Shown here: piece after piece, positions 1 through 64,000 of the stretch
How positions within the stretch are numbered: the first letter of the stretch is position 1
Layout of the letters: each line of letters opens with the position of its first letter
IMG/VR virus record: IMGVR_UViG_3300037321_000115
Length of the DNA: 64,000 nucleotides
Strand: one strand, 5' to 3'
From: a virus
Lineage: Duplodnaviria; Heunggongvirae; Uroviricota; Caudoviricetes
The notes under the pieces: generated by a model
Told to the model about the DNA's origin: nothing
What the model saw: only the letters and a program-made list of their open reading frames with translations
Database searches by the model: none
Program-made: the position numbers and the translations under genes

Positions 1-272
1 TCCAAGTACCTCGTGCGTGGCGATTGAATATGTTCTTATATGGACATCATATCTCCACCAATCTTGGCCATCAATCACTTTGTGGATTTTTTTACGACGT
101 ATGATATTGTTATCTTCGTCTATGGAAAAGAAGACATCACCAACTTTGAGTTTTTCTATGTCGAACATTATTTTAACGCCTTTGTATTATCAAACCTGGG
201 TTTACGGTCCTGTATTCTAATAGTTTAATTGTACATCAACACTTATACATAATACAAGCGAGGACGATTTGG

Positions 273-557
273 TTAAAGATCCAAATCGTCCGTGTCGACA
301 TCTAACAAGCCTGCTTTGCCTGTACCACGAACTTTATCAAGGTTTTCCATCACACATTTGTCACAAATAGCAACATCAAGTGTTTCTCGTGTGCCCATTG
401 GATCGAATATTCCTGATCCGTAATGTCCACTTGTCGAGAAGTGCAATCCAGACATAGGATGCACTTCAATCGGTATTCCATCTCTAGTATTGCAGTTCAA
501 ATTGTGAAGCTCTTTTGAGCACACAATGCATGCTATCTTAGTATAAGTATCTATCAT
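273..557 (-). CDS. hypothetical protein (two CxxC motifs)
   Basis: 94 aa ORF, overlaps upstream gene by 4 nt (ATGA), CIVC and CDKC motifs. Confidence 0.6.
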   Translation of the reverse strand: MIDTYTKIACIVCSKELHNLNCNTRDGIPIEVHPMSGLHFSTSGHYGSGIFDPMGTRETLDVAICDKCVMENLDKVRGTGKAGLLDVDTDDLDL

Positions 558-907
558 GTGTATATCCTTGTAGGAACATTGGCTTTTTCGGCAAGCCCGA
601 TCATCATTTTTGTGCCAATTCCGCCAGGGAATGCTATCACCAATTTAGGTCTACCTTGTTTGAGCATCAACGTGTTTCGTACAAATCCTGCAGATTTTTT
701 GTATTTGGCCCAATCAGCAGGGTAGGCCTCAGCCTCAAAACCACGATCTTTGGCCCATTCTGCTGCAAGTGTGTCTGCTCCTGTCGCAGCGCCGTGTATA
801 ATAATTACGTCACCAACAGCTTTTGTTGCACTGTCCAACACACTACAAACCTTATATCTGTCACCATAGTATCTACCACCACAGACAAGAATTCTAAATT
901 CAATCAT
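554..907 (-). CDS. DUF2493/YspA-like SLOG-fold protein
   Basis: RILVCGGR, IIHGAATGAD, YPADW..Y.KSAGFVRN..ML, AFPGG.GT..M motifs. Confidence 0.8.
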   Translation of the reverse strand: MIEFRILVCGGRYYGDRYKVCSVLDSATKAVGDVIIIHGAATGADTLAAEWAKDRGFEAEAYPADWAKYKKSAGFVRNTLMLKQGRPKLVIAFPGGIGTKMMIGLAEKANVPTRIYT

Positions 908-1182
908 GGCACCACGACTACAAACAAGTCTTTTACATCTTGCTTTAATCTCATTGCACGCGGTGTCAAAGCATCATCATCTTCCAAAGCATATTCCCTT
1001 ATGAGAAATTCAGAATATACGCGGAGTTCTTTCAAGGGTTCGTCCACACCAAACACCAACACTGTCTCATTAAACCCTGACGGATATCTGATCCCATAAA
1101 CAGAGAAATCGTCATTCTTTTCTAGGCGGTAATATGGATAGTATACAGATTCGTATGTGATGTCGTCTATCGTTATTCTCAT
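904..1182 (-). CDS. hypothetical protein
   Basis: 92 aa ORF translationally coupled to the next gene. Confidence 0.6.
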   Translation of the reverse strand: MRITIDDITYESVYYPYYRLEKNDDFSVYGIRYPSGFNETVLVFGVDEPLKELRVYSEFLIREYALEDDDALTPRAMRLKQDVKDLFVVVVP

Positions 1183-1228
1183 GGTGTCATAGAGCTCCAG
1201 TATATCACATTATGTAGTGAGTGGTCAA

Positions 1229-1750
1229 TCAACGGTCGGAACTATAAAAAATGTGTGCGTCGATCTGGGCTACACGATCGTAGCTGCTTGTCCAAAAGGG
1301 CGTCACGTAGTCAGCGTGGAACATTGTTGCACTTTCGACAGGACCCTCTTCGTCTTGGAGCCAACGAATCAGTGCCTTGTTGGCAACTGTTTTTGCGTTT
1401 TCCCATGCGCGCTGTTCAACTACACCTGTTGATGGCCGATCTGGTTTGCCGTCATGTGTCCAGCTGAACTGTTTTGTTTGCCACACAACATCACAAATGG
1501 TATCAGGATATCTTGTGTGTTTGACACGGTTCAGAGTAACCCATGCAACAGCACGTTGCCCGAGACTACTCTGGTTGCGCGCTTCAAAATATACATTCTG
1601 TTGAAGACACAATGCTTGTTCATCAGATATTTGTCTCAGTAAATTGGAGATTTTGACGTCGTTGTAAGAGTGAACACCGATCCCAACCATGCTTGCAACA
1701 ACAAGCACATTTACAATCTTGGCGGCAGTTGTAACAAGTCCAATAAGCAT
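1229..1750 (-). CDS. SleB-like cell wall hydrolase (Hydrolase_2)
   Basis: CL..NVYFEARNQ, AVAWVTLNRV, YPDTICDVVWQ..QFSWT, FHADYVTP.W, HIFY; N-terminal hydrophobic anchor. Confidence 0.85.
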   Translation of the reverse strand: MLIGLVTTAAKIVNVLVVASMVGIGVHSYNDVKISNLLRQISDEQALCLQQNVYFEARNQSSLGQRAVAWVTLNRVKHTRYPDTICDVVWQTKQFSWTHDGKPDRPSTGVVEQRAWENAKTVANKALIRWLQDEEGPVESATMFHADYVTPFWTSSYDRVAQIDAHIFYSSDR

Positions 1751-1811
1751 ATTACATTCTTCCTTTGTTGATATTTATTATTGTACAGAACAGACAATCT
1801 CGTGTCAACAA

Positions 1812-1837
1812 AAAAACGGGCTGTGAAGCCCGTTTTT
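1812..1837. terminator. intrinsic terminator (likely bidirectional)
   Basis: AAAAACGGGC-tgtgaa-GCCCGTTTTT inverted repeat downstream of nrdA. Confidence 0.75.
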
Positions 1838-1857
1838 AATTTTTATTCGCCGTCGCT

Positions 1858-3954
1858 TTAGGCTTCGCAAGCAGCACAGTCCATCGATTGTACACGCTTA
1901 CGTGTCAACGCTTGTGCAGCAGACATTGAGAAGCTGTAATACAGACTCTTTACACCCATCTCGTGTGCATACAGATACAGTGCGTTGATTTCCTTTACAG
2001 ACATGTCAGGATCTAGCATAAGATTCAAGCTCTGTCCTTGGTCGATGTATTGTTGTCTGATTGCAGCGTGATCAATTACTGCATATGCATTTATCTCCGA
2101 GAACGTCTTGAACACTTCCTTCTCTTCATCAGTCAAAAACGTAAGGTGTTGTACTGATCCGTCGTTTGTCTTAATCGACTCCCACACATCATACGTGTTT
2201 TTGTCTTTTTCACTAAGTAGTTTGTCAAGGTAGGGGTTTTTGATTGTTACTTTAATCTTAGCAAGATCTTTGACGTAACAGTTGGAGAATTCAGGTTCAA
2301 TGGACTGACTGACTTGTCCTAAAATAAACGAACTAGACCGCGTCGGCGCAATTGCCATGGTAGTTGCGTTACGCATTCCATAGCCTTCAAGCAGTGGAGG
2401 CTCGCCCAGCGACACAGCGAGCTCGCGTGAGGCTGCATGCGATCTTTCCTGAAGCGTCTTAGCAATCTCAAGATTCTTTTTGGAGGCTGCCTTCGATTCA
2501 AAAGGAATCATGTTTGATTGAAGATACGAGTGCCAACCAAGAATGCCTACGCCCAATGCACGGTGATTAATTGCAAAGTTTCGTGCACGTTTGAGATACT
2601 CTTGGCCCTCTGTCTTGATGATAAATTCTTCGCATACCGTATCAAGAAATTTAGTCATCACTTCAATTGCATCTGTTTGAGCGAGTTCGTCCCAAAAGAG
2701 TACGTTAATTGAGGAAAGCACACACGTAAACGTCTCATCGACAGAAGATGGTAGGGAAATTTCTGCACAGTTGTGTACTAATACATCATTAGCAAAAAAT
2801 GATTGCGTTTCTGGCACTGTGATGTCGTACACAGGGATTTCTTCTTCGTACGTAATTCTTTCTGTTTTGATTGTTTTGCTCGACGAACCATCAATCAGCA
2901 ATTGATCTTCTTCTGTAAGATCTTGAGCCTCGACCCAACCTCTATTTTGAGTGAATAGCTTGTGGTTGGGCGTACACTCAACAACTTTTCCTGTAACATC
3001 GTCTGTGATTCGAATCATATCTTTAGTGGACCCTGTTTGAGCAGCAGCAGTCACCACTTGAAAACCATGTTCTGTTTTAACCTTTGTATCAGATGGGATA
3101 CCGCCAATAGCCCACAACTTACAGAATGTTTCAATTTCAACGACATCAGGAAGCGTGTTGGAAGGAAGTTGTATTGTAATAACACTGTCCCCACGAAGGC
3201 ACATGTTGCTAGCATGGACACGCATATCCTTGTCTTTATAAACCTGTGGCTTGTTATTGTTTACATTATCGCCAAATAGGATGTATGGATATCCCATCTC
3301 TGATCTACGTTGAAGAACCTTAGCCCAAAGACGACGCTTCTCTGCATCACCTGCCTTGACCTGACGAATAAAATCGTCCGATACAACAATTCCTGTTGTC
3401 AGACCTTGAATCGGATTGCCTTCTGAACCGATATCAAGGAACTCGTCCGCATCTTTGTGATCGATGTCTTGATATGCTGTGAAGAACCCTCTGCGAACAG
3501 ACCCTTGCGATATTACAGACGACAGTGTATCATATAGCTGCATAAAGTGAACAGATCCTGAGGACTCGCCTGAATCCTTAATATGGGAACCACGTGGACG
3601 TACTGCACCGAAGTAACCAGAGCACCCGCCACCGTTTTTCATTAGCATGCCGTTTTCAGCAACACCGTACATAATCGATTCCATGTGATCATCAATGTAT
3701 GATCCAAAGCACGAAACAGGTAAACCACGCGCTTTGCCGTAGTTAGCCCACACAGGCGAAGCCAACGAATAATATCCACGACTCATATATTCGTAGAATT
3801 TATCTGCAAATCCTGGTTCGTTAAGGTATTTTTCTGCAGTGTTTGCAATGTCGCGAATGCGACTTTCAGGTGTTTCCGATTCGCTCAAATATCCTCGTGA
3901 CAAGAATTTGCGCGAGTCTTCGTTTAGCCAATAAAATGGTTCTCGTCTATCCAT
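1858..3954 (-). CDS. nrdA: class I ribonucleotide reductase alpha subunit containing a mini-intein
   Basis: SLASPVW, SCF, GGGCSG, RRG motifs; spliced N-M-C-A-E active site; MAIAPT and C-terminal CAACEA. Confidence 0.95.
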   Translation of the reverse strand: MDRREPFYWLNEDSRKFLSRGYLSESETPESRIRDIANTAEKYLNEPGFADKFYEYMSRGYYSLASPVWANYGKARGLPVSCFGSYIDDHMESIMYGVAENGMLMKNGGGCSGYFGAVRPRGSHIKDSGESSGSVHFMQLYDTLSSVISQGSVRRGFFTAYQDIDHKDADEFLDIGSEGNPIQGLTTGIVVSDDFIRQVKAGDAEKRRLWAKVLQRRSEMGYPYILFGDNVNNNKPQVYKDKDMRVHASNMCLRGDSVITIQLPSNTLPDVVEIETFCKLWAIGGIPSDTKVKTEHGFQVVTAAAQTGSTKDMIRITDDVTGKVVECTPNHKLFTQNRGWVEAQDLTEEDQLLIDGSSSKTIKTERITYEEEIPVYDITVPETQSFFANDVLVHNCAEISLPSSVDETFTCVLSSINVLFWDELAQTDAIEVMTKFLDTVCEEFIIKTEGQEYLKRARNFAINHRALGVGILGWHSYLQSNMIPFESKAASKKNLEIAKTLQERSHAASRELAVSLGEPPLLEGYGMRNATTMAIAPTRSSSFILGQVSQSIEPEFSNCYVKDLAKIKVTIKNPYLDKLLSEKDKNTYDVWESIKTNDGSVQHLTFLTDEEKEVFKTFSEINAYAVIDHAAIRQQYIDQGQSLNLMLDPDMSVKEINALYLYAHEMGVKSLYYSFSMSAAQALTRKRVQSMDCAACEA
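2770..3201 (-). other. contiguous mini-intein (144 aa) in NrdA
   Basis: Begins CLRGDS, has CTPNH block B and VYDITV block F, ends VHN followed by +1 Cys; no endonuclease domain. Confidence 0.92.
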
Positions 3955-4004
3955 AGGATCCTCTTTGGTTTAAATGTTGGGGTGTGTGTTGATGATGGGT
4001 GTAG

Positions 4005-4043
4005 AAAGATGTTGGCGAGATTCAGATCTCGCCAACATCTTTT
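4005..4043. terminator. intrinsic terminator or strong hairpin between nrdB and nrdA
   Basis: AAAGATGTTGGCGAGA-ttcaga-TCTCGCCAACATCTTT perfect inverted repeat. Confidence 0.7.
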
Positions 4044-4048
4044 GGGAT

Positions 4049-5287
4049 CTAGAACAGGTCATCTTCTGAAAAAGATTTAGATTTTTTGTTATAACTAGTG
4101 GACCGTTTAACAAAAAAGTCGGAATTTTTTGTGCTAAGAATTTCTTCTACGAACCAGTCTGTTGTTCGTACCTTCTCTTCGTCTACATCATACAATGGCT
4201 TCATGTCAATTGCAACCAAAGACTGGTTGAACCTGTACTTGAGAAACTCTTTTACAGTGTCTTTTGGCATGAAATCAAGATCTACGTCGCCGTATATCCA
4301 ATCAACAATTGCAGATTCTGCCTTGAATGCGTCACGTGCAAGTCGGTTAATTTCTGTCGTTGTGTCCTTGGTCCACCATTCTGGGTTTTCGGCCTTGATG
4401 ATGTTTACAATTTCAAACCCAAATCGTGCGTGGACATCTTCTTCTTTCGACGTTGCTTCTACGGCGTTGGAAATACCCTTCAAGATGTTCTTGTGTTTGT
4501 TGAAAGCCATGATAATTAGGAACTGGGAAAACAAAGATACGTTTTCCACAAACATTGAAAATAGAATTATTTTATAAAAATAATCTTTATCGTCTATTGG
4601 TGCTTGTATTGATTGTTCAAGATATGCAATGCGTTTTCTGATGGCAGGAACTTCAACAATTTTTTCAAATTCTTCGTTCAGCCCCATTATTTCAATTAAA
4701 TTCGAATACGCATCTGCATGTCGAACTTCTGATTCGCCAAAAGTTATGCCAACAGCTTGAACTTCCGGCTTTGGCATCTTGTCACCAATCTTAGCCCAAA
4801 AAGTTTTCACCTGTACCTCAATCTGCGAAATAGCAAGCATAGATCTTTTCACAATTTCTACCTCAGATGGTGTCATCTTAACTTTCATGTCTTGGATATC
4901 AGACGTGAAATTAAATTCTGCGTGGGTCCAATAGCTGTGGCGAATTGCATCAACATATTCTATAAGTTGTGGATATTCGTAAGGTTTTAGATTTGTACGC
5001 TTCCGAAAGATGTCAGGCATATTTTTGTGACGATAAAGAATATATTCACGTGCAAGGTCATGCAGCCCCATATCCATCAACACATTTTCAACAGCAAGGT
5101 GAACAACATCAACCTCGACACTCAATCCGTCATACTCTTTCATTATTTTATCTGTGACGTCTGTTGCGACTTCCACAGGAATAGACTTACTCTTTATCCC
5201 AATAGATTTCATCGCTTTTGACACAGCGTTCTCTATTTTAACGGAACCGAATTCTTCTAGCGTTCCGTTTCTTTTTCTTACCTGCAT
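4049..5287 (-). CDS. nrdB: ribonucleotide reductase beta subunit with N-terminal ATP-cone
   Basis: N-terminal VRKRNG..EEF...KI..AV.KA cone motif; diiron ligands SEVRHADAY and KEEDVHARFG; C-terminal DFF. Confidence 0.92.
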   Translation of the reverse strand: MQVRKRNGTLEEFGSVKIENAVSKAMKSIGIKSKSIPVEVATDVTDKIMKEYDGLSVEVDVVHLAVENVLMDMGLHDLAREYILYRHKNMPDIFRKRTNLKPYEYPQLIEYVDAIRHSYWTHAEFNFTSDIQDMKVKMTPSEVEIVKRSMLAISQIEVQVKTFWAKIGDKMPKPEVQAVGITFGESEVRHADAYSNLIEIMGLNEEFEKIVEVPAIRKRIAYLEQSIQAPIDDKDYFYKIILFSMFVENVSLFSQFLIIMAFNKHKNILKGISNAVEATSKEEDVHARFGFEIVNIIKAENPEWWTKDTTTEINRLARDAFKAESAIVDWIYGDVDLDFMPKDTVKEFLKYRFNQSLVAIDMKPLYDVDEEKVRTTDWFVEEILSTKNSDFFVKRSTSYNKKSKSFSEDDLF

Positions 5288-5391
5288 CTTGTCTTTCCTT
5301 GTTGTTGTTGATGTAACTGAACGCTAGGTGTCCACTGTCACAAATGATATGATGTCCGTTGTGTCACAAATGTTTTTGCGACACAGTGCGG

Positions 5392-5399
5392 TATTTATA
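5392..5399 (-). promoter_or_regulatory. T4-type late promoter TATAAATA
   Basis: Exact motif upstream of nrdB; same motif on minus strand at 9743, 15267, 18467, 22928, 35843, 36789, 50648, 57486, 58922 and 63871. Confidence 0.7.
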
Positions 5400-5448
5400 A
5401 TTGAACGTGTTTAAACTAGCTTGTGTTTAAGCAAAAAAATAAATATAT

Positions 5449-6339
5449 TTACGTTGCCATCGGTGCTTTTATAGTTGGGTGGTATTGGTATCCATCCAAA
5501 GTAAACAGGTCAACGTCGTTCAACCGGAAGCCGTTCTTGAGCCTATCCATCAGATCAAAGGATTCGTCAATCATTAGCGTAGGCAGCGGATATTCTTTTC
5601 TACTCAGTTGCTCGCTAACTTGATCGAAGTGGTCATTATATACGTGTGCATCGCCAATAGAATGTATAAAATCTCCAACTTCCAAGCTACATTCACGAGC
5701 AATAATATGAGTCAGTAGAGAATACGATGCGATGTTGAAAGGAACTCCCAAGAAGAAATCCCCAGATCTTTGTGTCATCATGCAGCTTAGCTTGTCACCA
5801 CACACGCGAAATTGGACTGCGAAGTGACATGGTGGTAAAGCCATCTCAGATAGCAATGTTGGATTCCATGCAGACAGTAAGATTCTTCTAGAGTTAGGTG
5901 CCATTTTGATTTGTTCGATGATATATTCTATCTGATCGGTCCCAGGCTCCGAATCGAAGAAGCCACCAAAGTCTCTCCAGCTAGATCCATAAATTGGTCC
6001 CAGTTCTTTTGTGGTGTCATTGTTAGTGTATGCTAGTTGAACACCTTGGTTATCTGCATTTGATGTCCATATTGTAGTTTTTCCAATAAGATCTGTTCTT
6101 GGTTTCCCATAGGTCAGCTCTGCAAGTCTCCTTTCATCAGTACTACCTTCAAGCATCCAAAGTAGCTCACCTACTACAGATCGCCACGCAAGCCTTTTTG
6201 TAGTAATAGCAGGAAACCCTTCAGAAAGGTTAAATCTCATTTGATAGCCAAACAATGACCGTGTATCTATTCCTGTACGGTTTTTTACATCTTCCCCACG
6301 CTCTAAAATGTCTTCTAACAAGTCATGATATTGCCTCAT
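5449..6339 (-). CDS. td: thymidylate synthase ThyA
   Basis: GIDTRSLFG, ELLWMLEG, MALPPCH, QRSGDFFLGVPFNIASY, GDAHVY; start placed at the ATGA overlap with the frd stop. Confidence 0.97.
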   Translation of the reverse strand: MRQYHDLLEDILERGEDVKNRTGIDTRSLFGYQMRFNLSEGFPAITTKRLAWRSVVGELLWMLEGSTDERRLAELTYGKPRTDLIGKTTIWTSNADNQGVQLAYTNNDTTKELGPIYGSSWRDFGGFFDSEPGTDQIEYIIEQIKMAPNSRRILLSAWNPTLLSEMALPPCHFAVQFRVCGDKLSCMMTQRSGDFFLGVPFNIASYSLLTHIIARECSLEVGDFIHSIGDAHVYNDHFDQVSEQLSRKEYPLPTLMIDESFDLMDRLKNGFRLNDVDLFTLDGYQYHPTIKAPMAT

Positions 6340-6818
6340 ACAGCACTTTTCCTTTTCCATTTGGTGATGATTCCGAAAGACCTGATATCTGTGGTTGAAG
6401 CTTCAAACCCTGCTGTTATTGCTTTCTTTGGAAGAAAGACGTCACACTTGTAATCTCCTCCAACGTTATTTAGCCACAGCTCGTCCACAATGTCGATGCA
6501 ACTTGTGAGAAGACTCGCACCTCCGATGATCCACACGTTTTGATCTTCGATCGATTTCAGCTTTCCTACAAGGTTCTCTGATGTGATGACTTCAACGTCG
6601 CGTGAGGTCTTCATTGTGTTAGATACAACGATGTTGTGGCGTTTACGGAGGGGCTTGAAAGGAAGACTATCCCATGTTTTCCTACCCATTACAACCGTAC
6701 CGTTGACAGTACATTGCTTGAACCACTCTAAATCTTCGCTGTTTTTTGGCCAAGGCAAGGTGTTGTTCTTACCAATGCCCCAATGTGCATCACATGCTAA
6801 TATTGCCTTTATGCTCAT
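6336..6818 (-). CDS. frd: dihydrofolate reductase
   Basis: GIGKNNTLPW...EDL.WF, VVMGRKTWDSLP.KPL..R.NIV, WIIGGA. Confidence 0.95.
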   Translation of the reverse strand: MSIKAILACDAHWGIGKNNTLPWPKNSEDLEWFKQCTVNGTVVMGRKTWDSLPFKPLRKRHNIVVSNTMKTSRDVEVITSENLVGKLKSIEDQNVWIIGGASLLTSCIDIVDELWLNNVGGDYKCDVFLPKKAITAGFEASTTDIRSFGIITKWKRKSAV

Positions 6819-6882
6819 AATGTCCCTCTACAATTGGTTAAAGGGGCCCACGAAGGCCCCATTCTTCATACAAGCTGTTTGA

Positions 6883-8070
6883 TTAAACTAGTTTTGCACG
6901 TGTCAGCACTGTTTGCTTCGCACCGTTGTATACTTTATGTTCTTTGATTGAGGCGTCAAGTTTGACCACTGATCCCCCATCCGCTTCCATTTTGTTCCCC
7001 GTAACCCATGTGAATACATTGCCTTGAATGTCCTTCATTGTGTGAAGATAAGTTGGACCATAGGCTCCTGAACCGAGAAAGATGATTTTTTCCAAAACCA
7101 ATTCCATCCCTCTGATTCGCTCTTTAACAACGCCCACAAAGTCGCTTGTCACATCATGTGTCTTGTCTTTTGGTGCTAGGCGCCTTTGAGCAGCCAGAAC
7201 GCCACTTGAAACCAGCGCTACGTGACCGCGCTTTATAAAATCTTGCTTAAACAACACGCGAAGATTGTCCATGTAATCATTGCCAAATGAGTCTGTTGAC
7301 CGAAAAAGCTCAATGGCTTTGTTGGTCCATGTTGTATCCTCGTTAGTGGTCTCTACATCGAATCCTGGTACACCATCCATCACAAACAACACACTTTCAC
7401 CTGTAGCCACATCACCCGTCTCGGCCTGCTTGGCCTTTGAAACATATCCTACAGTGCGGATCAATCCTGCTGCGATCACCAGGACGCTACGAAGATCGAC
7501 ATAGCCAAAACTACCAAACAAATTAGAGAAATCTTCGTCTCTGATGTTTTGGATTTCCTCAAAGAACTGAGCACGTTCAACGATCGACTTGGGATCATCA
7601 ATTCCGAGAAAGTCACGCAGACATGTCCGACCAACAGCAATCTGCTGTGTCCCGTCTGTAAGAACATATACATCGTTACGACGACGATCTGTGTTGCAGT
7701 GGTCACAGTGACCGTTATGTGTGCGAAAGGACGTATCTAAGGAAACATCAACGCCTGGAACACAATGGACGAGATTCTCACCACCTTCAAGCAGCTCAAT
7801 CCGTGCAAGAAGATTATAGCCGCCTATTTGTGGGGCCTCACCTGAAACAGTAATCTCAACACATTCACATTCGCGCGGCCCGTTTTCTGTGTTAACGGTT
7901 TCTGTTGTCACGCTGCCGAACGAATATACAATATCCTCGTTCCCGTACTTCAAAGCTTTTTTAACCAGCTTCTGAAGACGCTTTTCAATTTGTACTTTGG
8001 AGAAAAGTGGAATCGTAAAAGTTGCAAGTTTCATCGGATCTACCTTTGTGTACGTCTCTAAAGAAAGCAT
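6883..8070 (-). CDS. conserved phage protein with CxxC/C metal motif and probable C-terminal OB-fold
   Basis: HCDHCNTDRRRN and VGRTCLRDFLG; C-terminal beta-rich segment IKEHKVYNGAKQTVLTR. Confidence 0.7.
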   Translation of the reverse strand: MLSLETYTKVDPMKLATFTIPLFSKVQIEKRLQKLVKKALKYGNEDIVYSFGSVTTETVNTENGPRECECVEITVSGEAPQIGGYNLLARIELLEGGENLVHCVPGVDVSLDTSFRTHNGHCDHCNTDRRRNDVYVLTDGTQQIAVGRTCLRDFLGIDDPKSIVERAQFFEEIQNIRDEDFSNLFGSFGYVDLRSVLVIAAGLIRTVGYVSKAKQAETGDVATGESVLFVMDGVPGFDVETTNEDTTWTNKAIELFRSTDSFGNDYMDNLRVLFKQDFIKRGHVALVSSGVLAAQRRLAPKDKTHDVTSDFVGVVKERIRGMELVLEKIIFLGSGAYGPTYLHTMKDIQGNVFTWVTGNKMEADGGSVVKLDASIKEHKVYNGAKQTVLTRAKLV

Positions 8071-8090
8071 GCGCCCTTTTCATCAGGATG

Positions 8091-9113
8091 TCAACACTTC
8101 TTCCACGTGCGAAATCTCAACTGTCCCTCAAGACCGCTGTACGTGTTTGATTTGATCACACCTTCAATGTCCTGCATACCATTCAGATGCATGTCGTTAA
8201 TGTCTTTAGCGGGAACAGAAGATGGCCATATACAGACCTTGTGACCCATCGTCAAAAGCTTTTCCATTCTGTTACAAATTTGAAGGTTCCTTGGCTCAGC
8301 ATCGTGGACAAAAGTTGCATTCTCTATTTGTTCCAGCCCATACACGTTTGTATCTGCACCCACCATAGCAAGAGCGTTTGTCAGAAACATGGAGTCAAGA
8401 GCTCCTTCAGTTATGAAGTAATTCTTGTTGAAGTTCACCTTATCAAGACCGAATATCTTTGGCACTTCTTCAAACATGATGGTAATGTATCTTAAATTGC
8501 TTTTTGGATCAAAACTACGTGCAGAGACGCCAAACACCTTTCCTTCCTTGCTAAACAAAGGCATGACCAATCTCGGCTCGTCTTTGTCAACGTGTTCAAA
8601 TTTGTTTGGAAGAATTGTGTTGATCCACGTTTTAAACTTGGGAGCGTAATACAGCCTGTGATGTTGATGTGATGGTATCTGTCTCTTTTGAATGTATAGT
8701 TTGACAGGATGATCAGACTTCAGTTGGCTGACTTTTTTGATAGAGGACAAGGGGTTTCTATTGAACTTGGGTTTAGGTGTTTTTGCACACTCGTCGATCG
8801 AGTGTGTAGAAGGCTTGTCCTTACTTTTGCTGATGTATTTTTCTGCAATGTAGTTTGCATACATTGGAAGGAAGTTCGCTTTGAGAAAACTTCCGAATCC
8901 TTGACTTGCACCACAATTGAAACAGTGATATTGAAATGCGCCTGTCTTAGGACTCTCGATGATCCATGCACGTGCTTTTGTTTGAGATTTTTGCGAGTCT
9001 CCACATATCACACATCTGAAATTTGCCTTGAATGGGTTCCGATGTTTTACCACATATTTTTGCAACTGTCCTGCCAGAAGGCTGACATATTGCACGTCGA
9101 CAAAATCTGCCAT
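8091..9113 (-). CDS. gp61: DNA primase
   Basis: NFRCVICGDS..HCFNCG zinc ribbon, TEGALDSMF TOPRIM motif, KDINDM. Confidence 0.95.
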   Translation of the reverse strand: MADFVDVQYVSLLAGQLQKYVVKHRNPFKANFRCVICGDSQKSQTKARAWIIESPKTGAFQYHCFNCGASQGFGSFLKANFLPMYANYIAEKYISKSKDKPSTHSIDECAKTPKPKFNRNPLSSIKKVSQLKSDHPVKLYIQKRQIPSHQHHRLYYAPKFKTWINTILPNKFEHVDKDEPRLVMPLFSKEGKVFGVSARSFDPKSNLRYITIMFEEVPKIFGLDKVNFNKNYFITEGALDSMFLTNALAMVGADTNVYGLEQIENATFVHDAEPRNLQICNRMEKLLTMGHKVCIWPSSVPAKDINDMHLNGMQDIEGVIKSNTYSGLEGQLRFRTWKKC

Positions 9114-9135
9114 AGCGTGTCACTTTCATTGTAAA

Positions 9136-9164
9136 TATTGCCCACCATAACACGGACAACGCTT
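9136..9164 (-). promoter_or_regulatory. sigma70-like early promoter (representative of a family)
   Basis: TTGACG-17 nt-TATGGT upstream of gp61; TTGAC(A/G/T)-N17-TA..(A/T) sites also near 1805, 41340, 43230, 44785, 46418, 48010, 49435, 57512 and 63215 on the minus strand. Confidence 0.6.
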
Positions 9165-9168
9165 GACG

Positions 9169-9687
9169 TCAACCGACAAACAAGCTCCAGACCTGCGTCG
9201 ATAACGTGATTAGAACAGCACCGGCTCCCATCACCCACCACTTCCACTGCTCTAACTTAGACACCCTGCTTTCAAGAGTTCGAATCTCATCGTCTAATTC
9301 GTCTCTGTTTTTTGCTATTGCTGTGTATACCTTTTCAAAAGATATTGCTGTAGCATTTTTGAGAATCTTGACTTCATCGAGAACAGAATTAATATTGTCT
9401 GTGAATGCTTTTTCGTTGGATGAGGACATAGAAGTCATCTGTTGCTTTATCTCGCGAACAGAATTCTCAGACTCACGTCTTCTCAAGTCCGCATCAACTC
9501 TTACAGATTTCAGGTCTTCTTGAATTTTATCGAGACGCGATGTGGCCAATAGAATTTGATCAGACACGCGTTCAACCTTTAACACGTTTTTTTCTATGGA
9601 ACTGAAATAACGCTCAATGTTTTGTAGATTTACACGCAAAACAGCAATATCTGTTTTCAAATCGCCTACTTCTTCTTTGTTGTCCAT
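9169..9687 (-). CDS. coiled-coil protein with C-terminal TM helix (possible holin or lysis accessory)
   Basis: Heptad-rich, ends WKWWVMGAGAVLITLSTQVWSLFVG; next to spanin genes and under a late promoter. Confidence 0.55.
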   Translation of the reverse strand: MDNKEEVGDLKTDIAVLRVNLQNIERYFSSIEKNVLKVERVSDQILLATSRLDKIQEDLKSVRVDADLRRRESENSVREIKQQMTSMSSSNEKAFTDNINSVLDEVKILKNATAISFEKVYTAIAKNRDELDDEIRTLESRVSKLEQWKWWVMGAGAVLITLSTQVWSLFVG

Positions 9688-9755
9688 TGGAATTGGCCCT
9701 CTATTGGTATGTTATACACGCCAAATCAGCAACTGCACAGTCTATTTATATCTTT

Positions 9756-10100
9756 TCATTTGTAGCTTGATTTATACACGATTATTATTTCTTTTTGTTG
9801 TCTTATTAGGGTTTGAAGGTCTGACAGATTCAGCGCAAGTGCCTCATATCCCTCTGACGTCAATGCAAACAGTACCAACTCACCTGATAGTATTTCAGCA
9901 AACTTGGCGTCGACGTTTTCAGGTGTTATGACGACCCACGTAACTGGTTTGAGTCTAAGTTGATCGACGAGAGGGACGATCGGTGCAGGCTTGGATATCT
10001 GCACCGTTCTAACTTCAATCGGCCTGGCTTGTTCAACGTGTTCAGGAACACTGCACGCACCCACTAGAAACATCACAATTACAAGCAAAAAGTTTCTCAT
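9756..10100 (-). CDS. o-spanin (lipoprotein)
   Basis: MRNFLLVIVMFLVGA-C lipobox, Pro-rich segment, YEALALNLSDL; ATGA overlap with i-spanin. Confidence 0.75.
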   Translation of the reverse strand: MRNFLLVIVMFLVGACSVPEHVEQARPIEVRTVQISKPAPIVPLVDQLRLKPVTWVVITPENVDAKFAEILSGELVLFALTSEGYEALALNLSDLQTLIRQQKEIIIVYKSSYK

Positions 10101-10570
10101 TGGACCAGTTCCTCCCACATCCACGGACACTCTGAGTTGAACTGACCCTCAGTTTGAGCATCGCGCTCTTTTTTGTTAATGGGTGCACCTGACATCAGTT
10201 CGAAACACCTCTGTACGTTTGCCGATGCGTTGTTAATAGTCCGCTCAACAAGAACAGGTTTGGCTGCAGCCAAAGTACCTAATTCGTGTCTGCTAAGACG
10301 CTGCTTCAGTTCATTGTTTTGCAACCTTGCGATTTGAAATTGCGATTGCAATTCTGAAAAGTTGTCCTGAACAGTGTTGTATGAGTTTTGCAGCTCATCA
10401 ACCACCTTTACGTTTTGGATGTTTGCATCTGTGATTGTCTGAATGTTAGTTTTTAACGTGGCATTGTTAGTAGTCAGGTCTGCAATACGAGTTTGAGTGG
10501 TGCTGTAGTAAAAATATACAGCACCACTCATCAAAGCGACTAGCAGTCCTATGAAGACCCACAGTTTCAT
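10097..10570 (-). CDS. i-spanin
   Basis: N-terminal TM helix then long coiled coil, directly upstream of a lipoprotein gene. Confidence 0.75.
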   Translation of the reverse strand: MKLWVFIGLLVALMSGAVYFYYSTTQTRIADLTTNNATLKTNIQTITDANIQNVKVVDELQNSYNTVQDNFSELQSQFQIARLQNNELKQRLSRHELGTLAAAKPVLVERTINNASANVQRCFELMSGAPINKKERDAQTEGQFNSECPWMWEELVQ

Positions 10571-10659
10571 TTACTTTATTCTTTCTTTAGTTACCATTAG
10601 CAGCAAACAGCGTTTAGGACTTCTGAATCGCCCATCTCAAGTTCATCAAGACTAATGGA

Positions 10660-11184
10660 CTATTTCATTAGCTGACTATGTATCATTTCCACTTGCTTCG
10701 GCTCGAGAATTACCATGTCCTTTCCGGACGAGTCTTTGCTGACAAGAGTCATGCTGCCATCAGTGTCAAAAACGGCCTTGGTGTTTCCGCCCAGATCCTT
10801 TATTACCTTCTTGGATTTGTCTTTTTTCATTAGCTGACTATGTATCATTTCCACTTGCTTCGGCTCGAGAATTACCATGTCCTTTCCGGACGAGTCTTTG
10901 CTGACAAGAGTCATGCTACCATCGGTGTCAAAAACAGCTTTGGTGTTTCCGCCCAGATCCTTCATTACCTTAACAGCTTCGTCCATACTGTCATCATCAT
11001 CATCATCATCGTCATCGTCATCATCGTCATCGTCATCATCATCGTCATCATGATCGTCTTCCATTTTCTGCATTTTTGCTTCAATGACGACAGCGACACG
11101 TGCGTTCAGTTCTGCTTCCAGTGCTTCTTTAAGAGCAAGGGGATTTCTATCCATCGCTTCTTTGATTATCTGTTTGATTGACAT
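10660..11184 (-). CDS. acidic prohead-core-like or internal protein with poly-Asp tract and duplicated module
   Basis: Helical N-terminus, about 19-residue Asp run, two near-identical copies of a ~50 aa module. Confidence 0.65.
   Translation of the reverse strand: MSIKQIIKEAMDRNPLALKEALEAELNARVAVVIEAKMQKMEDDHDDDDDDDDDDDDDDDDDDDDSMDEAVKVMKDLGGNTKAVFDTDGSMTLVSKDSSGKDMVILEPKQVEMIHSQLMKKDKSKKVIKDLGGNTKAVFDTDGSMTLVSKDSSGKDMVILEPKQVEMIHSQLMK
10664..10962. repeat. near-identical direct repeat, 137 bp unit with 162 bp period
   Basis: 10664-10800 versus 10826-10962 differ at only a few positions; period is in frame. Confidence 0.9.
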
Positions 11185-11186
11185 TA

Positions 11187-12035
11187 TTATGTTCTCCCTA
11201 ATATTTGATTGATTTGTTTTTGGTTCAAAATACCATTTGATGTGTATCTATTTATACGTTGCCAGGACTCAACAGCACGTACTGTCTGTGGTCCGAAATC
11301 CCCATCAGCACCAATTTTCAAGGCTGCCTGAATACTCCTTACAAGATCTCCCTTTGATCCTTTGGAAATCGTTGTGGAATCACTTGTCGTTGTAGACGGC
11401 TGTGAATTGGATTCCATGGTCAATTTGGCACGTGCATAACGCTTACGACGATCATCAATACCTATCAATCCGCCATTAATCGCTTTGCTCATTCCATCAA
11501 TATCATCTCTATCAGCAAACCGTGCAATGTTGTTTTTCTTCCAGAACCAACACGCCGATTCAAGAGCGCCTTGTTTTGTTCTAACGTAATCAGCAGCCTC
11601 TTCAGGAGACATTCCTACATCTTTGGCAAAAACAGAATAGTTACTTCTGCCTGTCAGTTGTTTGATCCCACCACCACGAAATCTCCATCCATCGCCTGGC
11701 CGTGTGTTTCCAAGAGCTCCTCTTGTAGTTCTAAATTCGTCCATGTAAACATAGTTTGCAATTTTTTCAGGGTTGCGTGCATATTCAGAAGCATTCCGCT
11801 TGCCCGCCCCAAAGTATCTACCAAACACACGGTTGAGAGCACCTGTTGAATAATTAAGATTTTCTTCAAGTGCTGTAAAATCACATGATTCGTGACCACA
11901 TTGTGCCATGAATCCGGCAATCCTGTTAGGAGTGTTAATATCGTACCTATTAAAAAAATCAACCACTATAGGGAACCACAACTCTGGTTCTTTGTTGGTT
12001 GGAATGGTTTTTTTGAATTGTTGCAATGTTATCAT
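11187..12035 (-). CDS. endolysin, glycoside hydrolase family 19 with C-terminal peptidoglycan-binding domain
   Basis: RIAGFMAQCGHES, EENLNYS, GDGWRFRGGGIKQLTGRSNY, INGGLIG..DR; C-terminal ADGDFGPQT..AV..WQ. Confidence 0.92.
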   Translation of the reverse strand: MITLQQFKKTIPTNKEPELWFPIVVDFFNRYDINTPNRIAGFMAQCGHESCDFTALEENLNYSTGALNRVFGRYFGAGKRNASEYARNPEKIANYVYMDEFRTTRGALGNTRPGDGWRFRGGGIKQLTGRSNYSVFAKDVGMSPEEAADYVRTKQGALESACWFWKKNNIARFADRDDIDGMSKAINGGLIGIDDRRKRYARAKLTMESNSQPSTTTSDSTTISKGSKGDLVRSIQAALKIGADGDFGPQTVRAVESWQRINRYTSNGILNQKQINQILGRT

Positions 12036-12613
12036 GTGATACCTATAATGTCTCTAAGATTTTTCTTTTTTTTGTTTCCGCTCTTGTAGCGTGCTTGTTG
12101 TGCTTTTGTTATTCCTGGTTCCCCTTGAGCACCCACACCTATTCCTGCGATCGCACCTGATCCTGCAGTCATTCCCTCTTCTTTGAATCTTTGCTCAAAA
12201 AAAGTGTTCAGATCCTCATTTATGCTGTTGTCATCGTTGTCGAGCATGTGGATAATAGAGTTATGCTCTAGAATGAAGAAGTCTAAGGACTTTAGCAGTT
12301 GTGCGTCTGATACAGATTCGTTTAGGAGCGAATTTTTTGTGAAGTGGTTCCATTCGCGAAGTAGAAACAAAGCTGCAGCGTAAGATGCAAGACGTGTCTT
12401 ACCTCCTGGAACCTTTTCCAGGAGCTTTTTCAAGTTTAAAACCATAAGATCAAACACGCCAAAAGCGTTGCGCTCTTCTTGTCGCCTGAGATCTTTTCGT
12501 TTGATTAATACTTTGCCATCAGCGTCTATTATGCCAAGGTCATATGCTGTCCACTCATCAAAAGGTGTGGACAGTCTACGAATAAATGAATATACAAGGA
12601 AAAGATCAACCAT
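12032..12613 (-). CDS. conserved T4-like hypothetical protein
   Basis: PF.EW.AY.LGIID..G and LASYAAALFLLRE motifs typical of T4-like phages. Confidence 0.75.
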   Translation of the reverse strand: MVDLFLVYSFIRRLSTPFDEWTAYDLGIIDADGKVLIKRKDLRRQEERNAFGVFDLMVLNLKKLLEKVPGGKTRLASYAAALFLLREWNHFTKNSLLNESVSDAQLLKSLDFFILEHNSIIHMLDNDDNSINEDLNTFFEQRFKEEGMTAGSGAIAGIGVGAQGEPGITKAQQARYKSGNKKKKNLRDIIGIT

Positions 12614-12737
12614 CAGATATTACAATCTAGGACGAATTTTGAACGACCAAATCTTGTGATATGTTTTTGAAATTGAAAGATTTGGTCGTTCAGTTTTTTG
12701 TCAAGGGCGTTTTCTATCTGTCTCTTAATGTCCATTT

Positions 12738-13112
12738 TTATATTCTCCGCAACGTGTTTTCAATTAGAAGATTGTTTTCAATCTTCTCTATGTCTATTAC
12801 TTTGCCGTTGTATACTACTTGATGTGTGGTGTAGTTCAAGTAATCAACAAAAGGGTTTAAATGTTCATGATATCCTTCGAGTTTCATGAACAACATATCC
12901 GTAGTCTTTGGACCAAACACGTTATACAAAACGATCAAGTGGTTTAGGATAAGCCTTTCACGCAACTCACCAAATTGTTTGTAGCGATTAAATAACTTGC
13001 GAAGGTACTGAAAGCGTTTCAGGTCTTCTTCAAACTCAGCTATGTCATGACACGAAGGATTGTCATAACAGTTCATTGCGTATATTAGAAAGGTTCCATC
13101 ATTTAAGATCAT
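12738..13112 (-). CDS. conserved T4-like hypothetical protein
   Basis: YDNPSC...EFEEDLKRF.Y and RLILNHLIVLYNVFG motifs. Confidence 0.75.
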   Translation of the reverse strand: MILNDGTFLIYAMNCYDNPSCHDIAEFEEDLKRFQYLRKLFNRYKQFGELRERLILNHLIVLYNVFGPKTTDMLFMKLEGYHEHLNPFVDYLNYTTHQVVYNGKVIDIEKIENNLLIENTLRRI

Positions 13113-13118
13113 GTTGTA

Positions 13119-13532
13119 TTACGTGGTCGACTTCATCGCAACTAGAGTTTCAACGCGTTTGCGTCCGTCTCCATATTCCTCATACAACGTCCAACCAGGT
13201 GTCTTAATACCATCGGCACGCGTGAGAGCACTAATCTCATCCACTTCAACGTACAGTACATTGTTAATCTGTGTCACTGGCAAGTACTTTGGTGCCTGTG
13301 AAAGCAGTACAGCTTGTGCCGCAAGGCCGACTTCAGCAATAGGAAGAACTTCTATTTCAACGTCGCTGTTGATTGCTTTAACCATGAAAACGCTTGTGTC
13401 AAGTGTAATAAGGCTATTCAGCTCAACTTCTGTTAAGAATGCTGTGCCTGTACCCGTTACGATGTTTGTATCTACTGTTATGGAACCTGTACCTGTAAGT
13501 GCAAGACCGTCAACTCTACTCCAACTAGCCAT
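13119..13532 (-). CDS. probable virion structural protein
   Basis: Thr/Gly-rich beta repeats; C-terminal PGW..Y..Y.DGRKRVETLVAM motif seen in T4-like virion proteins. Confidence 0.6.
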   Translation of the reverse strand: MASWSRVDGLALTGTGSITVDTNIVTGTGTAFLTEVELNSLITLDTSVFMVKAINSDVEIEVLPIAEVGLAAQAVLLSQAPKYLPVTQINNVLYVEVDEISALTRADGIKTPGWTLYEEYGDGRKRVETLVAMKSTT

Positions 13533-13538
13533 ATTATT

Positions 13539-13688
13539 CTACTCCCTTTGTTTTTTTATTTTTTTGGCTTCAATAATAGGCTCAACCGCTTCAATAATAG
13601 GCTCAACCGCTTCAATAATAGGCTCAACCGCTTCAATAACAGAACTCTTTTTCCGCTCCTGCCTAATCTTAAAATTCTTGTAGGACAT
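13539..13688 (-). CDS. 49 aa protein with (IIEAVEP)x3 repeat, not in the ORF track
   Basis: Manual translation: MSYKNFKIRQERKKSSVIEAVEPIIEAVEPIIEAVEPIIEAKKIKKQRE. Confidence 0.55.
   Translation of the reverse strand: MSYKNFKIRQERKKSSVIEAVEPIIEAVEPIIEAVEPIIEAKKIKKQRE
13569..13638. repeat. 21-bp tandem repeat, about 3.3 copies
   Basis: TTCAATAATAGGCTCAACCGC repeated head to tail with no spacers. Confidence 0.9.
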
Positions 13689-13761
13689 GTGTAACCTTCT
13701 CTGTTATTGTGTGTGCGTTACCACTATTTATCACAAATATTAGTTCGCATTTCGAGGATTG

Positions 13762-14481
13762 TTATACTACGTTTCGTCTCGCTACTTGTAGTTTGGCCAT
13801 AACATCTCTTACTTTGTATGTTTTTGCGAGGCCGTACAACAAGGAAATTACGAACAGTGCAGCTTGTGGACCAGGCCACGGAAAACTAAACAACGTACCT
13901 GTTACGAATAGCGAAATCAGCTTAACACCTTCAGGACCTGCAAAAATAGAACTTAACGTAAACTTGCCTAACAATGCATCTAGCAATGCTGACTGATCGA
14001 AGTCATAATCAAAGTCGCCTGTGAAACTCATATTCAGCCAGATGTATAGTAGAATTGCGCCAACTGCGATGCCTGCCATTCTTTTCGTTTTAGGATGCTT
14101 AGACAGAAATGTGTCAAGATCTTTGAGTTTTTCTTCGGTCCACTTTACTACCTTCGTTGATGCGAGATAATCTGCGATTGCTTTTTTAAGATCCTGAAAG
14201 TGTTTGAATCCTGATTGAACCCTCTTGAATATATTACCCACAGAGAATTTAATCTTGCTGAAAAAATCAAACACCTTCTTGTTTTTTAATAGTTCAGCAA
14301 CGTCCTTGATGCTCACCTTTGCGTATTGGGCAAAGTCTTTGATAAAATTGTAGTACCTTTTTAGTCTCCCTACAATTTCAAACTCGTCCAGTGTACCTTT
14401 TTCGTGTAGAAATATGGCCTCTAAATAGAGGCCATATTTACATTCTTTTTGAAATTCGCTGAACTTCTTCATTTGTTGCAC
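13762..14481 (-). CDS. hypothetical protein with hydrophobic C-terminal helices and CTS-like N-terminus
   Basis: MKKFSEFQKE near the N-terminus; several hydrophobic segments. Confidence 0.65.
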   Translation of the reverse strand: MQQMKKFSEFQKECKYGLYLEAIFLHEKGTLDEFEIVGRLKRYYNFIKDFAQYAKVSIKDVAELLKNKKVFDFFSKIKFSVGNIFKRVQSGFKHFQDLKKAIADYLASTKVVKWTEEKLKDLDTFLSKHPKTKRMAGIAVGAILLYIWLNMSFTGDFDYDFDQSALLDALLGKFTLSSIFAGPEGVKLISLFVTGTLFSFPWPGPQAALFVISLLYGLAKTYKVRDVMAKLQVARRNVV

Positions 14482-14482
14482 A

Positions 14483-15235
14483 TCAGTCCTTGATGCGCGT
14501 CGTTTTTGCAGCCTTGTGCCATTTCAAGGAATTTGCTTTGCTGCTATTTCTATGAACAGCGTCGCTAACAATATCCCCCATTGCTGTGTCAAGATTCCTT
14601 AGGAATTCAGAAGAAGATTTGTGATCGGCAGGATCTACACTACGCAGAAGCTTATGATGCATCATAAGATCCTCACGGTCTCTACCTTTAAAAGGTTGTG
14701 CTGCATTCCACAAAGCAGTGGCAGCTTTTCTGTATGGGCTATTTGCCTCGTTTGTAGATTCTTTGATCGGCTTGTTCTTAAAGGAATTCCAATCTGACAG
14801 GTCTGTTGATACAATGTTGTATAGGGGCACTGTATCTTTTGTTGACGTGTGAACCACGCCACGACCCTTCCTCGTCGCCTTTGCAAGGTTGTACATTCCG
14901 TTTTGCTTGTATATTACAGTTCCACCGAGCGCAATGTCATCTTCCTCGTACCCTTCGCCATACATGGTGGAGTACTCATATTCCATCTCGTCAGAGTCGT
15001 CACCCATGTCATAATCGCCCATATCAGCACTCATTGACGTGGAAACAGATGCGAGTTCGTCTGATGCCTTTACAATTGCGCTGATCTGCCACCGCATGAT
15101 TGTGGCACCGTTGTCGATCATTTCAAGTATGTTGCTTGCAGAGTTAATAGCAATCCGAAGTTCTTTTTGCGTCATGTCATCGCCAGGGTAACGATCGTGA
15201 CCCTCTGTAACGTTGAATTCCTTGAAACTTTTCAT
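14483..15235 (-). CDS. probable internal head protein
   Basis: N-terminus MKSFKEFNVTE, internal IKES/TNEA motifs, late promoter at 15267. Confidence 0.65.
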   Translation of the reverse strand: MKSFKEFNVTEGHDRYPGDDMTQKELRIAINSASNILEMIDNGATIMRWQISAIVKASDELASVSTSMSADMGDYDMGDDSDEMEYEYSTMYGEGYEEDDIALGGTVIYKQNGMYNLAKATRKGRGVVHTSTKDTVPLYNIVSTDLSDWNSFKNKPIKESTNEANSPYRKAATALWNAAQPFKGRDREDLMMHHKLLRSVDPADHKSSSEFLRNLDTAMGDIVSDAVHRNSSKANSLKWHKAAKTTRIKD

Positions 15236-15265
15236 TGTAGTCCTCTTTTTAAATGTTGTTTGTGG

Positions 15266-15799
15266 TTATTTATAATATGGGTTATCAGGATCAGTGTCGC
15301 CTGATTTATCGGGCCACCAATCAAGTTCGAACTTTACACCATCCACGAACATTTTACTCATAGACTTAATTCTTTTTTCATACTCTGCTTTGGATGGAAC
15401 GACTCTTTTTTCGACGACATCCATTACGTATTGTATTGTTGTTGCATTTGCGCTCAGACTTGAACACCGTGCACCAAGCTCACTCTTGAGATTGTCGATA
15501 AGAATGCTTTCACTGCTCATTGCTAGGTCATCAGCCATTTCGTGTGGAATTTTTAAATTGACATAGCAATACACATAATCGTGGTGTGGGGTTGGTGAGG
15601 CGTGTAGAACAAACTCGTCCAACACTTCTATTCTTATGAAACCGTCTTTGTTGTACCACACAGCTCTTTTTTCGGTCAATTCTTCAGGTTGTCCAAAAAA
15701 CATACTGAGATGTCTGGCATATTTCACAGGAGCTGTATTTTTCCACTGGGACGTTGGATCTGTAACTGTTCTTTGTGTGTATGCCTTATATCTAATCAT
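15266..15799 (-). CDS. conserved hypothetical protein
   Basis: FGQPEE.T...AVW.N, H..P.PH.D, LGARC...AN pattern. Confidence 0.65.
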   Translation of the reverse strand: MIRYKAYTQRTVTDPTSQWKNTAPVKYARHLSMFFGQPEELTEKRAVWYNKDGFIRIEVLDEFVLHASPTPHHDYVYCYVNLKIPHEMADDLAMSSESILIDNLKSELGARCSSLSANATTIQYVMDVVEKRVVPSKAEYEKRIKSMSKMFVDGVKFELDWWPDKSGDTDPDNPYYK

Positions 15800-15823
15800 C
15801 AGGATTGTCCTTTTTATGTATTT

Positions 15824-16879
15824 CTAAAATTCTTTAATCATTTTTTCTTCAGATGGGCCTTTCATTGCTGATCCATCAGCCATCTTCACGTCTCGGAAAC
15901 GTGTTGGATATTGAAAAAAGAGCTTTCCGTTTGTACTCCGCTTGAACAACACACTGCTCGTAATGACAAAACTGCTGCCGTCATTAAATTCAAACACCAT
16001 AGTATTTTCTACCATGCCGTTGTTTATATTTGTCTTTATAATTTTGTGTGTCTTTGGCGTGTCTTTTTTCTGAAGTATGAGCGCAAGCTTCGAAGAGTTT
16101 TTAGCAACGAATCTATCAACGACCATTGCAACACTATCATCAATTAATTTTGTTACTCTTGCCTTGTGCCCGTCTATTAGCTCTAGTGTAGCATCTCTAC
16201 GAGTACCTCTTACAATAAAGATTGTATTAGCAACTTGTTGAGTGTTAGGATCTTTTGGCAAGTTTTTTGGATCGGTAATGGTAAGAATTTTTTCATACGC
16301 GCCCATCATTTGATTAGTGACACTTACTTTCAACTCTTTTGAAAACGAGCCTGAGGCTTCTCTCATAAACTTCAACGCTAATTTTGTTGCGTCTACAGAA
16401 GCTATAGGCTTGTAGAACTGTCCTGGTTTCGGCTGAGCAGGTGGCTTCCCCGATTTGACGTAGCCCTTTAAGATCTTGAAACCATCGTGTATTCCTGAAA
16501 CAGCATCTGTGAACGCAACTGCTGTAGAAATCTTTGGGGACATGCTATTAAATATCTTCGTTATTCTCTTGATGTCGCCTGCAGATGTCATGCTCCAAAG
16601 GTCATGTGTTTCTTGGCCTGATCTGATTACATCAGCCTTTATTTCGTCGAACAACGTCCTGTACGCATATTCTATTCCACGTGTTATGGCCGATTTGTGA
16701 TCAGAGAACCTTGCGTTGTATATCTCTTTTTGCTCTGCTGCCATTTCAAGAGCTGCCAGAGCGTCAATATAATTTTGTTTGGTCCTTTCGCTCTTGATAT
16801 AAGATACAATACTTCGCGCATCTTTAAATGTAGAAGCTGCTTGAGCGCTCTCAGAAAGATATTGTTTGAAACGTATCAC
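15824..16879 (-). CDS. probable internal head protein
   Basis: N-terminus MIRFKQYLSE-S; 351 aa. Confidence 0.65.
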   Translation of the reverse strand: MIRFKQYLSESAQAASTFKDARSIVSYIKSERTKQNYIDALAALEMAAEQKEIYNARFSDHKSAITRGIEYAYRTLFDEIKADVIRSGQETHDLWSMTSAGDIKRITKIFNSMSPKISTAVAFTDAVSGIHDGFKILKGYVKSGKPPAQPKPGQFYKPIASVDATKLALKFMREASGSFSKELKVSVTNQMMGAYEKILTITDPKNLPKDPNTQQVANTIFIVRGTRRDATLELIDGHKARVTKLIDDSVAMVVDRFVAKNSSKLALILQKKDTPKTHKIIKTNINNGMVENTMVFEFNDGSSFVITSSVLFKRSTNGKLFFQYPTRFRDVKMADGSAMKGPSEEKMIKEF

Positions 16880-18432
16880 ACTTTGACCTCAGGATTTGGT
16901 GTACGGAAGTTCTTTTTGCGCATGATTGTTTTTGAAACTACACGCAATTCATCTCTCGACCTATCATATTCAATTGCTATTGGCATATTAAGATCCGTCT
17001 GCATGTCTTTAATTACCACTTCAGTATTCACATGTTTAGACAACAGGTCAACCCCTGCAACCTTCTTTTTGTAAATTTTGTTAATCATCAGTGCGAGCTC
17101 TTTGACGTTGATACAGGGGTTGTTTCTTGTATCAGACATCCGGTCGCGGAAGTGTCGTGTAAAGTCAAAGTTTATCCCAAATTTTGCAAAAAGTTTGTCG
17201 ACAACCTTTTCGAAAGAGGCCATCTGGCTCTGAGTAAATACACCACACACTTCATCGTCTTCCATTAGGGTGTATTCTACCACATTCTCATTAAAACGCG
17301 ATTCAAAAATGGAATTCAAATCCTCAATTAATTGTGCGTCGCGGTGACGCACAAGGTATAGAAATCCTTCCGAATCGCGTACGCGTAGGTGTTCTACAGT
17401 ACTTCCAACAACTGTTCCCTGTTTTTCACCATCTGTCACTACGTCCATTGTATGTTGTGTAAACCTTACACGATCGCCTCTTGTAAGGTTTGTGAAATCT
17501 GAGCCGAGATCTGTTTGGTAATAGTTTTCGTTTTGACCTGGTGTATCGCCCTTATATATTCTGACAAGGCTATCAGTTCCTTGTTCGCGGTCATATGGAT
17601 CAGTAGATTCGGTCGGGACGCAGTTGGGGACCTCCTTGCCGTTTTTCATTTTAGTACCAAGCTGAACATGGCCATCCCAGCAAGGATCGTCTTTGTCTTT
17701 TTGCAACTTGCTCTCTGTGATGTTCATCAGATCTGCAGCATCTTCAATAAAATTTTGAGCAAACAGTTCGTCCAATTTATCTTCTTTGCTACGGTACATT
17801 TTAAATCTTCTGTCAAATTTGACCCGACCCTCTTTAGTGAATGCACGGTGATGTACCTTTGGGGGACACTCACGCATTTCGTTTATGAAATTGTCAAACT
17901 GCGTATCAATGCTCTCTTTTGTGGTTGGCGATGCATCGGTACTGCGGACCCTTGCCAGTCTCTCCATTTCCGCTTTTCGAACGGTTGGCAACTGCCTTGT
18001 GGCAATCCGATTAATTGCTGTGGGTGATATTCTAAGAAGTCTCTTATCGAGTTGTATTTTTTCGGACGAGGACATCTCTGAGTATTTCTTTCCCGCTGCA
18101 AGTCTATTCTTAATAATCTCTCTTGCTTTTTTACGTGCACGTGTCTTTAACTTTTCAGGTGAAGCCTTGCGCTTTGCAGCGCGTTTACGTGCCATTGCAA
18201 TGCGCCCTTTATACCGTCTCATCGTCCTTCCACGTGCACGTCGCTGTTGGATAGACAGTGGGGCTCTCTCGTCAAGAATTGACACTTCTGTAATAGGATC
18301 GCCGCCATCAGCTGTGGTTGGGTCCAATTCTACAAATTTTGAATTGTCTGTTTTTCTCTTCTTTGCGGCCTTGTCGACATCGTCGATCTTCTCTACAGCC
18401 TTGTTAATAACATCGACAGGTTCTTTTGTCAC
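16876..18432 (-). CDS. multidomain virion-associated protein
   Basis: Basic Arg/Lys region, PCWDGHVQLGTKMKNGKEVPNCVP motif, many xxE putative protease sites; late promoter at 18467. Confidence 0.65.
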   Translation of the reverse strand: MTKEPVDVINKAVEKIDDVDKAAKKRKTDNSKFVELDPTTADGGDPITEVSILDERAPLSIQQRRARGRTMRRYKGRIAMARKRAAKRKASPEKLKTRARKKAREIIKNRLAAGKKYSEMSSSEKIQLDKRLLRISPTAINRIATRQLPTVRKAEMERLARVRSTDASPTTKESIDTQFDNFINEMRECPPKVHHRAFTKEGRVKFDRRFKMYRSKEDKLDELFAQNFIEDAADLMNITESKLQKDKDDPCWDGHVQLGTKMKNGKEVPNCVPTESTDPYDREQGTDSLVRIYKGDTPGQNENYYQTDLGSDFTNLTRGDRVRFTQHTMDVVTDGEKQGTVVGSTVEHLRVRDSEGFLYLVRHRDAQLIEDLNSIFESRFNENVVEYTLMEDDEVCGVFTQSQMASFEKVVDKLFAKFGINFDFTRHFRDRMSDTRNNPCINVKELALMINKIYKKKVAGVDLLSKHVNTEVVIKDMQTDLNMPIAIEYDRSRDELRVVSKTIMRKKNFRTPNPEVKV

Positions 18433-18535
18433 AGCAAATCCTCGAGTAAATAATGGGTTCTGAAGGTATTTATATAAAATTAGACTCGTGTGTAATAGAT
18501 TGTTAGTATAAATAAGTTATGGATGATCTTTTGTT

Positions 18536-18898
18536 ATGGCAATTTTAATAGGAAGTATTAACATGTCGAAGCGCACAGGTACAAACTCTGAACACGATGC
18601 AAACGGTGATGGAAACATTGATAGCGAAGAAATAAAAAACATGGAAAAGCTCACATCAATCGAAAATGCAGACAAAAAGGAGGATGCTCAGCGGAAGATG
18701 GCGTGGGTTGCTATTGGCGGGATGGTTACCTATCCGCTGCTTGTGATAGGTTTGACTGTGACGAGTTTCGACGCTTCTATTTTAGCATCGATGGCTGACT
18801 TGTATTTTATATCTGTGGCAGGTATTGTGGCTGCGTTCTATGGCAAAGAAGCATATATGAGCATACGAAAAGGCTCCAATAACAACGATAGCTTCTAA
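18536..18898 (+). CDS. membrane protein with EF-hand-like loop (possible holin)
   Basis: [12 protein letters not shown] loop followed by two TM helices; TATAAATA at 18507-18514 on the + strand. Confidence 0.6.
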
Positions 18899-20112
18899 GA
18901 GCGGCCGAGTGTGCACCTATGCCAAAGTTCGTCCATCGCCTGAACCAGATGGTCTATTTGGCCAATGCTGTGAACAGGAGAAGGCGTGAACCGAAGTCTC
19001 TCAGTTCCGCGTGGGACCGTAGGAAAGTTGATAGGCTGCACATAAATTCCATGTTGTTGTAGTAACATGTCAGACAATGCCTTACAGTGGATGGGGTTGC
19101 CTACATGTACAGGAACAATGTGACTGCCGTTATCAATCAAAGGTAGTCCAATCCTTTTAAAGTGTCCTTTCAACATGTTGACACGAAGTAGGTGCGTGTC
19201 GCGCATATGTTGCGCGGTTTTCAAATAACGTACTGATGCTGCTGCCCCAGCAGCAACGGCAGGAGGCATAGAGGACGTAAATATAAATCCTGGCGCATAA
19301 GATCGTATTGCGTCGCACATCTTGGCTGATCCAGCGATGTAGCCACCTGCCACGCCGTAGGCTTTGGCCAATGTACCGTTGATAATATCAATTCTACCCA
19401 TCAGACCGTCACGCTCACATACGCCTGCTCCACGTGGCCCGTACATGCCGACAGCATGTACCTCGTCAATGTACGTAAGAGCGTTAAATTCATCCGCAAG
19501 ATCACATATTCTTTCTATCGGTGCAAAATCACCATCCATCGAGTATATAGATTCGAATGCAATTAACTTTGGAGCAGATGGATCGTCAGCAGTAAGTAGA
19601 TCACGTAGATGGTCAACATCGTTGTGCCTAAAGATACGCTTTGCGCCACCATTACGTCTCATGCCCTCAATCATCGAAGCGTGATTCAGCGCATCGGAAT
19701 ATATGATGAGGCCTGGAAAGAGCTTGGGCAACGTTGACAATGTAGCATCGTTGGCATTGTATGCTGAGGTGAATACAAGAGCAGCCTCTGTCTGATGCAA
19801 ATCAGACAGTTCCGCTTCAAGTCTGCTGTGGTATACTGTGGTTCCTGATATGTTTCTCGTGCCGCCTGAACCTGCTCCTGTTGCCTCAAGTGCAACAGCC
19901 ATTGCCTCTAAAACCACAGGATGTTGACCCATGCCGAGATAATCGTTGCCACACCACACAACAATGTCTCGACGTTCTCCATCCATATCGTACCACGTAG
20001 CGGTAGGATATGCACCCCTTTTGCGCTCAATATCAACAAACGTCCTGTAACGTCCCTCTGAACGTAGAAGGTTCAAGGCAACATCAAGTCCTGATTCGTA
20101 GTTCATGTTCAC
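18895..20112 (-). CDS. hemA: 5-aminolevulinate synthase (Shemin/C4 pathway)
   Basis: [47 protein letters not shown] (PLP lysine), [27 protein letters not shown]. Confidence 0.96.
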
Positions 20113-20144
20113 TCTCCAAGAATACAGTAGCCATTCGGACGCGA

Positions 20145-20285
20145 CTATTTATCCCTAAGTTGTTCTTGAATGTTTCTTCTGACTTCATCATCCAGAAGGT
20201 GGTTATAATGTGTTAACAGCTGACGCGCAACACTCCGTTCTCTTGCTTTAACGTATGATACAAAGAAGTTTTTTATGTACTTCAT
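20145..20285 (-). CDS. 46 aa hypothetical protein
   Basis: [46 protein letters not shown]; ATGA overlap with the upstream DUF1127 gene. Confidence 0.55.
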
Positions 20286-20440
20286 CGCGATTCTTGACCA
20301 GATAAAGGCGGACACGACATTGCTACGTTTCTTATATCGCCTCGTGTGATTCCTATGTCCTTCAACTGGTTGTCTGTCATTTGTGACAGATCTTGAACCA
20401 CTCGTAAGTATGTAAAGTAATCGCGTATCGTTTTGAACAT
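20282..20440 (-). CDS. DUF1127 (YjiS-like) small protein, 52 aa, not in the ORF track
   Basis: Manual translation [52 protein letters not shown]; L..M.D..LKDIGI.R.DI signature; purine-rich RBS AAAAGGGAAA. Confidence 0.8.
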   Translation of the reverse strand: MFKTIRDYFTYLRVVQDLSQMTDNQLKDIGITRGDIRNVAMSCPPLSGQESR

Positions 20441-20806
20441 CGTCGTTTCCCTTTTGCACGTGTATGGCGATATTTATTCCAGGGAAACGGAAAAAGCCTA
20501 GGCTTTTTAGGAACATCAGCCATACCCTACAGGGGTGACTCTTTCCTATTTGCCTAAGCGTCTTTTAAATATTCTATGTGCTTGTTTAATAGAAACGTCT
20601 TCTGAACTCTGCACACCTTGCCAAACAGAGTCAGGATTTGTGTCGCTGTCTAATGCCCTGCTCGAGGTGTCGTATCTCTCCATCAGATGTATAATAATAA
20701 TAAGCTGGAGTCGGTTTAAGATCAGATGGCTTTTTCTGATCGTTTTGTTGAACATGATACTTCACCCACTTTTGCATGTGAAGGAGCCATTACAGCTCCC
20801 TTGTTT

Positions 20807-22375
20807 TTAGCGTATGAAATTGATCAGTTGTTTCTGACCGTTGTTGTATAGTAAACAACAAGTCTGGGTCCATGAAGACGGACCTCTGTTGTATCTCATG
20901 TTAAGATCAGAAAGGGTTCCGACTCTAAAGATTGATCTTTGTATTGCTGCAGAGTGCGTATGTCCCGTGACACTATCACCGTAAATCTTCTCCAACGAGT
21001 TCAGAGAACACTTGGCTCCGTTCATGCCAAGATCACCGTGCGCGGCGCATTCGACACCGCCAATCCTCAGAGAATCTTCACGTGAAAGAAATCTCCAGTT
21101 GTTAGGAACAGTCTCAACGAGATTCATAGCAGCCTTTAGCACATCTTCACCCTCGTCAAAAAGCGTCGGTGCTATTCTCAAGCTGAATAGATGGTTCTTA
21201 GGATCCTCAACATACGTGCCTGCTGCAAGATAACGATCGAGAAACTCATCGTGGTTTGATTTGACGATGTTCACGGTCGTTGGATTTAATTTGTCCGCAA
21301 CGTACTTGACTGTGTCAAATGTCAAAAGCACCTCTTCTTCTAGTGAATCTGCCCCTTTATTTGATCTAGCAGCCTTCTCGGCAATGTCTTTAACGTGATG
21401 ATTTATTGAATATGCGTCAAAGACATCATGGAGAAAAATGCAATCAACCTTCAGGCTCTTGAATTTTTCTATGAAATAATCAAGAGCCTCCTTATCAATA
21501 AACGTCGAGTGTAGATCGCCAAGAATGACGTTGACAGGAACTTGCAACATAGTACCATCAGAGTTGTATTGTGTCCCCACATCAATAAAGGATCCGTCTG
21601 ATGCAGCTTGAATCTGTCTAAAATCAAACTTGGTTTCGTTTTCAATATCAACAATGATTGCACCGATTGTGTGGTCTGATTCTGCAATATATGAAAGACG
21701 CTTTGATACAAACGTGTCTGTATAGTATGATGATTTTGTACACGCACCAGGCGTCATGATAGCATAGTTCTTACCACGGTTGTTACCTGATGGAACATAC
21801 TCAAGGAACTGTTTTGGGCTTGCGAACACATACGAACCTTCACGATTTCCAAGACGTGAAAGGCCTGTGATTGATTTGATCTGTTTTGCAGATACCTGAA
21901 TGCTACACAAAGAAAAATTGCTGTTGAGCTGAACATCGCTATTGACAACTCTAAAGTGTGCTTCGTTGAAGATCGGATCAAATGTTGCGGTCTTTTTCTC
22001 GAAACTGTTGGTAACACTTTCGCAAGGCATGATTACGAGCTGTGCACTGTTCGTATCGCAATATAGCTTTAAAGCAGCAAGGAAATTTTTATCGGCAGGT
22101 GAGTCAGCAACTGCTGTCGTAATCACAAACTTGGTGGTTGATACGTCAATTGATCGATTAGGATCAAAAATGCTTTCCACTGTAGAGAAGTGCACCTTGA
22201 GCTCCTCTTCGTGTGTTTCTCTCATCTGTGCGTGTAGATTTTCGATGCCACCAAAGTGGTGTCTGATAGTACTTCTCGAAACATCAAGTGCAAGAAAATC
22301 GTTGTAGACAGGGAGATCTTTCTTTGTCTCAACAATTTTCAAATATAACCCAACAAGGTTCTCATCTGTATCCAT
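20807..22375 (-). CDS. calcineurin-like metallophosphoesterase with N-terminal extension
   Basis: GDLH, HDVFD, SNHD, HGD and GHTHS metal-binding motifs. Confidence 0.8.
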   Translation of the reverse strand: MDTDENLVGLYLKIVETKKDLPVYNDFLALDVSRSTIRHHFGGIENLHAQMRETHEEELKVHFSTVESIFDPNRSIDVSTTKFVITTAVADSPADKNFLAALKLYCDTNSAQLVIMPCESVTNSFEKKTATFDPIFNEAHFRVVNSDVQLNSNFSLCSIQVSAKQIKSITGLSRLGNREGSYVFASPKQFLEYVPSGNNRGKNYAIMTPGACTKSSYYTDTFVSKRLSYIAESDHTIGAIIVDIENETKFDFRQIQAASDGSFIDVGTQYNSDGTMLQVPVNVILGDLHSTFIDKEALDYFIEKFKSLKVDCIFLHDVFDAYSINHHVKDIAEKAARSNKGADSLEEEVLLTFDTVKYVADKLNPTTVNIVKSNHDEFLDRYLAAGTYVEDPKNHLFSLRIAPTLFDEGEDVLKAAMNLVETVPNNWRFLSREDSLRIGGVECAAHGDLGMNGAKCSLNSLEKIYGDSVTGHTHSAAIQRSIFRVGTLSDLNMRYNRGPSSWTQTCCLLYNNGQKQLINFIR

Positions 22376-22908
22376 TACGCTGTGTACTCCTCACTCTTGA
22401 TTTTAATAGAAAGGATAGACTCGAGAGCAAATGTTCTCAGTATAACCTTGTCGTCAATTCCACCCTGAGATTCCACTTGTGTTTCGGTCTTCTCTTTCGG
22501 ATCGTCCAAACCTTCAACGTCTTTCCTGTCAATAGGCTCATCGTCAAGGAAGTATGAAGATGTCCCTGCATTAATGAAAAAACACTCGAGGTAATACTTA
22601 CCGTTGTGTTCAATGAACGGGCTATTGTCAATACGCTTGCCCCATGGCCTTGGCTTGAGTACAAATGTCTCTGGATCTTTGCCTTCTGCAACCATACGAC
22701 GCTTGACCATGCCTTCATATCCATTAACAGACGAGTTGGAAAACAACATGATGTTTGCCTTCTCTGTAGTTTTGGTAACACGACCTTGCTGCAGGTTCTT
22801 CTTGCCACCCTTGAGCTTGACAGAGGTCTTTGTAGTCAGACCAGCAAACGTGGTTCCTTTGATCGCGTCAATCTGCTTCTTCAGTACATCATAGTCAATC
22901 ATCTTCAT
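22375..22908 (-). CDS. conserved phage hypothetical protein
   Basis: YEGMVKRR..AEGK, PRPWG.RI.NSPFIEHNGKYYL; a late promoter at 22928 suggests a start downstream of the ORF-track start, so the start is approximate. Confidence 0.65.
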   Translation of the reverse strand: MKMIDYDVLKKQIDAIKGTTFAGLTTKTSVKLKGGKKNLQQGRVTKTTEKANIMLFSNSSVNGYEGMVKRRMVAEGKDPETFVLKPRPWGKRIDNSPFIEHNGKYYLECFFINAGTSSYFLDDEPIDRKDVEGLDDPKEKTETQVESQGGIDDKVILRTFALESILSIKIKSEEYTA

Positions 22909-22997
22909 TTCCTTTCGGCTGTGTTTGTATTTATAACTCAACGCGTTGAGCTGTTACCTAATCATAGCGCGCCTCTACACAAAAGGCAACTATCTTA

Positions 22998-23612
22998 TCA
23001 TATGAATCCGTCTGCCTTAGTTTTCTTCCAAGAAGGTTTCATTCTAAATGATTCCTCTTGTCCGAAGTTAGAGGTATCAAACGTAGGCTTATCCTCATCC
23101 TCTCGTGGTTGTTGTTTTTTCCTTGTCTCGTTTTGAACATCGCTCTGCGCACCTTCTTCCAAGTCATACAGCTTCATTTTTGATCTGTCTATTCCAACAA
23201 CAAACCGTCTATAGAATCCAAGATCGCCCCATCTGTTTTTTAACTGCTTGATCATGATTTGGCCCATCGCCTCCAATTCTTCTGAAGAGATCAAGCCGAG
23301 GATACAATCCGCAGTGTGAGCAATCCCCATGCTGTTTTTTGTCAAGATGTTGTTGCAGTAGAACAATTGACTACCTGTTACAGATATATCTACCGTTTCC
23401 ACCATGCCGACATTCTCAATTTCTACAATGGTATCATTATAATCAATTTTACTGTCTTCAACCTGTTGCTTCTCCTCCTTCTCCATCTCCATGCTTATCA
23501 GCAGATCTGTCAGGTCAAACAAGTCCATCTCTTTGGTCATGTTATTGGCGATCATATGATGAGCTTTAACAAAACAATCGTTCTGCATCTTTTCCATTTG
23601 GCTGTCGTTCAT
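22998..23612 (-). CDS. gp41: replicative helicase C-terminal fragment fused to split-intein IntC
   Basis: 93 aa IntC ending VETVDISVTGSQLFYCNNILTKN, then extein SMGIAHTAD..LKNRWGD..RFVVGIDRSKMKLYD. Confidence 0.92.
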   Translation of the reverse strand: MNDSQMEKMQNDCFVKAHHMIANNMTKEMDLFDLTDLLISMEMEKEEKQQVEDSKIDYNDTIVEIENVGMVETVDISVTGSQLFYCNNILTKNSMGIAHTADCILGLISSEELEAMGQIMIKQLKNRWGDLGFYRRFVVGIDRSKMKLYDLEEGAQSDVQNETRKKQQPREDEDKPTFDTSNFGQEESFRMKPSWKKTKADGFI

Positions 23613-23615
23613 ATG

Positions 23616-25001
23616 TTAATCCTCTACCACATTAAGACTGTAACCTACATTTAGTCCCTGACTGACAGATAGTCGCGACACAACACCGTCGTTTGACATA
23701 GATGGAAATACGTGATCCTTACTGACAGTGATTGACTTGCCGCTGTTCATTTTAATCTTGACACAGTCCTTCATCTTAGGATGGTGGACCATCGTGACTA
23801 GCTTTGTACTGTCTTCGCTTTTAATTTTGTCGCCTGGTTTCAGGTCAGATATGCATCTCGACGTTCCGTCACTCATGGTAACTGTTTCTTTAACGTAGAT
23901 ACATTCAGACGTGTTTGTGAGGTCAACGTCGCTCGAATCGTATGCTCCGCGGTTGTACTGACTTGACGATACAATAGGACAATCAAACTCCATTGCTAAA
24001 CCACGTATTTCCTCAGCGATTGACTTGACCAGCGTGTATGAGTTTGCGGCTGCTGCACCCTTCACACGAGAAGATGCACAGATGTTGAGATAATCAATGA
24101 AGATAATATCAGGAACAAACCCCTTCTTTAGTTTCAGCTCATTGAGAAGATGTCTAAAGTGTCCTGCGTGAGCAGACCCTGTAGGGTATTCTTTGACTAC
24201 AAGTTTTCCGGGCGTTCTGCTTTTAACCTTGGCAATTCTTGTATTGAACATTTCTCTGGGCATTTCTCGTAGCTGATCAATTGTGACGTCTAATAGATTA
24301 GCATCAATACGTTCTGCAATTCTCTCCTCAGCCATCTCAGCTGTTATGTAGAGGACGTTCTTGGCATGCATAAGAGAAGCTGCAGCCATGTGACATTTCA
24401 TCAAACTTTTGCCACCACCTGTGGTCGCTAAAATCAACGTCAAGGATTTGCGGGGCAGTCCACCCTTAGTGATTTGGTTCAACAGATCAATGTCAAAAGG
24501 AATTCGCTCTTCTGTGCGATGATAGAAATCATAACGACTGTCTGCATCTTCAATATAATCATGCCCAATGTGACTATCAAAGTTGATTCCAAGCGAATCA
24601 GACAACAGCTTAGGAATAGCACCCTTGTCAAACTCTTTGTCTTGCCCATCAAGAATCAAAATTGCTTTTCTAATTGAATTGAACAGATCCTTGTCTTGGC
24701 AGAACTTCTCTGTCTCGCCTAAAAGCCAATCTTGATTAGTTGCTGCATCAATCTTCAACTCGTCGATGGCTGTATTAACAGCTTTAAACAAATCCTCGTT
24801 GAGATCTTTACGTGCCTCCAGCGTAATCTTGAGAGCCTCAATTGAAGGTGGTTCTTTGTATGTACTGACATATTCAGAGAAAGATGCAAATATCTTTTTG
24901 GTAGCAACATCATCAAAATACTCTTCTTTGATGTATGGGATGACTTTGCGACAAAACTCCCCATTGTAAAGTAGATTAGCAAGAATAGTTTGCTCTATCA
25001 T
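23616..25001 (-). CDS. gp41: replicative helicase N-terminal fragment fused to split-intein IntN
   Basis: Walker A ATTGGGKS, IFIDYLNIC, SQYNR, extein ends DLTNTSE; 95 aa IntN CIYVKE..VSKDHVFP..GLNVG then stop. Confidence 0.93.
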   Translation of the reverse strand: MIEQTILANLLYNGEFCRKVIPYIKEEYFDDVATKKIFASFSEYVSTYKEPPSIEALKITLEARKDLNEDLFKAVNTAIDELKIDAATNQDWLLGETEKFCQDKDLFNSIRKAILILDGQDKEFDKGAIPKLLSDSLGINFDSHIGHDYIEDADSRYDFYHRTEERIPFDIDLLNQITKGGLPRKSLTLILATTGGGKSLMKCHMAAASLMHAKNVLYITAEMAEERIAERIDANLLDVTIDQLREMPREMFNTRIAKVKSRTPGKLVVKEYPTGSAHAGHFRHLLNELKLKKGFVPDIIFIDYLNICASSRVKGAAAANSYTLVKSIAEEIRGLAMEFDCPIVSSSQYNRGAYDSSDVDLTNTSECIYVKETVTMSDGTSRCISDLKPGDKIKSEDSTKLVTMVHHPKMKDCVKIKMNSGKSITVSKDHVFPSMSNDGVVSRLSVSQGLNVGYSLNVVED

Positions 25002-25072
25002 CAGGACCTCTTGTTATAATGGAAATGGGATGGGCAGAGTATCACTCTGCCCATCATTCAATTGTACACTGT

Positions 25073-25672
25073 TTATTCGTATGTGTCCATGTCCATTTCC
25101 ACATCTGCATCATCTTCTCCGTGGCTGTCGTCCGACTTCTTTTGAGTTGCAGACAGTTTGAACTTGCGCTCTACAAACTCTTTGAAATCCACGTTTTTAA
25201 CAAGTTTTTCAAAAAAAGCATTGTTAGTAACCACATCTGCCTGACGATAGTTCTTCTCGTCTACTTCGCCTGTCTCAGGATCAACAAGATTGTACCAACC
25301 AACCTTCGGTTTCGTGATGAAGCCAGATTCCATTGCAATGTCGAAGATTGCAGTCCACTTTTGTATACCATCCTCATACATTACAGTGAATGGTAGTTTA
25401 GATTTCTCTTTGACGTAACGTGACTTCTCAATGTTGATTGTGAACTTCCATCCTGCAAGCTCAGTTCCGTCTTTCTCTTGTGACTTGCTGATGATGAACA
25501 CAGTATTTGCTGAATACATGATTCCCGTCCCACCACTAACAATGGCCTTGGGATATAAGGAATTGTGTGCAATTACTCCGTTGTCAAGCTCAAAGCAATG
25601 GTCTTCCTCTACAGTTATGTCGTATATTGGAAACGGATCGACTTTTTTAATTCCAGTAAGAGTTCTCATCAT
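25073..25672 (-). CDS. uvsX: RecA-like recombinase C-terminal fragment fused to split-intein IntC
   Basis: 37 aa IntC MMRTLTGIKK..IYDITVEEDHCFELDNGVIAHN, then extein SLYPKAIVSGGTGIMYSANTVFII..KSRYVKEKSK. Confidence 0.93.
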   Translation of the reverse strand: MMRTLTGIKKVDPFPIYDITVEEDHCFELDNGVIAHNSLYPKAIVSGGTGIMYSANTVFIISKSQEKDGTELAGWKFTINIEKSRYVKEKSKLPFTVMYEDGIQKWTAIFDIAMESGFITKPKVGWYNLVDPETGEVDEKNYRQADVVTNNAFFEKLVKNVDFKEFVERKFKLSATQKKSDDSHGEDDADVEMDMDTYE

Positions 25673-25883
25673 TTACCTTTCGTTTTACAATTGTCAAAAT
25701 GCCACCTCTTAAATGCAGAGGGCATTCCTGTTGATTTCTTGTTACAGTGTGGACAAATTGCCACATCATACACTTTAGTTTTTTCTTTGTAGTTTCTATA
25801 GCAATCTTTAATATTAACATCTAATAAGATTTCATCTGCTTCTGATTTACTGACATCAATATCTCGGTATGTGTCTTAATCAT
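25669..25883 (-). pseudogene. frameshifted or truncated remnant of a free-standing homing endonuclease gene
   Basis: Strong SD AAGGAG + ATG at 25883, frameshift within a few codons, then ..ICPHCNKKSTGMPSAFKRWHFDNCKTKGK-stop, a zinc-finger tail typical of phage homing endonucleases. Confidence 0.7.
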
Positions 25884-25887
25884 GAGC

Positions 25888-25928
25888 TTCTCCTTTTATT
25901 AACCATGCTTATTTTTATAAAAGGAGAA
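25888..25928 (-). promoter_or_regulatory. RBS-sequestering hairpin with embedded late-promoter-like motif
   Basis: 12-bp perfect inverted repeat TTCTCCTTTTAT/ATAAAAGGAGAA whose 3' arm contains the SD of the remnant gene; TATAAAAATA overlaps the 5' arm. Confidence 0.7.
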
Positions 25929-25942
25929 ACTTCATGTATGGT

Positions 25943-26815
25943 TTACCTAAATTTGGTACCCATATTCATACTTCCAGCTTCGACCCAGTTTCCGAACACA
26001 TCAAGAAACTTGTGGTCGTTGGTACACCTGACAGTAGAGCCATCATCAAACTGCAATTCGAAAAATTCTTTGTCTTCCGAATCCAATCTTTCAGGTCCAA
26101 GCGTATCAAGCACTTTTTGCATACCGTTCTGAGTATAAACCATGTCACCAACATTTATGTCCTTAATGTTGATAGAACCTCTGTTGGTTTTCACGAGCGT
26201 ATCACCAGCTAAACATTGCTCCAGATATACGTGATTCACTGCAAGGCACGGAATTCCTTTAGTTGTCAGGTATGGCGTGATGATACGAAACAACGACTTC
26301 AAGCTCTTGGCACGTGACATGTCCGCGACAGACTTTTCGTTTTGTGCATCTTCTAGCTCTTTCTTAGATGCAAGGTTGCCGACCGAGTCAATCATGATAA
26401 ACACTTTGTCTTTTTTGCCAATCGCATCTAACTTTTGAACCATATCGAACTTGAGCTCCTCCACATCCTTGACGGGAATGTGAACAACGCGATCAATGTC
26501 GATGTCGATGCTCTCAATGTACTCTGGTGTAATACCAAACTCAGAGTCATATAGCAGCGCAATGCCCTCAGGGTACTTGTCCAAATATGCCTTCATGCAG
26601 TAGAGGCTCAGTAGAGTTTTGAAGCTCTTTGATACACCTGCAACAACAGTCAATCCTGGTAGAAGCCCACCATCAATAGATCCACTAAATGCAATGTTGA
26701 GAATTGGGAGGTCGGTAGGAATTGCTTCCTTTGCATTGAAAAAGGGCGATGAGGATAGAACAGCAGAAGATTTGGTACTCCCCGTGCTTAGCATCTTTTC
26801 AAGTAGTGTACTCAT
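25943..26815 (-). CDS. uvsX: RecA-like recombinase N-terminal fragment fused to split-intein IntN
   Basis: GVSKSFKT Walker A, YDSEFG, IDSVGNLASKKE, extein ends VNHVYLEQ; 90 aa IntN CLAGDT..CTNDHKF then stop. Confidence 0.93.
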   Translation of the reverse strand: MSTLLEKMLSTGSTKSSAVLSSSPFFNAKEAIPTDLPILNIAFSGSIDGGLLPGLTVVAGVSKSFKTLLSLYCMKAYLDKYPEGIALLYDSEFGITPEYIESIDIDIDRVVHIPVKDVEELKFDMVQKLDAIGKKDKVFIMIDSVGNLASKKELEDAQNEKSVADMSRAKSLKSLFRIITPYLTTKGIPCLAVNHVYLEQCLAGDTLVKTNRGSINIKDINVGDMVYTQNGMQKVLDTLGPERLDSEDKEFFELQFDDGSTVRCTNDHKFLDVFGNWVEAGSMNMGTKFR

Positions 26816-27090
26816 TTTTTATGTTTCCCTTCTGTGATCATTTTCAAACGTGTCTTAAATTCAGTAATCTTTTCCACTCTATCAGGCCAAAGAATAGTAG
26901 ACCTGCTTGGGTTTCTGCATAAGTTGTCAAGAAACGGAGTGATGGTATCATATAGAAGATCTACACGTGATTGCAATTCTTCCATCTCTTCTTTGTGTGA
27001 TGAATGTTCTTTGAGTTTGGCTTCAACATTCTCGTCAACGAACGAAAATCCGAAGTCAAACTCAACATCTGAGTCTGTCTTTTTTGTCAT
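26812..27090 (-). CDS. conserved T4-like hypothetical protein
   Basis: FDFGFSFV and PFLDNL..NP....I.WPDR motifs. Confidence 0.7.
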   Translation of the reverse strand: MTKKTDSDVEFDFGFSFVDENVEAKLKEHSSHKEEMEELQSRVDLLYDTITPFLDNLCRNPSRSTILWPDRVEKITEFKTRLKMITEGKHKK

Positions 27091-27116
27091 AATGTGATTT
27101 TTCTAAATGATAATAG

Positions 27117-27150
27117 GCGAGGCTGCTGTTTCGAAACAGCAGCCTCGCCT
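27117..27150. terminator. terminator after gp32
   Basis: GGCGAGGCTGCTGTT-tcga-AACAGCAGCCTCGCC long perfect hairpin. Confidence 0.75.
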
Positions 27151-27157
27151 CTATATC

Positions 27158-28078
27158 TTAATTGTCGGCGAGATTGCGGAAGAATGCCAAATCGTCGTCT
27201 GTATCAGCGGACGGGGACGTGTCAGAAGTAGAGCTCTTCTTTTCAGGTTCTTCTGAAACGTTGCTGAGTTTACTCATGTCGAGGTCCTCGTCAACCATAT
27301 TCTCTGCAGTTGAATTGTTACTTTCACCGAGGTTGCCTGAAACGCCAAGCACTTTGTGGAGACGTGCCTGCAGATCATCGTATGTTTTGAACTGTGAAGG
27401 TGCAATCAATTCTGCAAGAGAATTCAGCTGCTTGTACGTCTCTTCAAGCTTGACTTCGTCACCATCGTACAGTTGAGACGCTTCTTCCCACTCTGAACGA
27501 TCATAGTTTGGATAGCCTTCATATTGACGAATCTTCAGTTTGAAGTTAGCACCTTCCCAGAAGTCGAATGGGTTGATTGGCGTTTCGTCTTCGAACTGTG
27601 GCTTCATCATGTCGTTCAGCTTGTCAAAGATCTTTTTACCGTACGCGTAAAGAAAGACCTTGCCTTCGTTTTCAGGTTCAGCTGAATCTTTGACGACGAG
27701 AATGTTCGAATGGTACTTCAGACGACGCTTCTGCTTGCGAACTTGCTCTTTGTCAGCTTCGTTCCCTGTATTCCACAGCTTTGCGTTGAATTTGCCCAAC
27801 GGATCATCTTGTCCAATAGTGGACAAAGACTTCTCGATGTACCATCCACCTGTACTCTTAAATGCGTGATCCCACACACGAACGAAAGGAACGTCATCAC
27901 CCTCTGCAGCAGGCAGAAAGCGAATGATTGCGAATCCATTACCTGCAGTGTCGCGAGTAGGGGTCCAGTATTTTTCTTTGAGGGGATCTGCGAAGCCTTT
28001 TGAGGCCATCTTGTCAAGCTGTGACGAAAGTTTGTCCAGTGAGCTTGAACGGTTCTTCTTTAAATTTGCAAAAGACAT
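27158..28078 (-). CDS. gp32: single-stranded DNA-binding protein
   Basis: AIIRFLPA, WYIEKSLSTIGQDDP, GKVFLYAYGKKIFDK, PFDFWEGANFKLKI, acidic tail ending DDLAFFRNLA. Confidence 0.96.
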   Translation of the reverse strand: MSFANLKKNRSSSLDKLSSQLDKMASKGFADPLKEKYWTPTRDTAGNGFAIIRFLPAAEGDDVPFVRVWDHAFKSTGGWYIEKSLSTIGQDDPLGKFNAKLWNTGNEADKEQVRKQKRRLKYHSNILVVKDSAEPENEGKVFLYAYGKKIFDKLNDMMKPQFEDETPINPFDFWEGANFKLKIRQYEGYPNYDRSEWEEASQLYDGDEVKLEETYKQLNSLAELIAPSQFKTYDDLQARLHKVLGVSGNLGESNNSTAENMVDEDLDMSKLSNVSEEPEKKSSTSDTSPSADTDDDLAFFRNLADN

Positions 28079-28177
28079 TAATATCTCCTTGTTTTGCGAT
28101 GTATGAATTTGATATGACAGTTTTGCGTAACCTTCTGCAGCTACGAATGTATTTATGTGGTTTTTTGGAGAGTTTAG

Positions 28178-28780
28178 TTAGAAGAATCGATCTTTTATCA
28201 CTTTTGTTACTTTTTCTTTTGAGTATACAAGAAATGGGTGATACTTGTCGATCTTCAGTGTTATATCAGGAAACAGAACTTTGTCCGTTACTGTCTTGTT
28301 CCAATATGCTTGGCTGTTAGTCATCTTTGTAATTATCGTAAGTAGTTCAAGTGTGATCCGCTTTTGAAGATAAAGATTGACTATGTGTGGATATTGTCCG
28401 TTGTCCACTTTGAAGTTTGATTGCAGATCGTCGTCCAGATCGCTCAATCCTTCTTTTACGTGGTGAGTGATTGCGCTTTGTTTTTTGGCCCAATCTGTAT
28501 GAACCGCACGTGCTGAATCGTCTAACAATTGACCTGCCCAGATCTTGGGATTGAGTATGACATTTGATAAAATCAAACCTTCGTAATCTTTTTGTTTGCC
28601 CATCCGTTGAAATGTAAAGGCGTCCTTTCTGTGGACAAAACTTTCAAAAGATGCATTGACTTTTCCGTTGTACTTGTGGTAGTCGTAAGATGGAGTAGTA
28701 AAGTGTCGCTTCAGAGCAAGATAAGTTGTGTATGCTTTAAAGCCTGTTTCATTCAAAGAAGTGTGTTGAAGTAGTATCAT
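28178..28780 (-). CDS. gp59: helicase loader
   Basis: YLALKRHFT...YDYHKYNGKV...F..RKD, ITLELL. Confidence 0.9.
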   Translation of the reverse strand: MILLQHTSLNETGFKAYTTYLALKRHFTTPSYDYHKYNGKVNASFESFVHRKDAFTFQRMGKQKDYEGLILSNVILNPKIWAGQLLDDSARAVHTDWAKKQSAITHHVKEGLSDLDDDLQSNFKVDNGQYPHIVNLYLQKRITLELLTIITKMTNSQAYWNKTVTDKVLFPDITLKIDKYHPFLVYSKEKVTKVIKDRFF

Positions 28781-29066
28781 TGTTCTTTAGTAGTCTCCTA
28801 TTCTTTGCCTCAACCCTGATCTTTTCCTTGATGGTAGGTGACTTCTTGATGATATCAGCCACAGCTTCTATTTCGAGGTTGTGCTCCTCAGCATATTCCA
28901 CCAAAGCGTCTATGTAGGACGCTCCAATCGCCAATCGCTTTTCAATCGCGAGGTGAATGCGTTCAGGTGTTTGAGTATCTAAGGTTGTCATGTCCATATT
29001 AAATTTTGCAACTTTCTGCACGTATGTTCCTGTGCGCCTGTAAAACCAATTTGAAATGCCCTGCAT
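28749..29066 (-). CDS. gp33: late-transcription coactivator
   Basis: SYIDALVEYAEEHNLEIE.V..II...IKEKI..EA; true start may be the downstream Met. Confidence 0.8.
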   Translation of the reverse strand: MQGISNWFYRRTGTYVQKVAKFNMDMTTLDTQTPERIHLAIEKRLAIGASYIDALVEYAEEHNLEIEAVADIIKKSPTIKEKIRVEAKNRRLLKNNDTTSTHFFE

Positions 29067-29197
29067 GCACGGCTCGCATCTTGTCTTGAAGAATACATGT
29101 CTGCAAATATGACATATTCATAATGACCTTCACTCAACTTTAGACGGACAAACAATTCTGTAAAATCTACTTCATAGTTGCCATATTTTTCAACCAT
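28988..29197 (-). CDS. hypothetical protein
   Basis: 69 aa ORF in the co-directional run. Confidence 0.45.
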   Translation of the reverse strand: MVEKYGNYEVDFTELFVRLKLSEGHYEYVIFADMYSSRQDASRACRAFQIGFTGAQEHTCRKLQNLIWT

Positions 29198-29393
29198 TCA
29201 ACACGTTAATCGCTGCTAACCAACTCGCTGCTGCGCTTTCCACAAATTTCGCAGTCTTATCAGGGTAATCTTCGCTGTTGACTTGATTGCCGTTGACAAA
29301 GTATTTTATAGAAAACATTGTGTCGGTATGGTGTATCTGTGCCTCGAAGGACACATTATCTGCTTCTTTCATGTGCGTCTTTACAATTGCCAT
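29190..29393 (-). CDS. hypothetical protein
   Basis: 67 aa ORF with upstream GGA RBS. Confidence 0.55.
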   Translation of the reverse strand: MAIVKTHMKEADNVSFEAQIHHTDTMFSIKYFVNGNQVNSEDYPDKTAKFVESAAASWLAAINVLNG

Positions 29394-29504
29394 AAAAAGT
29401 TTTTCCTTCCTGTCGCTCAGCTTATACTGAACTGTGTTACGTGAAACTAGATCAAGGACATCTTACACCGAGATGGTCGATGTTCGGGATACGACTGTAC
29501 ATCT

Positions 29505-30140
29505 TCATTTAACGAAGAATCCAATCCTTGGTTTCAACAAGAAACCATCTGCATCGTCGGGGGCATTGATATAAGCATACCCGTTTTTCTGTAGTATATC
29601 AACAACTTCTTCGTTCTTTTCCCACAGAGGGATTAAAAAATTATATTGAGGATCAGGACTGTCACGAAGGTGAACTTCAATTATTTTGTCGCCTATAAAC
29701 TCCACATTGAACGAAGGAACCTTTACCAAGTCGTTATACAGAAACGACGGTATCTCAAAATTGTCACGTTCGATCTTTTTCCAGGACGTGAACGTGGACA
29801 GATCTGTCGGGCTATTGAACCCTTGATAGCACGATATCTGAACTACAACACCACCATTCACAGCATATGAAACAGAACAATGTGGTCCTTCAAACCATTC
29901 GCACCAGAAGTGACCTGGTGGCACTTTGCACAACTCGTCCTCGTCCATCCAGATTTTCTCTGCACCTACCCCCATTCCACGCAAGTTCATGATGGGCCTT
30001 GAAACAAACCATCCTGGCGTTTCAGGTCCTACACCACCAGGTCCGCAATGGTAATTGAGATTCTCTGCAAGCCACAGCTTATTGAATAAGTGTACGAGGT
30101 TGGGATGTTCACGATATGCTTTACTGTCGTCGTCGTTCAT
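29505..30140 (-). CDS. conserved T4-like protein, possible ATP-grasp-like fold
   Basis: FNKLWLA..L.Y.CGP.G, RPIMNL.GMG.GA, FWCEWFEG.H.SV, NVEFIGDKIIEVHLR. Confidence 0.65.
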   Translation of the reverse strand: MNDDDSKAYREHPNLVHLFNKLWLAENLNYHCGPGGVGPETPGWFVSRPIMNLRGMGVGAEKIWMDEDELCKVPPGHFWCEWFEGPHCSVSYAVNGGVVVQISCYQGFNSPTDLSTFTSWKKIERDNFEIPSFLYNDLVKVPSFNVEFIGDKIIEVHLRDSPDPQYNFLIPLWEKNEEVVDILQKNGYAYINAPDDADGFLLKPRIGFFVK

Positions 30141-30361
30141 ATTATACTCCCTAGAACACGGCCGTTTTTATGGTTTGGTCTATCTTTTTAGAGGGCTGCT
30201 CCGCGTCGCCTTATAACAGCGGCTCTGGTCGCACCATGACGACGCAGGTCTCGCCGATATTCGCCTTACCAGCAAACCAGTCGCGCAGCGTCATGCCGTG
30301 CTCTGCACAAGGGGCGTGCGGCTCGTTAGAGTGAGGGATCGGGAACGCGGCCCCACCGCTG

Positions 30362-30628
30362 TCATGCCAGTTCATGCTGCCACCCCACGACTGGCGCGTC
30401 GGCAATAAGTTGCAACAGGGTGTCGCACTGACGTTTGATGGCATCGGCATCGGCATAGGCGGCGGCATAGGCGGCGGCATAGGCGGCGGCATAGGCGGCG
30501 GCACGAGCAGCAGCATCGTAAGTAGCCAAAGCAACAACATCAGCCTCAGCCTCAGCAGCACGAGCAGCAGCATCATAAGTAGCCAAAGCAGCATCCATTG
30601 CAGCTTTAAGTTCTTCTAGTTTAGTCAT
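30362..30628 (-). CDS. Ala-rich low-complexity protein (MTKLEELKAA family)
   Basis: Start moved to ATGACTAAACTAGAA at 30628; (AAAY)n repeat from a 12-bp tandem repeat. Confidence 0.6.
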   Translation of the reverse strand: MTKLEELKAAMDAALATYDAAARAAEAEADVVALATYDAAARAAAYAAAYAAAYAAAYADADAIKRQCDTLLQLIADAPVVGWQHELA

Positions 30629-30815
30629 TTGGTAATCCCTTTGTTTTCTTTTGTTCATTCTCGACGGCATTAAGGGCAGCTGTTGCTAGGCAAGAAACCA
30701 ATTCATCGGCACGTACACCCCAACCAAAGGAACCCTCGTCTAGTTCGCCCCACAGGGCATCTTCAATTTTATCCAGTAGTTGTGCCCTACGGGCACCCTC
30801 TAGTTTAGTCATCAT
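30621..30815 (-). CDS. hypothetical protein (MTKLE start)
   Basis: 64 aa, coupled to both neighbours. Confidence 0.6.
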   Translation of the reverse strand: MMTKLEGARRAQLLDKIEDALWGELDEGSFGWGVRADELVSCLATAALNAVENEQKKTKGLPND

Positions 30816-31003
30816 AGTAAGTCCTTATCAATTTCAGCTAATGCAATCAGGAACTTCTCTTGCAGTAAGGATTGTTGTACCCCTATGGTGATTGTCTTCC
30901 AAGAGATATGTCCTAGCTGTTGTGGCCCTTCTGGCGTTTCATCTATAAGCCAGATTCCTAGCTCATCTGTGTCTAGTGTTAGGTTAATCATTTGATAATC
31001 CAA
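30812..31003 (-). CDS. hypothetical protein
   Basis: 63 aa, 4-nt overlap with the next gene. Confidence 0.5.
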   Translation of the reverse strand: MDYQMINLTLDTDELGIWLIDETPEGPQQLGHISWKTITIGVQQSLLQEKFLIALAEIDKDLL

Positions 31004-31314
31004 TCCATATTTAACCAGTCAGTATCTTCTGGCATCATTTCAACTTTATCACCGTGAAGTTCTTGTAGTCGTGTCCATACCCCTGCGTTATTCATCCTTA
31101 ACATAAAAGAACGTTTATTACAACGATACACAGAGCCAGAGCTACCGTAGAATAACCAGTGGCCGTCAGCATCGTCAACACGAATGATACCGCTGTTCAT
31201 TCGCCAGCTATCGCCATCTAAGTAACCGCCACTCCACCCGCCTAGAACACGGTAGTGAGGGTCATCACCTTTCAGTTTAAAAATGACCCAGTTGTCAGGT
31301 GTATACTCAGTCAT
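30988..31314 (-). CDS. conserved phage hypothetical protein
   Basis: Y.PDNWV, YRVLGGWSGGYL.GDSWRMNSGI, FYGSSGSVYRC. Confidence 0.75.
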   Translation of the reverse strand: MTEYTPDNWVIFKLKGDDPHYRVLGGWSGGYLDGDSWRMNSGIIRVDDADGHWLFYGSSGSVYRCNKRSFMLRMNNAGVWTRLQELHGDKVEMMPEDTDWLNMDWIIK

Positions 31315-31467
31315 CTTGTTCCACCGATATGTAGTGGTCTGAATCTATAGTAAAACCACACCCCCTCAAGAAGTAAGTAAACTGTTGCAACACTTCCTGC
31401 ACACTCATTAGGTCAGCATTGAATTCTAAAGTAATTTTAGAGCCAGCTGAGTTTGTGTTAGTGAACT

Positions 31468-31659
31468 TCATTTTGTTTCTCCTTTTATATAAGCCTCACA
31501 GACATCTGAAAAGTCAGCCATAGCAATAGGTGCATTGTCAGGGTCGTGGGACCACCACTTACGTGAACCATCTCGTTCAGCCTCCCCGAAGTGTCTATGG
31601 CAGGTTGTGTTGGTGCAATCAGACGCACAGAACGTCTTGTCTTTATAGCATAGTGGCAT
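31468..31659 (-). CDS. small Cys-rich hypothetical protein
   Basis: CYKDKTFCASDC....CHRH pattern. Confidence 0.65.
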   Translation of the reverse strand: MPLCYKDKTFCASDCTNTTCHRHFGEAERDGSRKWWSHDPDNAPIAMADFSDVCEAYIKGETK

Positions 31660-31790
31660 CAGTATTGGTCCTTGTTTAGCTCGGCATTATAAGTAGCATA
31701 AGCATCAGCAGCAGCAGCATCATAAGCAGCAGCATCATAAGCAGCTTTAGCAGCAGCTTGAGCTGCCTTGAGTTCTTCTAGTTTAGTCAT
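31659..31790 (-). CDS. 43 aa Ala-rich protein (MTKLEELKAA family), not in the ORF track
   Basis: MTKLEELKAAQAAAKAAYDAAAYDAAAADAYATYNAELNKDQY; TGA overlaps the next ATG. Confidence 0.55.
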   Translation of the reverse strand: MTKLEELKAAQAAAKAAYDAAAYDAAAADAYATYNAELNKDQY

Positions 31791-31990
31791 TAGTCTATCC
31801 TCTCTGTAGTAGTCCATGTCTCTATCCATAGACATTCTGTTACCCCTCCCCCATCAAAGCCGACCAACTCACGGGGAACAGCTCCCGCATTCCCTCACTG
31901 ATCTGGTCCGCCTCCAAGAAACCTGCTGCGTAGGCGTGGTCTACGTATGTTGCTTTAATCTGAGGGACTTGTCCCGATTTATGTATCATA

Positions 31991-32650
31991 TTATTTACTC
32001 TCCTTTAGTACATAAGTAATACCATCAATTACTACTTCTTTACCATTACAACTAGGCTTCTTCTTGGGTGAAGTATCAGCTTTATGCTCTGCTTCTTTCA
32101 AATCTTTACCATTGAGGCACCACCACTTATCACCATTGCTATGCTCAATAGCTGGTCCATCTTCTCGGTGTAGCTTACCATTAAGATACCAAGACTTATT
32201 ACCATTGCTATACTCAACAGCAGGTCCCTCTTCTCGGTGTAGCTTACCTTTAAGGTACCAACACTTATCACCATCGTTATACTCAACAGCAGGTCCATCT
32301 TCTCGGTGTAGCTTATCGTTGATGTACCAATACCTAGAACCATTGGCCCACTCAATAGCAGGGCCATCTTCTCGGTGTTGCTTATCGTTAAGGTACCAGA
32401 ACTTAGTACCATCGCTATACTCAGTAGCAGGCCCATCTTCTCGGTGTCGCTTACCCTTGAGGTACCAAGACTTATAACCACTGTTATACTCAACAGCAGG
32501 GCCACCTTCTCGGTGCCGCTTACCATTAAGGTACCAAAACTTATCACCATTGTTATACTCAATAGCTGGTCCATCTTCTCGGTGTTGCTTACCGTTGAGG
32601 TACCAATACCTAGAACCATTAGTGTCTACTGTAACTGTATATTCAATCAT
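31991..32650 (-). CDS. tandem-repeat protein (WYLNGK.HREDGPA(I/V)E repeats, MORN-like)
   Basis: Seven to eight copies of a 23 aa (69 bp) unit. Confidence 0.85.
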   Translation of the reverse strand: MIEYTVTVDTNGSRYWYLNGKQHREDGPAIEYNNGDKFWYLNGKRHREGGPAVEYNSGYKSWYLKGKRHREDGPATEYSDGTKFWYLNDKQHREDGPAIEWANGSRYWYINDKLHREDGPAVEYNDGDKCWYLKGKLHREEGPAVEYSNGNKSWYLNGKLHREDGPAIEHSNGDKWWCLNGKDLKEAEHKADTSPKKKPSCNGKEVVIDGITYVLKESK

Positions 32651-33376
32651 CCTGTTTCTCCTTTAGGGTGCAGGTAACAACTTCTTTACCTTCATGAGAG
32701 GGCTTCTTAGATGTAGCAGCTTTATGTTCTGCCGTCTAAGTGATGCGTTGCCGCGTACCTCACATGTCAAGCATACCTGTGACTTGCACACATGTCCAGC
32801 TCTCAATCCGCTTAGCGAAATTGTAAGATGTTTCACGCATAGGACCAAGGGTTTCCATGTGACCACTGACTTGATACTCCAACACACATAGCTGACGCAC
32901 ATCAGTAGTCACATGCAATACGCTCTGTTGGTCCTCCACCTAGTCAGTGTCTCGAATGAATTTATCGAAGTTGGCCTGACCCATCGTAAAGAGGGCTCAA
33001 GTTCCCCGTAGCACGCTTAGTATCAAGAAAACGAGTGAAGGTGGCCATAGTGTGAAGACTAGACACATTATCAACAGAGAATATTACCTTAGATAAGTAC
33101 ATTTTATTCCATCCTTGCTACGTATTCACATACAACATCAGCGTTATATCCTCAGCGATGCCCATCGCGCCGTACACGTCCAGTTGGAAGTCACTCTTGA
33201 TTACATCTGACATTCTAATTGTTCCTTTTCCGCAGGTGGAGTTGACACGCAAACAGCACTCAAGCTATTAAGCCAGGCACGGTGGACCCACAGGTAAGTC
33301 AAGGCCGCAAACACCGCCTCTTGGTCCATCCTAGGGTTTCGTGCAGGGGTCCAAGTATACGGTACATTATTAACAG

Positions 33377-33949
33377 TTATGGTTTGGTTGGCGATTCCAT
33401 GTCAGCAAACACCACTTCAATTTCATCAAAAACTTTGTAGACAAATTCAAAGCACAGGTTAGCTTCAGTTGCAAGACCATCATGTAATTTTTCTCTCACT
33501 CTAGCTTTCAAGTCATCTACCTCACAGTCAAATTCATAATGCGTCGAAGGTCCTGGCACGTATTTTTTGATAATTTGGCCACCAGACAGATCGCCCATGT
33601 GTCTGACATAAACATGAGCTAAAAGGGAATCGTAATCCTCTTTGATGGCGTTTAAATGGTCGATGTAAGCGTATGTAGCTTTACACATTGTAGGAACTAC
33701 AAACGAAGCATTTGAGCTCTCCATCTCCAACATGTCGTCGTTCATCTTGGAAGCTCTTGAAATGTCTTCAATGCCTTCGAGCACACCTACTTGTCTCGCA
33801 CATCCTTCAAGATGTACGTACACGTGGTGTAGGTTACAAAGATATACATAATATTGGTGTTGTGAAAGATGTTTTTTGAGAAGGCGTTTCACAAAAACAG
33901 TTCTCTCGACCTTTTTGTGATTTTCCCACGTCAGCTCTTTTAATGACAT
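33377..33949 (-). CDS. hemO: heme oxygenase
   Basis: LKELT.E.H..VE (proximal His), LLAHVYVRHMGDLSGGQII, EAN.CFE. Confidence 0.92.
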   Translation of the reverse strand: MSLKELTWENHKKVERTVFVKRLLKKHLSQHQYYVYLCNLHHVYVHLEGCARQVGVLEGIEDISRASKMNDDMLEMESSNASFVVPTMCKATYAYIDHLNAIKEDYDSLLAHVYVRHMGDLSGGQIIKKYVPGPSTHYEFDCEVDDLKARVREKLHDGLATEANLCFEFVYKVFDEIEVVFADMESPTKP

Positions 33950-33967
33950 TGTAACTCCTGTTAATGA

Positions 33968-33996
33968 GAAGGAGGGGCCATTATGGCCCCTCCTTC
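33968..33996. terminator. intrinsic terminator
   Basis: GAAGGAGGGGCC-attat-GGCCCCTCCTTC perfect inverted repeat. Confidence 0.7.
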
Positions 33997-34015
33997 TACA
34001 ATCTATATTTATGGG

Positions 34016-34582
34016 TTAGAAACGATATGTCGCGTTTACATTCAAGTCTACGTTTTTAGACTCAGTTGAATATGTTACACTTGGTGTAACAGTCGTTCCG
34101 GATGTGAGTGTGAATGGTGTCCCAACTTCTACAACGCCGCCCAAACCGTTAAAGTCGTTTGACGCGTCCCACGTGTACCCAACTTCACCATATACACTGA
34201 CCATGTCTGCAATCTCATGTGATACGCCCACAGTAGGATCAATAGACCATACACCACTGCTGAAATCTACCGTACTTGCATATTTAATAGCCGCGGTGCC
34301 GTAAACATCAACGCTGTCAATCAAAGTAGCAGATCGCGTGTACTCTCCACGCACGTACAAATTGTCCGATTCAACGATGTCCGTGCCGACAGCAATGTGG
34401 AAGTCAGATACAGTCACGCCCACTTGAATGTCTGCCAAGCCGTCGTTGTTTGCACCAACTTCGACGTCAAGTGCTCCAGACACGAGTGTGAGATCAGCTG
34501 TTGTGTTGTTGAAGTTGTCTGCAATGGCTGGTGTAACTAGAAGTGTGGCAATCGCTGCTAGTGTCATCATAAATGTTTTCAT
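34016..34582 (-). CDS. outer-membrane beta-barrel protein (porin-like)
   Basis: Sec signal peptide ending PAIA, alternating amphipathic strands, terminal YRF (BAM-type signature). Confidence 0.7.
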   Translation of the reverse strand: MKTFMMTLAAIATLLVTPAIADNFNNTTADLTLVSGALDVEVGANNDGLADIQVGVTVSDFHIAVGTDIVESDNLYVRGEYTRSATLIDSVDVYGTAAIKYASTVDFSSGVWSIDPTVGVSHEIADMVSVYGEVGYTWDASNDFNGLGGVVEVGTPFTLTSGTTVTPSVTYSTESKNVDLNVNATYRF

Positions 34583-34635
34583 GTAGTGTCCTTAGTGTTG
34601 TGTTGTATGAGCATTATTGCTCGGTTGTATTGGTT

Positions 34636-35097
34636 TTACCTTGTGTAGTGGTCTGCACTTGTAGAAGCAGCCCACGATTCAGGCTTTAACTTCGCTCGAA
34701 TTCCTGTGACGCCAAGAACATAGCCTGCAGCCTGTGTTGCGACACAGCTTGATCCGTTCTTCGTGTCGTTGCTAATATCCAAATGTATTTCAACATCATA
34801 TGAATCAATTAGGGGTGCAAGTTGAGTGTAAAGTTCGCATGACTTCTGCACTTCAGTCATAAAACGGATTGAAGGACGGTTTTTCTTTTCATCATAATCT
34901 CGTGCAACATGTTCAGATCTGTAGATCGTACATCCATGGCGACCGTTTTTATGAACGACAAGCACAGTCGCGTATCGAGCATGCCAAACATTGCATATTT
35001 TGAATCTGAACGAATCAGTTCCTATATACAGTCTTGTATCAGGACTTAACGAACAAAGCAATTCAACTAACTGCTCTTCTTGATTTACTGTGAACAT
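34636..35097 (-). CDS. RNase H-like YkuK (DUF458) family protein
   Basis: YIGTDS, YATVLVVH, R...EV.KS, EIHLDI, K.KPESWAAS..ADH. Confidence 0.8.
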   Translation of the reverse strand: MFTVNQEEQLVELLCSLSPDTRLYIGTDSFRFKICNVWHARYATVLVVHKNGRHGCTIYRSEHVARDYDEKKNRPSIRFMTEVQKSCELYTQLAPLIDSYDVEIHLDISNDTKNGSSCVATQAAGYVLGVTGIRAKLKPESWAASTSADHYTR

Positions 35098-35099
35098 TT

Positions 35100-35330
35100 T
35101 TAAGTGTTGTACTCAATTCTGAATACACCTTCTGTTGTTTTCATTGCTTGTTGGGCTTCGAACCACATAGAGTGTGACATGTTGATCAAATCATAGCGAG
35201 CTATGTTTTCGTTCCATTGGCGAATAAACACTTCGTTGCCATCAATAAAAACGTGAACGTCCTCGTGATTGCCTCGATCGTCCATTACAGTTGTTACTGT
35301 CTCGTCAGAGAAAAATTCGTTTGTAAACAT
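35100..35330 (-). CDS. conserved T4-like hypothetical protein
   Basis: MFTNEF..DET.TTVMD....EDV.V.I...V.IRQW. Confidence 0.65.
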   Translation of the reverse strand: MFTNEFFSDETVTTVMDDRGNHEDVHVFIDGNEVFIRQWNENIARYDLINMSHSMWFEAQQAMKTTEGVFRIEYNT

Positions 35331-35374
35331 GTGTGAGTCGCCTCCGATAGAAATGGATTGAAATCAGTATACAA

Positions 35375-35818
35375 TCAGGTGCCTGCATAGCTGTCGATTG
35401 TCCACTGCATTTTGGAATGAAAGCGTATAGCATCTTCGAGCGTCGTCACAAGGGCTATACTACCGTTCAACGTGGCTGCTACATGCACCTCCTGAATCAG
35501 TGTCTCGATTAGCGCATTGTCGCCTGATAGACGAACAAACATGAACTTAGCACTGGGGATCCCCACCTCGTCTGAGATTTTTGTCAATTCTGAAAATCTG
35601 GTGAGTGATCCAGGAGCGTAAGCACCGAGCTGTCGAATGTGCTCTCCGTACATGTCTGTATATCCATTCAACGAAGTGTAATACTTCTGAAAAAACTTAT
35701 GATGATCGCCAAAATTTATCCCGCTGACATTCCAGTGATAATTTTGCGCTTTAATGCTCAGTGATACTGTTGATGCGAGAAGCGTCTTGAGAAACTCCGC
35801 GAGGGCCATGTTGTCCAT
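35375..35818 (-). CDS. dps: Dps ferritin-like DNA-protection protein
   Basis: K.QNYHWNVSG.NF..HH.FF..Y......D..GEHIR.LG ferroxidase motif; late promoter at 35843. Confidence 0.88.
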   Translation of the reverse strand: MDNMALAEFLKTLLASTVSLSIKAQNYHWNVSGINFGDHHKFFQKYYTSLNGYTDMYGEHIRQLGAYAPGSLTRFSELTKISDEVGIPSAKFMFVRLSGDNALIETLIQEVHVAATLNGSIALVTTLEDAIRFHSKMQWTIDSYAGT

Positions 35819-36097
35819 TGTTAATACTCCTTATTATAAACTTATTTATAATTATGCATGTCCATATTCAGTCACGCGAACTGTAGTGTCATGTGACCTA
35901 TAGAGGTCTACATGGCCACATATCTGCTTTGTACACAAGACATGTGGTTGAACGACTAGATACTGTTCGATGCTCACCACGCAGGCAGAAAGAGACACCA
36001 TCATGACAATTATCATAATAAGTTTTTTCATTGTCAAATTCAATCCTGAGATGAAAATCCTACAGTCATCCTCAAAGAGATCACAGGATTTGTTTTT

Positions 36098-36181
36098 TGG
36101 AGGTCAGCACGTGAATCAAACACGTTACCTTGCAGTGCCTGGGATTTGCAATCCCGCCTCTTATCATCCGAGCCGCTGACC
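36098..36181 (-). tRNA. tRNA-Cys(GCA) with long variable arm
   Basis: GGTCAGC/GCTGACC acceptor, U73, CCA, loop TTGCAAA, 14 nt variable region. Confidence 0.65.
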
Positions 36182-36253
36182 AATGTTGTTTCTTGTAATT
36201 GAGTTTCTGTTGTTGGCTCCTACTTAAACAATCGTGCAAGTAGGAGCCATTTT

Positions 36254-36598
36254 TTAACACAGTGACGAAACCGCATTGAAAAGTCCCTTGATGAACTTTC
36301 CAGTGTCCTTAGCTTCTTTATAAAGAAACGCTTTCATTGTACGCTTCGGCAACTGCGAAAAAGGAAGCTGGACATTGACGTGCTGTCCGTTGAGAACGCC
36401 GTCACAATATGACACATCAAAGAAAGGACATCCTCGGTCGGAAAGCAGACGGAGACGTGTAATCTCAAGACCTGCTGTCGTCCAACACACTTTAGCAACA
36501 CCACCTTTTTGAGCGTAGCGTTCGTTGTGGTACTGTGCACCGTTCACAAGACCGTTTACTTCTCCGACAGAGGGACGATTTGTTGTTTCAAAAGACAT
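36254..36598 (-). CDS. conserved phage hypothetical protein
   Basis: ITRLRLLSD...PFFDVSYC.G motif. Confidence 0.65.
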   Translation of the reverse strand: MSFETTNRPSVGEVNGLVNGAQYHNERYAQKGGVAKVCWTTAGLEITRLRLLSDRGCPFFDVSYCDGVLNGQHVNVQLPFSQLPKRTMKAFLYKEAKDTGKFIKGLFNAVSSLC

Positions 36599-36700
36599 GG
36601 CGTTTCCTTTATATCTTCTCTATACATTCAATTTAGCACAAAGAAGATATTGTGTCAACACGTCTTGTGTCGTTATTTACTTCGACACTCCTAGAAAAAT

Positions 36701-36775
36701 TGGCAGGGGTGCCCAGAATCGAACTGGGTTCTCAAGGTTTTGGAGACCTGCGGATTGCCAGTTTCCCTCACCCCT
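36701..36775 (-). tRNA. tRNA-Trp(CCA)
   Basis: AGGGGTG/CACCCCT acceptor, loop CTCCAAA, TTCGATT, CCA end. Confidence 0.9.
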
Positions 36776-36803
36776 GCGGTGTTGCTACTATTTATAGTAA
36801 ATA

Positions 36804-36879
36804 TGGTCCTGAGTAATAGATTTGAACTGTTCCTTCCTGGTCCACAACCAGACGTGCTAACCGCTAACACCAACTCAGG
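36804..36879 (-). tRNA. tRNA-His(GTG) with A73 and no encoded G-1
   Basis: CCTGAGT/ACTCAGG acceptor, A73, CCA, loop TTGTGGA; the -1 base is T. Confidence 0.85.
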
Positions 36880-36884
36880 ATATT

Positions 36885-36973
36885 TGGTATCCAGTGGGGG
36901 AATTGAACCCCTCTTTGATTATGAATGTGACGCCTAAGCAATCATAACCGGCTGAACCTAGCCAATACTGGAC
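36885..36973 (-). ncRNA. tRNA-like element with expanded (21 nt) anticodon loop
   Basis: GTCCAGT/ACTGGAT acceptor, A-CCA, D arm and T arm (TTCAATT) present; anticodon cannot be assigned. Confidence 0.6.
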
Positions 36974-37457
36974 TTGTAATTTGCAGAGCAGTTTTTCCAC
37001 AGGCTTCAGCCATGCTGCTCAGGTGGGATCTGTTGTCTTTGTGTAAAGGCACATCCAACCTCTTGTTGATATTATTTAATTCCCGCAGTTCTCTTTCAGG
37101 CTATCGCAGCCACCCTCGAGCTGAGCGTCTCAACTTCGCTACTGATTTTGGTGACCATTTGGTCAAATATTTAGCAAAGAGAAGTGAGTGATAATCAGGA
37201 CAATGTGCGTATGGCGGCGCGGTATATAGGCCCCATTCGTGCAAAGTGCAACGTTCAAAGTGAAATAAATTCTTGTTTCCAGTAAACAAAGTGCAACACC
37301 CTGGGGTGATCTATTTACACTGGAGCATGAAATTATGGGTTAAAACCCTCCATTTGATATGTAAGAATTACCTTACGTTGATTATTCTCTTTCTTCCCTT
37401 TACTGCGGTGGTTTACAGGTTCTCCTAGGAGTCTGTCCTACATAACCACCAAACTGT

Positions 37458-38018
37458 TTAAATGATGTCCAATCCAGTCAAGAACTGAGCAGTAGCATCA
37501 CTCAATTCAATCTGGGTTGTAATGTTCAATTCTAGAAGCTGGTCCTGAAGCTTTTGCTTCTGTTTCTTGAGATTCGCCGCTGTTGATTTGTAGCCATCAA
37601 CCTCTTCTTGTGTGAAGATCGTGGTACTGATCGGTGCGCAGGGGCGATAAGAATCTTCAACCACATTGGCATTTTTCTTGAGTTTACCATTTAGAACAGC
37701 CAAGTCGGTCTGTGTTCCCTTGCTCGCCAACATCGCAACAAAGTTGCCATCTTTCTCCAATTTTGCCGCTGTGGAAAGAATTTCATTAATCTTTGAGGTT
37801 GCATTGGCAGTTCCAACAGACTGTCGAATTTCATACAACGAAGACATCAAGCGTGTCCATGTTTCAACATCCTTGAAGAATTTGTCCCTCACTGTGTCAA
37901 TCTGTCCTTGAACAGATTGGAATTCGTTGAATTGAACAGTGTGACTGAGACCAAGAGATTTGATCTGCTCGTTGATTGAATTCTGTACTGCATTTGCCTT
38001 ACGAAGAGAGATTTTCAT
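37458..38018 (-). CDS. conserved coiled-coil phage protein
   Basis: MKISLRKANAVQNSI.. N-terminus, ..KQKLQDQLLELN.T.QIEL C-terminus. Confidence 0.75.
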   Translation of the reverse strand: MKISLRKANAVQNSINEQIKSLGLSHTVQFNEFQSVQGQIDTVRDKFFKDVETWTRLMSSLYEIRQSVGTANATSKINEILSTAAKLEKDGNFVAMLASKGTQTDLAVLNGKLKKNANVVEDSYRPCAPISTTIFTQEEVDGYKSTAANLKKQKQKLQDQLLELNITTQIELSDATAQFLTGLDII

Positions 38019-38540
38019 GTCTTTGTCCTTTGATTTGTACTAATTTTTGAAGAACAGTCTGGGTTGAGGCAAACTGGCATTTACGTTTCAAACATGGCCG
38101 GCAAGTACTGCGCCACATCATGCTTTGTTTATTCCGCTAAAAACAAAGCAATAAGATTGCTTTTCTACTCTTGAAAATTTGGAATGTTATTAATGTCTAC
38201 GTTCATAGTATAGAACTGTTCATCAAGCTTTAGTATCGTATAGCGCCTCCAGATTGCCGTCTAGAACTTATAATGTTAAAGGAGCAACCCTTCCATATAA
38301 GTCCATTGCCACAGCATTTTGTCTCGTGCAATCCAGAATTTGTTTGATCAACCAAGTCTTACAAGTTACTTACTCTGCTTGGTCTTATAGGTTATATTAA
38401 CATATTTTTGTTTGCGTGTCAACAACCAATTTCAACAACCACATAATTATTTAATAAGTGCTGGTCTTTACATTTTTCCAGACACGTGGCCACTGGCATA
38501 ACAACTGACTTGATTCTCTGTCATTTTTTGAAAAAATAGG

Positions 38541-38787
38541 TCATTTAATACACTCTTGATAGTCGTCAACATTGGTCTTGTGGGCAAAATACTTTCGACG
38601 TGTACCATTTCCTTCTACCTCATCAGTGTCAATGTAAGAATAACCTTGGTAACTACCCGCGTCCATCAATACTGTCTCAAGCATCGTGCACAAGGCTTCA
38701 CGACCATCTGGTGTACTGTCTGGACAAGCCAATGCCACATTGACCATTGCCAAAATCTTACCAACTTCAACTGTTTTACGTGACATG
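38541..38787 (-). CDS. hypothetical protein
   Basis: MSRKTVEVGKIL..LETVLMDAGSYQGYSY; start set approximately at an internal Met after AAAAAGG. Confidence 0.55.
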
Positions 38788-39172
38788 GGTGCTACCTTTT
38801 TTGTTTGTCTACAATTCATATTACGATATTCTATAGTCTGTGTCAACGTGTCATTTTGTTTCTCTGCCGCTGTAATTATTGGCACAGTTGTTACACTACC
38901 AAATAAAATTTCGTGGTGACACTTCTTTATGTTCTCGTTGTGATGCGTGACAACGAGAACATTTGCACGATCAGTAGTTTGACACACACCGCGTAAACTT
39001 CTTTTGTTTCCGTTGGTTCAGTCTCCTGTTTGTTGTTCGTCAACCAGAGCCGCTATTAGGGCGCGGATGTCTTCGCGAGCAACACTGACGAGGCGTACCG
39101 CCGCCGTTTGTGCCATGCCAGCCTTCGTATGTTGTGCCGTTTGGACAGTCCTTGATAACGTGTGTACAGGCA

Positions 39173-39436
39173 TCATCGCTCTCGGAGAGCATCATCCCGC
39201 GCCGTCTGGGCCTGTGCAGCGATAAGCTGAGTGTTACACTCTTCCCAAGACTTGCTGCATATCTCCAGCGCACCGTTTGCGGCGACAAGCCGGTCGCGAA
39301 GAGTGTCAATAAGACTAGCGGCTGCGCGGCATAGAACGTCTCCCTCCGCTTCAGCGACATTGCGCAAGTCGCTGACTATTTCCAGTATAGTCGCAGAATC
39401 GTATCCCATTGCTGCCTCTATATCAATATTATTCAT
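39173..39436 (-). CDS. hypothetical protein
   Basis: MNNIDIEAAMG.. with GGAG RBS; start approximate. Confidence 0.45.
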   Translation of the reverse strand: MNNIDIEAAMGYDSATILEIVSDLRNVAEAEGDVLCRAAASLIDTLRDRLVAANGALEICSKSWEECNTQLIAAQAQTARDDALRER

Positions 39437-39683
39437 TGTTGTTCTCCTGTGTAATACGCGCCCTAAAGGTGTGATGATTCTCGACACACTCCGCGTATGC
39501 GGCTTTGTAGTCATTCTTATAACCAACCTGCGTTGCAATCTCTGCGGTTAGCGCGTCACGTTCATCCTCTACCGTTGCGAGTTTGGCACGTAGAGCTGCT
39601 ATGGTATCAGACTGACGACAAATAAGACCGCGCATATCCCCGCCGGGCATGTCTAGAAACTCCACTGCGCTTGTATCAGTCAT
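39429..39683 (-). CDS. hypothetical protein
   Basis: MTDTSAVEF.., coupled to the upstream gene, AGGAGA RBS. Confidence 0.55.
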   Translation of the reverse strand: MTDTSAVEFLDMPGGDMRGLICRQSDTIAALRAKLATVEDERDALTAEIATQVGYKNDYKAAYAECVENHHTFRARITQENNNE

Positions 39684-40627
39684 GGCTTTTCTCCTGCGTC
39701 GATGTAATTTTTAATGGCTTCCCTATCTTCTTCATCAAACCATTCCTTCATAGTCCACGGGTTTTCCTCGTCGTGTCCGTAGTCCGCAGTGTCGTGTTCT
39801 GCTACAGTTTCTTGTAGCATCCCTACCAGGGCATCGGCAGCTTTGACCCGCGCCTCTACTGTTGTGAGTCTGTCACGTAGAGCTTCGTTGTCAGCGCTCA
39901 GTGAAGCGTTTGCCTCACGTTCACCCTGAATAACGCTTGGGGCGATGTAATTGGTACGATCTACATCCCTCAAGTGTTGTACCTGATCAAGCGTAAACTC
40001 GTGCAATGTTTTTGCTGCCCCAGCCTGACGCTTTATGGCAGTATGTAGAGTGTCACGTTCGGCTGCAAGGGCGATCACCGTTACGGATGCACGACCCCGC
40101 CAGTCGTTTATCACGCCCTCGTCAATCTCGTCCCAATCCTTCAGATTTTCTGCCAACTTCTCCACCGCCTCTGTGCTGGTGTCTGGATTAGTCATGTCAG
40201 TCTCCAATCTCGTAGCAGGTGTCGCAAAAGTTTCCTCGGAAAATACTGTCATACGCTTTTCCAAATCCGCAATGCGAAACATTTGCCGGGCAATCATCAT
40301 GTGGGCATCATCTGCAATTTGCTGAAATTCGCCGGGAAAGGGCGTTGAGCCAATGCGCTTTTGCATTACCCGCGCTGCTTCCGCCAGATTTCGTGGTTTT
40401 GTTGGACCTGATTGTGAACGGTCAAAATCTTGACCAAGTGCGGCCAGTTCATTCATTGCCGCGATACGCTTGGAAAATTCAGATGCCCAAAAATTGCCCA
40501 TAATTTTTGTTATGGTTGAGCAGTCCAATCCGTTTTTCTCCATCGTGACCCATTGGTCTCGGCACAGGTCTTTCGTGTCTAGGTTTCCGCAATCTTGATC
40601 AGTCCACCAAACGTCAAAATCTGTCAT
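39680..40627 (-). CDS. mosaic hypothetical protein(s)
   Basis: AAGGAG RBS before MTDFDVW at about 40627; second candidate start MTNPDTSTEAVE at about 40195. Confidence 0.45.
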   Translation of the reverse strand: MTDFDVWWTDQDCGNLDTKDLCRDQWVTMEKNGLDCSTITKIMGNFWASEFSKRIAAMNELAALGQDFDRSQSGPTKPRNLAEAARVMQKRIGSTPFPGEFQQIADDAHMMIARQMFRIADLEKRMTVFSEETFATPATRLETDMTNPDTSTEAVEKLAENLKDWDEIDEGVINDWRGRASVTVIALAAERDTLHTAIKRQAGAAKTLHEFTLDQVQHLRDVDRTNYIAPSVIQGEREANASLSADNEALRDRLTTVEARVKAADALVGMLQETVAEHDTADYGHDEENPWTMKEWFDEEDREAIKNYIDAGEKP

Positions 40628-40661
40628 GTCTTTTCTCCTTTGCTTGCCGCGATAAGAATTT

Positions 40662-40964
40662 TCAAAATGGTGGCGCAGTAGTATGTTTCCAGTGAGTGAC
40701 TCTCGGCGTGTACCACGAGCCTTTTGTGCAAGCATACATATCAAACACCGTTGTCCAATTGACATCCCCACACGTCTCGACGTTCCAATACCCCATCTCC
40801 AAAAGTACATCTTTCGGTGCGGTTGATATGTTCTGCCATTGCAGGACAAGGTCTGCGCGGACGTAGGAAGTCGGGATACTACCGGACCCTTGGTAATTTC
40901 CTCGCCAATAGTCATGCACCATTCCGCTCGCTTCGATCAAGTCGATCCGCTCCGGCGCGCTCAC
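40662..40964 (-). CDS. DUF551-like phage protein
   Basis: MSAPERI, YVRADL, WQNISTAPKD, VTHW....PP. Confidence 0.7.
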   Translation of the reverse strand: MSAPERIDLIEASGMVHDYWRGNYQGSGSIPTSYVRADLVLQWQNISTAPKDVLLEMGYWNVETCGDVNWTTVFDMYACTKGSWYTPRVTHWKHTTAPPF

Positions 40965-41096
40965 AACACGCCCCTAGCGCACAAACGATCTTTGGTAGTG
41001 AGCTGAAGATCGTTGCAATATACGTAACGACAACATAGCTGATAAATGTGCAGACCGTCAACAGTGCACCCACCCTTATTGTTATCTAGTTCCACG

Positions 41097-41285
41097 TCAA
41101 ATGTCCACTTCAAATTCTTCAATGTCATAATCACGCCGCTTTCGAGTGTAGTTTTCTTCAATTGCTTCAATTGCACTGCTTGCTTTCTCATAGGACGAGA
41201 AAGTTCCAATAACATATCCATCCGAAAACACTTCGCCTGAACAATCTGTCACTGTATCTGCTGTTACAACATAAACTTTCATCAC
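41097..41285 (-). CDS. hypothetical protein
   Basis: MKVYVV....VIGTFSSYEKA; follows an early promoter. Confidence 0.6.
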   Translation of the reverse strand: MMKVYVVTADTVTDCSGEVFSDGYVIGTFSSYEKASSAIEAIEENYTRKRRDYDIEEFEVDI

Positions 41286-41728
41286 TACATCTCTCTATCG
41301 TGTTTCTATATACTTTATAAAACAAAAGAGGGGCCACGTCAACTCCTCTTTTCAGTATTGTATGATTTGCTTGTAGTTTCTGTACCATCTGTACAACCTA
41401 ACCGAGGCCAACACCAAGAATACTGCATACAGACTAGACATCATGAACAGACCCAATCATTCCTTTTCAATGTCAGTAAGCTTGGCAAGGGCTTTATCAT
41501 AAACTCCTTATTAGTATACGTACCTCACTATGAACCACATCTTGTATGCTGTCAAGATGTTATTTCTGTCTGATTGTTTCAACGTGTGTTTCTTGGACCA
41601 TTGTGATTATCACTCTCTGTGCGCCACTGTGAATTGCAGATTCGGCTAGAAGTCTTGCTTCTCCCAGATCAGAACGCGACCCAACATCTCTGCCACCATC
41701 ACTAAACAGTCCAGTCACTGTGTATCGC

Positions 41729-41959
41729 CTAACCATCGCAGGACAATTCCTCTGACGGTCTGGCAGAATTTGGGTGCAGCATCATGGCAATCATGGCACC
41801 GCTCAAGTCATCGTCAAAAGGTTTGTTGAATCCTTTTGTAAACTTGCTGAACCCTTTGCCATCCACTCTCACCATCATTGGCAATTCAATTGGAATTCTA
41901 ACATCAGTGTAAACTGATTCAAATGCCTTCATTCTATTTCCAAAGTCATCACGTTTCAT
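41729..41959 (-). pseudogene. truncated tRNA-His guanylyltransferase (Thg1-like) N-terminal fragment
   Basis: GNRMKAFE..P.MVRVDGKGFSKFT..F.KPFD signature, then unrelated sequence and a stop at 76 aa. Confidence 0.75.
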
Positions 41960-42172
41960 TTACATTACCTCTACAATGTCAAGACTTGGATTCTTAACAG
42001 ATTCGCCGTTTGTATTCCAGCAATGCGACCAATTCTCTGTGTGGTATGAGGACTGTCCATCCTCATCTTCTGCTTCAGAGAAAACAATTTGATAAATTGC
42101 TCCTTCTCGTGTTTTAGCTAAAATGACAGAAGTTTCGGTCAACTTTGATTTCAGTTGTTCTTCAGTGCTCAT
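41960..42172 (-). CDS. hypothetical protein
   Basis: 70 aa ORF in the co-directional run. Confidence 0.5.
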   Translation of the reverse strand: MSTEEQLKSKLTETSVILAKTREGAIYQIVFSEAEDEDGQSSYHTENWSHCWNTNGESVKNPSLDIVEVM

Positions 42173-42328
42173 CTAATCTTCTCTTCTTCAACCCACACCA
42201 ATAGAAGTATCTTGATATCCTCGACAGATTTGCAGTCGAGGATCCTTTGAAACGTTCGTTCTTTGTTAATCATGGAACGAACTTGTTCAGATGTGTACTC
42301 TAATTTCCTGCTCTTTGCAGTAAGCTAC

Positions 42329-42841
42329 TCACGTGATCACAGTGCCAAACATATCATACGTCGTGATGTCGTCGAACCCCTCTGACAATTCTGGCTTCTG
42401 ATAGTTTTTCATCATGCTATTTAGAATATGGTCTGGGATAGTCTTACCTGGACGAGACCCTAGACGTCGGTGCCATTCAGCACGTTCATTTTCTGTTTCT
42501 GGAGGTGTAAAACTAACACACTCAACAGAATAACCCACGGATTTCATCTTGTTGATGATTGACTTCCGTTTCTTGATGCCTAGATTTGTCTGGTCCCAGA
42601 TAATCCACTGACGTTCATCAGCAACCGCTTCTTCCAACATCTGATTCATCGAGGCAGTTGCCCCCTTGATATTATTCTCGAACATTTCATTGTACGTTGA
42701 ATTGAAATGAGTAGCAGCATCTTCAATAAACTGATCAGTGCTATATACAAAGTACGAATCCGGATCAGCAGAAATGACATTTTTCACAAATGTTGATTTT
42801 CCACTGGCAGGAACACCCACCATGACATAACATTTTTTCAT
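42329..42841 (-). CDS. polynucleotide-kinase-like P-loop protein (AAA_33/PseT kinase domain)
   Basis: MVGVPASGKST, YSTD..IE, IIWDQTNL...RK, R..RPGK.IP. Confidence 0.8.
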   Translation of the reverse strand: MKKCYVMVGVPASGKSTFVKNVISADPDSYFVYSTDQFIEDAATHFNSTYNEMFENNIKGATASMNQMLEEAVADERQWIIWDQTNLGIKKRKSIINKMKSVGYSVECVSFTPPETENERAEWHRRLGSRPGKTIPDHILNSMMKNYQKPELSEGFDDITTYDMFGTVIT

Positions 42842-43467
42842 TTTGTTTCCTTTATAATGTTAATGGCAAATTAACATGTTTAGACTAACCATTCTTGCGG
42901 AGGGATCATGAACCATACGCTCACCCGTATCAGTCTCAAAGAATGTTACTGGCTTTGAGTAAAAAGAAGCAATCAAGTTCTGTGCTGCAGTGTTCATTTT
43001 CGATCTTTCTTATTGGTGGTGTGGGTTTAGGCGGAGGCTTTGTGGTACGCAGTGCACAGCTTGCGGTGGTATGCCTTTAAGCTGGTGATTTTCCCCTTTC
43101 CTTCGGGGGACTCTAACTGGGCTTCGACCCTGATGATTTCGGCCGCGATTTCCGATTTTGTCATTTCATTTCCTCACTTGTTTGCTTTTCTGTCTATACA
43201 TCCTCTATAGCTTCAAACATGTGAGATGTCAATAGGATTTCAACAAAGCCCAAACACACTCCTGAAATATAGGCTTACTGAGCCTTTTTCATTTTGTCTG
43301 CTTCTTTTTTGTGCATCGCGCTCTTCGTAGCCTTGTCTGCAGCAGCCTTAGCGGCGCTGTATGACATCGAGGATACTAGTTTTGCTCCTCTCTCGGGACG
43401 CGATTCGCCTAAATAACTTTTGATTTCTTCGTTGATGTAATTACCATTTTACTACACCCTTATACTT

Positions 43468-43755
43468 TTACGCTGCCAACAAACTCATTTCAGCTTCGAA
43501 TGTTTCAAAAAGAACTTCTTCGGCGATGTTGTTTTGAACGATGCAAGGAGCACAGTTATCGGGTGTCGGGTTTGTATCGATGTGGTAAGTGCCATCTTCG
43601 TTACGGTTCACAGCAACTCTCTTGTGTTCAGAAGTGTAGGCCCACAAGTGCATTAGGAGACCAACCTTGGTGCTGTACCTCGAAACGCGTCCGTAAGCGG
43701 CGTGGTCAAAGCCTTGTGCTTTCATCAGTTCGTTGATCTGTGTGCCTATTTTCAT
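43468..43755 (-). CDS. hypothetical protein
   Basis: 95 aa ORF with RBS. Confidence 0.5.
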   Translation of the reverse strand: MKIGTQINELMKAQGFDHAAYGRVSRYSTKVGLLMHLWAYTSEHKRVAVNRNEDGTYHIDTNPTPDNCAPCIVQNNIAEEVLFETFEAEMSLLAA

Positions 43756-43850
43756 TGTCGTGTCTCTCGTTTAATTTCTTCTTACTCATTCTTTGTAGCC
43801 TTTAAAGTAAGTGACGTCAAGAGATATCTTCGTGTCATAATAAAAAGATT

Positions 43851-43924
43851 GCTCCTCTTGCGGGGTTCGAACTTACGACAGTCTGATTAGTGGCCAGACG
43901 CTCGACCAACTGAGTTACAGGGGC
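43851..43924 (-). pseudogene. degenerate tRNA
   Basis: D arm and TTCGAAC retained; acceptor and T stems mispaired; no CCA. Confidence 0.6.
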
Positions 43925-44473
43925 GTAATTATTTCTAAGATCGAATGTTACCTTGTGGATAGACCAAACACAAAGGAATTCTTCTCCAATGTCACACCAT
44001 ATCCGAACATCTCTTGGATGCCCATCGCGCTCAAATTACTCTGCAAGGACGAATGTTCGTCAATCAAAAGAGCTGATAACGATCTGTGTTGACCTCTTTT
44101 GTTGTAATTGTAATTTTTAAACTGGTCTCCTGTCAGTACATTCTCGTCGCCACGGCCAAATTTACATTTGTTGTCAAGATTGAATTTGGATTTGTAAGAG
44201 TATCGAAGAACGTGGTTTTACCAACTTGGCGTGGCACATTCACTGATGTGGGCCGCTTTCGTCAAACAGTCACAATAATTGAAGTTCTGGTTATGTTGCA
44301 CGGCCGTGCAGCATCTGTCTCCATACCTTCTGCCAGCTATTATCGACATGCCCTGTAAACATTCAGGAATTTCCTTTTCGGATGGTTAAAGACAATTTGT
44401 TAAGCGAGTCTCCTAGACTTGGTTGTCGACCTGACGAGTTACTGGAATGCTCCATCCCGCAATCTGTTTATTC

Positions 44474-44595
44474 TGGTACCCATTACCGGACTCGAACCGG
44501 TACGCCACTAAGGACATGAGATTTTTAGCGATGGTCCCAAACAATTTTAAAACCATCGTAGAAGTCTCAGGCGTCTACCATTCCGCCAAATGGGC
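44474..44595 (-). tRNA. tRNA-Leu (probably TAA) interrupted by a 36 nt insertion in the anticodon loop
   Basis: Leu-type body (GCCCATT/AATGGGT, A73, long variable arm); removing 44526-44561 gives an 86 nt tRNA with loop CTTAAAA. Confidence 0.75.
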
Positions 44596-44632
44596 ATTGT
44601 GTTAATACAATCAAGTACCAAAAAGTGACCTT

Positions 44633-44711
44633 TGGTGCCCAAGGAGGGATTCGAACCCCCATCGATCCAATTACGGTACTACCGTTTAGAAGACGGTTCC
44701 GATACTTGGGC
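44633..44711 (-). tRNA. atypical tRNA-Arg(TCT)-like gene lacking a D arm
   Basis: GCCCAAG/CTTGGGC acceptor, A-CCA, ACCGT-CTTCTAA-ACGGT; about 7 nt in place of the D arm and about 20 nt variable region. Confidence 0.65.
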
Positions 44712-44879
44712 ACATAACGTCACTCTTTTGTACTTGTTCGTGTCTTGTTTCTTAAACTGATATTATGTGTTTTGGTGGTGTGTGTCAACAGTCTTTCTTG
44801 CCGTTAAATTTACTAAATTTTCAATGTTGTATGTCCACCAAGTGATCTAGGAACAATGTGATCACACTCATAATATCCA

Positions 44880-44934
44880 GGTGCAACCTACCGCTCATAA
44901 GGCGGTAGCACTGTCCCCATTGTGCTACAGAAGC
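44880..44934 (-). pseudogene. 5' half of a tRNA (3' half lost)
   Basis: D arm and anticodon arm ACCGC-CTTATGA-GCGGT present; T arm and acceptor 3' strand absent. Confidence 0.45.
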
Positions 44935-45156
44935 ACCAAAAACTAATGCTCGATGAAACTAACATACTACACTTTCACAGAGATATAACCTTTTCCTCGT
45001 CGTCTCTGAAGTTATAAGATCTCTAGACATGAAGAAGGGTTGGCGTGACTGCTTGTCACGCCAACCCTTGATGCTAGATTCGCTCATATTGGGTCGTACG
45101 AAATCACGAGATGCTCTTCTTGTTCTAACGCGTAGCGAATTGTAAAGGGCAATTTG

Positions 45157-45233
45157 TGGTGGACCCTCCCAGATTCGAACTGGGGACCCTCGAATTAGAA
45201 GTTCGATGCTCTATCCTACTGAGCTAAGGATCC
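45157..45233 (-). tRNA. tRNA-Arg(TCT)
   Basis: Complete cloverleaf, loop CTTCTAA, CCA. Confidence 0.92.
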
Positions 45234-45420
45234 ATCAAAAATTGCCTTGATAAAAGTACTGTAGTTATGCGTGCCTGTAGAACTCTACAGCATTCGAGCC
45301 TTGATCGGCGATCTCATTTACTCGGATTGGGGTCCAGTAAAATCATGAGTCATAATAGTTTTACCTTGTGAGTTCATCACATAAACCAGTGAGCGGCGGT
45401 GTTTGTTTGAAACTAATTAA

Positions 45421-45666
45421 CTAGCATATCAGATCAATTTTATTGGAACCTGAAATCCTCATGTGTCCTCCGTCAATTGTCTCCACTACAATCATATTCT
45501 CAGTAAAAACAAAACTTTCAACCCGGAAGTAAGCAGCATCGTTGGATTTGATAACATCGCCCACTCTCAAGCCGCAATTTTTAATTCCGTTTACTGTCAC
45601 ATTTTCTGCCATTGGGGTTGATTTTGTCATTTGGTGTGTGAGAAACATGATAATGTCCTTTGTCAT
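45421..45666 (-). CDS. hypothetical protein
   Basis: 81 aa ORF between tRNA genes. Confidence 0.45.
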   Translation of the reverse strand: MTKDIIMFLTHQMTKSTPMAENVTVNGIKNCGLRVGDVIKSNDAAYFRVESFVFTENMIVVETIDGGHMRISGSNKIDLIC

Positions 45667-45849
45667 CTGTTACATTGCATATACAACAAACCATACAACT
45701 CGTCAACGGTCTTTCTCGCACAACTTTAACACAACGCACATTCGTGGTTAGTGAGAGATGGTCCAACTATACAGTGGTTTATTGGCAAGGAAATTAGAAG
45801 AGTTAGTTAACTCGTCACTTGTGTTTCGTCTCTGACTTTAAGAGCATAA

Positions 45850-45922
45850 TGGTAGGCTAGGTAGGATTCGAACATATAACCTACTCCCTTACTTTTGCTC
45901 TATCCAGTTGAGCTACAGAACC
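45850..45922 (-). pseudogene. chimeric pseudo-tRNA
   Basis: 3' end resembles the 47814 CAT tRNA and 5' half resembles the 48043 Arg(TCG) tRNA; anticodon arm broken. Confidence 0.55.
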
Positions 45923-45973
45923 TTGTTTATTATTACTACAAAGGGTCTGAACCCACGGACGAACAGTGATCAT

Positions 45974-46060
45974 TGGCGGAAGCCTGAGGTCTTGATCCCC
46001 ATACCTTGCGGTACCACCGGTTTTCAAGACCGGGTGACACTCCTGTGCCATTAAGCTTCC
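45974..46060 (-). tRNA. tRNA-Ser(TGA)
   Basis: GGAAGCT acceptor, G73, loop CTTGAAA, long variable arm. Confidence 0.9.
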
Positions 46061-46065
46061 GTATT

Positions 46066-46150
46066 TGGTGGGGCCAGAGAGACTCGAACTCTCATACCTT
46101 GCGGCGTCACGACCTAAACGTGATGTGTCTACCAATTCCACCACGGCCCC
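46066..46150 (-). tRNA. tRNA-Leu(TAG)
   Basis: GGGGCCG acceptor, loop TTTAGGT, long variable arm, CCA. Confidence 0.92.
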
Positions 46151-46461
46151 AAATATATTCTTTTTAGCTTACCTCAACAATCACACGATTTTCCGTTGTG
46201 AACGTTGCAAGGAATTCACGACCAGGTAGTCCGGTCACTGCAGGGGGTGAGCACCCACGAACTCTCCATCTTTATATTCGTTGCCAAACAACGAAGTTTC
46301 CTTGTATGTCAGTTTCTTTCCAATGCTCTCTTTCAGATCTTGTATCCAGTGATAATTATCACACTAAGCATCTTCAATTTGTTTATAATTCATATTAGTA
46401 CATCTAGAACAGATAGTCAACAATAAACTCGCTAATTTACGCACGTGAGTTTATTGAATAG

Positions 46462-46526
46462 TGGTGCTGCCACGAAGGTTCTAACTCCGGACACTCTGGT
46501 TTGTAACCACCTGAGCTAAGACGACA
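46462..46526 (-). pseudogene. internally deleted tRNA
   Basis: ACCA end and partial arms; D arm fused to anticodon arm. Confidence 0.5.
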
Positions 46527-46531
46527 TTGTT

Positions 46532-46606
46532 TGGTACGGAATGTTAGACTTGAACTAACAACCTTCGGTATGTAACACCACTGCTCCACCATTGAGCTAA
46601 TCCCGC
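46532..46606 (-). tRNA. tRNA-Val(TAC)
   Basis: GCGGGAT/ATTCCGT acceptor, A-CCA, anticodon TAC; weak anticodon stem. Confidence 0.75.
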
Positions 46607-46650
46607 ATTACTACTATCATGTGAATACACATCATTAGTTTCTTAATTTT

Positions 46651-46725
46651 TGGTGCTGATGGAGAGAATCGAACTCCCAATCTACTGATTACAAATCAGT
46701 TGCCTTACCATTCGGCCACATCAGC
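46651..46725 (-). tRNA. tRNA-Thr(TGT)
   Basis: GCTGATG/CATCAGC acceptor, loop TTTGTAA, CCA. Confidence 0.92.
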
Positions 46726-46837
46726 GTATTAGTTTAAAATAGCGCCTATAATTTACCATGTAGGCATACAAGCAATATATGGTAGATAGTCCATAATATG
46801 TTCGACAGGTTTAAAGCCAAATGACTCGGTTGTTGTT

Positions 46838-46911
46838 TGGAGCGGCATGTGGGAATTTAACCCACCTCTTTGGTTTGGAAAACCAAGGCACATACCCTAT
46901 ACCAATGCCGC
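46838..46911 (-). tRNA. tRNA-Gly(TCC)
   Basis: GCGGCAT/ATGCCGC acceptor, U73, loop TTTCCAA. Confidence 0.85.
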
Positions 46912-47093
46912 AAACTGTCTAAAGAGGACCAATTTCTCTAGCAGGTAGGAATTCCTTAATCGCATCAACGAGTTAGGTCAAACTCTCCGCGTATGATTAG
47001 ATGGAATTCCTACAATTCTTTGAACCGTTACCACAAATTTCATCTGTATTCAGATGCCAAAATCCTGCATAGTTATTAGTATCCGTCAACGTG

Positions 47094-47780
47094 TTATTTA
47101 ATTTCTGGAAAAAGACATTCTTGTATGAATGTCTTCACATCTTCTTCGGACAGTCCCAAACTAACCATTGTCTTAGGAGTGTGGGGGTTTTGCTTCTGAT
47201 AATATGCGTAGCGATTTTGCGCTTCTTTCACTAAAATTGTATCAGACGTGTTGTTAGTTTTTCCTATACTCAAAAGATATTCGTCTATGCTTTTACAACT
47301 GACTTCTACAATCTGATCAATCTCTTCTTTAATATTTATATTACCTGCTGCAATCATATGCGGGCTAAAAATAGCTTTTGCCCAATCTGGTAGATCGCGT
47401 TTCTTTCGCCATTCTAAACTGTCAACTTCTTCGCCAAAGTTGATAATCATTTCATGTTCAACATCTACACTCGCAGAATAATCATGGAAAAATCCAGTAA
47501 TTTTATTTTTGCCTGCAATTACATCAAGACCAAAAATAGGACCGTTGTTGTGTAGGTGTGGGAATATGCAACAATGCATCATCCAAAGACCTTTTGTCTC
47601 TCTAACATCTACCACATCAACATGTGCACGACGGTAGTTTTCACTGGTCCACACTCTGTTGACCCAGTTTGGTTTGTTAAACTGGGTCATGCCTTCTTCA
47701 AACACCTCATGTCCACTAGACTCAAATCTTTGAACTAACCTGTCTTGAATGTCGACAAGCGCATCCCAAACTTGACTCAT
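47094..47780 (-). CDS. ferredoxin-dependent bilin reductase (PcyA/PcyX family)
   Basis: W.N.VW.S..YRRAHVDVVD, LWMMHCCIFP, PIFGLDVIAG..K..GFFHDYS, LPDWAKAIFS..M.AAG, YQKQNPHT. Confidence 0.88.
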   Translation of the reverse strand: MSQVWDALVDIQDRLVQRFESSGHEVFEEGMTQFNKPNWVNRVWTSENYRRAHVDVVDVRETKGLWMMHCCIFPHLHNNGPIFGLDVIAGKNKITGFFHDYSASVDVEHEMIINFGEEVDSLEWRKKRDLPDWAKAIFSPHMIAAGNINIKEEIDQIVEVSCKSIDEYLLSIGKTNNTSDTILVKEAQNRYAYYQKQNPHTPKTMVSLGLSEEDVKTFIQECLFPEIK

Positions 47781-47813
47781 AAGAAACTCCTAAATTTTAA
47801 TGTAAGAACATAA

Positions 47814-47890
47814 TGGTAGGCCAGGTAGGACTTGAACCTACAACCTCTCCCTTATGAGGGGATTGCTCAAACCAATTGAGCTACTGGCCC
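47814..47890 (-). tRNA. tRNA-Ile2/Met(CAT)
   Basis: GGGCCAG/CTGGCCT acceptor, A-CCA, loop CTCATAA; body resembles Ile2, consistent with tilS in the window. Confidence 0.85.
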
Positions 47891-47937
47891 ACGATTATGT
47901 TCTTACTTTTACTACACTATCAATTAGATAGGATCTT

Positions 47938-47975
47938 AACCCATTAGACGAAAGGACCACGATTATAACTTCTTA
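47938..47975. repeat. 38 bp direct repeat (second copy at 48796-48833)
   Basis: AACCCATTAGACGAAAGGACCACGATTATAACTTCTTA occurs identically twice; includes a 5' tRNA fragment and leader. Confidence 0.85.
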
Positions 47976-48042
47976 TTAACACTAATATACTACAAACTAC
48001 AGAACTCGTCAACAGTCTTTCTTGCTTTCCCGTATGCCTTAT

Positions 48043-48119
48043 TGGTGATTCTGATAGGATTCGAACCTATAACCTACTCCTTCGAAGGGAGTTGCTCTAT
48101 CCAGTTGAGCCACAGAACC
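48043..48119 (-). tRNA. tRNA-Arg(TCG)
   Basis: ACTCC-CTTCGAA-GGAGT, complete cloverleaf, CCA. Confidence 0.9.
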
Positions 48120-48130
48120 TTGTTTGTGTT

Positions 48131-48203
48131 ATTACTGTAAAGGATTTGAACCTTTCTCTCCACTGACTCCGCAGTAGTGTCCTAACCCATAGACGAACAG
48201 TAA
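48131..48203 (-). pseudogene. degenerate tRNA-like element
   Basis: TTACTGT/ACAGTAA acceptor and T arm intact, 6-nt anticodon loop, no CCA. Confidence 0.5.
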
Positions 48204-48211
48204 TCATTGTT

Positions 48212-48286
48212 TGGAGCGGACAGGGAATTTCGAAATCCCGACACCCAGGTTGGAAACCTAGTGCTCTGCCTCTGAGCTATGCCCGC
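48212..48286 (-). tRNA. tRNA-Gly(TCC), second copy
   Basis: GCGGGCA/TGTCCGC acceptor, U73, loop TTTCCAA. Confidence 0.88.
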
Positions 48287-48296
48287 ATTTGTTATT

Positions 48297-48371
48297 TGGT
48301 GGAGTCACTCGGACTTGAACCGAGGACCTGATGCTTGCAAAGCAACTGCTCTCCCACTGAGCTATGACCCC
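48297..48371 (-). tRNA. tRNA-Ala(TGC)
   Basis: GGGGTCA acceptor with G3:U70, loop TTTGCAA. Confidence 0.93.
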
Positions 48372-48390
48372 ATTTGTTAGCAAGTATATT

Positions 48391-48513
48391 TGGCTCTTGT
48401 TGCAGGGCTCGAACCTGCGACAACCTGATTACTTTTGATACTTTCAGAATCGAACTGAACAATTTACCTTTAGTATCCACAGTCAGGCGCTCTACCAACT
48501 GAGCTAAACAAGA
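48391..48513 (-). tRNA. tRNA-Asn(GTT) interrupted by a 47 nt insertion within the anticodon
   Basis: Removing 48432-48478 gives an exact 76 nt cloverleaf with CCTGA-CTGTTAA-TCAGG, U1:A72, G73 and CCA. Confidence 0.8.
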
Positions 48514-48532
48514 GCAAAATATACTTTGTTAT

Positions 48533-48619
48533 TGGCGGAAGAAGGAGGAATTGAACCCCATGGATTTCTCCACGATTTGATTAGCAATCAGTCTTAATCA
48601 CCAGATTAAATCATCTTCC
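48533..48619 (-). tRNA. tRNA-Ser(GCT)
   Basis: GGAAGAT acceptor, G73, loop TTGCTAA, long variable arm. Confidence 0.85.
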
Positions 48620-48668
48620 GTTATTTGGTATTGACAAAAAGTATCTCAACCTCCTCCACATCAATTAT

Positions 48669-48794
48669 TGGTGAACCATCTAGGATTCGAACCTAGGACA
48701 CGCGGATTACTGTTGACATAGAAGATTCGCACTTCACAGGACTTAAAATCCTCTGTCCAAAGTCCGCTGCTCTAACCAACTGAGCACTGGACTT
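48669..48794 (-). pseudogene. tRNA-Lys(TTT) interrupted by a 49 nt insertion, 5' acceptor strand damaged
   Basis: Removing 48710-48758 gives GCGGA-CTTTTAA-TCCGC; D and T arms and A-CCA intact; 5' strand does not pair. Confidence 0.7.
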
Positions 48795-48883
48795 AAACCC
48801 ATTAGACGAAAGGACCACGATTATAACTTCTTAATATAATGTTCTGTGTTAAACTTTTCGTGTCAATATATATTATTGAATTT

Positions 48884-48956
48884 TGGCTCCAATGGTAGGA
48901 CTCGAACCTACAGTGCTTTCGCGTCTGGTGAGTTTACCAGTTCTTCTACATTGGAA
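48884..48956 (-). pseudogene. degenerate tRNA
   Basis: Acceptor CCAAT(G)/CATTGG, T arm GTAGG-TTCGAGT-CCTAC and GCCA end; no recognisable anticodon arm. Confidence 0.5.
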
Positions 48957-49485
48957 TGGTTGTGGTTGGCTCTACCGGATGGCGACTTAGATGCACAATG
49001 CATTACCGTGTTTTAATTTACTAATTTTAAATACATTCTATCACTTGGGCAATTTGACCTAAAGTTGGTTTTGGCTTTCAGGCCTATCTTGAGAGATTAC
49101 TAAGTGGTGTTTCACTTTACAACAGCTTTTAACTGAGACATTGCATTAACCAAGGCTGGAATTTTTTTGTTGTTAAACGTTATTCTGTTTTCCACTGCAC
49201 ATCCAAAGATTGCTTCCTATCAGGTTAATCCACTTTGGTAACCTAATGACTAATCAGAACATTTCAAGTAGACTATACCTAACATGCAGTAGAGAACAGA
49301 AAGAATTTCAATTAAGGTTTACAGGATACTATCCATACTTAATCATCTTTCAATCTAACAACATTTGTAGTTGGTTTCAAAGAGTGTGTTATTATCTGAT
49401 ACGTTCATTGTAACTTATTTGTACAGCTTTGTCAACGACTACATTTTATTTTTCTTAGTTGTTCCGCTACTGACAATAAAGTACA

Positions 49486-49650
49486 TCACCACATGTCACC
49501 AACATCTTCTAGTGACGTGACCAACCCATCGAAGTCTTCGGTTGGACCTAGAAGATCTGCAAGTTCAAAAGCAATGTGGCCATGCTCTTCTGCAAGTGTG
49601 TCGAGATATTCTTCGCGATTCGCAAAGCCGTTAGTTTCATAAACGTCCAT
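49486..49650 (-). CDS. 54 aa conserved phage protein, not in the ORF track
   Basis: MDVYETNGFANREEYLDTLAEEHG..LGPTEDFDGLVTSLED. Confidence 0.65.
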   Translation of the reverse strand: MDVYETNGFANREEYLDTLAEEHGHIAFELADLLGPTEDFDGLVTSLEDVGDMW

Positions 49651-49651
49651 A

Positions 49652-49867
49652 TTAACGCTCCAAAGTTACGATACGTCCGAAGTATCTATCAAAGGTAAGT
49701 ACGAGATTATCGTAATCACCACTTTTCATTTCATTTATGATCAGCTCATGATCAATCCCTAGTTGTTTTGCCAAGTCTCTCGCATATCCCATTAGAGCAT
49801 ATGCATTGCCATCAGGCCCTGTAAGGTCCAAAACGATTTCACGTTTTTCAATTTTGTTCCGAATCAT
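49652..49867 (-). CDS. conserved phage hypothetical protein
   Basis: LDLTGPDGNAY.LMG.A..LAKQLG, M.SGDY..L...FD.YFG. Confidence 0.75.
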   Translation of the reverse strand: MIRNKIEKREIVLDLTGPDGNAYALMGYARDLAKQLGIDHELIINEMKSGDYDNLVLTFDRYFGRIVTLER

Positions 49868-49952
49868 TGTCTAGTTCCTTTACCTTTTTTGATTGCTACA
49901 TCTTTTTACACTATGACGCCTAGCACGTCAACGCTAAGCGTCAGGAAATAAG

Positions 49953-50033
49953 TGAGCATGACCACGAATCGAACGTGTTTAATTGTCACTGACTATATAG
50001 TCCACTTCCAGGTAGCTACATCTGGCGTCATGC
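49953..50033 (-). ncRNA. tRNA-like element of uncertain status
   Basis: GCATGAC/GTCATGC acceptor-like stem and CACG-TTCGATT-CGTG T arm; other arms non-canonical. Confidence 0.4.
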
Positions 50034-50698
50034 TATTCGTATACAGCCAAAGAGACTGTCTACCAACGGGGTAGGCTCGACCACAAGTGTGGCGACTTAG
50101 CTGCAGTATGCAGTACCACGAGTTCTTCTGTTTTCAGTTACGTTGTTTGTTGATTAGAGACAATGTAGGTGAAAGCAGAAGGCAACAACCACCACACAGT
50201 CTGAAGAGCAGTGCACCAATTATTACCTCACGCAAAGTTTTTGAACAGTGTATATTCAAAAACTTTGCTTTCAATCCATCATCGAGAAAATTCTCTAAGA
50301 TCATAGGATACAGTTAGATTTAAAGAGCGTTGGTGTTTCTAAAATACCACGTCGTAGTGTTGTTTCGAACTTCTTTTTGCCTTTTGGCTTTGTTAGGCGT
50401 CCACAGTGTTCATAGTATACTCAACGATCCTTTTCATCAACCGTTAAAACAAAAAGCCCTGATAACAATATCAGGGCTGATTTAGAATAAAAATGTTTAT
50501 AAAAAACTCTATTATTCTAAATCAGCCTTCGCTATATTACTCACGGATGGAATGCAACCTGAATTGATACTATTCGGTCTCCCATACTGCAGTGATGTCG
50601 ATGTTCGTAGAATGTTCATTTTCTTCTCTCTAATGGAATTATAAGCTTATTTATAACAAAAATTCCAAGTTCGACAAATAAACTTGGAATTTTTCAAT

Positions 50699-51078
50699 TT
50701 AATTTTTTTGGATGGTGTGTATAAACTTTTCAACCAACGTGACAGAGTCTTTGTAAGCCTCCACCTCCCACCACCGTTTCATGTAAGGAATATCAGATCG
50801 GTTGTCGAGAAACCACCCCAGATTCTCTTTCATGTACTGCTCACGTGAACCATCTCATGAGCAATTGTGACAAAAATATCAATCGGTTGTCTCTCTTCCT
50901 CATTAACAAGAATGATAAACTCGTCTGGAGATGTATCAATGCACATCCCGACAGCATCAGACATGCGATATGTTGCGATCGTCAGCTCTCGTGGTACAAT
51001 GTCCAATTCTGAACACAAAAAGGTGACAAACCTCTCAACAACGTTTGTATCAAAATCGGACGTGAGTTCGATTTTCAT
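50699..51078 (-). pseudogene. HEXXH metallopeptidase-like gene with a 1-bp frameshift
   Basis: TIAHEMVHV then a frameshift at about 50840 to (K)QYMKE..PYMKRWWEVEAY; paralog of 52918-53331. Confidence 0.7.
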
Positions 51079-51082
51079 GTGT

Positions 51083-51322
51083 TTATACTTCCTCTTCGAA
51101 GAAGGTGTAGTATGATAACACTCTATCAGCACGGAAAGCAACTTCAGAAGTTCCGCCGTGTCTAACATCTGTGAATTTGAAAATTACATGGTTTGCGGTG
51201 TGAACAACGTCTACAACGCCTCGAATTTCATCTGTGATTGTGTTGGCCATAATCACAGAATCAGGTTCACCAACCTTCAGTAATTTAATAGAAGCTACTA
51301 CAACCATTGTTTTCGACTCCAC
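51083..51322 (-). CDS. hypothetical protein
   Basis: 79 aa ORF. Confidence 0.55.
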   Translation of the reverse strand: MESKTMVVVASIKLLKVGEPDSVIMANTITDEIRGVVDVVHTANHVIFKFTDVRHGGTSEVAFRADRVLSYYTFFEEEV

Positions 51323-51393
51323 GTCTATGTTGTTTTATATGCTTGTTATTACCTCGACTGCGGATGTTTGTCAACGAGGTTGTTATACATGCT

Positions 51394-51633
51394 CTAGCAG
51401 TTTTGGCAGAACCAAACAGTTCTCTTTCTGCTATAGGTTCTCTGGCCTGAATTAAAAATCCATGTCCATACTGCTCGGCGACTCTTTTGATTTCCGAGCA
51501 TCGCTCCAATCCACGTTACCCACGAAAGGCCTTGTTTGGACTTTCCTGTCTCGACATAAACCTTTTCGTTTCGCATTGTAGACTGGTTACAACGAAGGCC
51601 ACATACAGAGCAAGTTTTTTTCGTGTAGGTCAT
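51394..51633 (-). CDS. small Cys-motif protein
   Basis: CSVCG at the N-terminus and CQNC at the C-terminus. Confidence 0.55.
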   Translation of the reverse strand: MTYTKKTCSVCGLRCNQSTMRNEKVYVETGKSKQGLSWVTWIGAMLGNQKSRRAVWTWIFNSGQRTYSRKRTVWFCQNC

Positions 51634-51712
51634 GCGTTGACGTATCCTCTACGGTTCCTACACAACATAAAACGGTTACAATCAAAAGTCAACTCTAATA
51701 AATATTGTTTTA

Positions 51713-52018
51713 TTGGAGAATGTGATGGAAATCTACGCGATTGGGACTGAGACGAAGCAAAAAATAGGATTCAGCAAAAATCCTAAGGCAAGGCTGAAGC
51801 AATTGCAAACAGGGAACTCTGAAACACTACACTTGCATCACACTATACAGGTGTCTGAGGACAATGTCCGCATATTAGAGAAATTCTTGCACAAGGACAT
51901 TGGCTACAAGCGGTTGAAAGGCGAATGGTTTGACATGACAAAGTTAGATGCTATCAGTTATCTGACATTTGCAGATATAACATGGGCTCACGATCCGATG
52001 CTCAAGTACAAACTTTAA
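51713..52018 (+). CDS. GIY-YIG-like (T5orf172/MUG113-type) nuclease-domain protein
   Basis: IYAIG..KIGFSKNP..RLKQLQTGN, LEKFLH, R..GEWF. Confidence 0.85.
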   Translation: MENVMEIYAIGTETKQKIGFSKNPKARLKQLQTGNSETLHLHHTIQVSEDNVRILEKFLHKDIGYKRLKGEWFDMTKLDAISYLTFADITWAHDPMLKYKL

Positions 52019-52905
52019 CTATACTTGTCGATGACCGCTTGAAGCTCGTTGACCATGCGATCTAAAGGGACTTCGCACTTGACCGCTGTGCTAAGAGAGC
52101 CATAATGTTGCTCGAGACAGCTCATCAACAATTCTTTGATTGCTTGCTCGTCTGGGCCCTGCTGAAGTGTCGACTTCTGATATAAGTCATCAAGGTGTCG
52201 TTCCTTCTGCGTTGCCCACTCTTTGATTCTTTCATAAGACCATTCGCCACGACGAACAGATTTAAGCACTTCTCGATTACGTTCAATGTCCAAATCGTGC
52301 TCGACAAGAATCTGTTCGCATTGCAGTCCGAGACGTATTGTATGTGTTGCAAATTTTGTACAAAAACCAAACTTGGCAATGTTTGCTGCTCTTTTCTCAT
52401 TAGCAGAGTTTGCCTTTGTGCCAATTTTGTGCAGTTGGCTGAACATATATCCTCTAAACTTCTGATAGCTTCCTTTATGCAAGAACGATTTTCTATTGTC
52501 ACGAACAAGCTGTGCGACAGTGGTACAGAACAGCACACACCGTTGAGGCGTGAACAGCGAATCGAGAATGTTCGGATTGTTGTCCATTGCAAGTGACATA
52601 TAGGACACAATAGAGTAGATCGCAAAATCGTATTCCTGTCGTGTTTCTTTGTCTGTTACATGATGTTGTTGCCACACATTGAACTTGTCTCTTTGTGTTC
52701 CAAACCCTGGGATAATGCCTGCGAGGTGAGGAAACACATCCTCTTTGGGAGGAATACAAAAACCGACAATATCCATGTCTGATTCGTCTGAGTTGATTCC
52801 ATATGATTGTGAGCCTGCAATGGTTTCATAGTGGATGTTTGGTGTCAACCATTTTGGAGGACTGATCAATCCTTTTTGCTTCATAAGCTGTGCACGGGAC
52901 GACAT
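52015..52905 (-). CDS. Pol-beta superfamily nucleotidyltransferase (RlaP/Nuc-transf-like)
   Basis: GSQSYG.N..ESDMD..G, NNPNILD.LF, K.A.H..RL..Q. Confidence 0.85.
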   Translation of the reverse strand: MSSRAQLMKQKGLISPPKWLTPNIHYETIAGSQSYGINSDESDMDIVGFCIPPKEDVFPHLAGIIPGFGTQRDKFNVWQQHHVTDKETRQEYDFAIYSIVSYMSLAMDNNPNILDSLFTPQRCVLFCTTVAQLVRDNRKSFLHKGSYQKFRGYMFSQLHKIGTKANSANEKRAANIAKFGFCTKFATHTIRLGLQCEQILVEHDLDIERNREVLKSVRRGEWSYERIKEWATQKERHLDDLYQKSTLQQGPDEQAIKELLMSCLEQHYGSLSTAVKCEVPLDRMVNELQAVIDKYS

Positions 52906-52917
52906 ATACGTTCTCCT

Positions 52918-53331
52918 TTATGTGGTTGACAACAGTGGTGTGCAATTATCAACACTAAACAACTCTACCATTTTGTTCTCGATGTCGAACGCCTCTAATT
53001 CCCATGGAAGATTCTCGTAAATTTCTGTGTGTGGAACGCCCATCCACGTGTTAGGACGTCCGTGTACAAGCCTTCCATCATGGTGCTGTTTGACGTGAAC
53101 CATTTCGTGGAACAGTGTCCTCGCCACGTCATTTGTGTTCAGTCGCTGTGACAGAGTAATGACCACTTCGTCCTGTTCGTAATCGCAAAAACCGTAGACG
53201 TGCTTTTTAAGTTTTTTAAATTCTAACACAACATCAACATCAACATGCAGGTAATCGCACGCAAACGAGATTGCTTTGTCGAGGAAAGCAATCTCGATCC
53301 GTTTAGGCTTGTTGTAAACCTCGTAAATCAA
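52918..53331 (-). CDS. HEXXH zinc metallopeptidase-like protein
   Basis: TLFHEMVHVKQ, Y..LPWELEA. Confidence 0.8.
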   Translation of the reverse strand: MIYEVYNKPKRIEIAFLDKAISFACDYLHVDVDVVLEFKKLKKHVYGFCDYEQDEVVITLSQRLNTNDVARTLFHEMVHVKQHHDGRLVHGRPNTWMGVPHTEIYENLPWELEAFDIENKMVELFSVDNCTPLLSTT

Positions 53332-53747
53332 TCGAACGCCTTCATGATCTCGTCATCTGTTTTGCCAAGTGCCGCTTTGATCATCAAGAACTTGAATCCC
53401 TCTCCGATCAACGTCGCTTGATTTTCAACATCGACGTTGAAATTTACCACTGCAGAACCGTCTTCCATTTCAGTGATATTAACAATCTCTGCGCTTCCTA
53501 CCACTTTATCAGACGAAGACGAAACTGTTTTGAGTTTTTTAAAATCCAACGTTTCAACAAAATATTCATACTCCTTCGACACCGTGTAGTACTCAATCAC
53601 TTTCAGAAATCCATCCACACAACTAGATGTCTCATCAAGGTTGTGGTGACATTCCCACGGATCGTCAAGAATCCCTCTAACAACAGATTTTAGATCTGCT
53701 AGTATGATGCCATCTGCTTGATCGCACGTCAGTTCTACAGTTACCAT
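53328..53747 (-). CDS. hypothetical protein
   Basis: 139 aa, coupled to the next gene. Confidence 0.6.
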   Translation of the reverse strand: MVTVELTCDQADGIILADLKSVVRGILDDPWECHHNLDETSSCVDGFLKVIEYYTVSKEYEYFVETLDFKKLKTVSSSSDKVVGSAEIVNITEMEDGSAVVNFNVDVENQATLIGEGFKFLMIKAALGKTDDEIMKAFD

Positions 53748-53759
53748 TTTATAATTCCT

Positions 53760-55160
53760 CTAATTTGTTTGTAATTGATTTAGGTCGTTGAGAAACTGCT
53801 TCTTGATGGTTGTCTTGGACCAAAACATCAATTGAACTTCTGCGTCTTGACATTCTTTATCGAGCTGTTTGACCATCTCATCAGTAAGACTCATCATATT
53901 AACTCTTAGTAGCTTGTCAACATCTTCGTCTTTGGCAGACGTGTTGTCAACAATTTGTTTTGCCACACGGTCTTTTTTCATATTCTTGAATGTGATCTTG
54001 TTGTCGATTACCGCCTGAATAAATTGCATTTTAGCATTGAGCCATCTCGTGTCTTCAACATACTCCTCGATCCTTTTTGCAATTCTTTTTTCGATTACAG
54101 TGTTGCGATAGTCACAAAAGTCCTTAATCAACTGTCGCTCGTCTTTATACTCACGCAACTTTCCATCATGATCGATTACAACAAGATTCTCTGTGAACAT
54201 CTTCTCAAGTTTAAACTGTGTGAGAATCTTTTCATCGCTCCATCCTGATGAGGTGCTTTGCTTGAGCTTGACCTCAAATTTGAATCCGTCCTTGTCGCAT
54301 AGATCGTCGTATGAAACGATGAGGTCCCTATCTTCAAGAACATCAAGAATCTTCACGTAATTTTCTCTGTCGTAACCGTAGGGAACTTCAGTAATCGTGA
54401 CGATGGTCTTGCCCTTACGTTCAAAAATACCACGACTGACATAACGATCATTCTCAACGTCATATGACACTGTTCCTCGAAAATCAGGAAACTTCAGATT
54501 GACCTTATTAACAATGTCACCTGTATTGATATATTCTTCACATGCGCGTGCGAGCTCAATAGGATCGCGTGGTAGAATGTTTGTCGCGAACCCCGTACCA
54601 ATTCCCTTGATGCCATTTACAAGAACAAGAGGAATCGACGGAACGTAGAATGCAGGAGGCTCGTGCTCAGGGTCACTGTGAACAGGAGCAATGTCGATAT
54701 CCTTGATATACTTCTCGAAGTTGTCGTGTAATTTCGTATATGTGTATCGTGGAGCAGCAGCATCATTAACCAGTCGTGTTCCAAAGGAACCACGTCCTTG
54801 AATCAAACAAATGTTGTTTGCCCAATCAGCTGCCATTAACTGGCCCGCTGCAGCAGCAGACGTCTCGCCGTGGTTGTAGCCATATCCCGAGACCACACCT
54901 GATACGGCAGACACCTTCTTAAATTCCTTCTTAGAATTTTTGATGGACGAATAAAGATAAAACCGATTGACAGGCTTCATGCCATCGATCATGTTTGGGA
55001 TTGCGCGCGACTCGATGGTGTACATTGCGTAATCTTTCCACTCGTTGCTGGCAAGTGCGGAAAGAGGATACGGTTTAACGGTGGATTTTGACACTTGAGG
55101 AGTATCCTTTCGCTGTGTTTGTTCATCTTGTTCAAAGAAGTCTGTCAGTTGGTTATTCAT
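53760..55160 (-). CDS. gp52: type II DNA topoisomerase, GyrA/ParC-like subunit
   Basis: RAIPNMIDGMKP, YNHGETS, AAAPRYT catalytic Tyr, P.VLVNGIKGIGTGFAT.I.PR. Confidence 0.96.
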   Translation of the reverse strand: MNNQLTDFFEQDEQTQRKDTPQVSKSTVKPYPLSALASNEWKDYAMYTIESRAIPNMIDGMKPVNRFYLYSSIKNSKKEFKKVSAVSGVVSGYGYNHGETSAAAAGQLMAADWANNICLIQGRGSFGTRLVNDAAAPRYTYTKLHDNFEKYIKDIDIAPVHSDPEHEPPAFYVPSIPLVLVNGIKGIGTGFATNILPRDPIELARACEEYINTGDIVNKVNLKFPDFRGTVSYDVENDRYVSRGIFERKGKTIVTITEVPYGYDRENYVKILDVLEDRDLIVSYDDLCDKDGFKFEVKLKQSTSSGWSDEKILTQFKLEKMFTENLVVIDHDGKLREYKDERQLIKDFCDYRNTVIEKRIAKRIEEYVEDTRWLNAKMQFIQAVIDNKITFKNMKKDRVAKQIVDNTSAKDEDVDKLLRVNMMSLTDEMVKQLDKECQDAEVQLMFWSKTTIKKQFLNDLNQLQTN

Positions 55161-56986
55161 GTCAACATGAACTTTTTACGGAGGCTCGAGTCACTGCCAA
55201 ACATCACCTCAAACAGTCCTTCATCATCAACAGTAACCTGATCCATTGTTGGGTCGTTCAGGATCACAGAATATTCACTCTCTTCGAGAGATCCAAGACC
55301 TTTTATGAATCGGTGTGCATATCCATTAGTAACATCCTTTTTGAATTCCTCAGCTTCCTTATACGTGTAGAACCATGACGTCTCCTTGCCCTTTGTGGAG
55401 ATCATAATAGGTGTTCGCGTGATTCTGATCCGACCATCAGCCAACAGTTTTGGCCAAAACTTGTAGAAGAATGTTACCAGAAGAGCAGCAATGTGTCCAC
55501 CGTCTTTATCAGCATCAGCGAGGATCGCAATGTTCTTATAGTGAGCAAATTGAGCGCTGCTCGGATCGTTAATGTTTAGTCCGAGGACAGCAACAAGTTC
55601 ACTAAGTTCTTTGTTTTTCAAAACGTCTGAGGCCTTCATGTCCCAGATGTTCATTACCTTACCACGCAAAGGATACATTCCGTGCATTTTCGGATCACGA
55701 ACTTTGATGCAGAAACCTGATGCAGATTGACCTTCAGTCAAGAAGAGTGTCGCGTCAGGCGAAGAAGCAGAGATGTGCTTTGCAACTTTAACCTTCTTGA
55801 GTTTCTTCTGTGCTTGAAGTGCCTCACGTCGATCCTGCTGCTCTTTCTTTGCAATCTGAGCAGCAATGATTGGCTCGATAATGTCGTGTGCTGCAAACAG
55901 TCTCTTAGCTATATGTTGAAAAGGCTTCGCTCCTGATTTCTCAAAATGCTCCCGAACATCTGCAAGTGGATTGGTCAACCTCTCTTTGGTCTGACTGTCA
56001 AACTTTGGGTTTGTGAAACCACGCGCAAACATTACAAAGGTAATTCCGTTCTTCAGCGTAGATTTAGCAACTTCAATTTTGTATTTCTTTTTAATCATTC
56101 CGCCGAGTTCGTCCATTACATTGTTGACAATATAATCAACATAGACGCCGCCCTGGCGTGTATTCACTCCGTTGACAAAGCTGTTTGAACGAAATCCGTC
56201 ATCAGACGCTACAAAGAAGAACGACAAGTCGTCTGTCTTTTCAACGACGATGGACGCATCTTGCGGAGTAAACAACGCCGCATACTTTTTGAGGTCAGTT
56301 ACCTTAATCTTGCTTCCATTGAACGAGAACTGAATTTCAGGAAATGCTAATTGTAGAGACGTCAACCTATCTTCAACCAAAGCAACAGTATCAAGCTCTA
56401 ATACTCCACCAACTTCCAAAAGACTGAAATCAGGAGTAAAGGATACAGATGTGCCATGCCCTTCTTTCTTCTTGGTTTTTGCTTCGATTGTTTCAGCACC
56501 ATTGAGGCAATTTACCTCAATACATTTGCCATTCTGCCATGTGTGTCCAACAAAACTTGTTGACATATAATTTACAAGTGCTGCTCCGAGTCCGTGCGAG
56601 CCAATAGACGTTCTTTCACTTGAAAAGCTCGTACCAGAATTGTTTCTTGTCCACGCTGCAACAGGTCTTGAAATCATTTCGTTGGTGGACACGTCTAGGA
56701 TATCATCCTGTGGGATCCCTCTACCATTATCAACGATGGTGACAGTATCACCGTCAACGGAGACCCCTATTTTATTAGCACACTTGAAGTCTGTTCTGAT
56801 TGCTTCGTCGATGCTATTATCAACAATCTCGTCGATCATTTTTGACAATGCTGGCACATAGGACACTCTATCCCACTTGCCCACAACAAACCTATCAATC
56901 TCCTCAATAGATGTCGATCCAAGCCACATCCCTGTTTTTAGCCTTACATGTTGACGTGGTGTCAGTATTTCAAATTTTTCAGTCAT
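55157..56986 (-). CDS. gp39: type II DNA topoisomerase, GyrB/ParE-like subunit (gp39+gp60 fused)
   Basis: EIVDNSIDE, DNGRGIP, G.HGLGA, FLTEGQSA, YPLRGK, DADKDG, IKGLGS. Confidence 0.96.
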   Translation of the reverse strand: MTEKFEILTPRQHVRLKTGMWLGSTSIEEIDRFVVGKWDRVSYVPALSKMIDEIVDNSIDEAIRTDFKCANKIGVSVDGDTVTIVDNGRGIPQDDILDVSTNEMISRPVAAWTRNNSGTSFSSERTSIGSHGLGAALVNYMSTSFVGHTWQNGKCIEVNCLNGAETIEAKTKKKEGHGTSVSFTPDFSLLEVGGVLELDTVALVEDRLTSLQLAFPEIQFSFNGSKIKVTDLKKYAALFTPQDASIVVEKTDDLSFFFVASDDGFRSNSFVNGVNTRQGGVYVDYIVNNVMDELGGMIKKKYKIEVAKSTLKNGITFVMFARGFTNPKFDSQTKERLTNPLADVREHFEKSGAKPFQHIAKRLFAAHDIIEPIIAAQIAKKEQQDRREALQAQKKLKKVKVAKHISASSPDATLFLTEGQSASGFCIKVRDPKMHGMYPLRGKVMNIWDMKASDVLKNKELSELVAVLGLNINDPSSAQFAHYKNIAILADADKDGGHIAALLVTFFYKFWPKLLADGRIRITRTPIMISTKGKETSWFYTYKEAEEFKKDVTNGYAHRFIKGLGSLEESEYSVILNDPTMDQVTVDDEGLFEVMFGSDSSLRKKFMLT

Positions 56987-56988
56987 GA

Positions 56989-57186
56989 TTACTCTTCAGC
57001 CTTCTTTTCAATCACTCGCAATCTTGCACGCTCTTTACGTGCATCATCCCTCTTCTGTTGAAACTTATCAACATAGCCTACACTCCCTAATTCAACGACG
57101 TTTACATTACCTGCTTTAACTGCTGCATCGATCATGTCACGTTCTTCCTGAGTAAATCTCTGGTCGCGTCTATTAAGCTGAAACAC
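56989..57186 (-). CDS. hypothetical protein
   Basis: 65 aa ORF with GAGG RBS. Confidence 0.5.
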   Translation of the reverse strand: MFQLNRRDQRFTQEERDMIDAAVKAGNVNVVELGSVGYVDKFQQKRDDARKERARLRVIEKKAEE

Positions 57187-57277
57187 AGTTCAAGCCTCCT
57201 GTTTGGGGTAATTGGGGGGTTCTGACAGTTACAATGCATAAAACATTAAAAGGAACAGTCAATGAAAGACACTGTGA

Positions 57278-57478
57278 TTAAGTGACCTTGATTGACCATT
57301 CCTTGTTCAGTTTCATTTTATCGTTACGTCTCGAAGCCTTTTTCGACTTCTGATGGCTTCCTGCACCTGCTCCTGCTCTTTGAATCAGCTGCACAACAAA
57401 TTCGTTTCTTTGTTTGGGCAGGCCCTTTTTCTTCTTTTGCTTCATTGGATTTGCTTTCTTTGTTAAAACTTCGCACAC
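57278..57478 (-). CDS. small basic hypothetical protein
   Basis: RN..V..L..R..AG.H.KS.K..RR motif; start uncertain. Confidence 0.5.
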   Translation of the reverse strand: MCEVLTKKANPMKQKKKKGLPKQRNEFVVQLIQRAGAGAGSHQKSKKASRRNDKMKLNKEWSIKVT

Positions 57479-57667
57479 GTAAGACTATTTATATATGCGG
57501 AATTACACAATGTCAACTATCGTAATTACTACTGTTTGTTGAGCCAATTAAGCGTTCTTGTAGCCCAACCCCTCGTTTTGAAAGATTGAGACCAAGCGCT
57601 TGTGTTGTCAGGATATAAAATCGTCCAACCTTTTAGTGTTTGTTCAACGTGACACGAAGACCACAAA

Positions 57668-58111
57668 TCACCCATAGACGTATACCACAGGCAATGTTCG
57701 TGTCAGGGTGTTTTCTATAATTGCGGAGATTACGTCCCAATTTCCATTTGCTAATCCTGCACCAATCATCGGCAGCGCAATCTGTTTAATGTTGACGGCC
57801 GAGTCAATGTATCTGAAAGCTTCAGCAATGGCCCAATATGACACATACACTACATTTTTATTGTTGCCGTAGTTTTGCTGCGTGATGGCGTTGTAAATCA
57901 CTTTGTCGTCACGTTGGATAGAAGGGATGACCGTGCCCAGTTCAAGACCGACACGGTTATACTCATCTACGTATCTTTGATATGCTGGGGGATATTTTGA
58001 TCTGACCATCTTAGCAACGCCAGAGCCCATCACTCCGTGACTATTACAGCCGTGGACAATGTGGGCGATGTCTGTGGTTAACACATCGCCGCGACGATAC
58101 TCAATTTTCAT
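57668..58111 (-). CDS. macro-domain (ADP-ribose-binding/hydrolase) protein
   Basis: GDVL, IVHGCNSHGVMGSGVA, NAITQ..YG, IALPMIGAGLANGNW. Confidence 0.9.
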   Translation of the reverse strand: MKIEYRRGDVLTTDIAHIVHGCNSHGVMGSGVAKMVRSKYPPAYQRYVDEYNRVGLELGTVIPSIQRDDKVIYNAITQQNYGNNKNVVYVSYWAIAEAFRYIDSAVNIKQIALPMIGAGLANGNWDVISAIIENTLTRTLPVVYVYG

Positions 58112-58192
58112 AATAAATCCTCCATTTGTAGGTTATACACAGATCCGTAGTATACAATGACTACCTTTTTAGTCAACGGTAGTCATTATCAA

Positions 58193-58504
58193 TTACCACT
58201 TTTCTTTGTCGGACCAATATGCTGCACTCATTTTGCCGCGAGCGATGTCTTCACCGTGTCGCGCTTTGAACGATTTGCGCTTGGCTATCATTCTATCAGA
58301 TTCGCCTTTTTTGGGCTCACCAGCAGTTTCAGCACCTTGCTCACCAAACCGAATCAGTTTAATTTTACCACCCTCTTTGGCGACAACCACGTGCGATTTT
58401 GTTGCATGTGAGGGTGTTCTTTTTGGTTCATTGTATTTTGAAACACCTGCTGCTTTGAGCTGTGCTTCTGACTCAACGATATATTCCTTAAACGTATTCA
58501 TCAA
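58193..58504 (-). CDS. conserved basic protein with CTS-like N-terminus
   Basis: MNTFKEYIVE-S; KLIRFGEQG, RKSFKARH, SAAYWS.K.KW. Confidence 0.75.
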   Translation of the reverse strand: MMNTFKEYIVESEAQLKAAGVSKYNEPKRTPSHATKSHVVVAKEGGKIKLIRFGEQGAETAGEPKKGESDRMIAKRKSFKARHGEDIARGKMSAAYWSDKEKW

Positions 58505-58532
58505 CTGCTTCCTATTTAGAGGTTACAGTTAT

Positions 58533-58784
58533 TTATGTCATTTCATCGCCGTCCACTTTTCGACAATGTCCCATTGCAGACAACATCTCAGGATAGTCTA
58601 ACATTACTGTAAAGTGCCTATTAAGCTCACCAACAAGTAGTTCTTCTGACAATTGATCTGACCTTATCTCACAGTAGTGTTCTGTCTTATACGGACCCCA
58701 CGCATCTTTTATGTATATGCAATTGTCAAAATCGACCTCAAGTGCAAAAGAACTAGCACAAATCATAATTATAACTTCAAACAT
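58533..58784 (-). CDS. hypothetical protein
   Basis: Signal-like N-terminus, C..D.WGPY.TE..C..R. Confidence 0.6.
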   Translation of the reverse strand: MFEVIIMICASSFALEVDFDNCIYIKDAWGPYKTEHYCEIRSDQLSEELLVGELNRHFTVMLDYPEMLSAMGHCRKVDGDEMT

Positions 58785-58916
58785 GGTGGATTCCTTTCAT
58801 TGTTAAAACTTCGTATGTACAAGTGAAGTTACATTTTATATAAATAAGGTTATAGGCAATCGCGATACTACCAATATCCATTGCCACTAGTCTTATTCAA
58901 AGGTTTCAACCAGCAC

Positions 58917-60164
58917 ATGTCTATTTATAAAGCCTACAAATACAGGATCTATCCAACTTTTGATCAGAGGCGAACTCTTGATCGTAATTTTGGTGCAGTT
59001 AGATTCGTATGGAACCAGTTGGTTGCAAACTTCAATTCCTACGGTACGGATGATCATGTGAAAAATATGTCGGAAGCTCATGTCAAGTCAGAACACGTTT
59101 GGCTCAAGGAATGCATTTCCTTTTGCATTCAACAGAAAACGCGAGACTTTCACGAAACTACCAAACAGTTCTTCAACAAGAAACGCAAGACGAAGTCTGG
59201 TAGGCCAAACTTCAAGAAAAAGGGGGTCTCGAGGGACTCGATGAGAATCCCTGGTCAGGCACTGGCATATAACAAAGCGGTAGACTTCGAAGCAGGTACA
59301 ATCAAAATTACGAAAATGACGCCTATTAAAGTTGTCTATCATCGCGAGTTCAAGGGCGAACTAAGAAGTGTCACACTATCCAAGACCAAAACTAACGAAT
59401 ACTACGTATCGATCCTTGTAAAAGAAGAAATGCAAGAAAAACCTAAGACAGGCAAGGATATTGGCATTGATCTCGGTATCAATCACCTTGCAATCCTGTC
59501 TGACGGCACCAAATTTACTAACCTAAAATATTTTCGCGAAACTCAAGCGAAACTGAAGAAGATGCAACAACATCTTGCAAGAAAAACTAAAGGCAGCAAC
59601 AGATACAACCAGGCTCGGCTAAAAGTTGCCAAAATACACGAGAAAATAGCCAGACAACGAAACTGGTATTATCACCAAGTTAGCAACTATCTTGTTACCA
59701 ATTATGACAGCATCTTTGTCGAAGACCTTGCAGTCAAAAACATGGTTAAGAATAGGAAACTGAGCAAAGCAATCGCTGATGTCGCGTGGTCGACTTTAGT
59801 TGGAATGATGGCATACAAGGCGAACTGGTACGGTAAAGAAGTTTGCAAAGTCGGAAGATTCTTCGCCTCAAGCAAGACTTGCTCGTGTTGTGGTCACAAG
59901 CTAGACAAACTTGATCTTGGAACAAGAGATTGGACTTGTCCTAGTTGTCATGTTGTGCACGATAGAGACATAAATGCTGCCAAAAACATTTACAAAGAAG
60001 GCATGAAGAATTTTCATGGTCTACTGTCGGAGGATTTGCCCGACATCAACAATCGTGGAGAGGATATAAGACCAGAATGGTTCCTGCAAAGGAATCGTTT
60101 GGCAAACCTCAACGAAGCGACTAGCAAACCTGTAGAGTTCGTCGAACTTTATGGACATGCATAA
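58917..60164 (+). mobile_element. tnpB: IS200/IS605-family TnpB RNA-guided nuclease, no TnpA partner (IS1341-like)
   Basis: AYKYRIYPT, FGAVRFVWN, GIDLG (RuvC-I), VEDL (RuvC-II), SSKTCSCCG..CPSC..HDRDINAAKNI (zinc finger and RuvC-III). Confidence 0.93.
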
Positions 60165-60566
60165 TTACTTTGCGAAATAATCATTTGCGTACTTCTGTGC
60201 TACGCCAATAGGATCTTTTTGCCATGCGATAGTTGTGGCAATGTCATTTTCAATTTCAACAATTCTCTCTTGGTCATACAGTAGCGACCCTTCACACTCG
60301 CACGCTTCTTCGTCGCCCTTGAGCAATATACAGACCTCGTTGACACCAAACGAACATTCCTCTCCGTCGTTGAAATGTGGGGTATATTGAGTCCAAAACA
60401 GGTTTTCAACAAGCTCCCCATGACACGTAAAAAACTCTTTGAACCCTTCTGCCATCAGGTCACGCGACTTCGCTTGCGCCTTCGTCTTTAGTGCTTCTAT
60501 CTGGTTGTTAAGCTCACCACATTCAAATTTCAGCAGTTTGAGTGTTTTTGTGTCCATTTTCAGCAA
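60165..60566 (-). CDS. conserved phage protein, possibly 3'-truncated next to tnpB
   Basis: WTQYTPHFNDGEECSF.V motif; stop codon directly abuts the tnpB stop. Confidence 0.65.
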   Translation of the reverse strand: MLKMDTKTLKLLKFECGELNNQIEALKTKAQAKSRDLMAEGFKEFFTCHGELVENLFWTQYTPHFNDGEECSFGVNEVCILLKGDEEACECEGSLLYDQERIVEIENDIATTIAWQKDPIGVAQKYANDYFAK

Positions 60567-60847
60567 CTCCCTTCAATTAAAATCCCATCTTTGACGGGTC
60601 TCCATTTTGTTTCAGAAACAGTGTAGGATTCGACCTCATTGATGGACCACATCTCGTCTTGGCCATCTTGTATCTCTGTGGCGCCTTCACCCCAATAACA
60701 CTTGAAGAATTTCCCTGTCGAAAACTGCTGCACTACAACACTCTTATAGATCGACCACCGACTCTGATCTTCAATGGTTACACTATTGACGTGCAAAAAG
60801 TCTTCGCCGTCACCGTCTACAATCTCGTTAAACTCTTGTCTTTCCAT
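60560..60847 (-). CDS. conserved phage hypothetical protein
   Basis: SRWS.....VV......KFF...W..GATE.QD. Confidence 0.7.
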   Translation of the reverse strand: MERQEFNEIVDGDGEDFLHVNSVTIEDQSRWSIYKSVVVQQFSTGKFFKCYWGEGATEIQDGQDEMWSINEVESYTVSETKWRPVKDGILIEGSC

Positions 60848-61209
60848 TAATCAGCCTCCATTCCTATACTCATTATGTGCTTTCGCAAACCTTTGCCGAC
60901 CATCCAATCTTGTGGTGGCAAGTCCCCAAGCCACTGATCGATGGTAGGGATCCTACCTTGACAATCTTCTTTGACATGATCCTCGGCAACGTCCCGTACA
61001 GATACTTGCTTGCCATCTGTATTAGTAACGTACACGCCAAACAACTGCTCACAAAGGAAGATTCCAAACGTATTGTGGAGAATTGCTCGATGGTAAAAAT
61101 TTGCTGTGGACGCTTTTGTACTGTCGAGCCAGTTGTGAACTTCGAGATAATCTTCAACTGTTCCGCCGTATCGCTTAACTGAGTTCCGCGCGTGAATTAG
61201 AGGTTTCAT
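60847..61209 (-). CDS. conserved His-rich phage protein (DUF6915-like)
   Basis: HA..SVKRYGG..EDY..VH.W.D.TK, HRAILH..FGI, E.HV.ED. Confidence 0.75.
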   Translation of the reverse strand: MKPLIHARNSVKRYGGTVEDYLEVHNWLDSTKASTANFYHRAILHNTFGIFLCEQLFGVYVTNTDGKQVSVRDVAEDHVKEDCQGRIPTIDQWLGDLPPQDWMVGKGLRKHIMSIGMEAD

Positions 61210-61424
61210 TTGTAGTTGTCCTTGTTAATTTTTGACCACATAGAGAAGTAGTAGTTCGTTTCGGACATGTCATCTTTATAACTCCAAAACTTTTCTTTCT
61301 CTCCAATCGACATCCCATCAAACCACAACCAAAAAGATTGCTTGAACTGTTGATACTCGTCGTCGTTAGGGTGCATCTGCCCCAACCTTCTTTTCCACAA
61401 CTTTGTGCAGTCCAGGGTTGACAA
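61206..61424 (-). CDS. hypothetical protein
   Basis: FW.WFD......K.KFW.Y..DM.E..YYF. Confidence 0.55.
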   Translation of the reverse strand: MSTLDCTKLWKRRLGQMHPNDDEYQQFKQSFWLWFDGMSIGEKEKFWSYKDDMSETNYYFSMWSKINKDNYK

Positions 61425-61986
61425 CCAATGCTTTTGGCATCAGATCACGACGAATGAAGTTTCTCATATATTTCACATCTTGATTGGACACGTCTTCGAT
61501 CCATGAGACATCTTTACGTCTTGCCCAGTTGGCAAATTCTGCTTTTCTGTTCTGGCGGAACGGACGGATGACGTTTAGGTTTGCATATGGGATAATCTTA
61601 CCATTCCCGTGAATGGATGACCACAGCCACGTTTCAACACAATCGTCAAGATGGTGGCAGGTAATAACAGGGCTGTCAAATGAGTGGAACCACGCATACC
61701 GTTCATTCCTCCAGTACTCTTCCCACGATTCTGATTTCGATTTTGTGTTTTGGACGTTGCCAAATTCGACACGCGTATCATCAGAAAACTCTCTTTGTGT
61801 GAATTTTTCTGTGATGAAGTTTCTTGCATCTGTTGATGTCTCTGTGCCATGATCAAAAAACAACAAGTTCACTTTGTGGTTTTGCATCAGGAAGTCGACA
61901 ACAGCCATGGAGTCGATTCCACCTGAACAGGCAACGTTTACTTCACGGTCAATTTTCCCTTGAATTTTAATCAAGCTCCCGTCCAC
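61366..61986 (-). CDS. tilS: tRNA(Ile)-lysidine synthetase, catalytic PP-loop domain only
   Basis: ACSGGIDS, E..WRNERY, T.HHLDD..ET, IRPF, W.ED.SN....Y.RN.IR. Confidence 0.88.
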   Translation of the reverse strand: MDGSLIKIQGKIDREVNVACSGGIDSMAVVDFLMQNHKVNLLFFDHGTETSTDARNFITEKFTQREFSDDTRVEFGNVQNTKSKSESWEEYWRNERYAWFHSFDSPVITCHHLDDCVETWLWSSIHGNGKIIPYANLNVIRPFRQNRKAEFANWARRKDVSWIEDVSNQDVKYMRNFIRRDLMPKALVVNPGLHKVVEKKVGADAP

Positions 61987-62206
61987 GCAGATCCGCTTAA
62001 AGAAATGCGGATGTACTTTTTACCTTCTGTGCTCCCAATTTTGGGACAGAGTTTCGCCACCACCCTATCAGTTTTAGAATACAAACTGATAGGTGTGAAA
62101 TAATTGTTGTTGATTGTATGAATCAGAGCTTGTGTTTCTTTTTGCATTTGAAGCCTTTCATCGCTTAAAACATAGATACTTGTTTAACTCATGGGGATCA
62201 ACACTT

Positions 62207-62479
62207 TCAATCTTCGTAGAGGAATTGTTCCTCACGCTCAAGAGACTCGTCTGTGTCTCGATAAACCATTTGGCACTTGACAGAGCCGTTTGACAGTTCC
62301 TCGTCAAGACGATCCAGAGCACGCGCATACGTGCGACACTTGGCAGATTGCGGTTTGTTAGAGTATGGCCGAGTAAAAAAGACACTATACATGTTATATT
62401 CGCTTTCATTGTGTGGGGAACGTGGGTTGGTGTTGATGTTACTCGCATGCTTCAACAAGAGCAACTGCTTCCTCTTCAA
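62207..62479 (-). CDS. hypothetical protein
   Basis: 90 aa ORF. Confidence 0.45.
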   Translation of the reverse strand: MKRKQLLLLKHASNINTNPRSPHNESEYNMYSVFFTRPYSNKPQSAKCRTYARALDRLDEELSNGSVKCQMVYRDTDESLEREEQFLYED

Positions 62480-62582
62480 TGATGTTATAGATACTCATCA
62501 TTCCATCAACAGTCTTTTCTTTACAGAATATCATGCAAGCAGCCTCAAACATTTTTCTTGCCTTATCTGTACTACATGTGTG

Positions 62583-63167
62583 TTATGTGTTACAGACGTA
62601 TGAGGCGTGATTGACATACGCAGCGATGTGTTCGAGTGCTTCCTTCATGTGTTCAAACCGGTGACTCCCACCTTCCCATGTATTGGTTGGGAACCCTTCA
62701 AGAGTGACCACCGTTTCACGCGAAGCGATGACTACATCACCCATATCAAGTAACACTAGAGGAAGTACACCAAACGTTTTTTTACAACTCTTCAACGGAG
62801 CTGTGTAATAGGTATCTACGTCGCGGTCCGTTAAAACCTGCTCTTCGCCCGTCTGGTAGTTCACTTGCGGCATTCCTACATACTTACGAAGCATTGTAAA
62901 CGGGTCAGTACACGGATTAATTATGATAGACGGAACACCAAAGTAGTGACCCATCTGCGCAGCCCAGAAACCACCGAGTGACGTTCCAACAAACACAACA
63001 TCTGAGGAATCAGGAACTTGGCTGACGATGTACTTAAATATGTTCGAGAACGTATCAAAGGTGTCGTACGTAATACCTGAGACTTCACCAATTGTAGATA
63101 GATCTACAACCTTCTGCGAATCTGATCCGTATGCCGAATTAAAGCCGTGTAAGTAAATGTAATGCAT
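62583..63167 (-). CDS. YqiA/YcfP-like alpha/beta hydrolase (esterase)
   Basis: YLHGFNS, GTSLGG nucleophile elbow, INP, D.VI, GGSHRF. Confidence 0.88.
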   Translation of the reverse strand: MHYIYLHGFNSAYGSDSQKVVDLSTIGEVSGITYDTFDTFSNIFKYIVSQVPDSSDVVFVGTSLGGFWAAQMGHYFGVPSIIINPCTDPFTMLRKYVGMPQVNYQTGEEQVLTDRDVDTYYTAPLKSCKKTFGVLPLVLLDMGDVVIASRETVVTLEGFPTNTWEGGSHRFEHMKEALEHIAAYVNHASYVCNT

Positions 63168-63219
63168 TGTGCGGTCTCCTTGTGTGTATATATAAGCTGA
63201 ATACAGACAGACGTCAACG

Positions 63220-63840
63220 CTATTTTGACATTATACCAAGATTTGGAGTTCCCATAGCAGCTTTCAGATGCATCTCACCGCCAAGTGATCTGATGTAGAA
63301 GAAAGGACGTAATTGAGGAAATTTGTCGTACGTTAATTTGTCTTTCGTGTTCAATTGTTCTACACCAAACTCTGCCACTGTCATTACATCCACGCTACTA
63401 TTTTTTGATATTTGCTTTGGTGTAAGCATGAAGTTCTGCAACACGTCCCACGGGACTGTTTTTATCATCATTGCAAGAGAAGGTCCTGACTTTTCACCAT
63501 ATGAAACACCAAGAGACGCCTTAAAAATATCTCCAACAACTTTCTTACCAAGATCGGACCCGTCAGTGGCAATTGCCACTGACTTTCTGCCGCCTTTATC
63601 TTTATAGAAGGCTGCAGCCACAAGGTTATCCCCTTTTGTGTACAATTTCCAAAAGGGGATCTTTTCGATCATATCTTTTTTAGAGCCAAAACCGCTACCT
63701 TGAATTCCACCAATCGGTGCGTAAGACTTCTGTACGATGTCCCACACCCGATCAATCCACTTCTCACGTTGAATTCTTGTTTCTACAGGTCCTATAAAAT
63801 TCTTATAGTTTTCATTCACGTGCTGTTTAAATGACATCAT
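63220..63840 (-). CDS. probable internal head protein
   Basis: N-terminus MSFKQHVNE-N; late promoter at 63871. Confidence 0.65.
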   Translation of the reverse strand: MMSFKQHVNENYKNFIGPVETRIQREKWIDRVWDIVQKSYAPIGGIQGSGFGSKKDMIEKIPFWKLYTKGDNLVAAAFYKDKGGRKSVAIATDGSDLGKKVVGDIFKASLGVSYGEKSGPSLAMMIKTVPWDVLQNFMLTPKQISKNSSVDVMTVAEFGVEQLNTKDKLTYDKFPQLRPFFYIRSLGGEMHLKAAMGTPNLGIMSK

Positions 63841-63873
63841 TGGAGTAAGCCTCTTGTAAAGTATGTGCTTTAT

Positions 63874-63999
63874 TTATAATTTACAATCAGATCGGATAGA
63901 GGCTCTGGCTGATTTAATCGCTTGGATTCTCGCCTTGAACATTCCGTCTTTGATCTTGTTGACGTTTGTTTGACCGTTTGGGAAAACATTAGTAAACTT
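63874..63999 (-). CDS. 3' end of a gene truncated by the window edge
   Basis: Open frame KFTNVFPNG..SIRSDCKL-stop. Confidence 0.4.
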   Translation of the reverse strand, partial: KFTNVFPNGQTNVNKIKDGMFKARIQAIKSARASIRSDCKL

Positions 64000-64000
64000 C

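Follow-up and report, generated by a model that had tools for sequence, protein, structure and literature searches.

Dassa et al. 2009 (PMC2677866) described fractured gp41 helicase genes together with the split inteins that they encode, gp41-1 to gp41-9. In those loci the helicase is divided between two adjacent ORFs carrying IntN and IntC, with a free-standing HEG (Vsr-like or GIY-YIG) between the halves, although a HEG-less allele, gp41-7, exists; a hairpin with a late-promoter-like motif precedes the HEG, and no break was reported in uvsX, which lies upstream. Many cultured T4-like phages (e.g. Yersinia phage vB_YenM_TG1, Shewanella phage Thanatos-1 and Proteus phage Pm5461) likewise have a fractured uvsX, which has passed without remark. 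In Straboviridae the gene is divided into an IntN-bearing and an IntC-bearing ORF, separated by a GIY-YIG Seg-like HEG; gp41 is intact, and the database records list the uvsX pieces as no more than two recombination proteins. Atypically split 'VidaL' inteins from Antarctic lake metagenomes, the work of Thiel et al. 2014 and Burton et al. 2020, are reportedly located in UvsX and a T4-like helicase.

Bacterial DnaB carries inteins at motif H4 (sites a/c) and in the P-loop (site b), and inteins also occupy RecA (Novikova et al. 2016, PMC4760082). They cluster in conserved DNA- or ATP-binding motifs of replisome RecA-fold ATPases, as do those described here, and several per protein are possible (PMC6195587); however, they are contiguous, cis-splicing and found in cellular genomes, whereas ours are split and belong to a phage. 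Pairs of split inteins that work side by side without cross-reaction, as we expect of the present ones, have been combined into laboratory sets of unrelated origin (Pinto et al. 2020, PMC7090010); the set reported here is natural and lies in one gene cluster. A literature search brought up neither a described split intein in uvsX nor fractured genes lying next to each other; Dassa et al. 2009 alone mention uvsX, as an intact neighbour.

The window, i.e. the whole 64,000-nucleotide stretch analysed (IMG/VR record IMGVR_UViG_3300037321_000115), comes from a large T4-like phage in which genes of the replication/recombination module are broken; near-identical DNA was sought in GenBank phages and none was found. 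Five co-directional elements follow one another on the minus strand: uvsX-N with IntN, a decayed HEG, IntC with uvsX-C, gp41-N with IntN, and IntC with gp41-C (Table 1). All five had been listed in this order in a preliminary description of the sequence, which also saw here two different, complete split-intein pairs in adjacent genes. This holds: both pairs retain their splicing residues, and the joined UvsX and gp41 exteins align without gaps to the uninterrupted proteins of Stenotrophomonas phage DLP_6 and Synechococcus phage S-CREM1. In Pfam, RecA, T4_UVSX_C and DnaB_C matches, plus sub-threshold Hint and Intein_splicing matches, are each correctly placed.

Table 1 Features of the fractured uvsX and gp41 genes in the window
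Feature	Position	Strand	Content or evidence
uvsX-N ORF	26815..25943	-	200-aa N-extein + 90-aa IntN starting CLAGD
uvsX N-extein, 200 aa	26216..26815	-	Walker A and B, end ...AVNHVYLEQ; Pfam RecA, PHROG UvsX-like
UvsX IntN, 90 aa + TAA stop	25943..26215	-	Cys1, block B TNDH
RNA hairpin before relic HEG	25881..25936	-	Folding, z -5.66
HEG relic	25669..25883	-	Matches to intact HEG in relatives and to PHROG endonuclease families
uvsX-C ORF	25672..25073	-	37-aa IntC ending AHN, then Ser+1
UvsX IntC, 37 aa	25562..25672	-	Block F IYDITV, end IAHN
uvsX C-extein, 162 aa + stop	25073..25561	-	Starts SLYPKAIVSGGTG; Pfam T4_UVSX_C and alignment
GC-rich 12-bp hairpin, uvsX-gp41 spacer	25029..25055	-	Folding of the 71-nt spacer
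gp41-N ORF	25001..23616	-	366-aa N-extein + 95-aa IntN starting CIYVK
gp41 N-extein, 366 aa, DnaB-like helicase	23904..25001	-	End ...DVDLTNTSE; Pfam DnaB_C and DnaB, PHROG_19, alignment
gp41 IntN, 95 aa + TAA stop	23616..23903	-	Cys1, block B SKDH
gp41-C ORF	23612..22998	-	93 aa ahead of the extein, ending LTKN, then Ser+1
gp41 C-piece N-terminal extension, 56 aa	23445..23612	-	Two predicted helices
gp41 IntC core, 37 aa	23334..23444	-	Block F VDISV, end ILTKN
gp41 C-extein, 111 aa + stop	22998..23333	-	Starts SMGIAHTAD; PHROG_19 and alignment

We now propose that both genes are, very probably, fractured in the sense of Dassa et al. 2009: mini-inteins cut by HEGs, which splice in trans separately and orthogonally, left behind by repeated selfish invasion. 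Each ATPase would first have had a mini-intein in a conserved DNA-binding loop, and a free-standing HEG would then have cut each mini-intein in two, later decaying in uvsX and being cleanly lost from gp41. The four polypeptides would be translated separately from the co-directional genes of the module, each IntN meeting its cognate IntC to form a HINT domain and splice in trans. The products would be UvsX of 362 aa, joined at LEQ-SLY, and gp41 of 477 aa, joined at TSE-SMG; no hybrids are expected, because the pairs appear unrelated enough to be orthogonal. On this view, selfish elements would repeatedly have invaded two adjacent hot-spot genes, and the arrangement would not be a designed coupling.

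The UvsX intein has Cys1, TNDH, ...IAHN and Ser+1, its C-terminal end being fully canonical; alignment to uninterrupted homologues places Cys1 directly after the N-extein (...LEQ|CLAGD). Its halves are separate ORFs with their own start signals, and their lengths match the canonical endonuclease-insertion split. The start of uvsX-C is coupled to the stop of the HEG relic, whose TGA overlaps the IntC start (ATGATG). The insertion site, Q|S, lies in the L2 region, 4 residues past the NH(V/T)Y strand. The preliminary description had put both insertions just after the strand following Walker B; this is right for uvsX, but the gp41 break follows the Q of SQYNR by 18 residues and falls at the next, H4-like motif. 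Compared with same-site alleles of three relatives (L086, L092 and L093), identity is 53-59% for IntN and 67-75% for IntC, and extra cysteines are conserved in CT(N/H)DH and DHCFEL. Among solved structures, the gp41-1 intein (6QAZ) is closest to this IntN by sequence. With a different integration point, the window's intein is not an allele of the Straboviridae uvsX split intein: the latter sits at GG|TG, 11 residues downstream of Q|S, and the two are 32-36% identical.

In gp41 the corresponding residues are Cys1, again directly after the N-extein by alignment to uninterrupted homologues (...TSE|CIYVK), SKDH, ...ILTKN and Ser+1. Block B has Ser in place of Thr, its S and H being invariant in six alleles; SxxH and ILTKN|S are both unchanged among these six diverged sequences. 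The penultimate His of IntC is replaced by Lys in all alleles, with the terminal Asn and Ser+1 present. Inteins without a penultimate His are known. The halves are separate ORFs with their own start signals: the IntN stop, one codon (CAT) and the next ATG share one frame, and GAGGA stands 7 nt ahead of that ATG. IntC is preceded by the 56-aa extension, which is conserved in all alleles at the site and lies outside the predicted intein interface. Judged by its sequence, this intein thus departs from the canonical form in three respects, the Lys, the block B Ser and the extension; the IntC of Dassa's gp41 loci, unlike it, has no such extension and ends HN rather than KN. The gp41 C piece matched no family in Pfam, and an ESM Atlas look-up of the extension returned generic helical matches only (<0.9), giving no lead. 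Extra cysteines are conserved here too, in KxC and FYCN.

Like its UvsX neighbour, the gp41 intein resembles the gp41-1 intein most among solved structures. A complex model of its IntN with the C piece reached an ipSAE of 0.75, against 0.00 for the best control; among solved complexes 58 of 80 reach this mark, and among mismatched pairs 2 of 110 do. Contacts agreed to at least 92% between the runs, and partner pLDDT was at least 78. The model supports binding of IntN to the C piece, though the result may reflect likeness to solved structures, because split-intein complexes have already been solved. The insertion, TSE|S after residue 366, is near motif H4, and motif order suggests that it is equivalent to the H4 site of DnaB. 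In seven relatives (L018-L022, L029 and L103) gp41 is interrupted 12 residues upstream instead, after residue 354, with an HNH/NUMOD HEG. This upstream site is probably that of gp41-1, judging by the SGY/SSS exteins of the latter. Its insertion site being different, the window's gp41 intein does not appear to be an allele of gp41-1.

Between the halves of uvsX stands the relic of a free-standing, internally deleted HEG. In L086 and L093 this position is occupied by an intact 340-aa HEG, to which the relic corresponds in its first five codons (MIKTH) and its last 64 codons (E 3e-18), with a frame break between the conserved start and tail; PHROG endonuclease families are matched as well. The tail, CPHC...RWHFDNC, is zinc-finger-like and resembles the C-terminal CPxCNK...HFxNC of the Straboviridae HEG. 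The intact 340-aa HEG of uvsX site a gave only a chance-like DUF1104 match in Pfam. A hairpin pairs the AAGGAG ribosome-binding site of the relic, with a TATAAAAATA motif at the top of its stem; its minimum free energy is -21.9 kcal/mol, and none of 200 shuffles folds equally well. An equivalent regulatory layout was described for the HEGs of fractured genes (PMC2677866). At the gp41 break the window has no HEG, while one stands at the same point in L008, L092, L094, L147 and L151; the intact HEG known from this site in relatives is Vsr/DUF559-like and about 360 aa long. L008 and L009 are HEG-bearing and HEG-free versions of otherwise near-identical loci. The layout of a fractured gene is therefore found in both cases, with adjacent, co-directional halves and a HEG traced in the window for uvsX and in relatives only for gp41. 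The spacer between uvsX-C and gp41-N also folds stably (-25.2 kcal/mol, z -4.09), into a hairpin without trailing U tract and with no terminator call; the two genes might thereby be expressed independently.

The double arrangement is real and recurrent. A survey of relatives, suggested in the preliminary description, finds co-occurring splits in at least seven other environmental contigs. One of these, L085, is an independent contig, about 90% identical and collinear with the window and carrying the same gp41 split; at least six more stand besides it. The window is hence not the chimeric assembly that had been raised as a concern. The adjacent double split, for which no precedent had been known at first, is hence not unique, and each break is individually of a known kind (PMC2677866; GenBank phages). 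New are the insertion sites, uvsX Q|S and gp41 TSE|S, and the gp41 IntC with its two-helix extension and Lys for the penultimate His. The uvsX N-extein is 99% identical to that of L085, where a different intein occupies GG|TG, 11 residues downstream of Q|S: two phages this close with different inteins in the same loop represent intein turnover in progress. L093 and L145 hold two split inteins within one uvsX, 11 extein residues apart. In such relatives UvsX is in three pieces, the middle one made of IntC, 11 extein residues and IntN, and up to four split inteins are spread over uvsX and gp41. Inteins and HEGs are gained and lost between near-identical phages, and 75 of 92 related loci have no intein in either gene.

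Against L085, dN/dS is 0.07 for gp41 IntN, 0.02 for the extension, 0.07 for IntC and 0.03-0.05 for the exteins. The site-a intein family of uvsX gives 0.03 (L086 vs L093). Synonymous sites are saturated between the window's own UvsX intein and its alleles (pS 0.76-0.85, against pN 0.26-0.30), and because its nearest relative is so distant, it is the family that indicates selection on this particular copy. Both inteins thus appear to be under strong purifying selection. With this selection and the gp41 complex model, neither pair looks non-functional, as had been considered in the preliminary description.

That description left a choice between strict orthogonality of the two pairs and cross-splicing, which would shuffle domains after translation by making UvsX-N/gp41-C and gp41-N/UvsX-C hybrids. 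The four fragments probably coexist in one cell given the co-directional genes, Cys1 and Ser+1 are common to both inteins, and both are closest to the same solved structure. However, the inteins share merely 20% (IntN) and 25% (IntC) identity, and 15 of 16 unrelated split inteins tested were orthogonal, with negligible cross-reaction (PMC7090010); orthogonality would therefore be expected, and hybrid formation is very improbable. A hybrid would fuse halves of two different cores, one of the recombinase and one of the helicase, at positions that do not correspond, and two essential proteins would be wasted. The tolerance of three to four split inteins in these genes of relatives argues for selection for orthogonality, and two splits within one uvsX would be workable only if the pairs were orthogonal. 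Still less credible, and the least so of the readings weighed, is that the gp41 split is not real, its lone in-frame TAA being a sequencing error or read through in a contiguous, cis-splicing intein. The shared frame of stop, codon and ATG would allow this, but L085 has the identical layout, other alleles have spacers of 45-100 nt or a whole HEG at this point, a ribosome-binding site precedes the ATG, and the 22 relatives of IntN found in databases are without exception N pieces (370-482 aa), none being contiguous. A single-sequence AlphaFold2 model of the intein read through TAA (table 6) was unusable (mean pLDDT 30). As for a suppressor tRNA as a read-through route, none is present among the window's 12 tRNAs.

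Genes in pieces that function without splicing have precedents, such as the intein-less split NrdA of phage Aeh1 (cited in PMC10448857, PMC3045599), and the gp41 intein lacks the penultimate His. It is nonetheless quite unlikely that the pieces act without covalent joining, or that one gene is a pseudogene replaced by host RecA or DnaB: no nucleophile has been lost, nor has the terminal Asn, and these residues are invariant over diverged alleles, and the dN/dS values of intein parts (0.02-0.07) and exteins exclude pseudogenes. Both ATPase cores are broken within a DNA-binding loop, where an unspliced HINT domain of ~130-190 aa would be expected to obstruct the DNA path. Unlikely too, though less so, is that one or both inteins splice conditionally, in response to redox, metal or DNA, so that recombination and replication would follow the state of the infected cell. 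Among cis-inteins, that of M. smegmatis DnaB acts as an oxidative-stress sensor (PMC6195587), work on the M. tuberculosis RecA intein provides a further precedent, both present inteins have conserved extra cysteines, and the two-helix extension has no assigned role. Yet, given the turnover of inteins and HEGs among near-identical phages and the many intein-free loci, there is no general regulatory need. Such a switch, which is speculative, would add to HEG-cut, orthogonally trans-splicing inteins rather than replace them.

Altogether, the locus reveals no new mechanism. Split inteins are work-horses of protein engineering, in which orthogonal, fast-splicing pairs are sought after; this locus and its relatives offer natural orthogonal sets that must already coexist in one cell, with new sites and an unusual IntC. 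A bolder view, which we hold only tentatively and think rather doubtful, is that a marine T4-like clade carries a co-evolved set of two to four mutually orthogonal split inteins per two-gene module, in which the gp41 IntC extension may control completion of the helicase, for instance through gated association, a bound replisome partner or conditional splicing. For the phages themselves, the locus illustrates the extent to which selfish elements can fragment two central DNA-transaction ATPases without killing their carrier.

Two neighbouring genes of the window, uvsX and gp41, are each broken by a split intein, and the two inteins are different. Junctions were placed by script on alignments of the four ORFs with UvsX and gp41 from Synechococcus phage S-CREM1 and Stenotrophomonas phage DLP_6, in which both genes are uninterrupted. 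In UvsX, a 200-aa N-extein (ending AVNHVYLEQ) is followed by a 90-aa IntN with Cys1 (CLAGD...) and block B TNDH, whose stop leads into the relic of a homing endonuclease gene (HEG); a 37-aa IntC ending in IAHN then precedes the 162-aa C-extein (start SLYPKAIVSGGTG), for a predicted spliced product of 362 aa. In gp41, the 366-aa N-extein (end DVDLTNTSE) and 95-aa IntN (Cys1, CIYVK...; block B SKDH) are followed by TAA, one codon and a same-frame ATG with GAGGA 7 nt upstream; a stretch of 93 aa ending in ILTKN stands ahead of the 111-aa C-extein (start SMGIAHTAD), giving a predicted product of 477 aa. Both predicted products match their homologues without gaps. Host domains agree between Pfam and PHROGs; Hint and Intein_splicing matches are well placed but sub-threshold, and for both inteins the nearest solved structure by sequence is 6QAZ, the gp41-1 intein. 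ORF anatomy and gapless exteins bear out the preliminary description, which had proposed two different split-intein pairs side by side.

The uvsX insertion (site a, Q|S) lies 4 residues past the NH(V/T)Y strand; by established knowledge of RecA and UvsX, this is the L2 DNA-binding loop. The gp41 insertion (site 366, TSE|S) lies 18 residues past the Q of SQYNR, immediately ahead of S-x-G-x-x-x-T-A-D, which from motif order is probably the H4 motif. DnaB inteins a and c are located at H4 (PMC4760082).

The window is a portion of a large T4-like phage contig, with ~42% G+C and nearly all genes on the minus strand; its own UvsX-N protein appears in the database on a 263,791-bp contig. The host is probably an alphaproteobacterium. 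The replication and recombination module comprises a gp33-like late coactivator, the gp59 helicase loader, gp32 followed by a terminator-like hairpin, a 92-aa ORF, uvsX and gp41. The closest cultured gp41 relatives, from Synechococcus myophages and DLP_6, are only ~55% identical, and no near-identical DNA was found among GenBank phages. In four relatives (L146, L147, L148, L151), heme oxygenase and bilin reductase genes lie directly upstream of the same module. The hairpin of the uvsX-gp41 spacer could act in processing, stability or attenuation.

Location of features in the window and in related environmental contigs (L-numbers)
Feature	Location	Observation
Stretches collinear with L085	30167..26225; 25528..20001	~90% DNA identity
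Swapped uvsX intein cassette	26224..25529; L085:5085-5817	Site a (window) vs site b (L085); extein codons LEQ-SLYPKA vs SEIGIFPKA
Spacer between uvsX halves of L085, the closest relative	L085:5400-5700	Short ...NRWHGEKCKSK remnant
uvsX-gp41 spacer hairpin	25029-25055 (-)	12 bp, GC-rich, without U tract
Extension of gp41 C piece	23445-23612 (-)	56 aa, two helices; motif MD-I/L-F-D-L-T-D-L-L-I, kept in all alleles with or without HEG
5-Aminolevulinate-synthase-like aminotransferase gene	18895-20112 (-)	
Three-piece uvsX	L093:2578-6543; L145:6001-9858	Two different split inteins, at Q|S and GG|TG
Second gp41 insertion	L093:6601-7236 / 8032-9153; L094:1550-2185 / 2981-4171	Follows residue ~192, close to the Walker A loop

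The uvsX halves are separated by 270 nt holding, in order, an SD and ATG, five codons (MIKTH), a frame break and a 68-codon open frame, which ends in a CPHC...RWHFDNC tail and whose TGA overlaps the start of IntC. In two relatives (L086 and L093) the HEG at precisely this position is intact and 340 aa long. The relic aligns to both ends of that HEG (residues 9-13 and 277-339; 42-44% identity, E 3e-18) and is therefore an internal deletion of ~260 codons; the same HEG decayed a second time, independently, in L092. The tail matches PHROG endonuclease families and the C-terminus of the Yersinia phage TG1 GIY-YIG HEG. Upstream, a hairpin (-21.9 kcal/mol, z -5.7) pairs the relic's AAGGAG and contains the TATAAAAATA motif, the layout given by Dassa et al. 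for fractured-gene HEGs (PMC2677866). The remnant in the L085 spacer suggests a second, independently decayed HEG there.

A chimeric assembly, raised as one way in which the double split could be spurious, is contradicted by the independent contig L085, which is collinear with the window; the difference between them is confined to the uvsX intein cassette. There, L085 has a different intein family at GG|TG (site b), 11 residues downstream, where uvsX is also fractured in many cultured Straboviridae, so two near-identical phages hold different inteins in the same loop. The swapped region looks like a co-conversion tract.

The double split is recurrent and not unique to the window: as the survey of relatives proposed beforehand reveals, both genes are split in, for example, L085 and L150 (sites b and 366) and, at the same sites with a HEG in each gene, L147 and L151. 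L092 combines a split at site a with a contiguous mini-intein at site b, next to a gp41 split at 366. L148/L149 and L146 have the contiguous mini-intein at site b, with gp41 split at 366 in the former and intein-free in the latter. In L093/L094 and L145 uvsX is in three pieces (with HEGs at both sites in L093/L094); gp41 has two insertions in L093/L094 and is split at a further site in L145. In the three-piece uvsX of L093 and L145, 11 extein residues lie between the inteins, each with its own HEG, and the middle ORF (140-144 aa) reads IntC, 11 aa, IntN. At the second gp41 insertion, only ~17 residues follow the extein in the N piece, and ~130 residues stand ahead of the extein in the next ORF; this has the look of an intein split atypically, its IntN being very short. 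The gp41 sites distinguished are the P-loop, 351/354 and 366. HEGs are Vsr/DUF559-like at the gp41 site and GIY-YIG/I-TevI-like at uvsX site b; one gp41 locus occurs both with its HEG (L008) and without it (L009). Among 92 loci with both genes scorable, picked because they resemble the window's C pieces and so not giving frequencies, 75 had no insertion, 8 had gp41 only, 5 uvsX only and 4 both.

Neither pair looks dead from its sequence, contrary to the possibility that one is non-functional: splicing residues are kept in both, and dN/dS is low for the gp41 intein and within the family of the UvsX intein. The UvsX intein is canonical throughout, with dN/dS 0.03 in its family (L086 vs L093) and pN 0.26-0.30 between the window and its alleles against saturated synonymous sites (pS 0.76-0.85). 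In gp41, Cys1, SxxH, the block-F Asp and an invariant ILTKN|S persist in six diverged alleles of the site. Against L085 (IMGVR_UViG_3300022837_000097, independent and ~90% identical), dN/dS is 0.07 for gp41 IntN, 0.02 for the 56-aa extension, 0.07 for the gp41 IntC core and 0.03-0.05 for exteins. All 22 database relatives of gp41 IntN are N pieces, with no contiguous intein. A complex model of gp41 IntN with the C piece scored 0.75 against 0.00 for the best control (contacts agreeing in at least 92%, partner pLDDT at least 78), passing a mark reached by 58/80 solved complexes and 2/110 mismatched pairs. This supports predicted binding of the two, and the pass may show likeness only, because solved split-intein complexes exist. 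The confident interface covers C-piece residues 49-93; the first ~48, outside it, form two helices (pLDDT 80-86, AlphaFold2). The extension is under strong purifying selection and outside the predicted interface, and a search for its family or function returned none.

Cross-splicing into UvsX/gp41 chimeras, also envisaged in the preliminary description, is very unlikely, because the two inteins share only 20% (IntN) and 25% (IntC) identity, because in the 24x24 matrix of Pinto et al. (PMC7090010) cross-reaction was negligible for 15/16 unrelated inteins, and because a UvsX made in three pieces, as in relatives, needs pairs that are orthogonal inside one protein. Such hybrids would join the cores of two essential ATPases into useless products. 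Splicing as a conditional switch has precedents in cis-inteins of DnaB (PMC6195587) and RecA; it finds no support in this sequence, where only two features, the additional conserved cysteines and the two-helix extension, offer it a hook.

Fractured gp41, HEG loss and the RBS hairpin were all described by Dassa et al. (PMC2677866), where uvsX is only an intact upstream neighbour, whereas here it is fractured. Many GenBank phages hold a fractured uvsX, unremarked. In Lake Vida metagenomes, UvsX and a T4-like helicase reportedly carry inteins with an atypical split. In the literature searched (subscription journals lying mostly outside its scope), descriptions of side-by-side uvsX and gp41 fractures, or of a three-piece UvsX, were not found. 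The arrangement is explained by known selfish-element dynamics; what is new are two insertion sites (uvsX Q|S and gp41 TSE|S), a long, conserved gp41 IntC with Lys at the penultimate position, and natural multi-intein sets.

Follow-up and report, generated by a model that had tools for sequence, protein, structure and literature searches.

The window, the whole stretch of 64,000 nucleotides that was analysed, carried a uvsX recombinase gene in two pieces at one locus, on the same (minus) strand and in the original order. The source phage is an uncultured T4-like myovirus whose own contig measures 264 kb. The upstream piece, the N-gene (25943..26815, minus strand; 290 aa plus stop), encodes the ATPase core up to loop L2, closed by the N-terminal part of an intein (IntN). 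Its N-extein (26216..26815, minus strand) comprises 200 codons, ends in V-N-H-V-Y-L-E-Q and aligned with T4 UvsX up to Q200. IntN (25946..26215, minus strand) follows with 90 codons, including Cys1 in block A (C-L-A-G-D-T-L) and T-N-D-H in block B, and the stop codon lies at 25943-25945 (minus strand). After a spacer of 270 nt (25673-25942), the C-gene (25073..25672, minus strand; 199 aa plus stop) opens with the C-terminal part of the intein (IntC) and continues with the remainder of L2 and the UvsX C-terminal domain. IntC (25562..25672, minus strand) has 37 codons with Y-D-I-T-V..D-H-C-F in block F and V-I-A-H-N in block G. The Ser+1 codon (25559-25561, minus strand) opens the C-extein (25076..25561, minus strand), which consists of 162 codons, Ser+1 plus 161 UvsX residues, and begins S-L-Y-P-K-A-I-V-S-G-G-T-G.

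An earlier note on this DNA had described the 90-aa IntN, a 37-aa IntC and their separation by 270 nt. The coordinates and residues of both halves and the length of the gap were exact, but the length of IntC may need correction by one residue. The C-gene begins ATG-ATG and its relatives begin M-R-K-L; translation may therefore actually start at the second ATG (25669), in which case IntC would be 36 aa long. Upstream of the C-gene there was only a weak Shine-Dalgarno-like element (A-A-A-G-G), and a promoter and terminator scan of 24900-27200 returned nothing inside the locus that exceeded the shuffled background.

Both exteins were recognizable as UvsX. The N-gene matched Pfam RecA (PF00154; 32.1 against 27) and PHROG 8337 and 97 (E 5e-66 and 3e-62), and the C-gene matched Pfam T4_UVSX_C (PF21134; 40.9 against 27) and PHROG 18112 (E 8e-47). 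The structure of T4 UvsX (PDB 3IO5) was matched by the N-extein (E 1e-62) as well as by the C-extein (E 9e-34). In this alignment the last N-extein residue and Ser+1 fell on the adjacent chain positions 175 and 176, with zero residues gained or lost, which corresponds to Q200|E201 of T4 UvsX, in loop L2; we refer to this position as site a. The predicted spliced product has 200 + 162 = 362 aa, compared with 350–366 aa in intein-free relatives. The claim of the earlier note that the junction restores the L2 region and gives 362 aa was thus borne out. Intein-free alleles hold Glu or Gly at the position of Ser+1.

The intein itself was detected with curated models. NCBIfam TIGR01445 (intein N-terminal) scored 27.5 against a cut-off of 24.5 over residues 201–271 of the N-gene, and TIGR01443 (intein C-terminal) scored 24.6 against a cut-off of 15.6 over residues 16–38 of the C-gene. 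The Pfam models Hint_2, Hint and Intein_splicing stayed under their gathering thresholds in a search with both halves. The intein region of the N-gene was also matched by the gp41-1 intein (PDB 6QAZ; E 7e-4). The block A nucleophile is Cys201 of the N-gene, directly after L-E-Q, and is invariant in 18 family members. Across these 18 site-a IntN sequences (42–57% identity), C1, T70, H73 and a D-D-G-S core were invariant, and the length of IntN was exactly 90 aa in 14 of them, so the position of the stop is conserved. Block B lies at intein residues 65–68 (N-gene residues 265–268), where the second residue is Asn in this phage (T-N-D-H) and His or Gly in most relatives (as in T-H-D-H). The Asn variant of block B is tolerated in other inteins. 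Blocks F and G read Y-D-I-T-V-E-E-D-H-C-F ... V-I-A-H-N | S, and among six IntC sequences Y17 and D18 (Y-D-I), H25 (D-H), the A-H-N motif and Ser+1 were all invariant. On these matches and residues, the element is assigned as a naturally split class-1 intein with a canonical split, situated in loop L2 of UvsX.

The spacer showed traces of a gene at both of its ends. On the minus strand at 25821..25883, an ATG is followed by 19 codons (M-I-K-T-H-T..) and a stop; about the first eight codons appear to be retained, with K-L-M-I-K-T-H matching the starts of the intact 331- and 341-aa endonucleases of the related contigs L003 and L008. This match is short, and the assignment as a 5' remnant is therefore only suggestive. 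The 3' remnant (25669..25806, minus strand) covers the last approximately 45 codons, with the tail C-P-H-C..K-R-W-H-F-D-N-C-K, and its stop codon shares nucleotides with the ATG at which the C-gene opens (ATGA). The endonucleases of L003 and L008 matched this tail of the spacer in tblastn with E values of 3e-14 and 6e-16, and the endonuclease families PHROG 27406, 12324 and 655 matched the 3' remnant as well (E 3e-7 to 1e-3). By these similarities, the 270-nt gap is interpreted as a decayed homing-endonuclease gene. Because the endonuclease reading frame is broken, the C-gene would have lost whatever translational coupling it had to the endonuclease. Upstream of the 5' remnant, an RNA hairpin was predicted (25881..25936, minus strand) whose 14-bp core stem would occlude the translation start of the decayed endonuclease gene, its ATG as well as the AAGGAG ribosome site. 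Its folding energy was −21.9 kcal/mol (z −5.7), and none of 200 shuffled sequences was equally stable. The motif TATAAAAATA, which resembles a late promoter inexactly, overlaps the 5' arm and the loop of the hairpin. Hairpins in the 5' UTR have been described for the endonucleases of fractured genes, and the layout of the hairpin here agrees with them (PMC2677866).

The decay of the endonuclease gene raised the question of whether the intein, or uvsX with it, had also become non-functional and was turning into a pseudogene. Such a course would fit the clearly broken gene between the halves and the finding of exactly this allele on one contig only among the matches listed. In contrast, both uvsX reading frames are intact, they end and start at positions conserved in the family, and all catalytic residues of the intein are present. 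Compared with L004, a relative with about 91% DNA identity to this window, the N-extein differed at 30 nucleotides and a single amino acid (dN/dS 0.023) and the C-extein gave a dN/dS of 0.06. These ratios are indicative of strong purifying selection on both exteins. For the intein, dS relative to its relatives was saturated. UvsX is part of a conserved T4-like replication and recombination module, and a second uvsX was not seen within the window. We therefore regard a decaying uvsX locus as very unlikely. The reading of the locus as a fractured uvsX with a naturally split intein, which the earlier note had proposed, is supported by the curated models, the junction colinear with T4 UvsX, the catalytic residues that are invariant in a family of about 50% identity, and the purifying selection on the exteins.

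An unsplit (cis) relative, P0123, which shares 48% identity with IntN, was modelled with AlphaFold2 (pLDDT 89), and the top PDB matches of the model were inteins or related HINT-fold domains, the best being the gp41-1 split intein (6QAZ; TM 0.71/0.83). Complex prediction weakly supported an association of IntN with IntC: the ipSAE was 0.57, whereas the best control reached 0.02; the runs shared at least 96% of their contacts, with a partner pLDDT of at least 69. Of 80 solved complexes, 58 reached the mark applied to such predictions, as did two of 110 mismatched pairs; scores of 0.60 or lower, as obtained here, comprised only seven of the 80 solved complexes, yet both of the mismatches that passed. 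Because split-intein complexes have already been solved, the score possibly reflects likeness to known complexes and not binding of this particular copy. The split intein is real and probably functional.

Association of the two halves would not by itself imply splicing. The intein halves could merely dock the UvsX fragments onto each other, yielding a two-chain recombinase with no peptide ligation; split-intein halves bind tightly ahead of any chemistry, and because L2 is a surface loop, a UvsX nicked there might still fold. However, docking alone needs neither Cys1, the Thr and His of block B, the penultimate His and terminal Asn, nor Ser+1, all of which are invariant at about 50% identity. 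The presence of Ser+1 in place of the Glu or Gly of intein-free alleles is also as expected for a required nucleophile. Furthermore, as L2 is a DNA-binding loop, UvsX would probably be unable to bind DNA with a HINT domain of 127 aa left inside that loop. Non-covalent complementation is accordingly rated as highly improbable, and trans-splicing as the preferred reading.

The same split architecture was present on independent contigs from differing samples and sources (L003, L006, L007, L008, L011, L013, L014, L016 and L017), and approximately 20 metagenomic UvsX N-halves bear this intein at site a. Intact endonuclease genes coding for 331–346 aa lie between the halves in L003, L008, L016 and L017, and a layout with site a only and no endonuclease recurs independently in L013 and L014. 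Unsplit mini-inteins occupy site a in P0123 and P0137. A further insertion point, site b, lies 11 residues downstream, at G211|T212 of T4 UvsX; it is empty in the C-extein of this phage (G-G|T-G) and is the only one occupied in L004. Both sites are occupied in L003, L011 and L017, where uvsX is in three pieces and the middle piece consists of IntC of site a, 11 extein residues and IntN of site b. Other combinations were P0129, with an unsplit intein at site a and a split one at site b, and P0127, with an IntC of a P-loop site and an IntN of site a. UvsX thus has at least three intein sites (P-loop, a and b), and related phages occupy neither, one or both of sites a and b.

This diversity also bears on whether the locus could be an artefact, that is, a metagenomic contig in which two alleles were joined. 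The window stems from an uncultured assembly, and assemblers could be confused by the different cassettes that related phages carry at these two sites. Against this, the architecture recurs on the many independent contigs named above, the halves belong together (a site-a IntN is paired with a site-a IntC), and the flanks are colinear with L004 across 7.5 kb. A chimera is thus extremely improbable.

The earlier note had called UvsX an uncommon host protein for a split intein. This does not hold, because fractured uvsX genes occur in 25 records of cultured Straboviridae, where the intein is at site b, form PHROG families of their own (8337 and 18112), and make up the majority among the best 120 database relatives. 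The examples with site b include Escherichia phages RPN226 and HY03, Shewanella phage Thanatos-1, Proteus phage Pm5461 and Vibrio phage EniLVp02. They share with site a the host protein, loop L2, the canonical split, Cys1 and the design of the cassette, and the IntN sequences of the two sites are homologous at about 33–36% identity. They differ in having Thr+1 and an IntN of about 96 aa, as opposed to Ser+1 and 90 aa at site a, and in a spacer endonuclease of a different family (GIY-YIG/NUMOD3). No cultured phage record contained a site-a IntN above 42% identity, and site a was found neither in cultured phages nor in the searchable open literature, which yielded no description of a UvsX with a split intein. 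A word-based search with IntN alone gave nine candidates and was too insensitive for counting. A profile search with the IntN alignment against 1.84 billion representatives gave 13,687 matches, mostly long multi-intein proteins, which do not translate into a clean count of UvsX alleles. The 788 phage records covering at least 80% of the N-gene were rejected as a count of intein-bearing alleles, because alignments of UvsX without an intein extend spuriously into the intein region, as that with 3IO5 does. The chances seem evenly balanced that site a is an undescribed insertion point in UvsX and that its intein is one of a presumably orthogonal natural pair located 11 residues apart in L2.

Among solved structures, the nearest were gp41-1 and the Npu and Ssp DnaE inteins (PDB 6QAZ, 4KL5 and 1ZD7), which matched the cis relative P0123 with E values of 7e-5 to 1e-6. 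They are likewise class-1 inteins with a canonical split, fragments of approximately 90 and 36 aa, Cys1 and a terminal Asn, but they reside in other host genes and share only about 22–27% identity with the model of the cis relative. The pair of this phage combines Cys1 with Ser+1. VidaL (PDB 6VGV) is also a natural split intein; its name presumably goes back to a UvsX gene from a metagenome of Lake Vida. Its split is atypical, with an IntN of 16 aa (PMC13014065). VidaL had 14% identity to the site-a model (P0123) and ranked 50th in the fold search, and it differs in lineage, in split position and apparently also in insertion site.

The overall organization resembles the fractured genes of Dassa, London, Stoddard, Schueler-Furman and Pietrokovski (2009; PMC2677866), in which a T4-like DNA-metabolism gene is broken in place by a canonically split intein into two reading frames on the same strand, and in which the start of the endonuclease is preceded by a hairpin and by a motif resembling a late promoter. 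That study does not have UvsX among its host enzymes and shows it only next to gp41, as an intact gene (PMC2677866). An intact endonuclease between the halves is a feature of fractured genes, and here there was only a remnant; the endonuclease is typical rather than obligatory, since Dassa et al. include the endonuclease-less locus gp41-7 (PMC2677866), which is especially close to the present one. In contrast to gp41-7, the locus described here keeps both ends of an internally deleted gene. In their model, its state would be step III, at which the endonuclease is lost (PMC2677866). The locus is a real, ordinary fractured gene, and the kind to which it belongs is well known and frequent in uvsX. 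Its anatomy, family membership, colinearity and conservation and the endonuclease remnant are seen in the sequence, while association of the halves, splicing and its efficiency are inferred.

We estimate the probability at roughly 85% that this locus is a fractured uvsX with a class-1, canonically split intein in L2 (T4 Q200/E201) and a spacer derived from an endonuclease gene, whose product is restored by trans-splicing. Both genes, lying in one gene cluster on the same strand, would be translated separately. The IntN of 90 aa and the IntC of 36 or 37 aa would then assemble into a HINT fold and carry out protein trans-splicing by means of Cys1, the Thr and His of block B, the terminal His-Asn and Ser+1. 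The intein halves would be released and L-E-Q joined to S-L-Y-P-K, giving a UvsX of 362 aa colinear with its intact homologues. In this scheme a free-standing endonuclease gene would have split the intein and formerly mobilized the cassette, and this gene would since have lost about 270 internal codons, so that only its start, its tail and the hairpin that sequesters the ribosome-binding site persist. As the endonuclease gene is reduced to a remnant, the element is now probably immobile, and it is probably retained only because uvsX needs it for splicing.

The earlier note's view of the intein pair as being of direct biotechnological interest was overstated, as its interest is potential only; the pair (90 + 36/37 aa, Cys1/Ser+1) is no more than a candidate tool. 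The co-occurrence of sites a and b in relatives is a natural three-piece ligation system, and the two inteins suggest an orthogonal pair that could serve multi-fragment protein assembly. A uvsX in three pieces would need two trans-splicing reactions within the same cell that do not cross-react. Site a is a second insertion point in the L2 loop, found only in metagenomes. Together with the three-piece relatives, the occupation of site a only, with a decayed endonuclease, in this phage and of site b only in L004 suggests that two cassettes compete and are still being gained and lost within one phage lineage. Biologically, the locus is one more case in which a selfish intein and endonuclease cassette has established itself in an essential phage enzyme, at its most conserved loop, captured at a stage at which the endonuclease is dead and the split intein can no longer be lost.

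The uvsX recombinase gene of this phage is fractured into two minus-strand open reading frames, an N-gene of 290 aa (25943–26815) and a C-gene of 199 aa (25073–25672). The N-gene product is UvsX-like as far as ..V-N-H-V-Y-L-E-Q, where the N-terminal intein half (IntN) begins; its 90 residues open with C-L-A-G-D-T-L, include R-C-T-N-D-H-K-F and close with ..G-T-K-F-R ahead of a stop codon. The C-gene product starts with the C-terminal intein half (IntC; M-M-R-T-L-T-G-I-K-K..Y-D-I-T-V-E-E-D-H-C-F-E-L-D-N-G-V-I-A-H-N), followed by the C-extein (S-L-Y-P-K-A-I-V-S-G-G-T-G-I-M-Y..), which runs into the UvsX C-terminal domain. On re-reading of the ORFs, all coordinates in the earlier note were correct, as were the 270-nt gap between the genes and the spliced length of 362 aa, the sum of the exteins. 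Pfam detected RecA in the N-gene (32.1, cut-off 27) and T4_UVSX_C in the C-gene (40.9, cut-off 27); its HINT models were sub-threshold. Two curated NCBIfam intein models exceeded their cut-offs, TIGR01445 at N-gene residues 201–271 (27.5 versus 24.5) and TIGR01443 at C-gene residues 16–38 (24.6 versus 15.6). The N-gene matched PHROG 8337 (UvsX N-half with IntN, E = 5e-66) and the C-gene PHROG 18112 (IntC with UvsX C-half, E = 8e-47). On the 3IO5 crystal structure of T4 UvsX, the N-extein ended at chain position 175 and Ser+1 aligned with 176, with zero residues lost or duplicated. The passing intein models on both halves and the colinear junction support the earlier interpretation as a naturally split intein. 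With a construct offset of 25, the insertion point is T4 UvsX Q200|E201 (site a), five residues past His195 and within DNA-binding loop L2 by the established numbering and loop assignment of T4 UvsX and RecA.

Ordinary protein trans-splicing of the UvsX halves is the best-supported mechanism, with the invariant residues pointing to the chemistry and homology to the association. The N-gene and C-gene would be translated apart, IntN and IntC would associate, and an N-S acyl shift at Cys1 would be followed by trans-esterification onto Ser+1, Asn cyclisation and an O-N shift, yielding UvsX of 362 aa. A predicted IntN–IntC complex scored an ipSAE of 0.57 (best control 0.02), a pass that may reflect likeness to similar complexes already solved. 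Of 80 solved complexes, 58 reached the mark, as did 2 of 110 mismatched pairs; scores of 0.60 or lower were found for just 7 of the 80 solved complexes, plus both passing mismatches. The runs agreed in at least 96% of contacts, with a partner pLDDT of at least 69, and the prediction weakly supports association.

The top 120 database relatives of the N-gene included both intact and split uvsX alleles, which the earlier note had proposed to look for. Intein-free UvsX proteins (350–366 aa) shared 76–88% extein identity, about 20 N-halves (287–297 aa) carried the same intein at the same position as the window, and more than 60 (about 301–308 aa) carried an intein after ..S-G-G, at T4 G211|T212 (site b, 11 residues on). 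Invariant positions in the aligned site-a IntN sequences (n = 18, 42–57% identity) were Cys1, Thr and His of block B and the D-D-G-S core; in 14 of them the ORF stopped after exactly 90 intein residues. In IntC (n = 6), Y-D-I, D-H, A-H-N and Ser+1 were invariant. Intein-free alleles have Glu or Gly at the Ser+1 position, so the nucleotide change that supplies the nucleophile accompanies the intein. Unsplit (cis) mini-inteins of about 135 aa occurred at site a in the relatives P0123 and P0137. Modelled with AlphaFold2, the P0123 intein (pLDDT 89, pTM 0.84) had the gp41-1 split intein 6QAZ as its best PDB fold match (TM 0.71/0.83), the other top matches being inteins and related HINT-fold domains; by sequence, DnaE and gp41-1 were the nearest solved inteins to the cis form.

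An intact free-standing endonuclease gene (331–346 aa) separates the site-a halves in the related contigs L003, L008, L016 and L017; it is split in two in L006, reduced to fragments in L007 and absent from L011, L013 and L014. The 270-nt spacer of the window aligned to the 3′ end of the intact gene over the final ~45 codons (E = 3e-14 and 6e-16) and, in a short, suggestive match, to its first ~8; the tail also matched endonuclease PHROGs. Since both ends survive, about 270 codons were lost by internal deletion. As in L003 and L007, the remnant's stop overlaps the first C-gene ATG (ATGA). Because the endonuclease ORF is broken, the C-gene has to initiate from its own weak A-A-A-G-G element; judging by spacing and by the M-R-K-L with which relatives' C-genes begin, the second ATG (25669) is probably the better-fitting start. 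Upstream in the spacer, a hairpin with a core stem of 14 bp (−21.9 kcal/mol, z = −5.7) hides the AAGGAG and ATG of the dead endonuclease gene, the layout that Dassa et al. (PMC2677866) report for the endonucleases of fractured genes. The exact T4 late-promoter octamer TATAAATA was strongly enriched in the window (15 occurrences, 1.7 expected), with 13 of the 15 on the minus (coding) strand (e.g. 22928–22935 and 18467–18474), consistent with T4-type late transcription. The spacer holds only an inexact variant, TATAAAAATA, and no exact TATAAATA.

Over 7.5 kb the sister contig L004 was colinear with the window, its DNA being about 91% identical. Its uvsX (4001–5774; window 25073–26815) has an empty site a and a split site b, with a spacer remnant from a different endonuclease family. 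The divergent block has sites a and b as its exact boundaries and includes the 11 intervening codons. Outside it, the N-extein had 30 nucleotide differences and 1 amino acid difference (dN/dS 0.023), and the C-extein 5 and 1 (dN/dS 0.06), indicating that both fractured forms are kept as working genes. The dS was about fivefold lower in the C-extein (0.05) than in the N-extein (0.24), possibly the footprint of a recent gene-conversion tract.

The phage is a divergent T4-like myovirus, with a gp41 at most 57% identical to cyanomyovirus gp41 and with relatives that bear heme oxygenase and bilin reductase genes. The next gene downstream of uvsX, the DnaB-like helicase gp41 (22998–25001, minus), is fractured too, and two split inteins thus lie back to back. 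The gp41 N-gene (23616–25001, minus) ends in an IntN (C-I-Y-V-K-E-T.., S-K-D-H); the C-gene (22998–23612, minus) begins 3 nt later with a long acidic leader before IntC (..I-L-T-K-N|S), whose penultimate residue is Lys instead of His. Immediately past the uvsX C-gene stop, before gp41, lies a 9-bp stem-loop (25040–25062, minus; G-G-G-C-A-G-A-G-T, 3-nt loop, complement), kept in L004 with compensatory-looking changes; lacking a T-run, it was left uncalled as a terminator. Directly upstream of uvsX, a 92-aa ORF (26812–27090, minus), whose stop overlaps the uvsX start (ATGA), is conserved in L003 (3713–3994), L004 (3726–4004) and L006 with the motif ..P-F-L-D-N-L-C-K/R-N-P..W-P-N/D-R-V, and had no Pfam family in the called-gene tables. 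A perfect 16-bp GC-rich hairpin (27115–27150), scoring as a terminator on both strands, separates the cluster of this ORF and uvsX from a gp32-like gene (27158–28078).

The architecture is that described by Dassa et al. 2009 (PMC2677866), where UvsX is not among the listed hosts, and an intein in UvsX was unmentioned in the searchable literature. The description of UvsX as an uncommon host protein was nevertheless overstated, uvsX being a frequent host. Cultured Straboviridae with the site-b cassette account for 25 GenBank records; their hosts belong to Escherichia, Salmonella, Shigella, Klebsiella, Enterobacter, Proteus, Yersinia, Pseudomonas, Shewanella and Vibrio, and the cassette's halves are annotated just as two "recombination protein" genes. 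Metagenomes held many more. Site a was not found among cultured phages, none of whose records had an IntN above 42% identity to the site-a form. The uvsX gene here is a known kind of fractured gene at an apparently new insertion site.

Relatives showed further states. Site a was split and site b cis in L006 (5930–6952) and L007 (5343–6311), and the reverse held in the relative P0129. P0127 is a 357-aa piece with a P-loop-site IntC and a site-a IntN; UvsX thus has at least three intein sites and many states. Three-piece genes were found in L003 (4001–7858), L011 (2901–4826) and L017 (2910–6875), in the order N-extein–IntN(a); IntC(a)–11 extein residues–IntN(b); IntC(b)–C-extein, with endonuclease genes in both gaps (L003, L017) or in neither (L011). 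The middle proteins (140–154 aa) exceeded the cut-offs of TIGR01443 and TIGR01445 in L003 and L017; that of L011 passed TIGR01443 and fell slightly short for TIGR01445 (20.3 versus 24.5). The three-piece genes look like a natural three-fragment ligation by two presumably orthogonal split inteins, and it is in them, together with the two-site system, that the main interest lies.

Follow-up and report, generated by a model that had tools for sequence, protein, structure and literature searches.

How can a tRNA gene that is interrupted within its own anticodon still give rise to a tRNA, and which codons would such a tRNA read? This question is raised by the final gene of a tRNA array in a T4-like phage, a tRNA-Leu gene that is split in its anticodon by a 36-nt insert able to fold as a hairpin. 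To our knowledge, only self-splicing introns are thought to occur in the tRNA genes of bacteria and their viruses. A hairpin of 36 nt is unable to splice itself, yet both the hairpin and the exons around it are kept by selection in several phage lineages. The insert is probably a small intron that proteins excise, a route that has so far been demonstrated neither in bacteria nor in their viruses. The interruption was noticed in a first-pass annotation made from the letters of the DNA, and it was confirmed by the Rfam tRNA model, by ARAGORN in intron mode and by direct reading of the sequence (Table 1).

The DNA analysed, hereafter the window, is a stretch of 64 kb from a contig of ~208 kb; one of its proteins is on record from a 208-kb contig. 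The phage is T4-like and encodes gp32, gp59, UvsX, topoisomerase II subunits, ribonucleotide reductase, thymidylate synthase and DnaB, and its topoisomerase is at most 47% identical to that of any cultured phage. Also encoded in the window are a heme oxygenase, a bilin reductase, an RlaP-type nucleotidyltransferase, a TilS-like PP-loop protein and TnpB (58881-60164). Several genes contain inteins, with Hint domains at 1858-3954, 23616-25001 and 25073-26815 that split the ribonucleotide reductase large subunit, the DnaB-like helicase and UvsX. These inteins and TnpB together point to a heavy traffic of selfish elements. A 411-aa ORF at 39680-40915 is an orphan, and PHROG and Pfam scans of the small ORFs around the tRNA array gave nothing.

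On the minus strand, the array itself spans ~48.96 kb to 44.47 kb; two further tRNAs lie near 36.8 kb. The sole Leu gene of the window besides the split one is a Leu(UAG) gene at 46066-46150; the earlier statement that the window holds no uninterrupted Leu(UAA) gene was thus borne out, both by ARAGORN and by Rfam. Several other members of the array are damaged or unusual. For instance, the Lys gene is devoid of its 5′ acceptor strand, a hybrid at 45925-45850 (minus strand) joins an Arg 5′ half to a Met-like 3′ half, and an Asn-like class II gene at 48960-48882 (minus strand) has its anticodon arm deleted relative to the intact copy in contig L003. A 48-nt tRNA 5′ fragment is duplicated at 92% identity (47931-47978 and 48789-48836), and at 48130-48204 (minus strand) lies a tRNA to which ARAGORN assigns no type, with a 6-nt loop and an 'anticodon' of two bases (ga); a fragment at 45942-45975 is related to it.

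Table 1. Interrupted tRNA genes of the array and the parts of the split tRNA-Leu gene, in window coordinates
Feature	Position	Strand	Basis
Whole interrupted tRNA-Leu, 122 nt, CCA encoded, discriminator A73, long variable arm	44474..44595	-	Rfam RF00005, 42.5 bits; ARAGORN intron mode; fold
5′ exon, tRNA positions 1-34, ending with anticodon-stem TGAGA and loop C32 U33 U34	44562..44595	-	Sequence; alignment with uninterrupted genes
36-nt insert: CTA, 7-nt arm, 16-nt loop, 7-nt arm, CTA	44526..44561	-	Sequence; ARAGORN; family members; covariance model R1, 71.5 bits
Hairpin 5′ arm CGATGGT	44552..44558	-	Pairs with 44529-44535
Hairpin loop, 16 nt	44536..44551	-	MFE structure
Hairpin 3′ arm ACCATCG	44529..44535	-	MFE structure; pairing changes across family
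3′ exon: A35 A36 A37 A38, TCTCA, variable arm, T arm, acceptor strand, ACCA	44474..44525	-	Sequence; alignment
Split tRNA-Asn(GUU), 47-nt insert after position 35	48391-48513	-	ARAGORN intron mode
Split tRNA-Lys(UUU), 49-nt insert after position 35	48680-48785	-	ARAGORN intron mode

Apart from its insert, the gene has the features of a bacterial class II tRNA-Leu, namely a long variable arm, a 3-bp D stem, A73 and an intact cloverleaf. Its 7-bp acceptor stem includes a G1-U72 pair, the anticodon stem is TGAGA/TCTCA and the T arm is standard; in effect, every helix of the exons is intact. The Rfam tRNA model matches the minus strand at 44477-44595 (E 1e-7) and leaves 38 nt of the anticodon loop unaligned. 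A default run of ARAGORN missed the gene, and its intron mode returned a 122-nt gene, c[44474,44595], with a 36-nt intron, but placed this intron at 31/32 and typed the tRNA as Phe(AAA). When the 36 nt that follow position 34 are taken out, the same program reports Leu(taa). Among cultured phages, the nearest match to the 3′ exon is the uninterrupted tRNA-Leu(taa) of Rhizobium phage RHph_TM30 (87% over 55 nt).

Folding of the whole gene with RNAfold yields a cloverleaf with an elongated, partly zipped anticodon arm, with an MFE of -43 kcal/mol and z = -3.05, and none of 200 shuffled sequences was as good. The anticodon arm passes into the hairpin through a 6-by-7 internal loop in which CUU^CUA faces CUA^AAAA, where ^ marks the splice points. 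In the family of inserts with TACG/CGCTA ends that is described below, both of these points lie 3 unpaired nt from the hairpin base. The 7 bp of the insert hairpin can be extended to 13 bp by means of three U-G and three A-U pairs, closed by an AUUG tetraloop; in the window copy, this zip-up of the loop is possible in the tRNA-sense RNA only.

The anticodon of the product depends on the exact point at which the insert interrupts the loop. Removal of 36 nt after the third base of the loop gives UAA, after the fourth UCA, after the fifth to seventh UCU, and after none, one or two bases AAA. The first-pass annotation had derived the UAA and UCA outcomes, for removal after position 34 and one base later, and its arithmetic was correct on recomputation. 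The alignment that it had proposed, with uninterrupted genes of other phages, gives a clear answer. In L135 and its relatives, an 84-nt uninterrupted Leu(UAA) gene reads CTTAAAA. Compared with the split gene of L223, its 5′ exon is identical (34/34) and its 3′ exon 96% identical, with a clean gap between T34 and A35; the two contigs otherwise share just a distantly similar tRNA. Deletion of CTACG...CGCTA restores CTTAAAA, and no other deletion of 36-39 nt does so. Thus, the insertion point at 34/35 and the anticodon UAA are fixed because uninterrupted genes with the same exons read CTTAAAA. The candidate junction sequences are GAGACTT+AAAATCTCA for the 34/35 register, which gives Leu(UAA), and GAGACTTC+AAATCTCA for the alternative register. 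The CTA at either end of the insert was also considered as a target-site duplication, a reading that was rejected since the uninterrupted genes have no CTA there.

Relatives of the window phage are provided by sister contigs, among them L003 and L201-L205, which were traced via the bilin reductase (93% identical) and via an odd tRNA-like gene that is discussed below. In these contigs an uninterrupted Leu(taa) gene lies just downstream of the odd tRNA-like gene, which is the place that the split gene occupies in the window. Further downstream, L202 (1998-2073), L204 (1986-2061) and L201 hold a 76-nt tRNA that is typed by ARAGORN as CUA (amber suppressor). The anticodon stem of this tRNA includes no more than 3 Watson-Crick pairs, the loop permits a 9-nt reading, CUUCUAAAA, and no gene of the window was recognized as a counterpart.

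The first-pass annotation had reckoned with an insert that might not be conserved, as in a plain pseudogene. It is conserved: the insert belongs to a family that is found at the identical site in other phage tRNA-Leu genes. Four further sequence types from uncultured phage contigs (L208/L219, L222, L213/L223 and L214/L216/L218/L226) have the same boundaries, CTT^[C/T]TACG ... CGCTA^AAAA. Viral contigs were scanned with a pattern made of exon features only (the end of the D loop, CTT, AAAA and the T arm, allowing for 18-45 additional bases), and all six of the loci obtained are true tRNA-Leu genes in which 32-45 nt are inserted at CTT^AAAA. One of them, L208, has a 36-nt insert that ends TTACG...CGCTA and has the stem and loop lengths of the window copy. 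The pattern for metagenome contigs was built on the TACG/CGCTA insert ends, and the conservation of these ends is therefore partly imposed by the search. Of its 15 matches, seven arose by chance in coding sequence; the other eight, which represent four sequence types, are tRNA-Leu genes whose inserts measure 36, 36, 37 and 39 nt.

Inserts with other ends are also found at this site, in L206, L207, L209/L211, L210 and L285, the last of only 20 nt. What all Leu inserts have in common is their site and not their sequence, and no single sequence rule for cleavage emerges. Among tRNA types the position of the insert varies, being 33/34, 34/35 or 35/36. Contigs with a split Leu gene hold other split tRNA genes as well, at 2200-2314 of L214 (the same gene in L216, L218 and L226) and at 9679-9805, 9495-9620 and 3336-3474 of L206; one example of such genes is a tRNA(CAU) with a hairpin insert of ~42 nt before C34.

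Both the exons and the hairpin show the marks of a conserved RNA structure. In an alignment of eight genes (A1), six of them split and two unsplit, 98.7% of 226 pair cells are standard and 14 of the 30 pairs have changed on both sides, which none of 500 shuffles reached; slid registers come nowhere near the real pairing values. Across the family, 97.6% of the cells of the hairpin helix are paired and three of its seven pairs show compensatory changes, all three among the five pairs that the search pattern leaves unfixed. The sequence of the hairpin loop, by contrast with its helix, shows no conservation. L213 and L223 have identical 39-nt inserts and hence share one insertion event. Between their exons there are three differences, each of which lies in the D stem and keeps its pair intact (C11-G24 to U-A, and G10-C25 to G-U). 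This amounts to purifying selection on the tRNA fold after the arrival of the insert.

The family is restricted to phage tRNA-Leu genes. A covariance model of the anticodon arm and insert (R1) recovers one copy from the window and, in ~2.9 Mb of fetched loci, no convincing match other than in tRNA-Leu genes; its weak matches in L185 and L161 lie outside tRNA genes and look like chance. A dispersed palindromic repeat, whether REP, MITE or IS200/IS605-derived, was rejected on this distribution. In 185,579 cellular genomes, none of 58 pattern matches is a hairpin-split tRNA-Leu, as against all six matches of a stricter pattern in viral contigs; the cellular ones comprise normal Leu genes whose variable arm contains AAAA, 5′ fragments that adjoin a whole gene, and coding sequence. 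No cultured phage with the insert was found by megablast of 10 kb against INPHARED or when three split genes were searched by blastn. Scans of viral and metagenome contigs with exact patterns of the window gene gave zero orthologues, bar one spurious match in coding sequence (L001).

Two alternative readings of the insert bear on its register and on its origin. If the intron were removed one base later, at 35/36 as for the Asn and Lys inserts, the product would be an opal suppressor with the anticodon UCA that inserts Leu at UGA, a capacity suggested in the first-pass annotation. The arithmetic is right, four of the five family types start with C and would hence give UCA, and the CUA tRNA of the sister contigs indicates that unusual decoders occur in the lineage. 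Nevertheless, at 35/36 the outcome would be UCA, UUA or UAA depending on the first intron base: L208/L219 starts with T and would give UUA, as would L206, L207 and L209, with UAA for L210 and UCA for L285. In contrast, the 34/35 register gives UAA in every split Leu gene, and it is the only one that yields one anticodon for all. The uninterrupted genes with the same exons read UAA, and the Leu body lies at the syntenic place of the Leu(UAA) gene of the sister phages. In the window, moreover, TGA is the stop of 25 of the 70 crude gene calls, long ORFs are intact under the standard code and no in-frame recoding of TGA is apparent. Because of the uniformity of the 34/35 register, the inconsistency of the other, and the frequent use of TGA as a stop with long ORFs intact, the suppressor is hardly credible, and the gene is most likely to be a Leu(UAA). 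It is also highly improbable that the insert goes back to a group I intron at U34/A35, reduced to a stump by deletion of its core. The insertion site and the U at -1 are indeed those of the tRNA-Leu(UAA) introns of cyanobacteria and plastids, and the phage has cyanophage-type genes, the heme oxygenase and bilin reductase. Group I introns, however, measure ~200 nt or more and have a catalytic core (P3-P9) and an obligatory terminal G, whereas the insert of 36 nt has no such core and ends in A; its boundaries cannot slide without changing the loop, and its 3′ end is ...CGCTA, so there is no terminal G. Rfam searches at E up to 1 over 44400-45000 gave only tRNA, RF00028 is absent from 13 related loci, and a full-length group I intron occupies the site in none of the fetched phage loci. 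Nor would a covarying hairpin of constant length across divergent phages be expected of a stump. The insert had been described as a minimal intron or intron relic; its conserved, covarying family and intact exons agree with the former, and its terminal A, its lack of a core and of an Rfam match, and the selection on its hairpin speak against a relic of a group I intron.

The other two alternatives concern whether the insert leaves the RNA at all. It could be a selfish or protective insertion at the DNA level that is never removed from the RNA, so that the tRNA-Leu would be non-functional and heading to decay. Decayed tRNA genes are tolerated in the same array (the Lys gene, the Arg/Met hybrid and the Asn-like gene), and the prior for a pseudogene is raised because of this. 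In addition, nuclease genes are optional in such arrays: a weakly PD-(D/E)xK-like ORF next to Leu varies among the sister contigs from intact through decayed to absent, and a SegE-like GIY-YIG gene is present in L226. No splicing machinery was identified among the ~50 ORFs scanned. This reading is nonetheless unlikely given flawless, covarying exons, which in L213 and L223 have changed only in ways that preserve D-stem pairs, and given that the hairpin itself covaries; furthermore, a pattern search of the complete 359-kb genome to which L206 belongs gave the split gene as the sole candidate for a Leu(UAA). Alternatively, the hairpin could be retained in a mature RNA that is tRNA-like and non-decoding, and that acts as a decoy for anticodon nucleases or as an RNA chargeable by LeuRS. 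Selection on the tRNA body and on the hairpin would fit a structured RNA that is used as such, bacterial LeuRS recognizes A73 and tertiary elements and not the anticodon, and IMG/VR contains many tRNA-Leu-like scaffolds in which a variable sequence of 30-80 nt replaces the anticodon region. This possibility is distinctly unlikely, as uninterrupted genes that share these exons encode ordinary Leu(UAA) tRNAs, for which decoding is the simplest shared function, and the loop of the hairpin is not conserved. Besides, the Asn and Lys genes of the array carry inserts, yet their synthetases need the anticodon.

The reading preferred here, with confidence that is about evenly balanced, is that the window gene is a tRNA-Leu(UAA) with a protein-spliced hairpin mini-intron exactly between U34 and A35. 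This splicing is favored by the need for such a tRNA, as TTA and TTG make up 391 of the 1235 Leu codons of the window (32%), which has no other Leu(UAA) gene. A more general proposal, advanced tentatively and with slightly less than even confidence, is that in phage-infected bacteria there is a protein-catalysed form of tRNA splicing that involves neither a ribozyme nor a bulge-helix-bulge (BHB) motif, in which mini-introns of tRNA-Leu(UAA) at U34^A35 would be cut on both strands of the internal loop and the tRNA religated, and that these introns may persist as a shield of the gene against homing nucleases or of the RNA against anticodon nucleases.

From the sequences and their predicted folds, we infer removal at the level of RNA, the enzymes and the chemistry of the ends along the following lines. 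The array would be transcribed, and the precursor would fold as a normal cloverleaf whose anticodon arm runs into the intron hairpin. A protein endonuclease would then cut both strands of the internal loop, each at 3 nt from the hairpin base, while the body of the tRNA (acceptor, D and T arms) would hold the halves together. These would be rejoined by an RNA ligase, either of the phage Rnl type or the host RtcB, with end-healing by a kinase if needed, and the product would have a CUUAAAA loop that reads UUA and UUG. The insert might persist by splitting a conserved target of homing nucleases, or by masking the anticodon loop from anticodon nucleases of the host. Since homing-type nucleases are optional residents of the arrays, target-splitting would be a reasonable selective rationale. 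In L003 (13811-14563) and L205 (5909-6661), the odd tRNA-like gene and Leu(taa) are separated by a 251-aa ORF that is decayed in L201 and L204 and absent from L202. It shows weak, sub-threshold matches to PD-(D/E)xK families (REase_MTES_1575 and DUF559), and its presence, decay or absence among near-identical contigs suggests that it may be a free-standing homing nuclease.

We know of no bacterial or phage pathway that removes such an insert. A ligase is plausibly at hand, in that an RNA_ligase gene (PF09414) is found in two contigs of the lineage of the window phage and a stand-alone PNK-like kinase is encoded in the window at 42329-42841. As a discriminating gene the ligase was discarded, as it is found in three of five intron-bearing contigs, both complete genomes among them, and in three of five controls with an unsplit Leu gene. 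RlaP, whose gene adjoins the array here and in the syntenic L226, was discarded as a splicing factor as well, being present in none of the five other intron-bearing contigs versus three of the five controls. RtcB is absent from all five of the other intron-bearing contigs, and Pfam gave no candidate endonuclease, including EndA/Sen, in ~50 ORFs of the window, which covers 64 kb of the ~208-kb contig. Known nucleases also fit poorly. RNase III leaves a 2-nt 3′ overhang, versus the 1-nt 5′ overhang that the needed cuts would leave in the zipped-up helix. RNase P and RNase Z were rejected on the ground that the cuts lie 3 nt off the helix, not at its base or one base beyond, and hammerhead or other small ribozymes have no Rfam match.

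Short, non-catalytic introns that extend the anticodon arm are a feature of archaeal and eukaryal tRNA genes, where they are spliced by proteins (EndA/Sen with RtcB or Trl1). The likeness extends to removal by an endonuclease and a ligase, which for the insert is a working model. Unlike those introns, this insert lies at 34/35 instead of 37/38, in a bacteriophage, with no EndA-like gene seen and no 3-4-3 BHB. In effect, a BHB intron was excluded since the two 3-nt bulges and the 4-bp helix are missing and the splice sites are opposite each other in the 6-by-7 internal loop. Another related system is the repair by T4 Pnkp and Rnl1 of tRNA-Lys cut by PrrC. It, too, involves a break in the anticodon loop, an infection of the T4 type, and a kinase and ligase, of which the lineage studied here has a PNK-like kinase and an Rnl-family ligase. 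However, T4 mends a single cut that is inflicted by the host, whereas here two programmed cuts would remove 36 nt.

The only published phage tRNA introns that were found are those of the Lak megaphages, and tRNA splicing goes unmentioned in a 2026 review of jumbo phages. The Lak introns were termed 'enigmatic' by their authors, who stated that none had previously been described in a phage tRNA (Devoto et al. 2019, PMC6784885). The genes concerned are those for Tyr, Phe, Gly and Thr, in phages that have a Prevotella host and an alternative genetic code; an example in Table S6 has ~93 nt, and one intron possibly encodes a tRNA (PMC6784885). They are inserts in the anticodon loop, conserved among relatives and optional between genomes, with excision points that were deduced from alleles with and without the insert (PMC6784885). 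All of this applies to the family described here as well, whose exons are otherwise intact. In contrast to the Lak introns, the present insert is a plain 36-nt hairpin in a tRNA-Leu(UAA) of a T4-like phage that uses the standard code.

If the insert is indeed removed, this would mean that a route of tRNA splicing by endonuclease and ligase exists in the bacterial world, and it would provide a link to the long-known and puzzling abundance of RNA ligases and kinases in large phages. Moreover, tRNA finders run in bacterial mode miss such genes. Inventories of phage tRNAs, and the arguments on codon usage that are built on them, are biased as a consequence, since ARAGORN by default missed the split Leu gene and in intron mode called it Phe(AAA).

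The inserts in the Asn and Lys genes of the array, which the first-pass annotation had placed after position 35, are real. Like the Leu insert, they belong to the same array, are interruptions of the same kind and have a closing stem each. They differ in their length of 47-49 nt, in their position, in their ends, which are GG at the start and AG at the end, and in an inner hairpin that resembles a T arm, which in the Asn insert is TTCAG TTCGATT CTGAA. With the Leu insert they share only an 8-mer, AAATTGTT, found in the Asn insert; its seven occurrences in the window versus 7.4 expected are at chance level and do not show kinship. An uninterrupted Asn gene is present in L002.

The odd tRNA-like gene that served to trace the sister contigs has 79 nt (44633-44711, minus strand), lies 37 nt upstream of the split Leu gene and scores 41.9 bits with the Rfam tRNA model. 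Of the usual tRNA parts, the acceptor stem, T arm, A73 and CCA are present and the D arm is missing; its loop is CUUCUAA and it has an extra region of 20 nt. It is kept in L003 and L201-L205, with compensatory changes at three pairs of the acceptor stem and one of the anticodon-like stem. In RHph_TM30 the tRNA-Leu(taa) gene (locus L286, 140555-143606) is directly downstream of a TROVE-domain (Ro60-like) gene. Proteins of the Ro type bind tRNA-like Y RNAs, and this neighbor may thus bear on the odd tRNA-like gene.

The IMG/VR scaffolds that resemble tRNA-Leu fall into two classes, and no published description of either was found. The first is widespread and comprises L084, L086, L090, L097, L099, L102, L116, L121 and ~40 more, in which the AGTCAGG/CCTGACT acceptor stem, the D arm and the T arm are constant, CCA is absent, and a hypervariable segment of 37-80 nt replaces the anticodon and variable arms. 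The second class, from one metagenome project, has a uniform span of 82 nt and the acceptor stem TGCGACA.

Follow-up and report, generated by a model that had tools for sequence, protein, structure and literature searches.

A tRNA-shaped insert between anticodon positions 35 and 36 of a phage tRNA-Asn gene, with covarying homologues in other phages

Introduction

Self-splicing introns of group I contain a conserved catalytic core (P3–P8) and are at least about 200 nt long. They are found in the anticodon loops of bacterial and phage tRNAs; in cyanobacterial tRNA-Leu(UAA), for example, the site is 34/35. The insert in a phage tRNA-Asn gene that is the subject of this report also interrupts the anticodon loop of a bacterial-type tRNA. 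The protein-spliced introns of archaea and eukaryotes (EndA/TSEN, RtcB or Trl1) likewise are small, hold no ribozyme, and need an endonuclease and a ligase. They differ from the phage insert in having a BHB motif and a site at 37/38, whereas the Asn insert is located at 35/36 and its carrier phages are without EndA or RtcB.

Two further systems handle RNA in ways that bear comparison. The mascRNA of MALAT1 and the mitochondrial “tRNA punctuation” model both involve embedded tRNA-like folds that are cut out by RNase P and RNase Z. Excision by tRNA-end enzymes is also what we propose for the Asn insert, a likeness in the way of working; the flanks of the embedded folds stay unjoined, however, whereas those of the Asn insert are tRNA halves that would have to be ligated. 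In the PrrC/Pnkp/Rnl1 system of T4, a phage RNA ligase seals an anticodon-loop break in tRNA-Lys. The T4 system repairs a mature tRNA after host attack, as opposed to removing an insert, and Rnl1-type genes like that of T4 are present in one of the near-complete carrier genomes described below (G001) and in Agrobacterium phage Atu_ph07, with none found in the window, by which we mean the whole 64,000-nt stretch of viral DNA analyzed here.

The insert is nearest in kind to the “enigmatic” introns that Devoto et al. (2019) described in the tRNAs of Lak megaphages, some of which are tRNA-like (PMC6784885). The Lak introns are short, highly conserved inserts in the anticodon loop, one of them possibly encoding a tRNA (PMC6784885). 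The Lak Tyr intron (Table S6 of that work) ends at its 3′ side in a T arm with the loop TTCGAAT, an acceptor-like strand, and a 3-nt tail; the Lak borders were set at 37/38 by tRNAscan in eukaryotic mode, and the account includes no covariation analysis or mechanism (PMC6784885). The Lak introns are found in other phages, hosts, and tRNAs and are longer (93 nt for Tyr) than the Asn insert, and the likeness of the Tyr intron to the Asn insert lies in architecture alone, as compared by eye. A literature search found no later paper giving a mechanism for Lak-type introns.

As would be expected of an intron of this kind, removal of the Asn insert restores a canonical tRNA, and a tRNA-like acceptor stem and T arm lie within it. 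The kind has been reported descriptively before, and its mechanism is undescribed; an initial annotation of this DNA, which spoke of a new class of introns, overstated the case in view of the 2019 report (PMC6784885). New here are the Asn insert family and the constancy of its 35/36 site, together with the evidence from covariation and a carrier in culture.

Results and Discussion

Organization of the interrupted tRNA-Asn gene

The locus is a tRNA-Asn(GUU) gene on the minus strand of the window, divided into two exons by a 47-nt insert (Table 1). Read from 48513 to 48479, the 5′ exon runs from the acceptor strand through a standard D arm and the anticodon stem strand CCUGA to CUGU, and the 3′ exon follows with UAA, UCAGG, a 5-nt variable loop, the T arm, the acceptor strand, G73, and CCA. 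In intron mode, ARAGORN identifies this gene as tRNA-Asn(gtt) and places an intron of 47 nt at 35/36. The Rfam tRNA model (RF00005) scores it at 56.4 bits against a cut-off of 29 and takes the insert as a 50-nt anticodon-loop insertion. With the insert removed in silico, the 76-nt sequence is called tRNA-Asn(gtt) by ARAGORN without intron mode. The initial annotation had described a tRNA-Asn split in its anticodon by a 47-nt insert, whose excision yields a 76-nt tRNA-Asn; both points hold, the first with coordinates that are exact to the nucleotide. Applied to homologues as single sequences, ARAGORN proved unreliable, returning His, Tyr, Ile, or Asn(att) with varying borders, and the intron borders were fixed from family comparison and uninterrupted genes.

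Table 1. Positions of the interrupted tRNA genes and of the parts of the Asn insert (window coordinates unless an accession is given)
Feature	Position	Strand	Basis or remark
Interrupted tRNA-Asn(GUU) gene, CCA encoded	48391..48513	-	ARAGORN intron mode, Rfam tRNA model
5′ exon, tRNA positions 1-35, ends CUGU	48479..48513	-	sequence
47-nt tRNA-shaped intron, between U35 and U36	48432..48478	-	homologues with covariance model R1
3′ exon, tRNA positions 36-76, starts UAA	48391..48431	-	sequence
Insert: closing stem (acceptor-like), 5′ strand GAUACU	48472..48477	-	6/6 pairs change both sides, 100% paired
Insert: linker AAAGGUAAAUUG	48460..48471	-	AAAGGU invariant in alignment
Insert: T-arm mimic, 5-bp stem UUCAG/CUGAA, loop UUCGAUU	48443..48459	-	loop invariant, 3/5 stem pairs change both sides
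Insert: closing stem, 3′ strand AGUAUC	48437..48442	-	directly after T stem, as in tRNA
Insert: 5-nt tail AAAAG	48432..48436	-	invariant in 4/4 homologues
Interrupted tRNA-Lys(UUU), 49-nt tRNA-shaped intron 48710-48758 at 35/36	48669..48794	-	partial Rfam hit
Interrupted tRNA-Leu(UAA), 36-nt plain hairpin 44526-44561 after U34	44474..44595	-	Rfam tRNA 42.5 bits
Atu_ph07 interrupted tRNA-Lys(UUU)	MF403008.1 c68156-68280		genome scan
Atu_ph07 interrupted tRNA-Asn	MF403008.1 c323904-324023		genome scan
Atu_ph07 interrupted tRNA-Thr(UGU)	MF403008.1 c335105-335213		genome scan

The gene had also been taken for the sole Asn gene of the window. It is the sole intact one, there as in three near-complete carrier genomes (G001, G002, and G004); the window has in addition an Asn paralogue at 48884–48955(−), a homologue of positions 7026–7109 of a related contig (L002), from which a 12-nt deletion has taken out the anticodon loop and which is probably a pseudo-tRNA. 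Judged from the sequence, the insert must be removed if the gene is to yield the only tRNA-Asn(GUU) of the phage.

Architecture and fold of the insert

In its predicted form, the insert is the upper half of a tRNA, in which an acceptor-like stem stacks on a canonical T arm, with a tail added. The minimum free energy (MFE) fold is the very structure that had been described at the outset, namely, a closing stem GAUACU/AGUAUC, a GG-containing loop formed by the linker AAAGGUAAAUUG, and a T-arm mimic UUCAG-UUCGAUU-CUGAA, and its stems covary, as set out below. Folding of the anticodon arm together with the insert gives an outer part that consists of the 5-bp anticodon stem, a 3-nt UAA bulge, and the pairs C32:G and U33:A, and an inner part that consists of a 3 × 3 internal loop, the 6-bp stem, the 12-nt linker, and the 5-bp hairpin. 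The C32:G and U33:A pairs use the last two intron bases; they never vary and are uninformative for covariation. The first intron base, G (48478), is unpaired and faces an A, so that the insert has a purine opposite A in a position that resembles a 1·72 mismatch of a tRNA. As G18 and G19 do in a tRNA, the GG of the linker may contact the T loop, and we infer an elbow of this sort.

The z-score of the fold against shuffled sequences is only −2.1, and thermodynamics by itself is thus weak evidence for the structure. A search of Rfam with the insert alone returned no match at E values up to 10, the tRNA model included.

Homologous inserts and covariation

The initial annotation had named homologous inserts with compensatory changes as a finding on which its reading would depend, and three were found with pattern searches and a covariance model. 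A search with the exon pattern and a free gap identified interrupted genes in ten viral contigs, and a relaxed pattern added one further viral contig. Clear homologues of the Asn insert, all at the same site of tRNA-Asn, are present in L081, a 284.8-kb genome rated complete; in L088, which is the cultured Agrobacterium phage Atu_ph07 (MF403008.1, G002; 490,380 bp); and in L146, the copy of which is truncated by the contig end. With the window, the family comprises four phages.

All four inserts have the same linker start (AAAGGU), T loop, and tail (AAAAG). The closing stems, on the other hand, read GAUACU/AGUAUC, GAAGCU/AGCUUC, AGAGGC/GCCUCU, and GGCGCU/AGCGCC. Across the four sequences, 98.6% of alignment cells are paired, and 11 of the 18 pairs change on both sides (among them 6/6 in the closing stem and 3/5 in the T stem). 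The observed values were reached in 0/500 shuffles, and when the partner was moved by 1–3 columns, 25–43% of cells were paired. The alignment confirms, at the level of sequence comparison, that the predicted fold is not due to chance and that this tRNA-like structure has been conserved.

A covariance model built on the four members (R1) scores 85–90 bits on each of them, with one strong match per phage, and also cross-matches the T arms of genuine tRNAs. The exact pattern of the whole interrupted gene had no match in viral contigs. Patterns of the intron core gave 57 matches in viral contigs and 22 in metagenome contigs; on inspection, all but those in L081, L088, and L147 (the L081 contig) were due to chance or were ordinary tRNAs and were rejected. 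No match to the intron family was found in the prokaryote genomes searched, and cultured phages, when searched for near-identity to the 5-kb tRNA region, matched it in tRNA-Ala only. Loci around homologues of the bilin reductase of the window (80 in all) contain few tRNAs, and only three are close relatives, with differing tRNA clusters.

Selection on the exons and identity of the predicted spliced tRNA

The exons bear the marks of a working tRNA. In the three full-length genes, four of the seven acceptor-stem pairs change on both sides while the stem remains 100% paired, and U1:A72 and G73 are kept in 3/3. An acceptor stem that covaries and stays paired indicates that the exons have been under tRNA selection since insertion, and from the conservation and covariation of the exons it can be argued that the insert is removed. 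We consider its actual removal from tRNA-Asn quite probable on these comparative grounds.

Uninterrupted genes fix both the 35/36 junction and the Asn identity. The sequence CUGU-UAA (Asn, GUU) is found in 94/99 uninterrupted viral tRNA genes that have the same D-stem end and anticodon stem. An uninterrupted gene in L187 equals the exons of L081 over positions 8–65 except for one base, and L001, a relative of the window, has an uninterrupted Asn gene with the same D and T arms.

These genes bear directly on the reading of the insert as a canonical archaeal/eukaryotic-type intron at 37/38, the product of which would be tRNA-His(GUG). A cut after CUGUGG does give the loop CUGUGGA, and ARAGORN calls the L081 homologue His. 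The Atu_ph07 homologue, however, begins CUGU-AAG, which by the same rule would be Tyr; the tRNA body has U1:A72 and G73 and is without G−1; and tRNA genes with the same anticodon arm are, as noted above, nearly all Asn. Moreover, the window, G001, G002, and G004 each have a separate tRNA-His(GUG) gene, which removes the His reading. The initial annotation had weighed the two cuts and preferred 35/36 with an Asn body, and the uninterrupted genes, G73, the lack of G−1, and the separate His genes all uphold that choice.

Nor does the fold supply the motif that a 37/38 intron of this type would have. A BHB intron was rejected after both orientations had been folded, as no two 3-nt bulges on opposite strands with a 4-bp helix between them are present. 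What the fold contains is a UAA bulge of 3 nt, then 2 bp of helix, then a 3 × 3 internal loop; a forced 4-bp BHB helix needs a G·A mismatch and breaks the continuity with the closing stem. The 37/38 reading is, in our judgment, extremely unlikely.

Interrupted tRNA genes in Atu_ph07 and elsewhere

Atu_ph07 was published with tRNAs for every amino acid but Asn and Thr (PMC6102473). Our scan of its genome located three unannotated tRNA genes, Asn, Lys(UUU), and Thr(UGU), all interrupted between 35 and 36, before UAA (Table 1). For all three, ARAGORN calls a canonical tRNA once the insert is removed in silico. With Asn and Thr found as interrupted genes, both of the published gaps are filled. The Thr insert is a plain hairpin without a T arm.

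The interrupted tRNA-Lys(UUU) gene of the window has an intron homologous to that of the Atu_ph07 tRNA-Lys, but the gene itself is broken. The Rfam tRNA hit covers only model positions 10–63; a 15-nt patch (48786–48800) stands in place of the 5′ acceptor strand, leaving the stem unpaired; and ARAGORN rejects the copy after splicing in silico. A 99% identical contig (L329) contains the same Lys gene, at about 14505–14630, with an intact strand, GGACCAT. In-silico removal of the insert gives a canonical tRNA in every gene tested save this broken window copy.

The insert in the tRNA-Leu(UAA) gene of the window is of a different type, without a T arm, and the spliced form is called Leu(taa); an uninterrupted Leu(taa) gene with a similar body is found in L002. 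This insert lies at 34/35, the classical site of the cyanobacterial group I intron.

Other tRNA-shaped inserts at CUGU|UAA, those of the L082 group and of L086, share with the Asn family the mismatch of the first base with A and the 6-bp stem. The L082-group insert has a D-arm-like hairpin and a tail of only 2 nt, and the L086 insert has the loop UGCAAAC and the tail AAGGA. The Rfam tRNA model aligns the L082 insert to model positions 2–69 (21.8 bits; E of 0.005 in a small search), which places the start of that intron at tRNA position 1 and its 3′ junction after 73.

The comparison of families also informs the question of whether the insert might be a new, very small RNA that splices or cleaves itself. 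One feature recalls group I introns: both the Asn and the Lys family have U as the last base of the 5′ exon and G as the last base of the intron. This terminal G is not kept, however, as the L082 family ends in U and the L086 family in A, and a 47-nt RNA made up mostly of two helices and a T loop has no room for a catalytic core. The insert had been judged far too short for a group I or group II intron, an assessment with which its length and the lack of any Rfam intron match agree. A group I intron was rejected as a candidate because of the length and because neither Intron_gpI nor any other Rfam model matched with an E value of 10 or below. The Rfam covariance models of known small self-cleaving ribozymes, including hammerhead, twister, pistol, and hatchet, likewise gave no match. 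We regard a self-splicing or self-cleaving RNA as very unlikely.

Two other tRNA-like loci were observed in the course of these comparisons. A conserved tRNA-like gene at 44636–44711(−) of the window (Rfam tRNA, 41.9 bits) is without a D arm and has the loop CUUCUAA and a 21-nt variable region; its counterpart in L002 (13676–13738) lies directly after a tRNA-Lys 5′ half. Positions 182974–183095 of G004 (= L083, 9256–9377) encode a type II tRNA, ochre-suppressor-like with its anticodon UUA, in which 39 nt interrupt the anticodon stem on its 5′ strand and that stem strand is duplicated.

Candidate route of removal

If the gene were not spliced, it would be inactive or would serve to make another product, namely, a stand-alone mini-tRNA released by RNase P, tRNA halves, or an RNA that acts as a decoy for defence or processing proteins that bind tRNA. 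Decay of tRNA genes is frequent in the cluster (the Asn paralogue without an anticodon loop, the broken Lys, and the tRNA-like gene that has no D arm), searches of the lineage of the window turned up no ligase, and the T loop and GG could be conserved because the RNA, once released, has a function of its own. We nevertheless regard the absence of splicing as distinctly unlikely, given exon stems that covary and are fully paired in phages diverged since insertion, the restoration of a canonical tRNA each time that an insert is removed, the broken Lys copy excepted, and the position of the gene as the sole Asn tRNA of each near-complete genome, which in Atu_ph07 fills the published Asn gap.

We tentatively hold, with confidence just short of even, that the insert is a genuine intron whose removal depends on proteins: tRNA-end processing would release it, and an RNA ligase would seal the exons. 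In the route that we infer, each enzymatic step of which is put forward conditionally, RNase P would read the acceptor/T-arm stack and cut at its 5′ end, which is the U35|G junction. A second endonucleolytic cut, by an RNase Z- or RNase E-type enzyme or by a phage enzyme, would fall at the end of a 4-nt overhang, before U36. Cuts of the RNase P type and of the RNase Z or E type would leave a 3′-OH and a 5′-phosphate that an ATP-dependent ligase could seal directly, and an RNA ligase resembling T4 Rnl1 or Rnl2 would close the nick in the anticodon loop.

The 5′ junction is located where such a route would place it. In the Asn insert, the T loop and the 5′ junction are separated by 12 layers (five T-stem pairs, six closing-stem pairs, and the mismatch), which gives the junction the geometry of an RNase P site. 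This stack geometry of the predicted RNase P site fits the Asn, L082, and L086 families, and the Lys family has 11 layers. By analogy with the L082 family, for which the alignment to the tRNA model is available, the data fit an Asn intron that starts at the equivalent of tRNA position 1.

The 3′ junction is harder to accommodate. RNase Z would be expected to cut after position 73. Three families (Asn, Lys, and L086) instead have the junction after what corresponds to position 76; in the Asn insert, the stem is followed by A, A, and then AAG. To our knowledge, no known bacterial endonuclease would be expected to cut after position 76 on an AAG tail. In addition, one rule does not cover all inserts, given that two of them (Leu in the window and Thr in Atu_ph07) are plain hairpins.

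Candidate ligases are encoded by the near-complete carriers. ATP-dependent RNA ligases of PF09511 are present in G001 and G002, and those of PF09414 in G001, G002, and G004; the Rnl1-type protein of Atu_ph07 is encoded by an ORF that spans 201090–201674. RNA ligases are common in large phages anyway, so their presence in three carriers lends the route weak support. RtcB was absent from G001, G002, and G004, with controls detected in the expected reference genomes, and no EndA-type endonuclease (PF01974) was found in G001, G002, G004, G005, or G006, although it was found in four archaeal control genomes. RNA ligase, RtcB, and EndA were not found in the roughly 130 kb made up of the 64-kb window and fragments of its lineage. 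One contig of this lineage, G007, which contains L329, shares 14 kb with the window at 99% identity and adds about 66 kb outside it. Of the initial proposal that host tRNA nucleases excise the insert and a phage ligase joins the halves, the part concerning the 5′ junction fits, whereas the 3′ junction, after 76 and not 73, does not simply fit, and no RNA ligase was found in the window or in the further 66 kb of G007.

An unrecognised dedicated endonuclease, encoded by phage or host and reading the T-loop elbow or the junction sequences, could instead cut a real intron, leaving 2′,3′-cyclic phosphate and 5′-OH ends that would be healed by a polynucleotide kinase/phosphatase and then ligated. 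Three proteins of the window are relevant here: a stand-alone PNK-like P-loop kinase at 42329–42841(−) (AAA_33, 4.7e-18; PHROG polynucleotide kinase, 5e-15), an RlaP-type nucleotidyltransferase of an “RNA repair pathway” family at 52015–52905(−), and a Macro-domain phosphatase-like protein at 57668–58111(−). These three proteins fit a cyclic-phosphate/5′-OH route better and keep the dedicated nuclease alive as an explanation. A 3′ junction formed by an invariant AAAAG tail and then UAA, which RNase P and RNase Z leave unexplained, also argues for such an enzyme, as does the fact that inserts of differing shape in Asn, Lys, and Thr all occupy site 35/36, ahead of UAA. Against it, no candidate nuclease was identified, the three near-complete genomes have no EndA homologue, and the tRNA-like build and the 5′ junction at tRNA position 1 would be a coincidence. 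We consider a dedicated endonuclease unlikely, although with some probability.

Returning to release by tRNA-end processing, the general form of this proposal would be a third route of tRNA splicing in phages, neither self-splicing nor BHB/EndA, in which a miniature tRNA is cut out by the tRNA-end machinery of the cell itself (RNase P and a 3′ endonuclease) and the halves of ANN-decoding tRNAs (Asn, Lys, and Thr) are re-joined at 35/36 by an Rnl-type ligase. This is a plausible generalization, in which our confidence is somewhat below even. If the inserts are spliced, phages have a way of dealing with tRNA introns that has not been described in bacteria, and a tRNA-like fold can serve as a portable excision signal. 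The tRNA repertoires of phages would then be under-counted, as with the “missing” Asn and Thr of Atu_ph07, and the RNA ligases of large phages may have a housekeeping role besides repair. A family member in a cultured phage with a tractable host makes the splicing question testable at the bench.

Genomic context of the window

The window belongs to a T4-like phage, with genes for gp32, gp59, UvsX, a gp41-like helicase, topoisomerase II, RNR, and ThyA, and it also encodes a heme oxygenase and a bilin reductase. By topoisomerase II, the closest cultured relatives are KVP40-like Vibrio phages, at 47% identity. The tRNA array is flanked by candidate RNA-handling genes, among them a gene for a PP-loop (TilS-like) protein at 61366–61986(−) and those for the PNK-like kinase, the RlaP-type nucleotidyltransferase, and the Macro-domain protein.

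The genome is heavily invaded by selfish elements. A TnpB gene (IS605-type OrfB) at 58881–60164(+) lies on the strand opposite to all of its neighbours, and its absence from the 99% identical L329 marks the element as a recent insertion. Hint/intein domains are found in the RNR large subunit (1858–3954), in the gp41-like helicase (23616–25001), and in the UvsX/RecA gene, which is split into two ORFs (25943–26815 with 25073–25672). The 80.7-kb contig G007 ends within the D arm of the tRNA-Asn gene, an assembly break that possibly results from repeats or from variation in the presence or absence of the intron.
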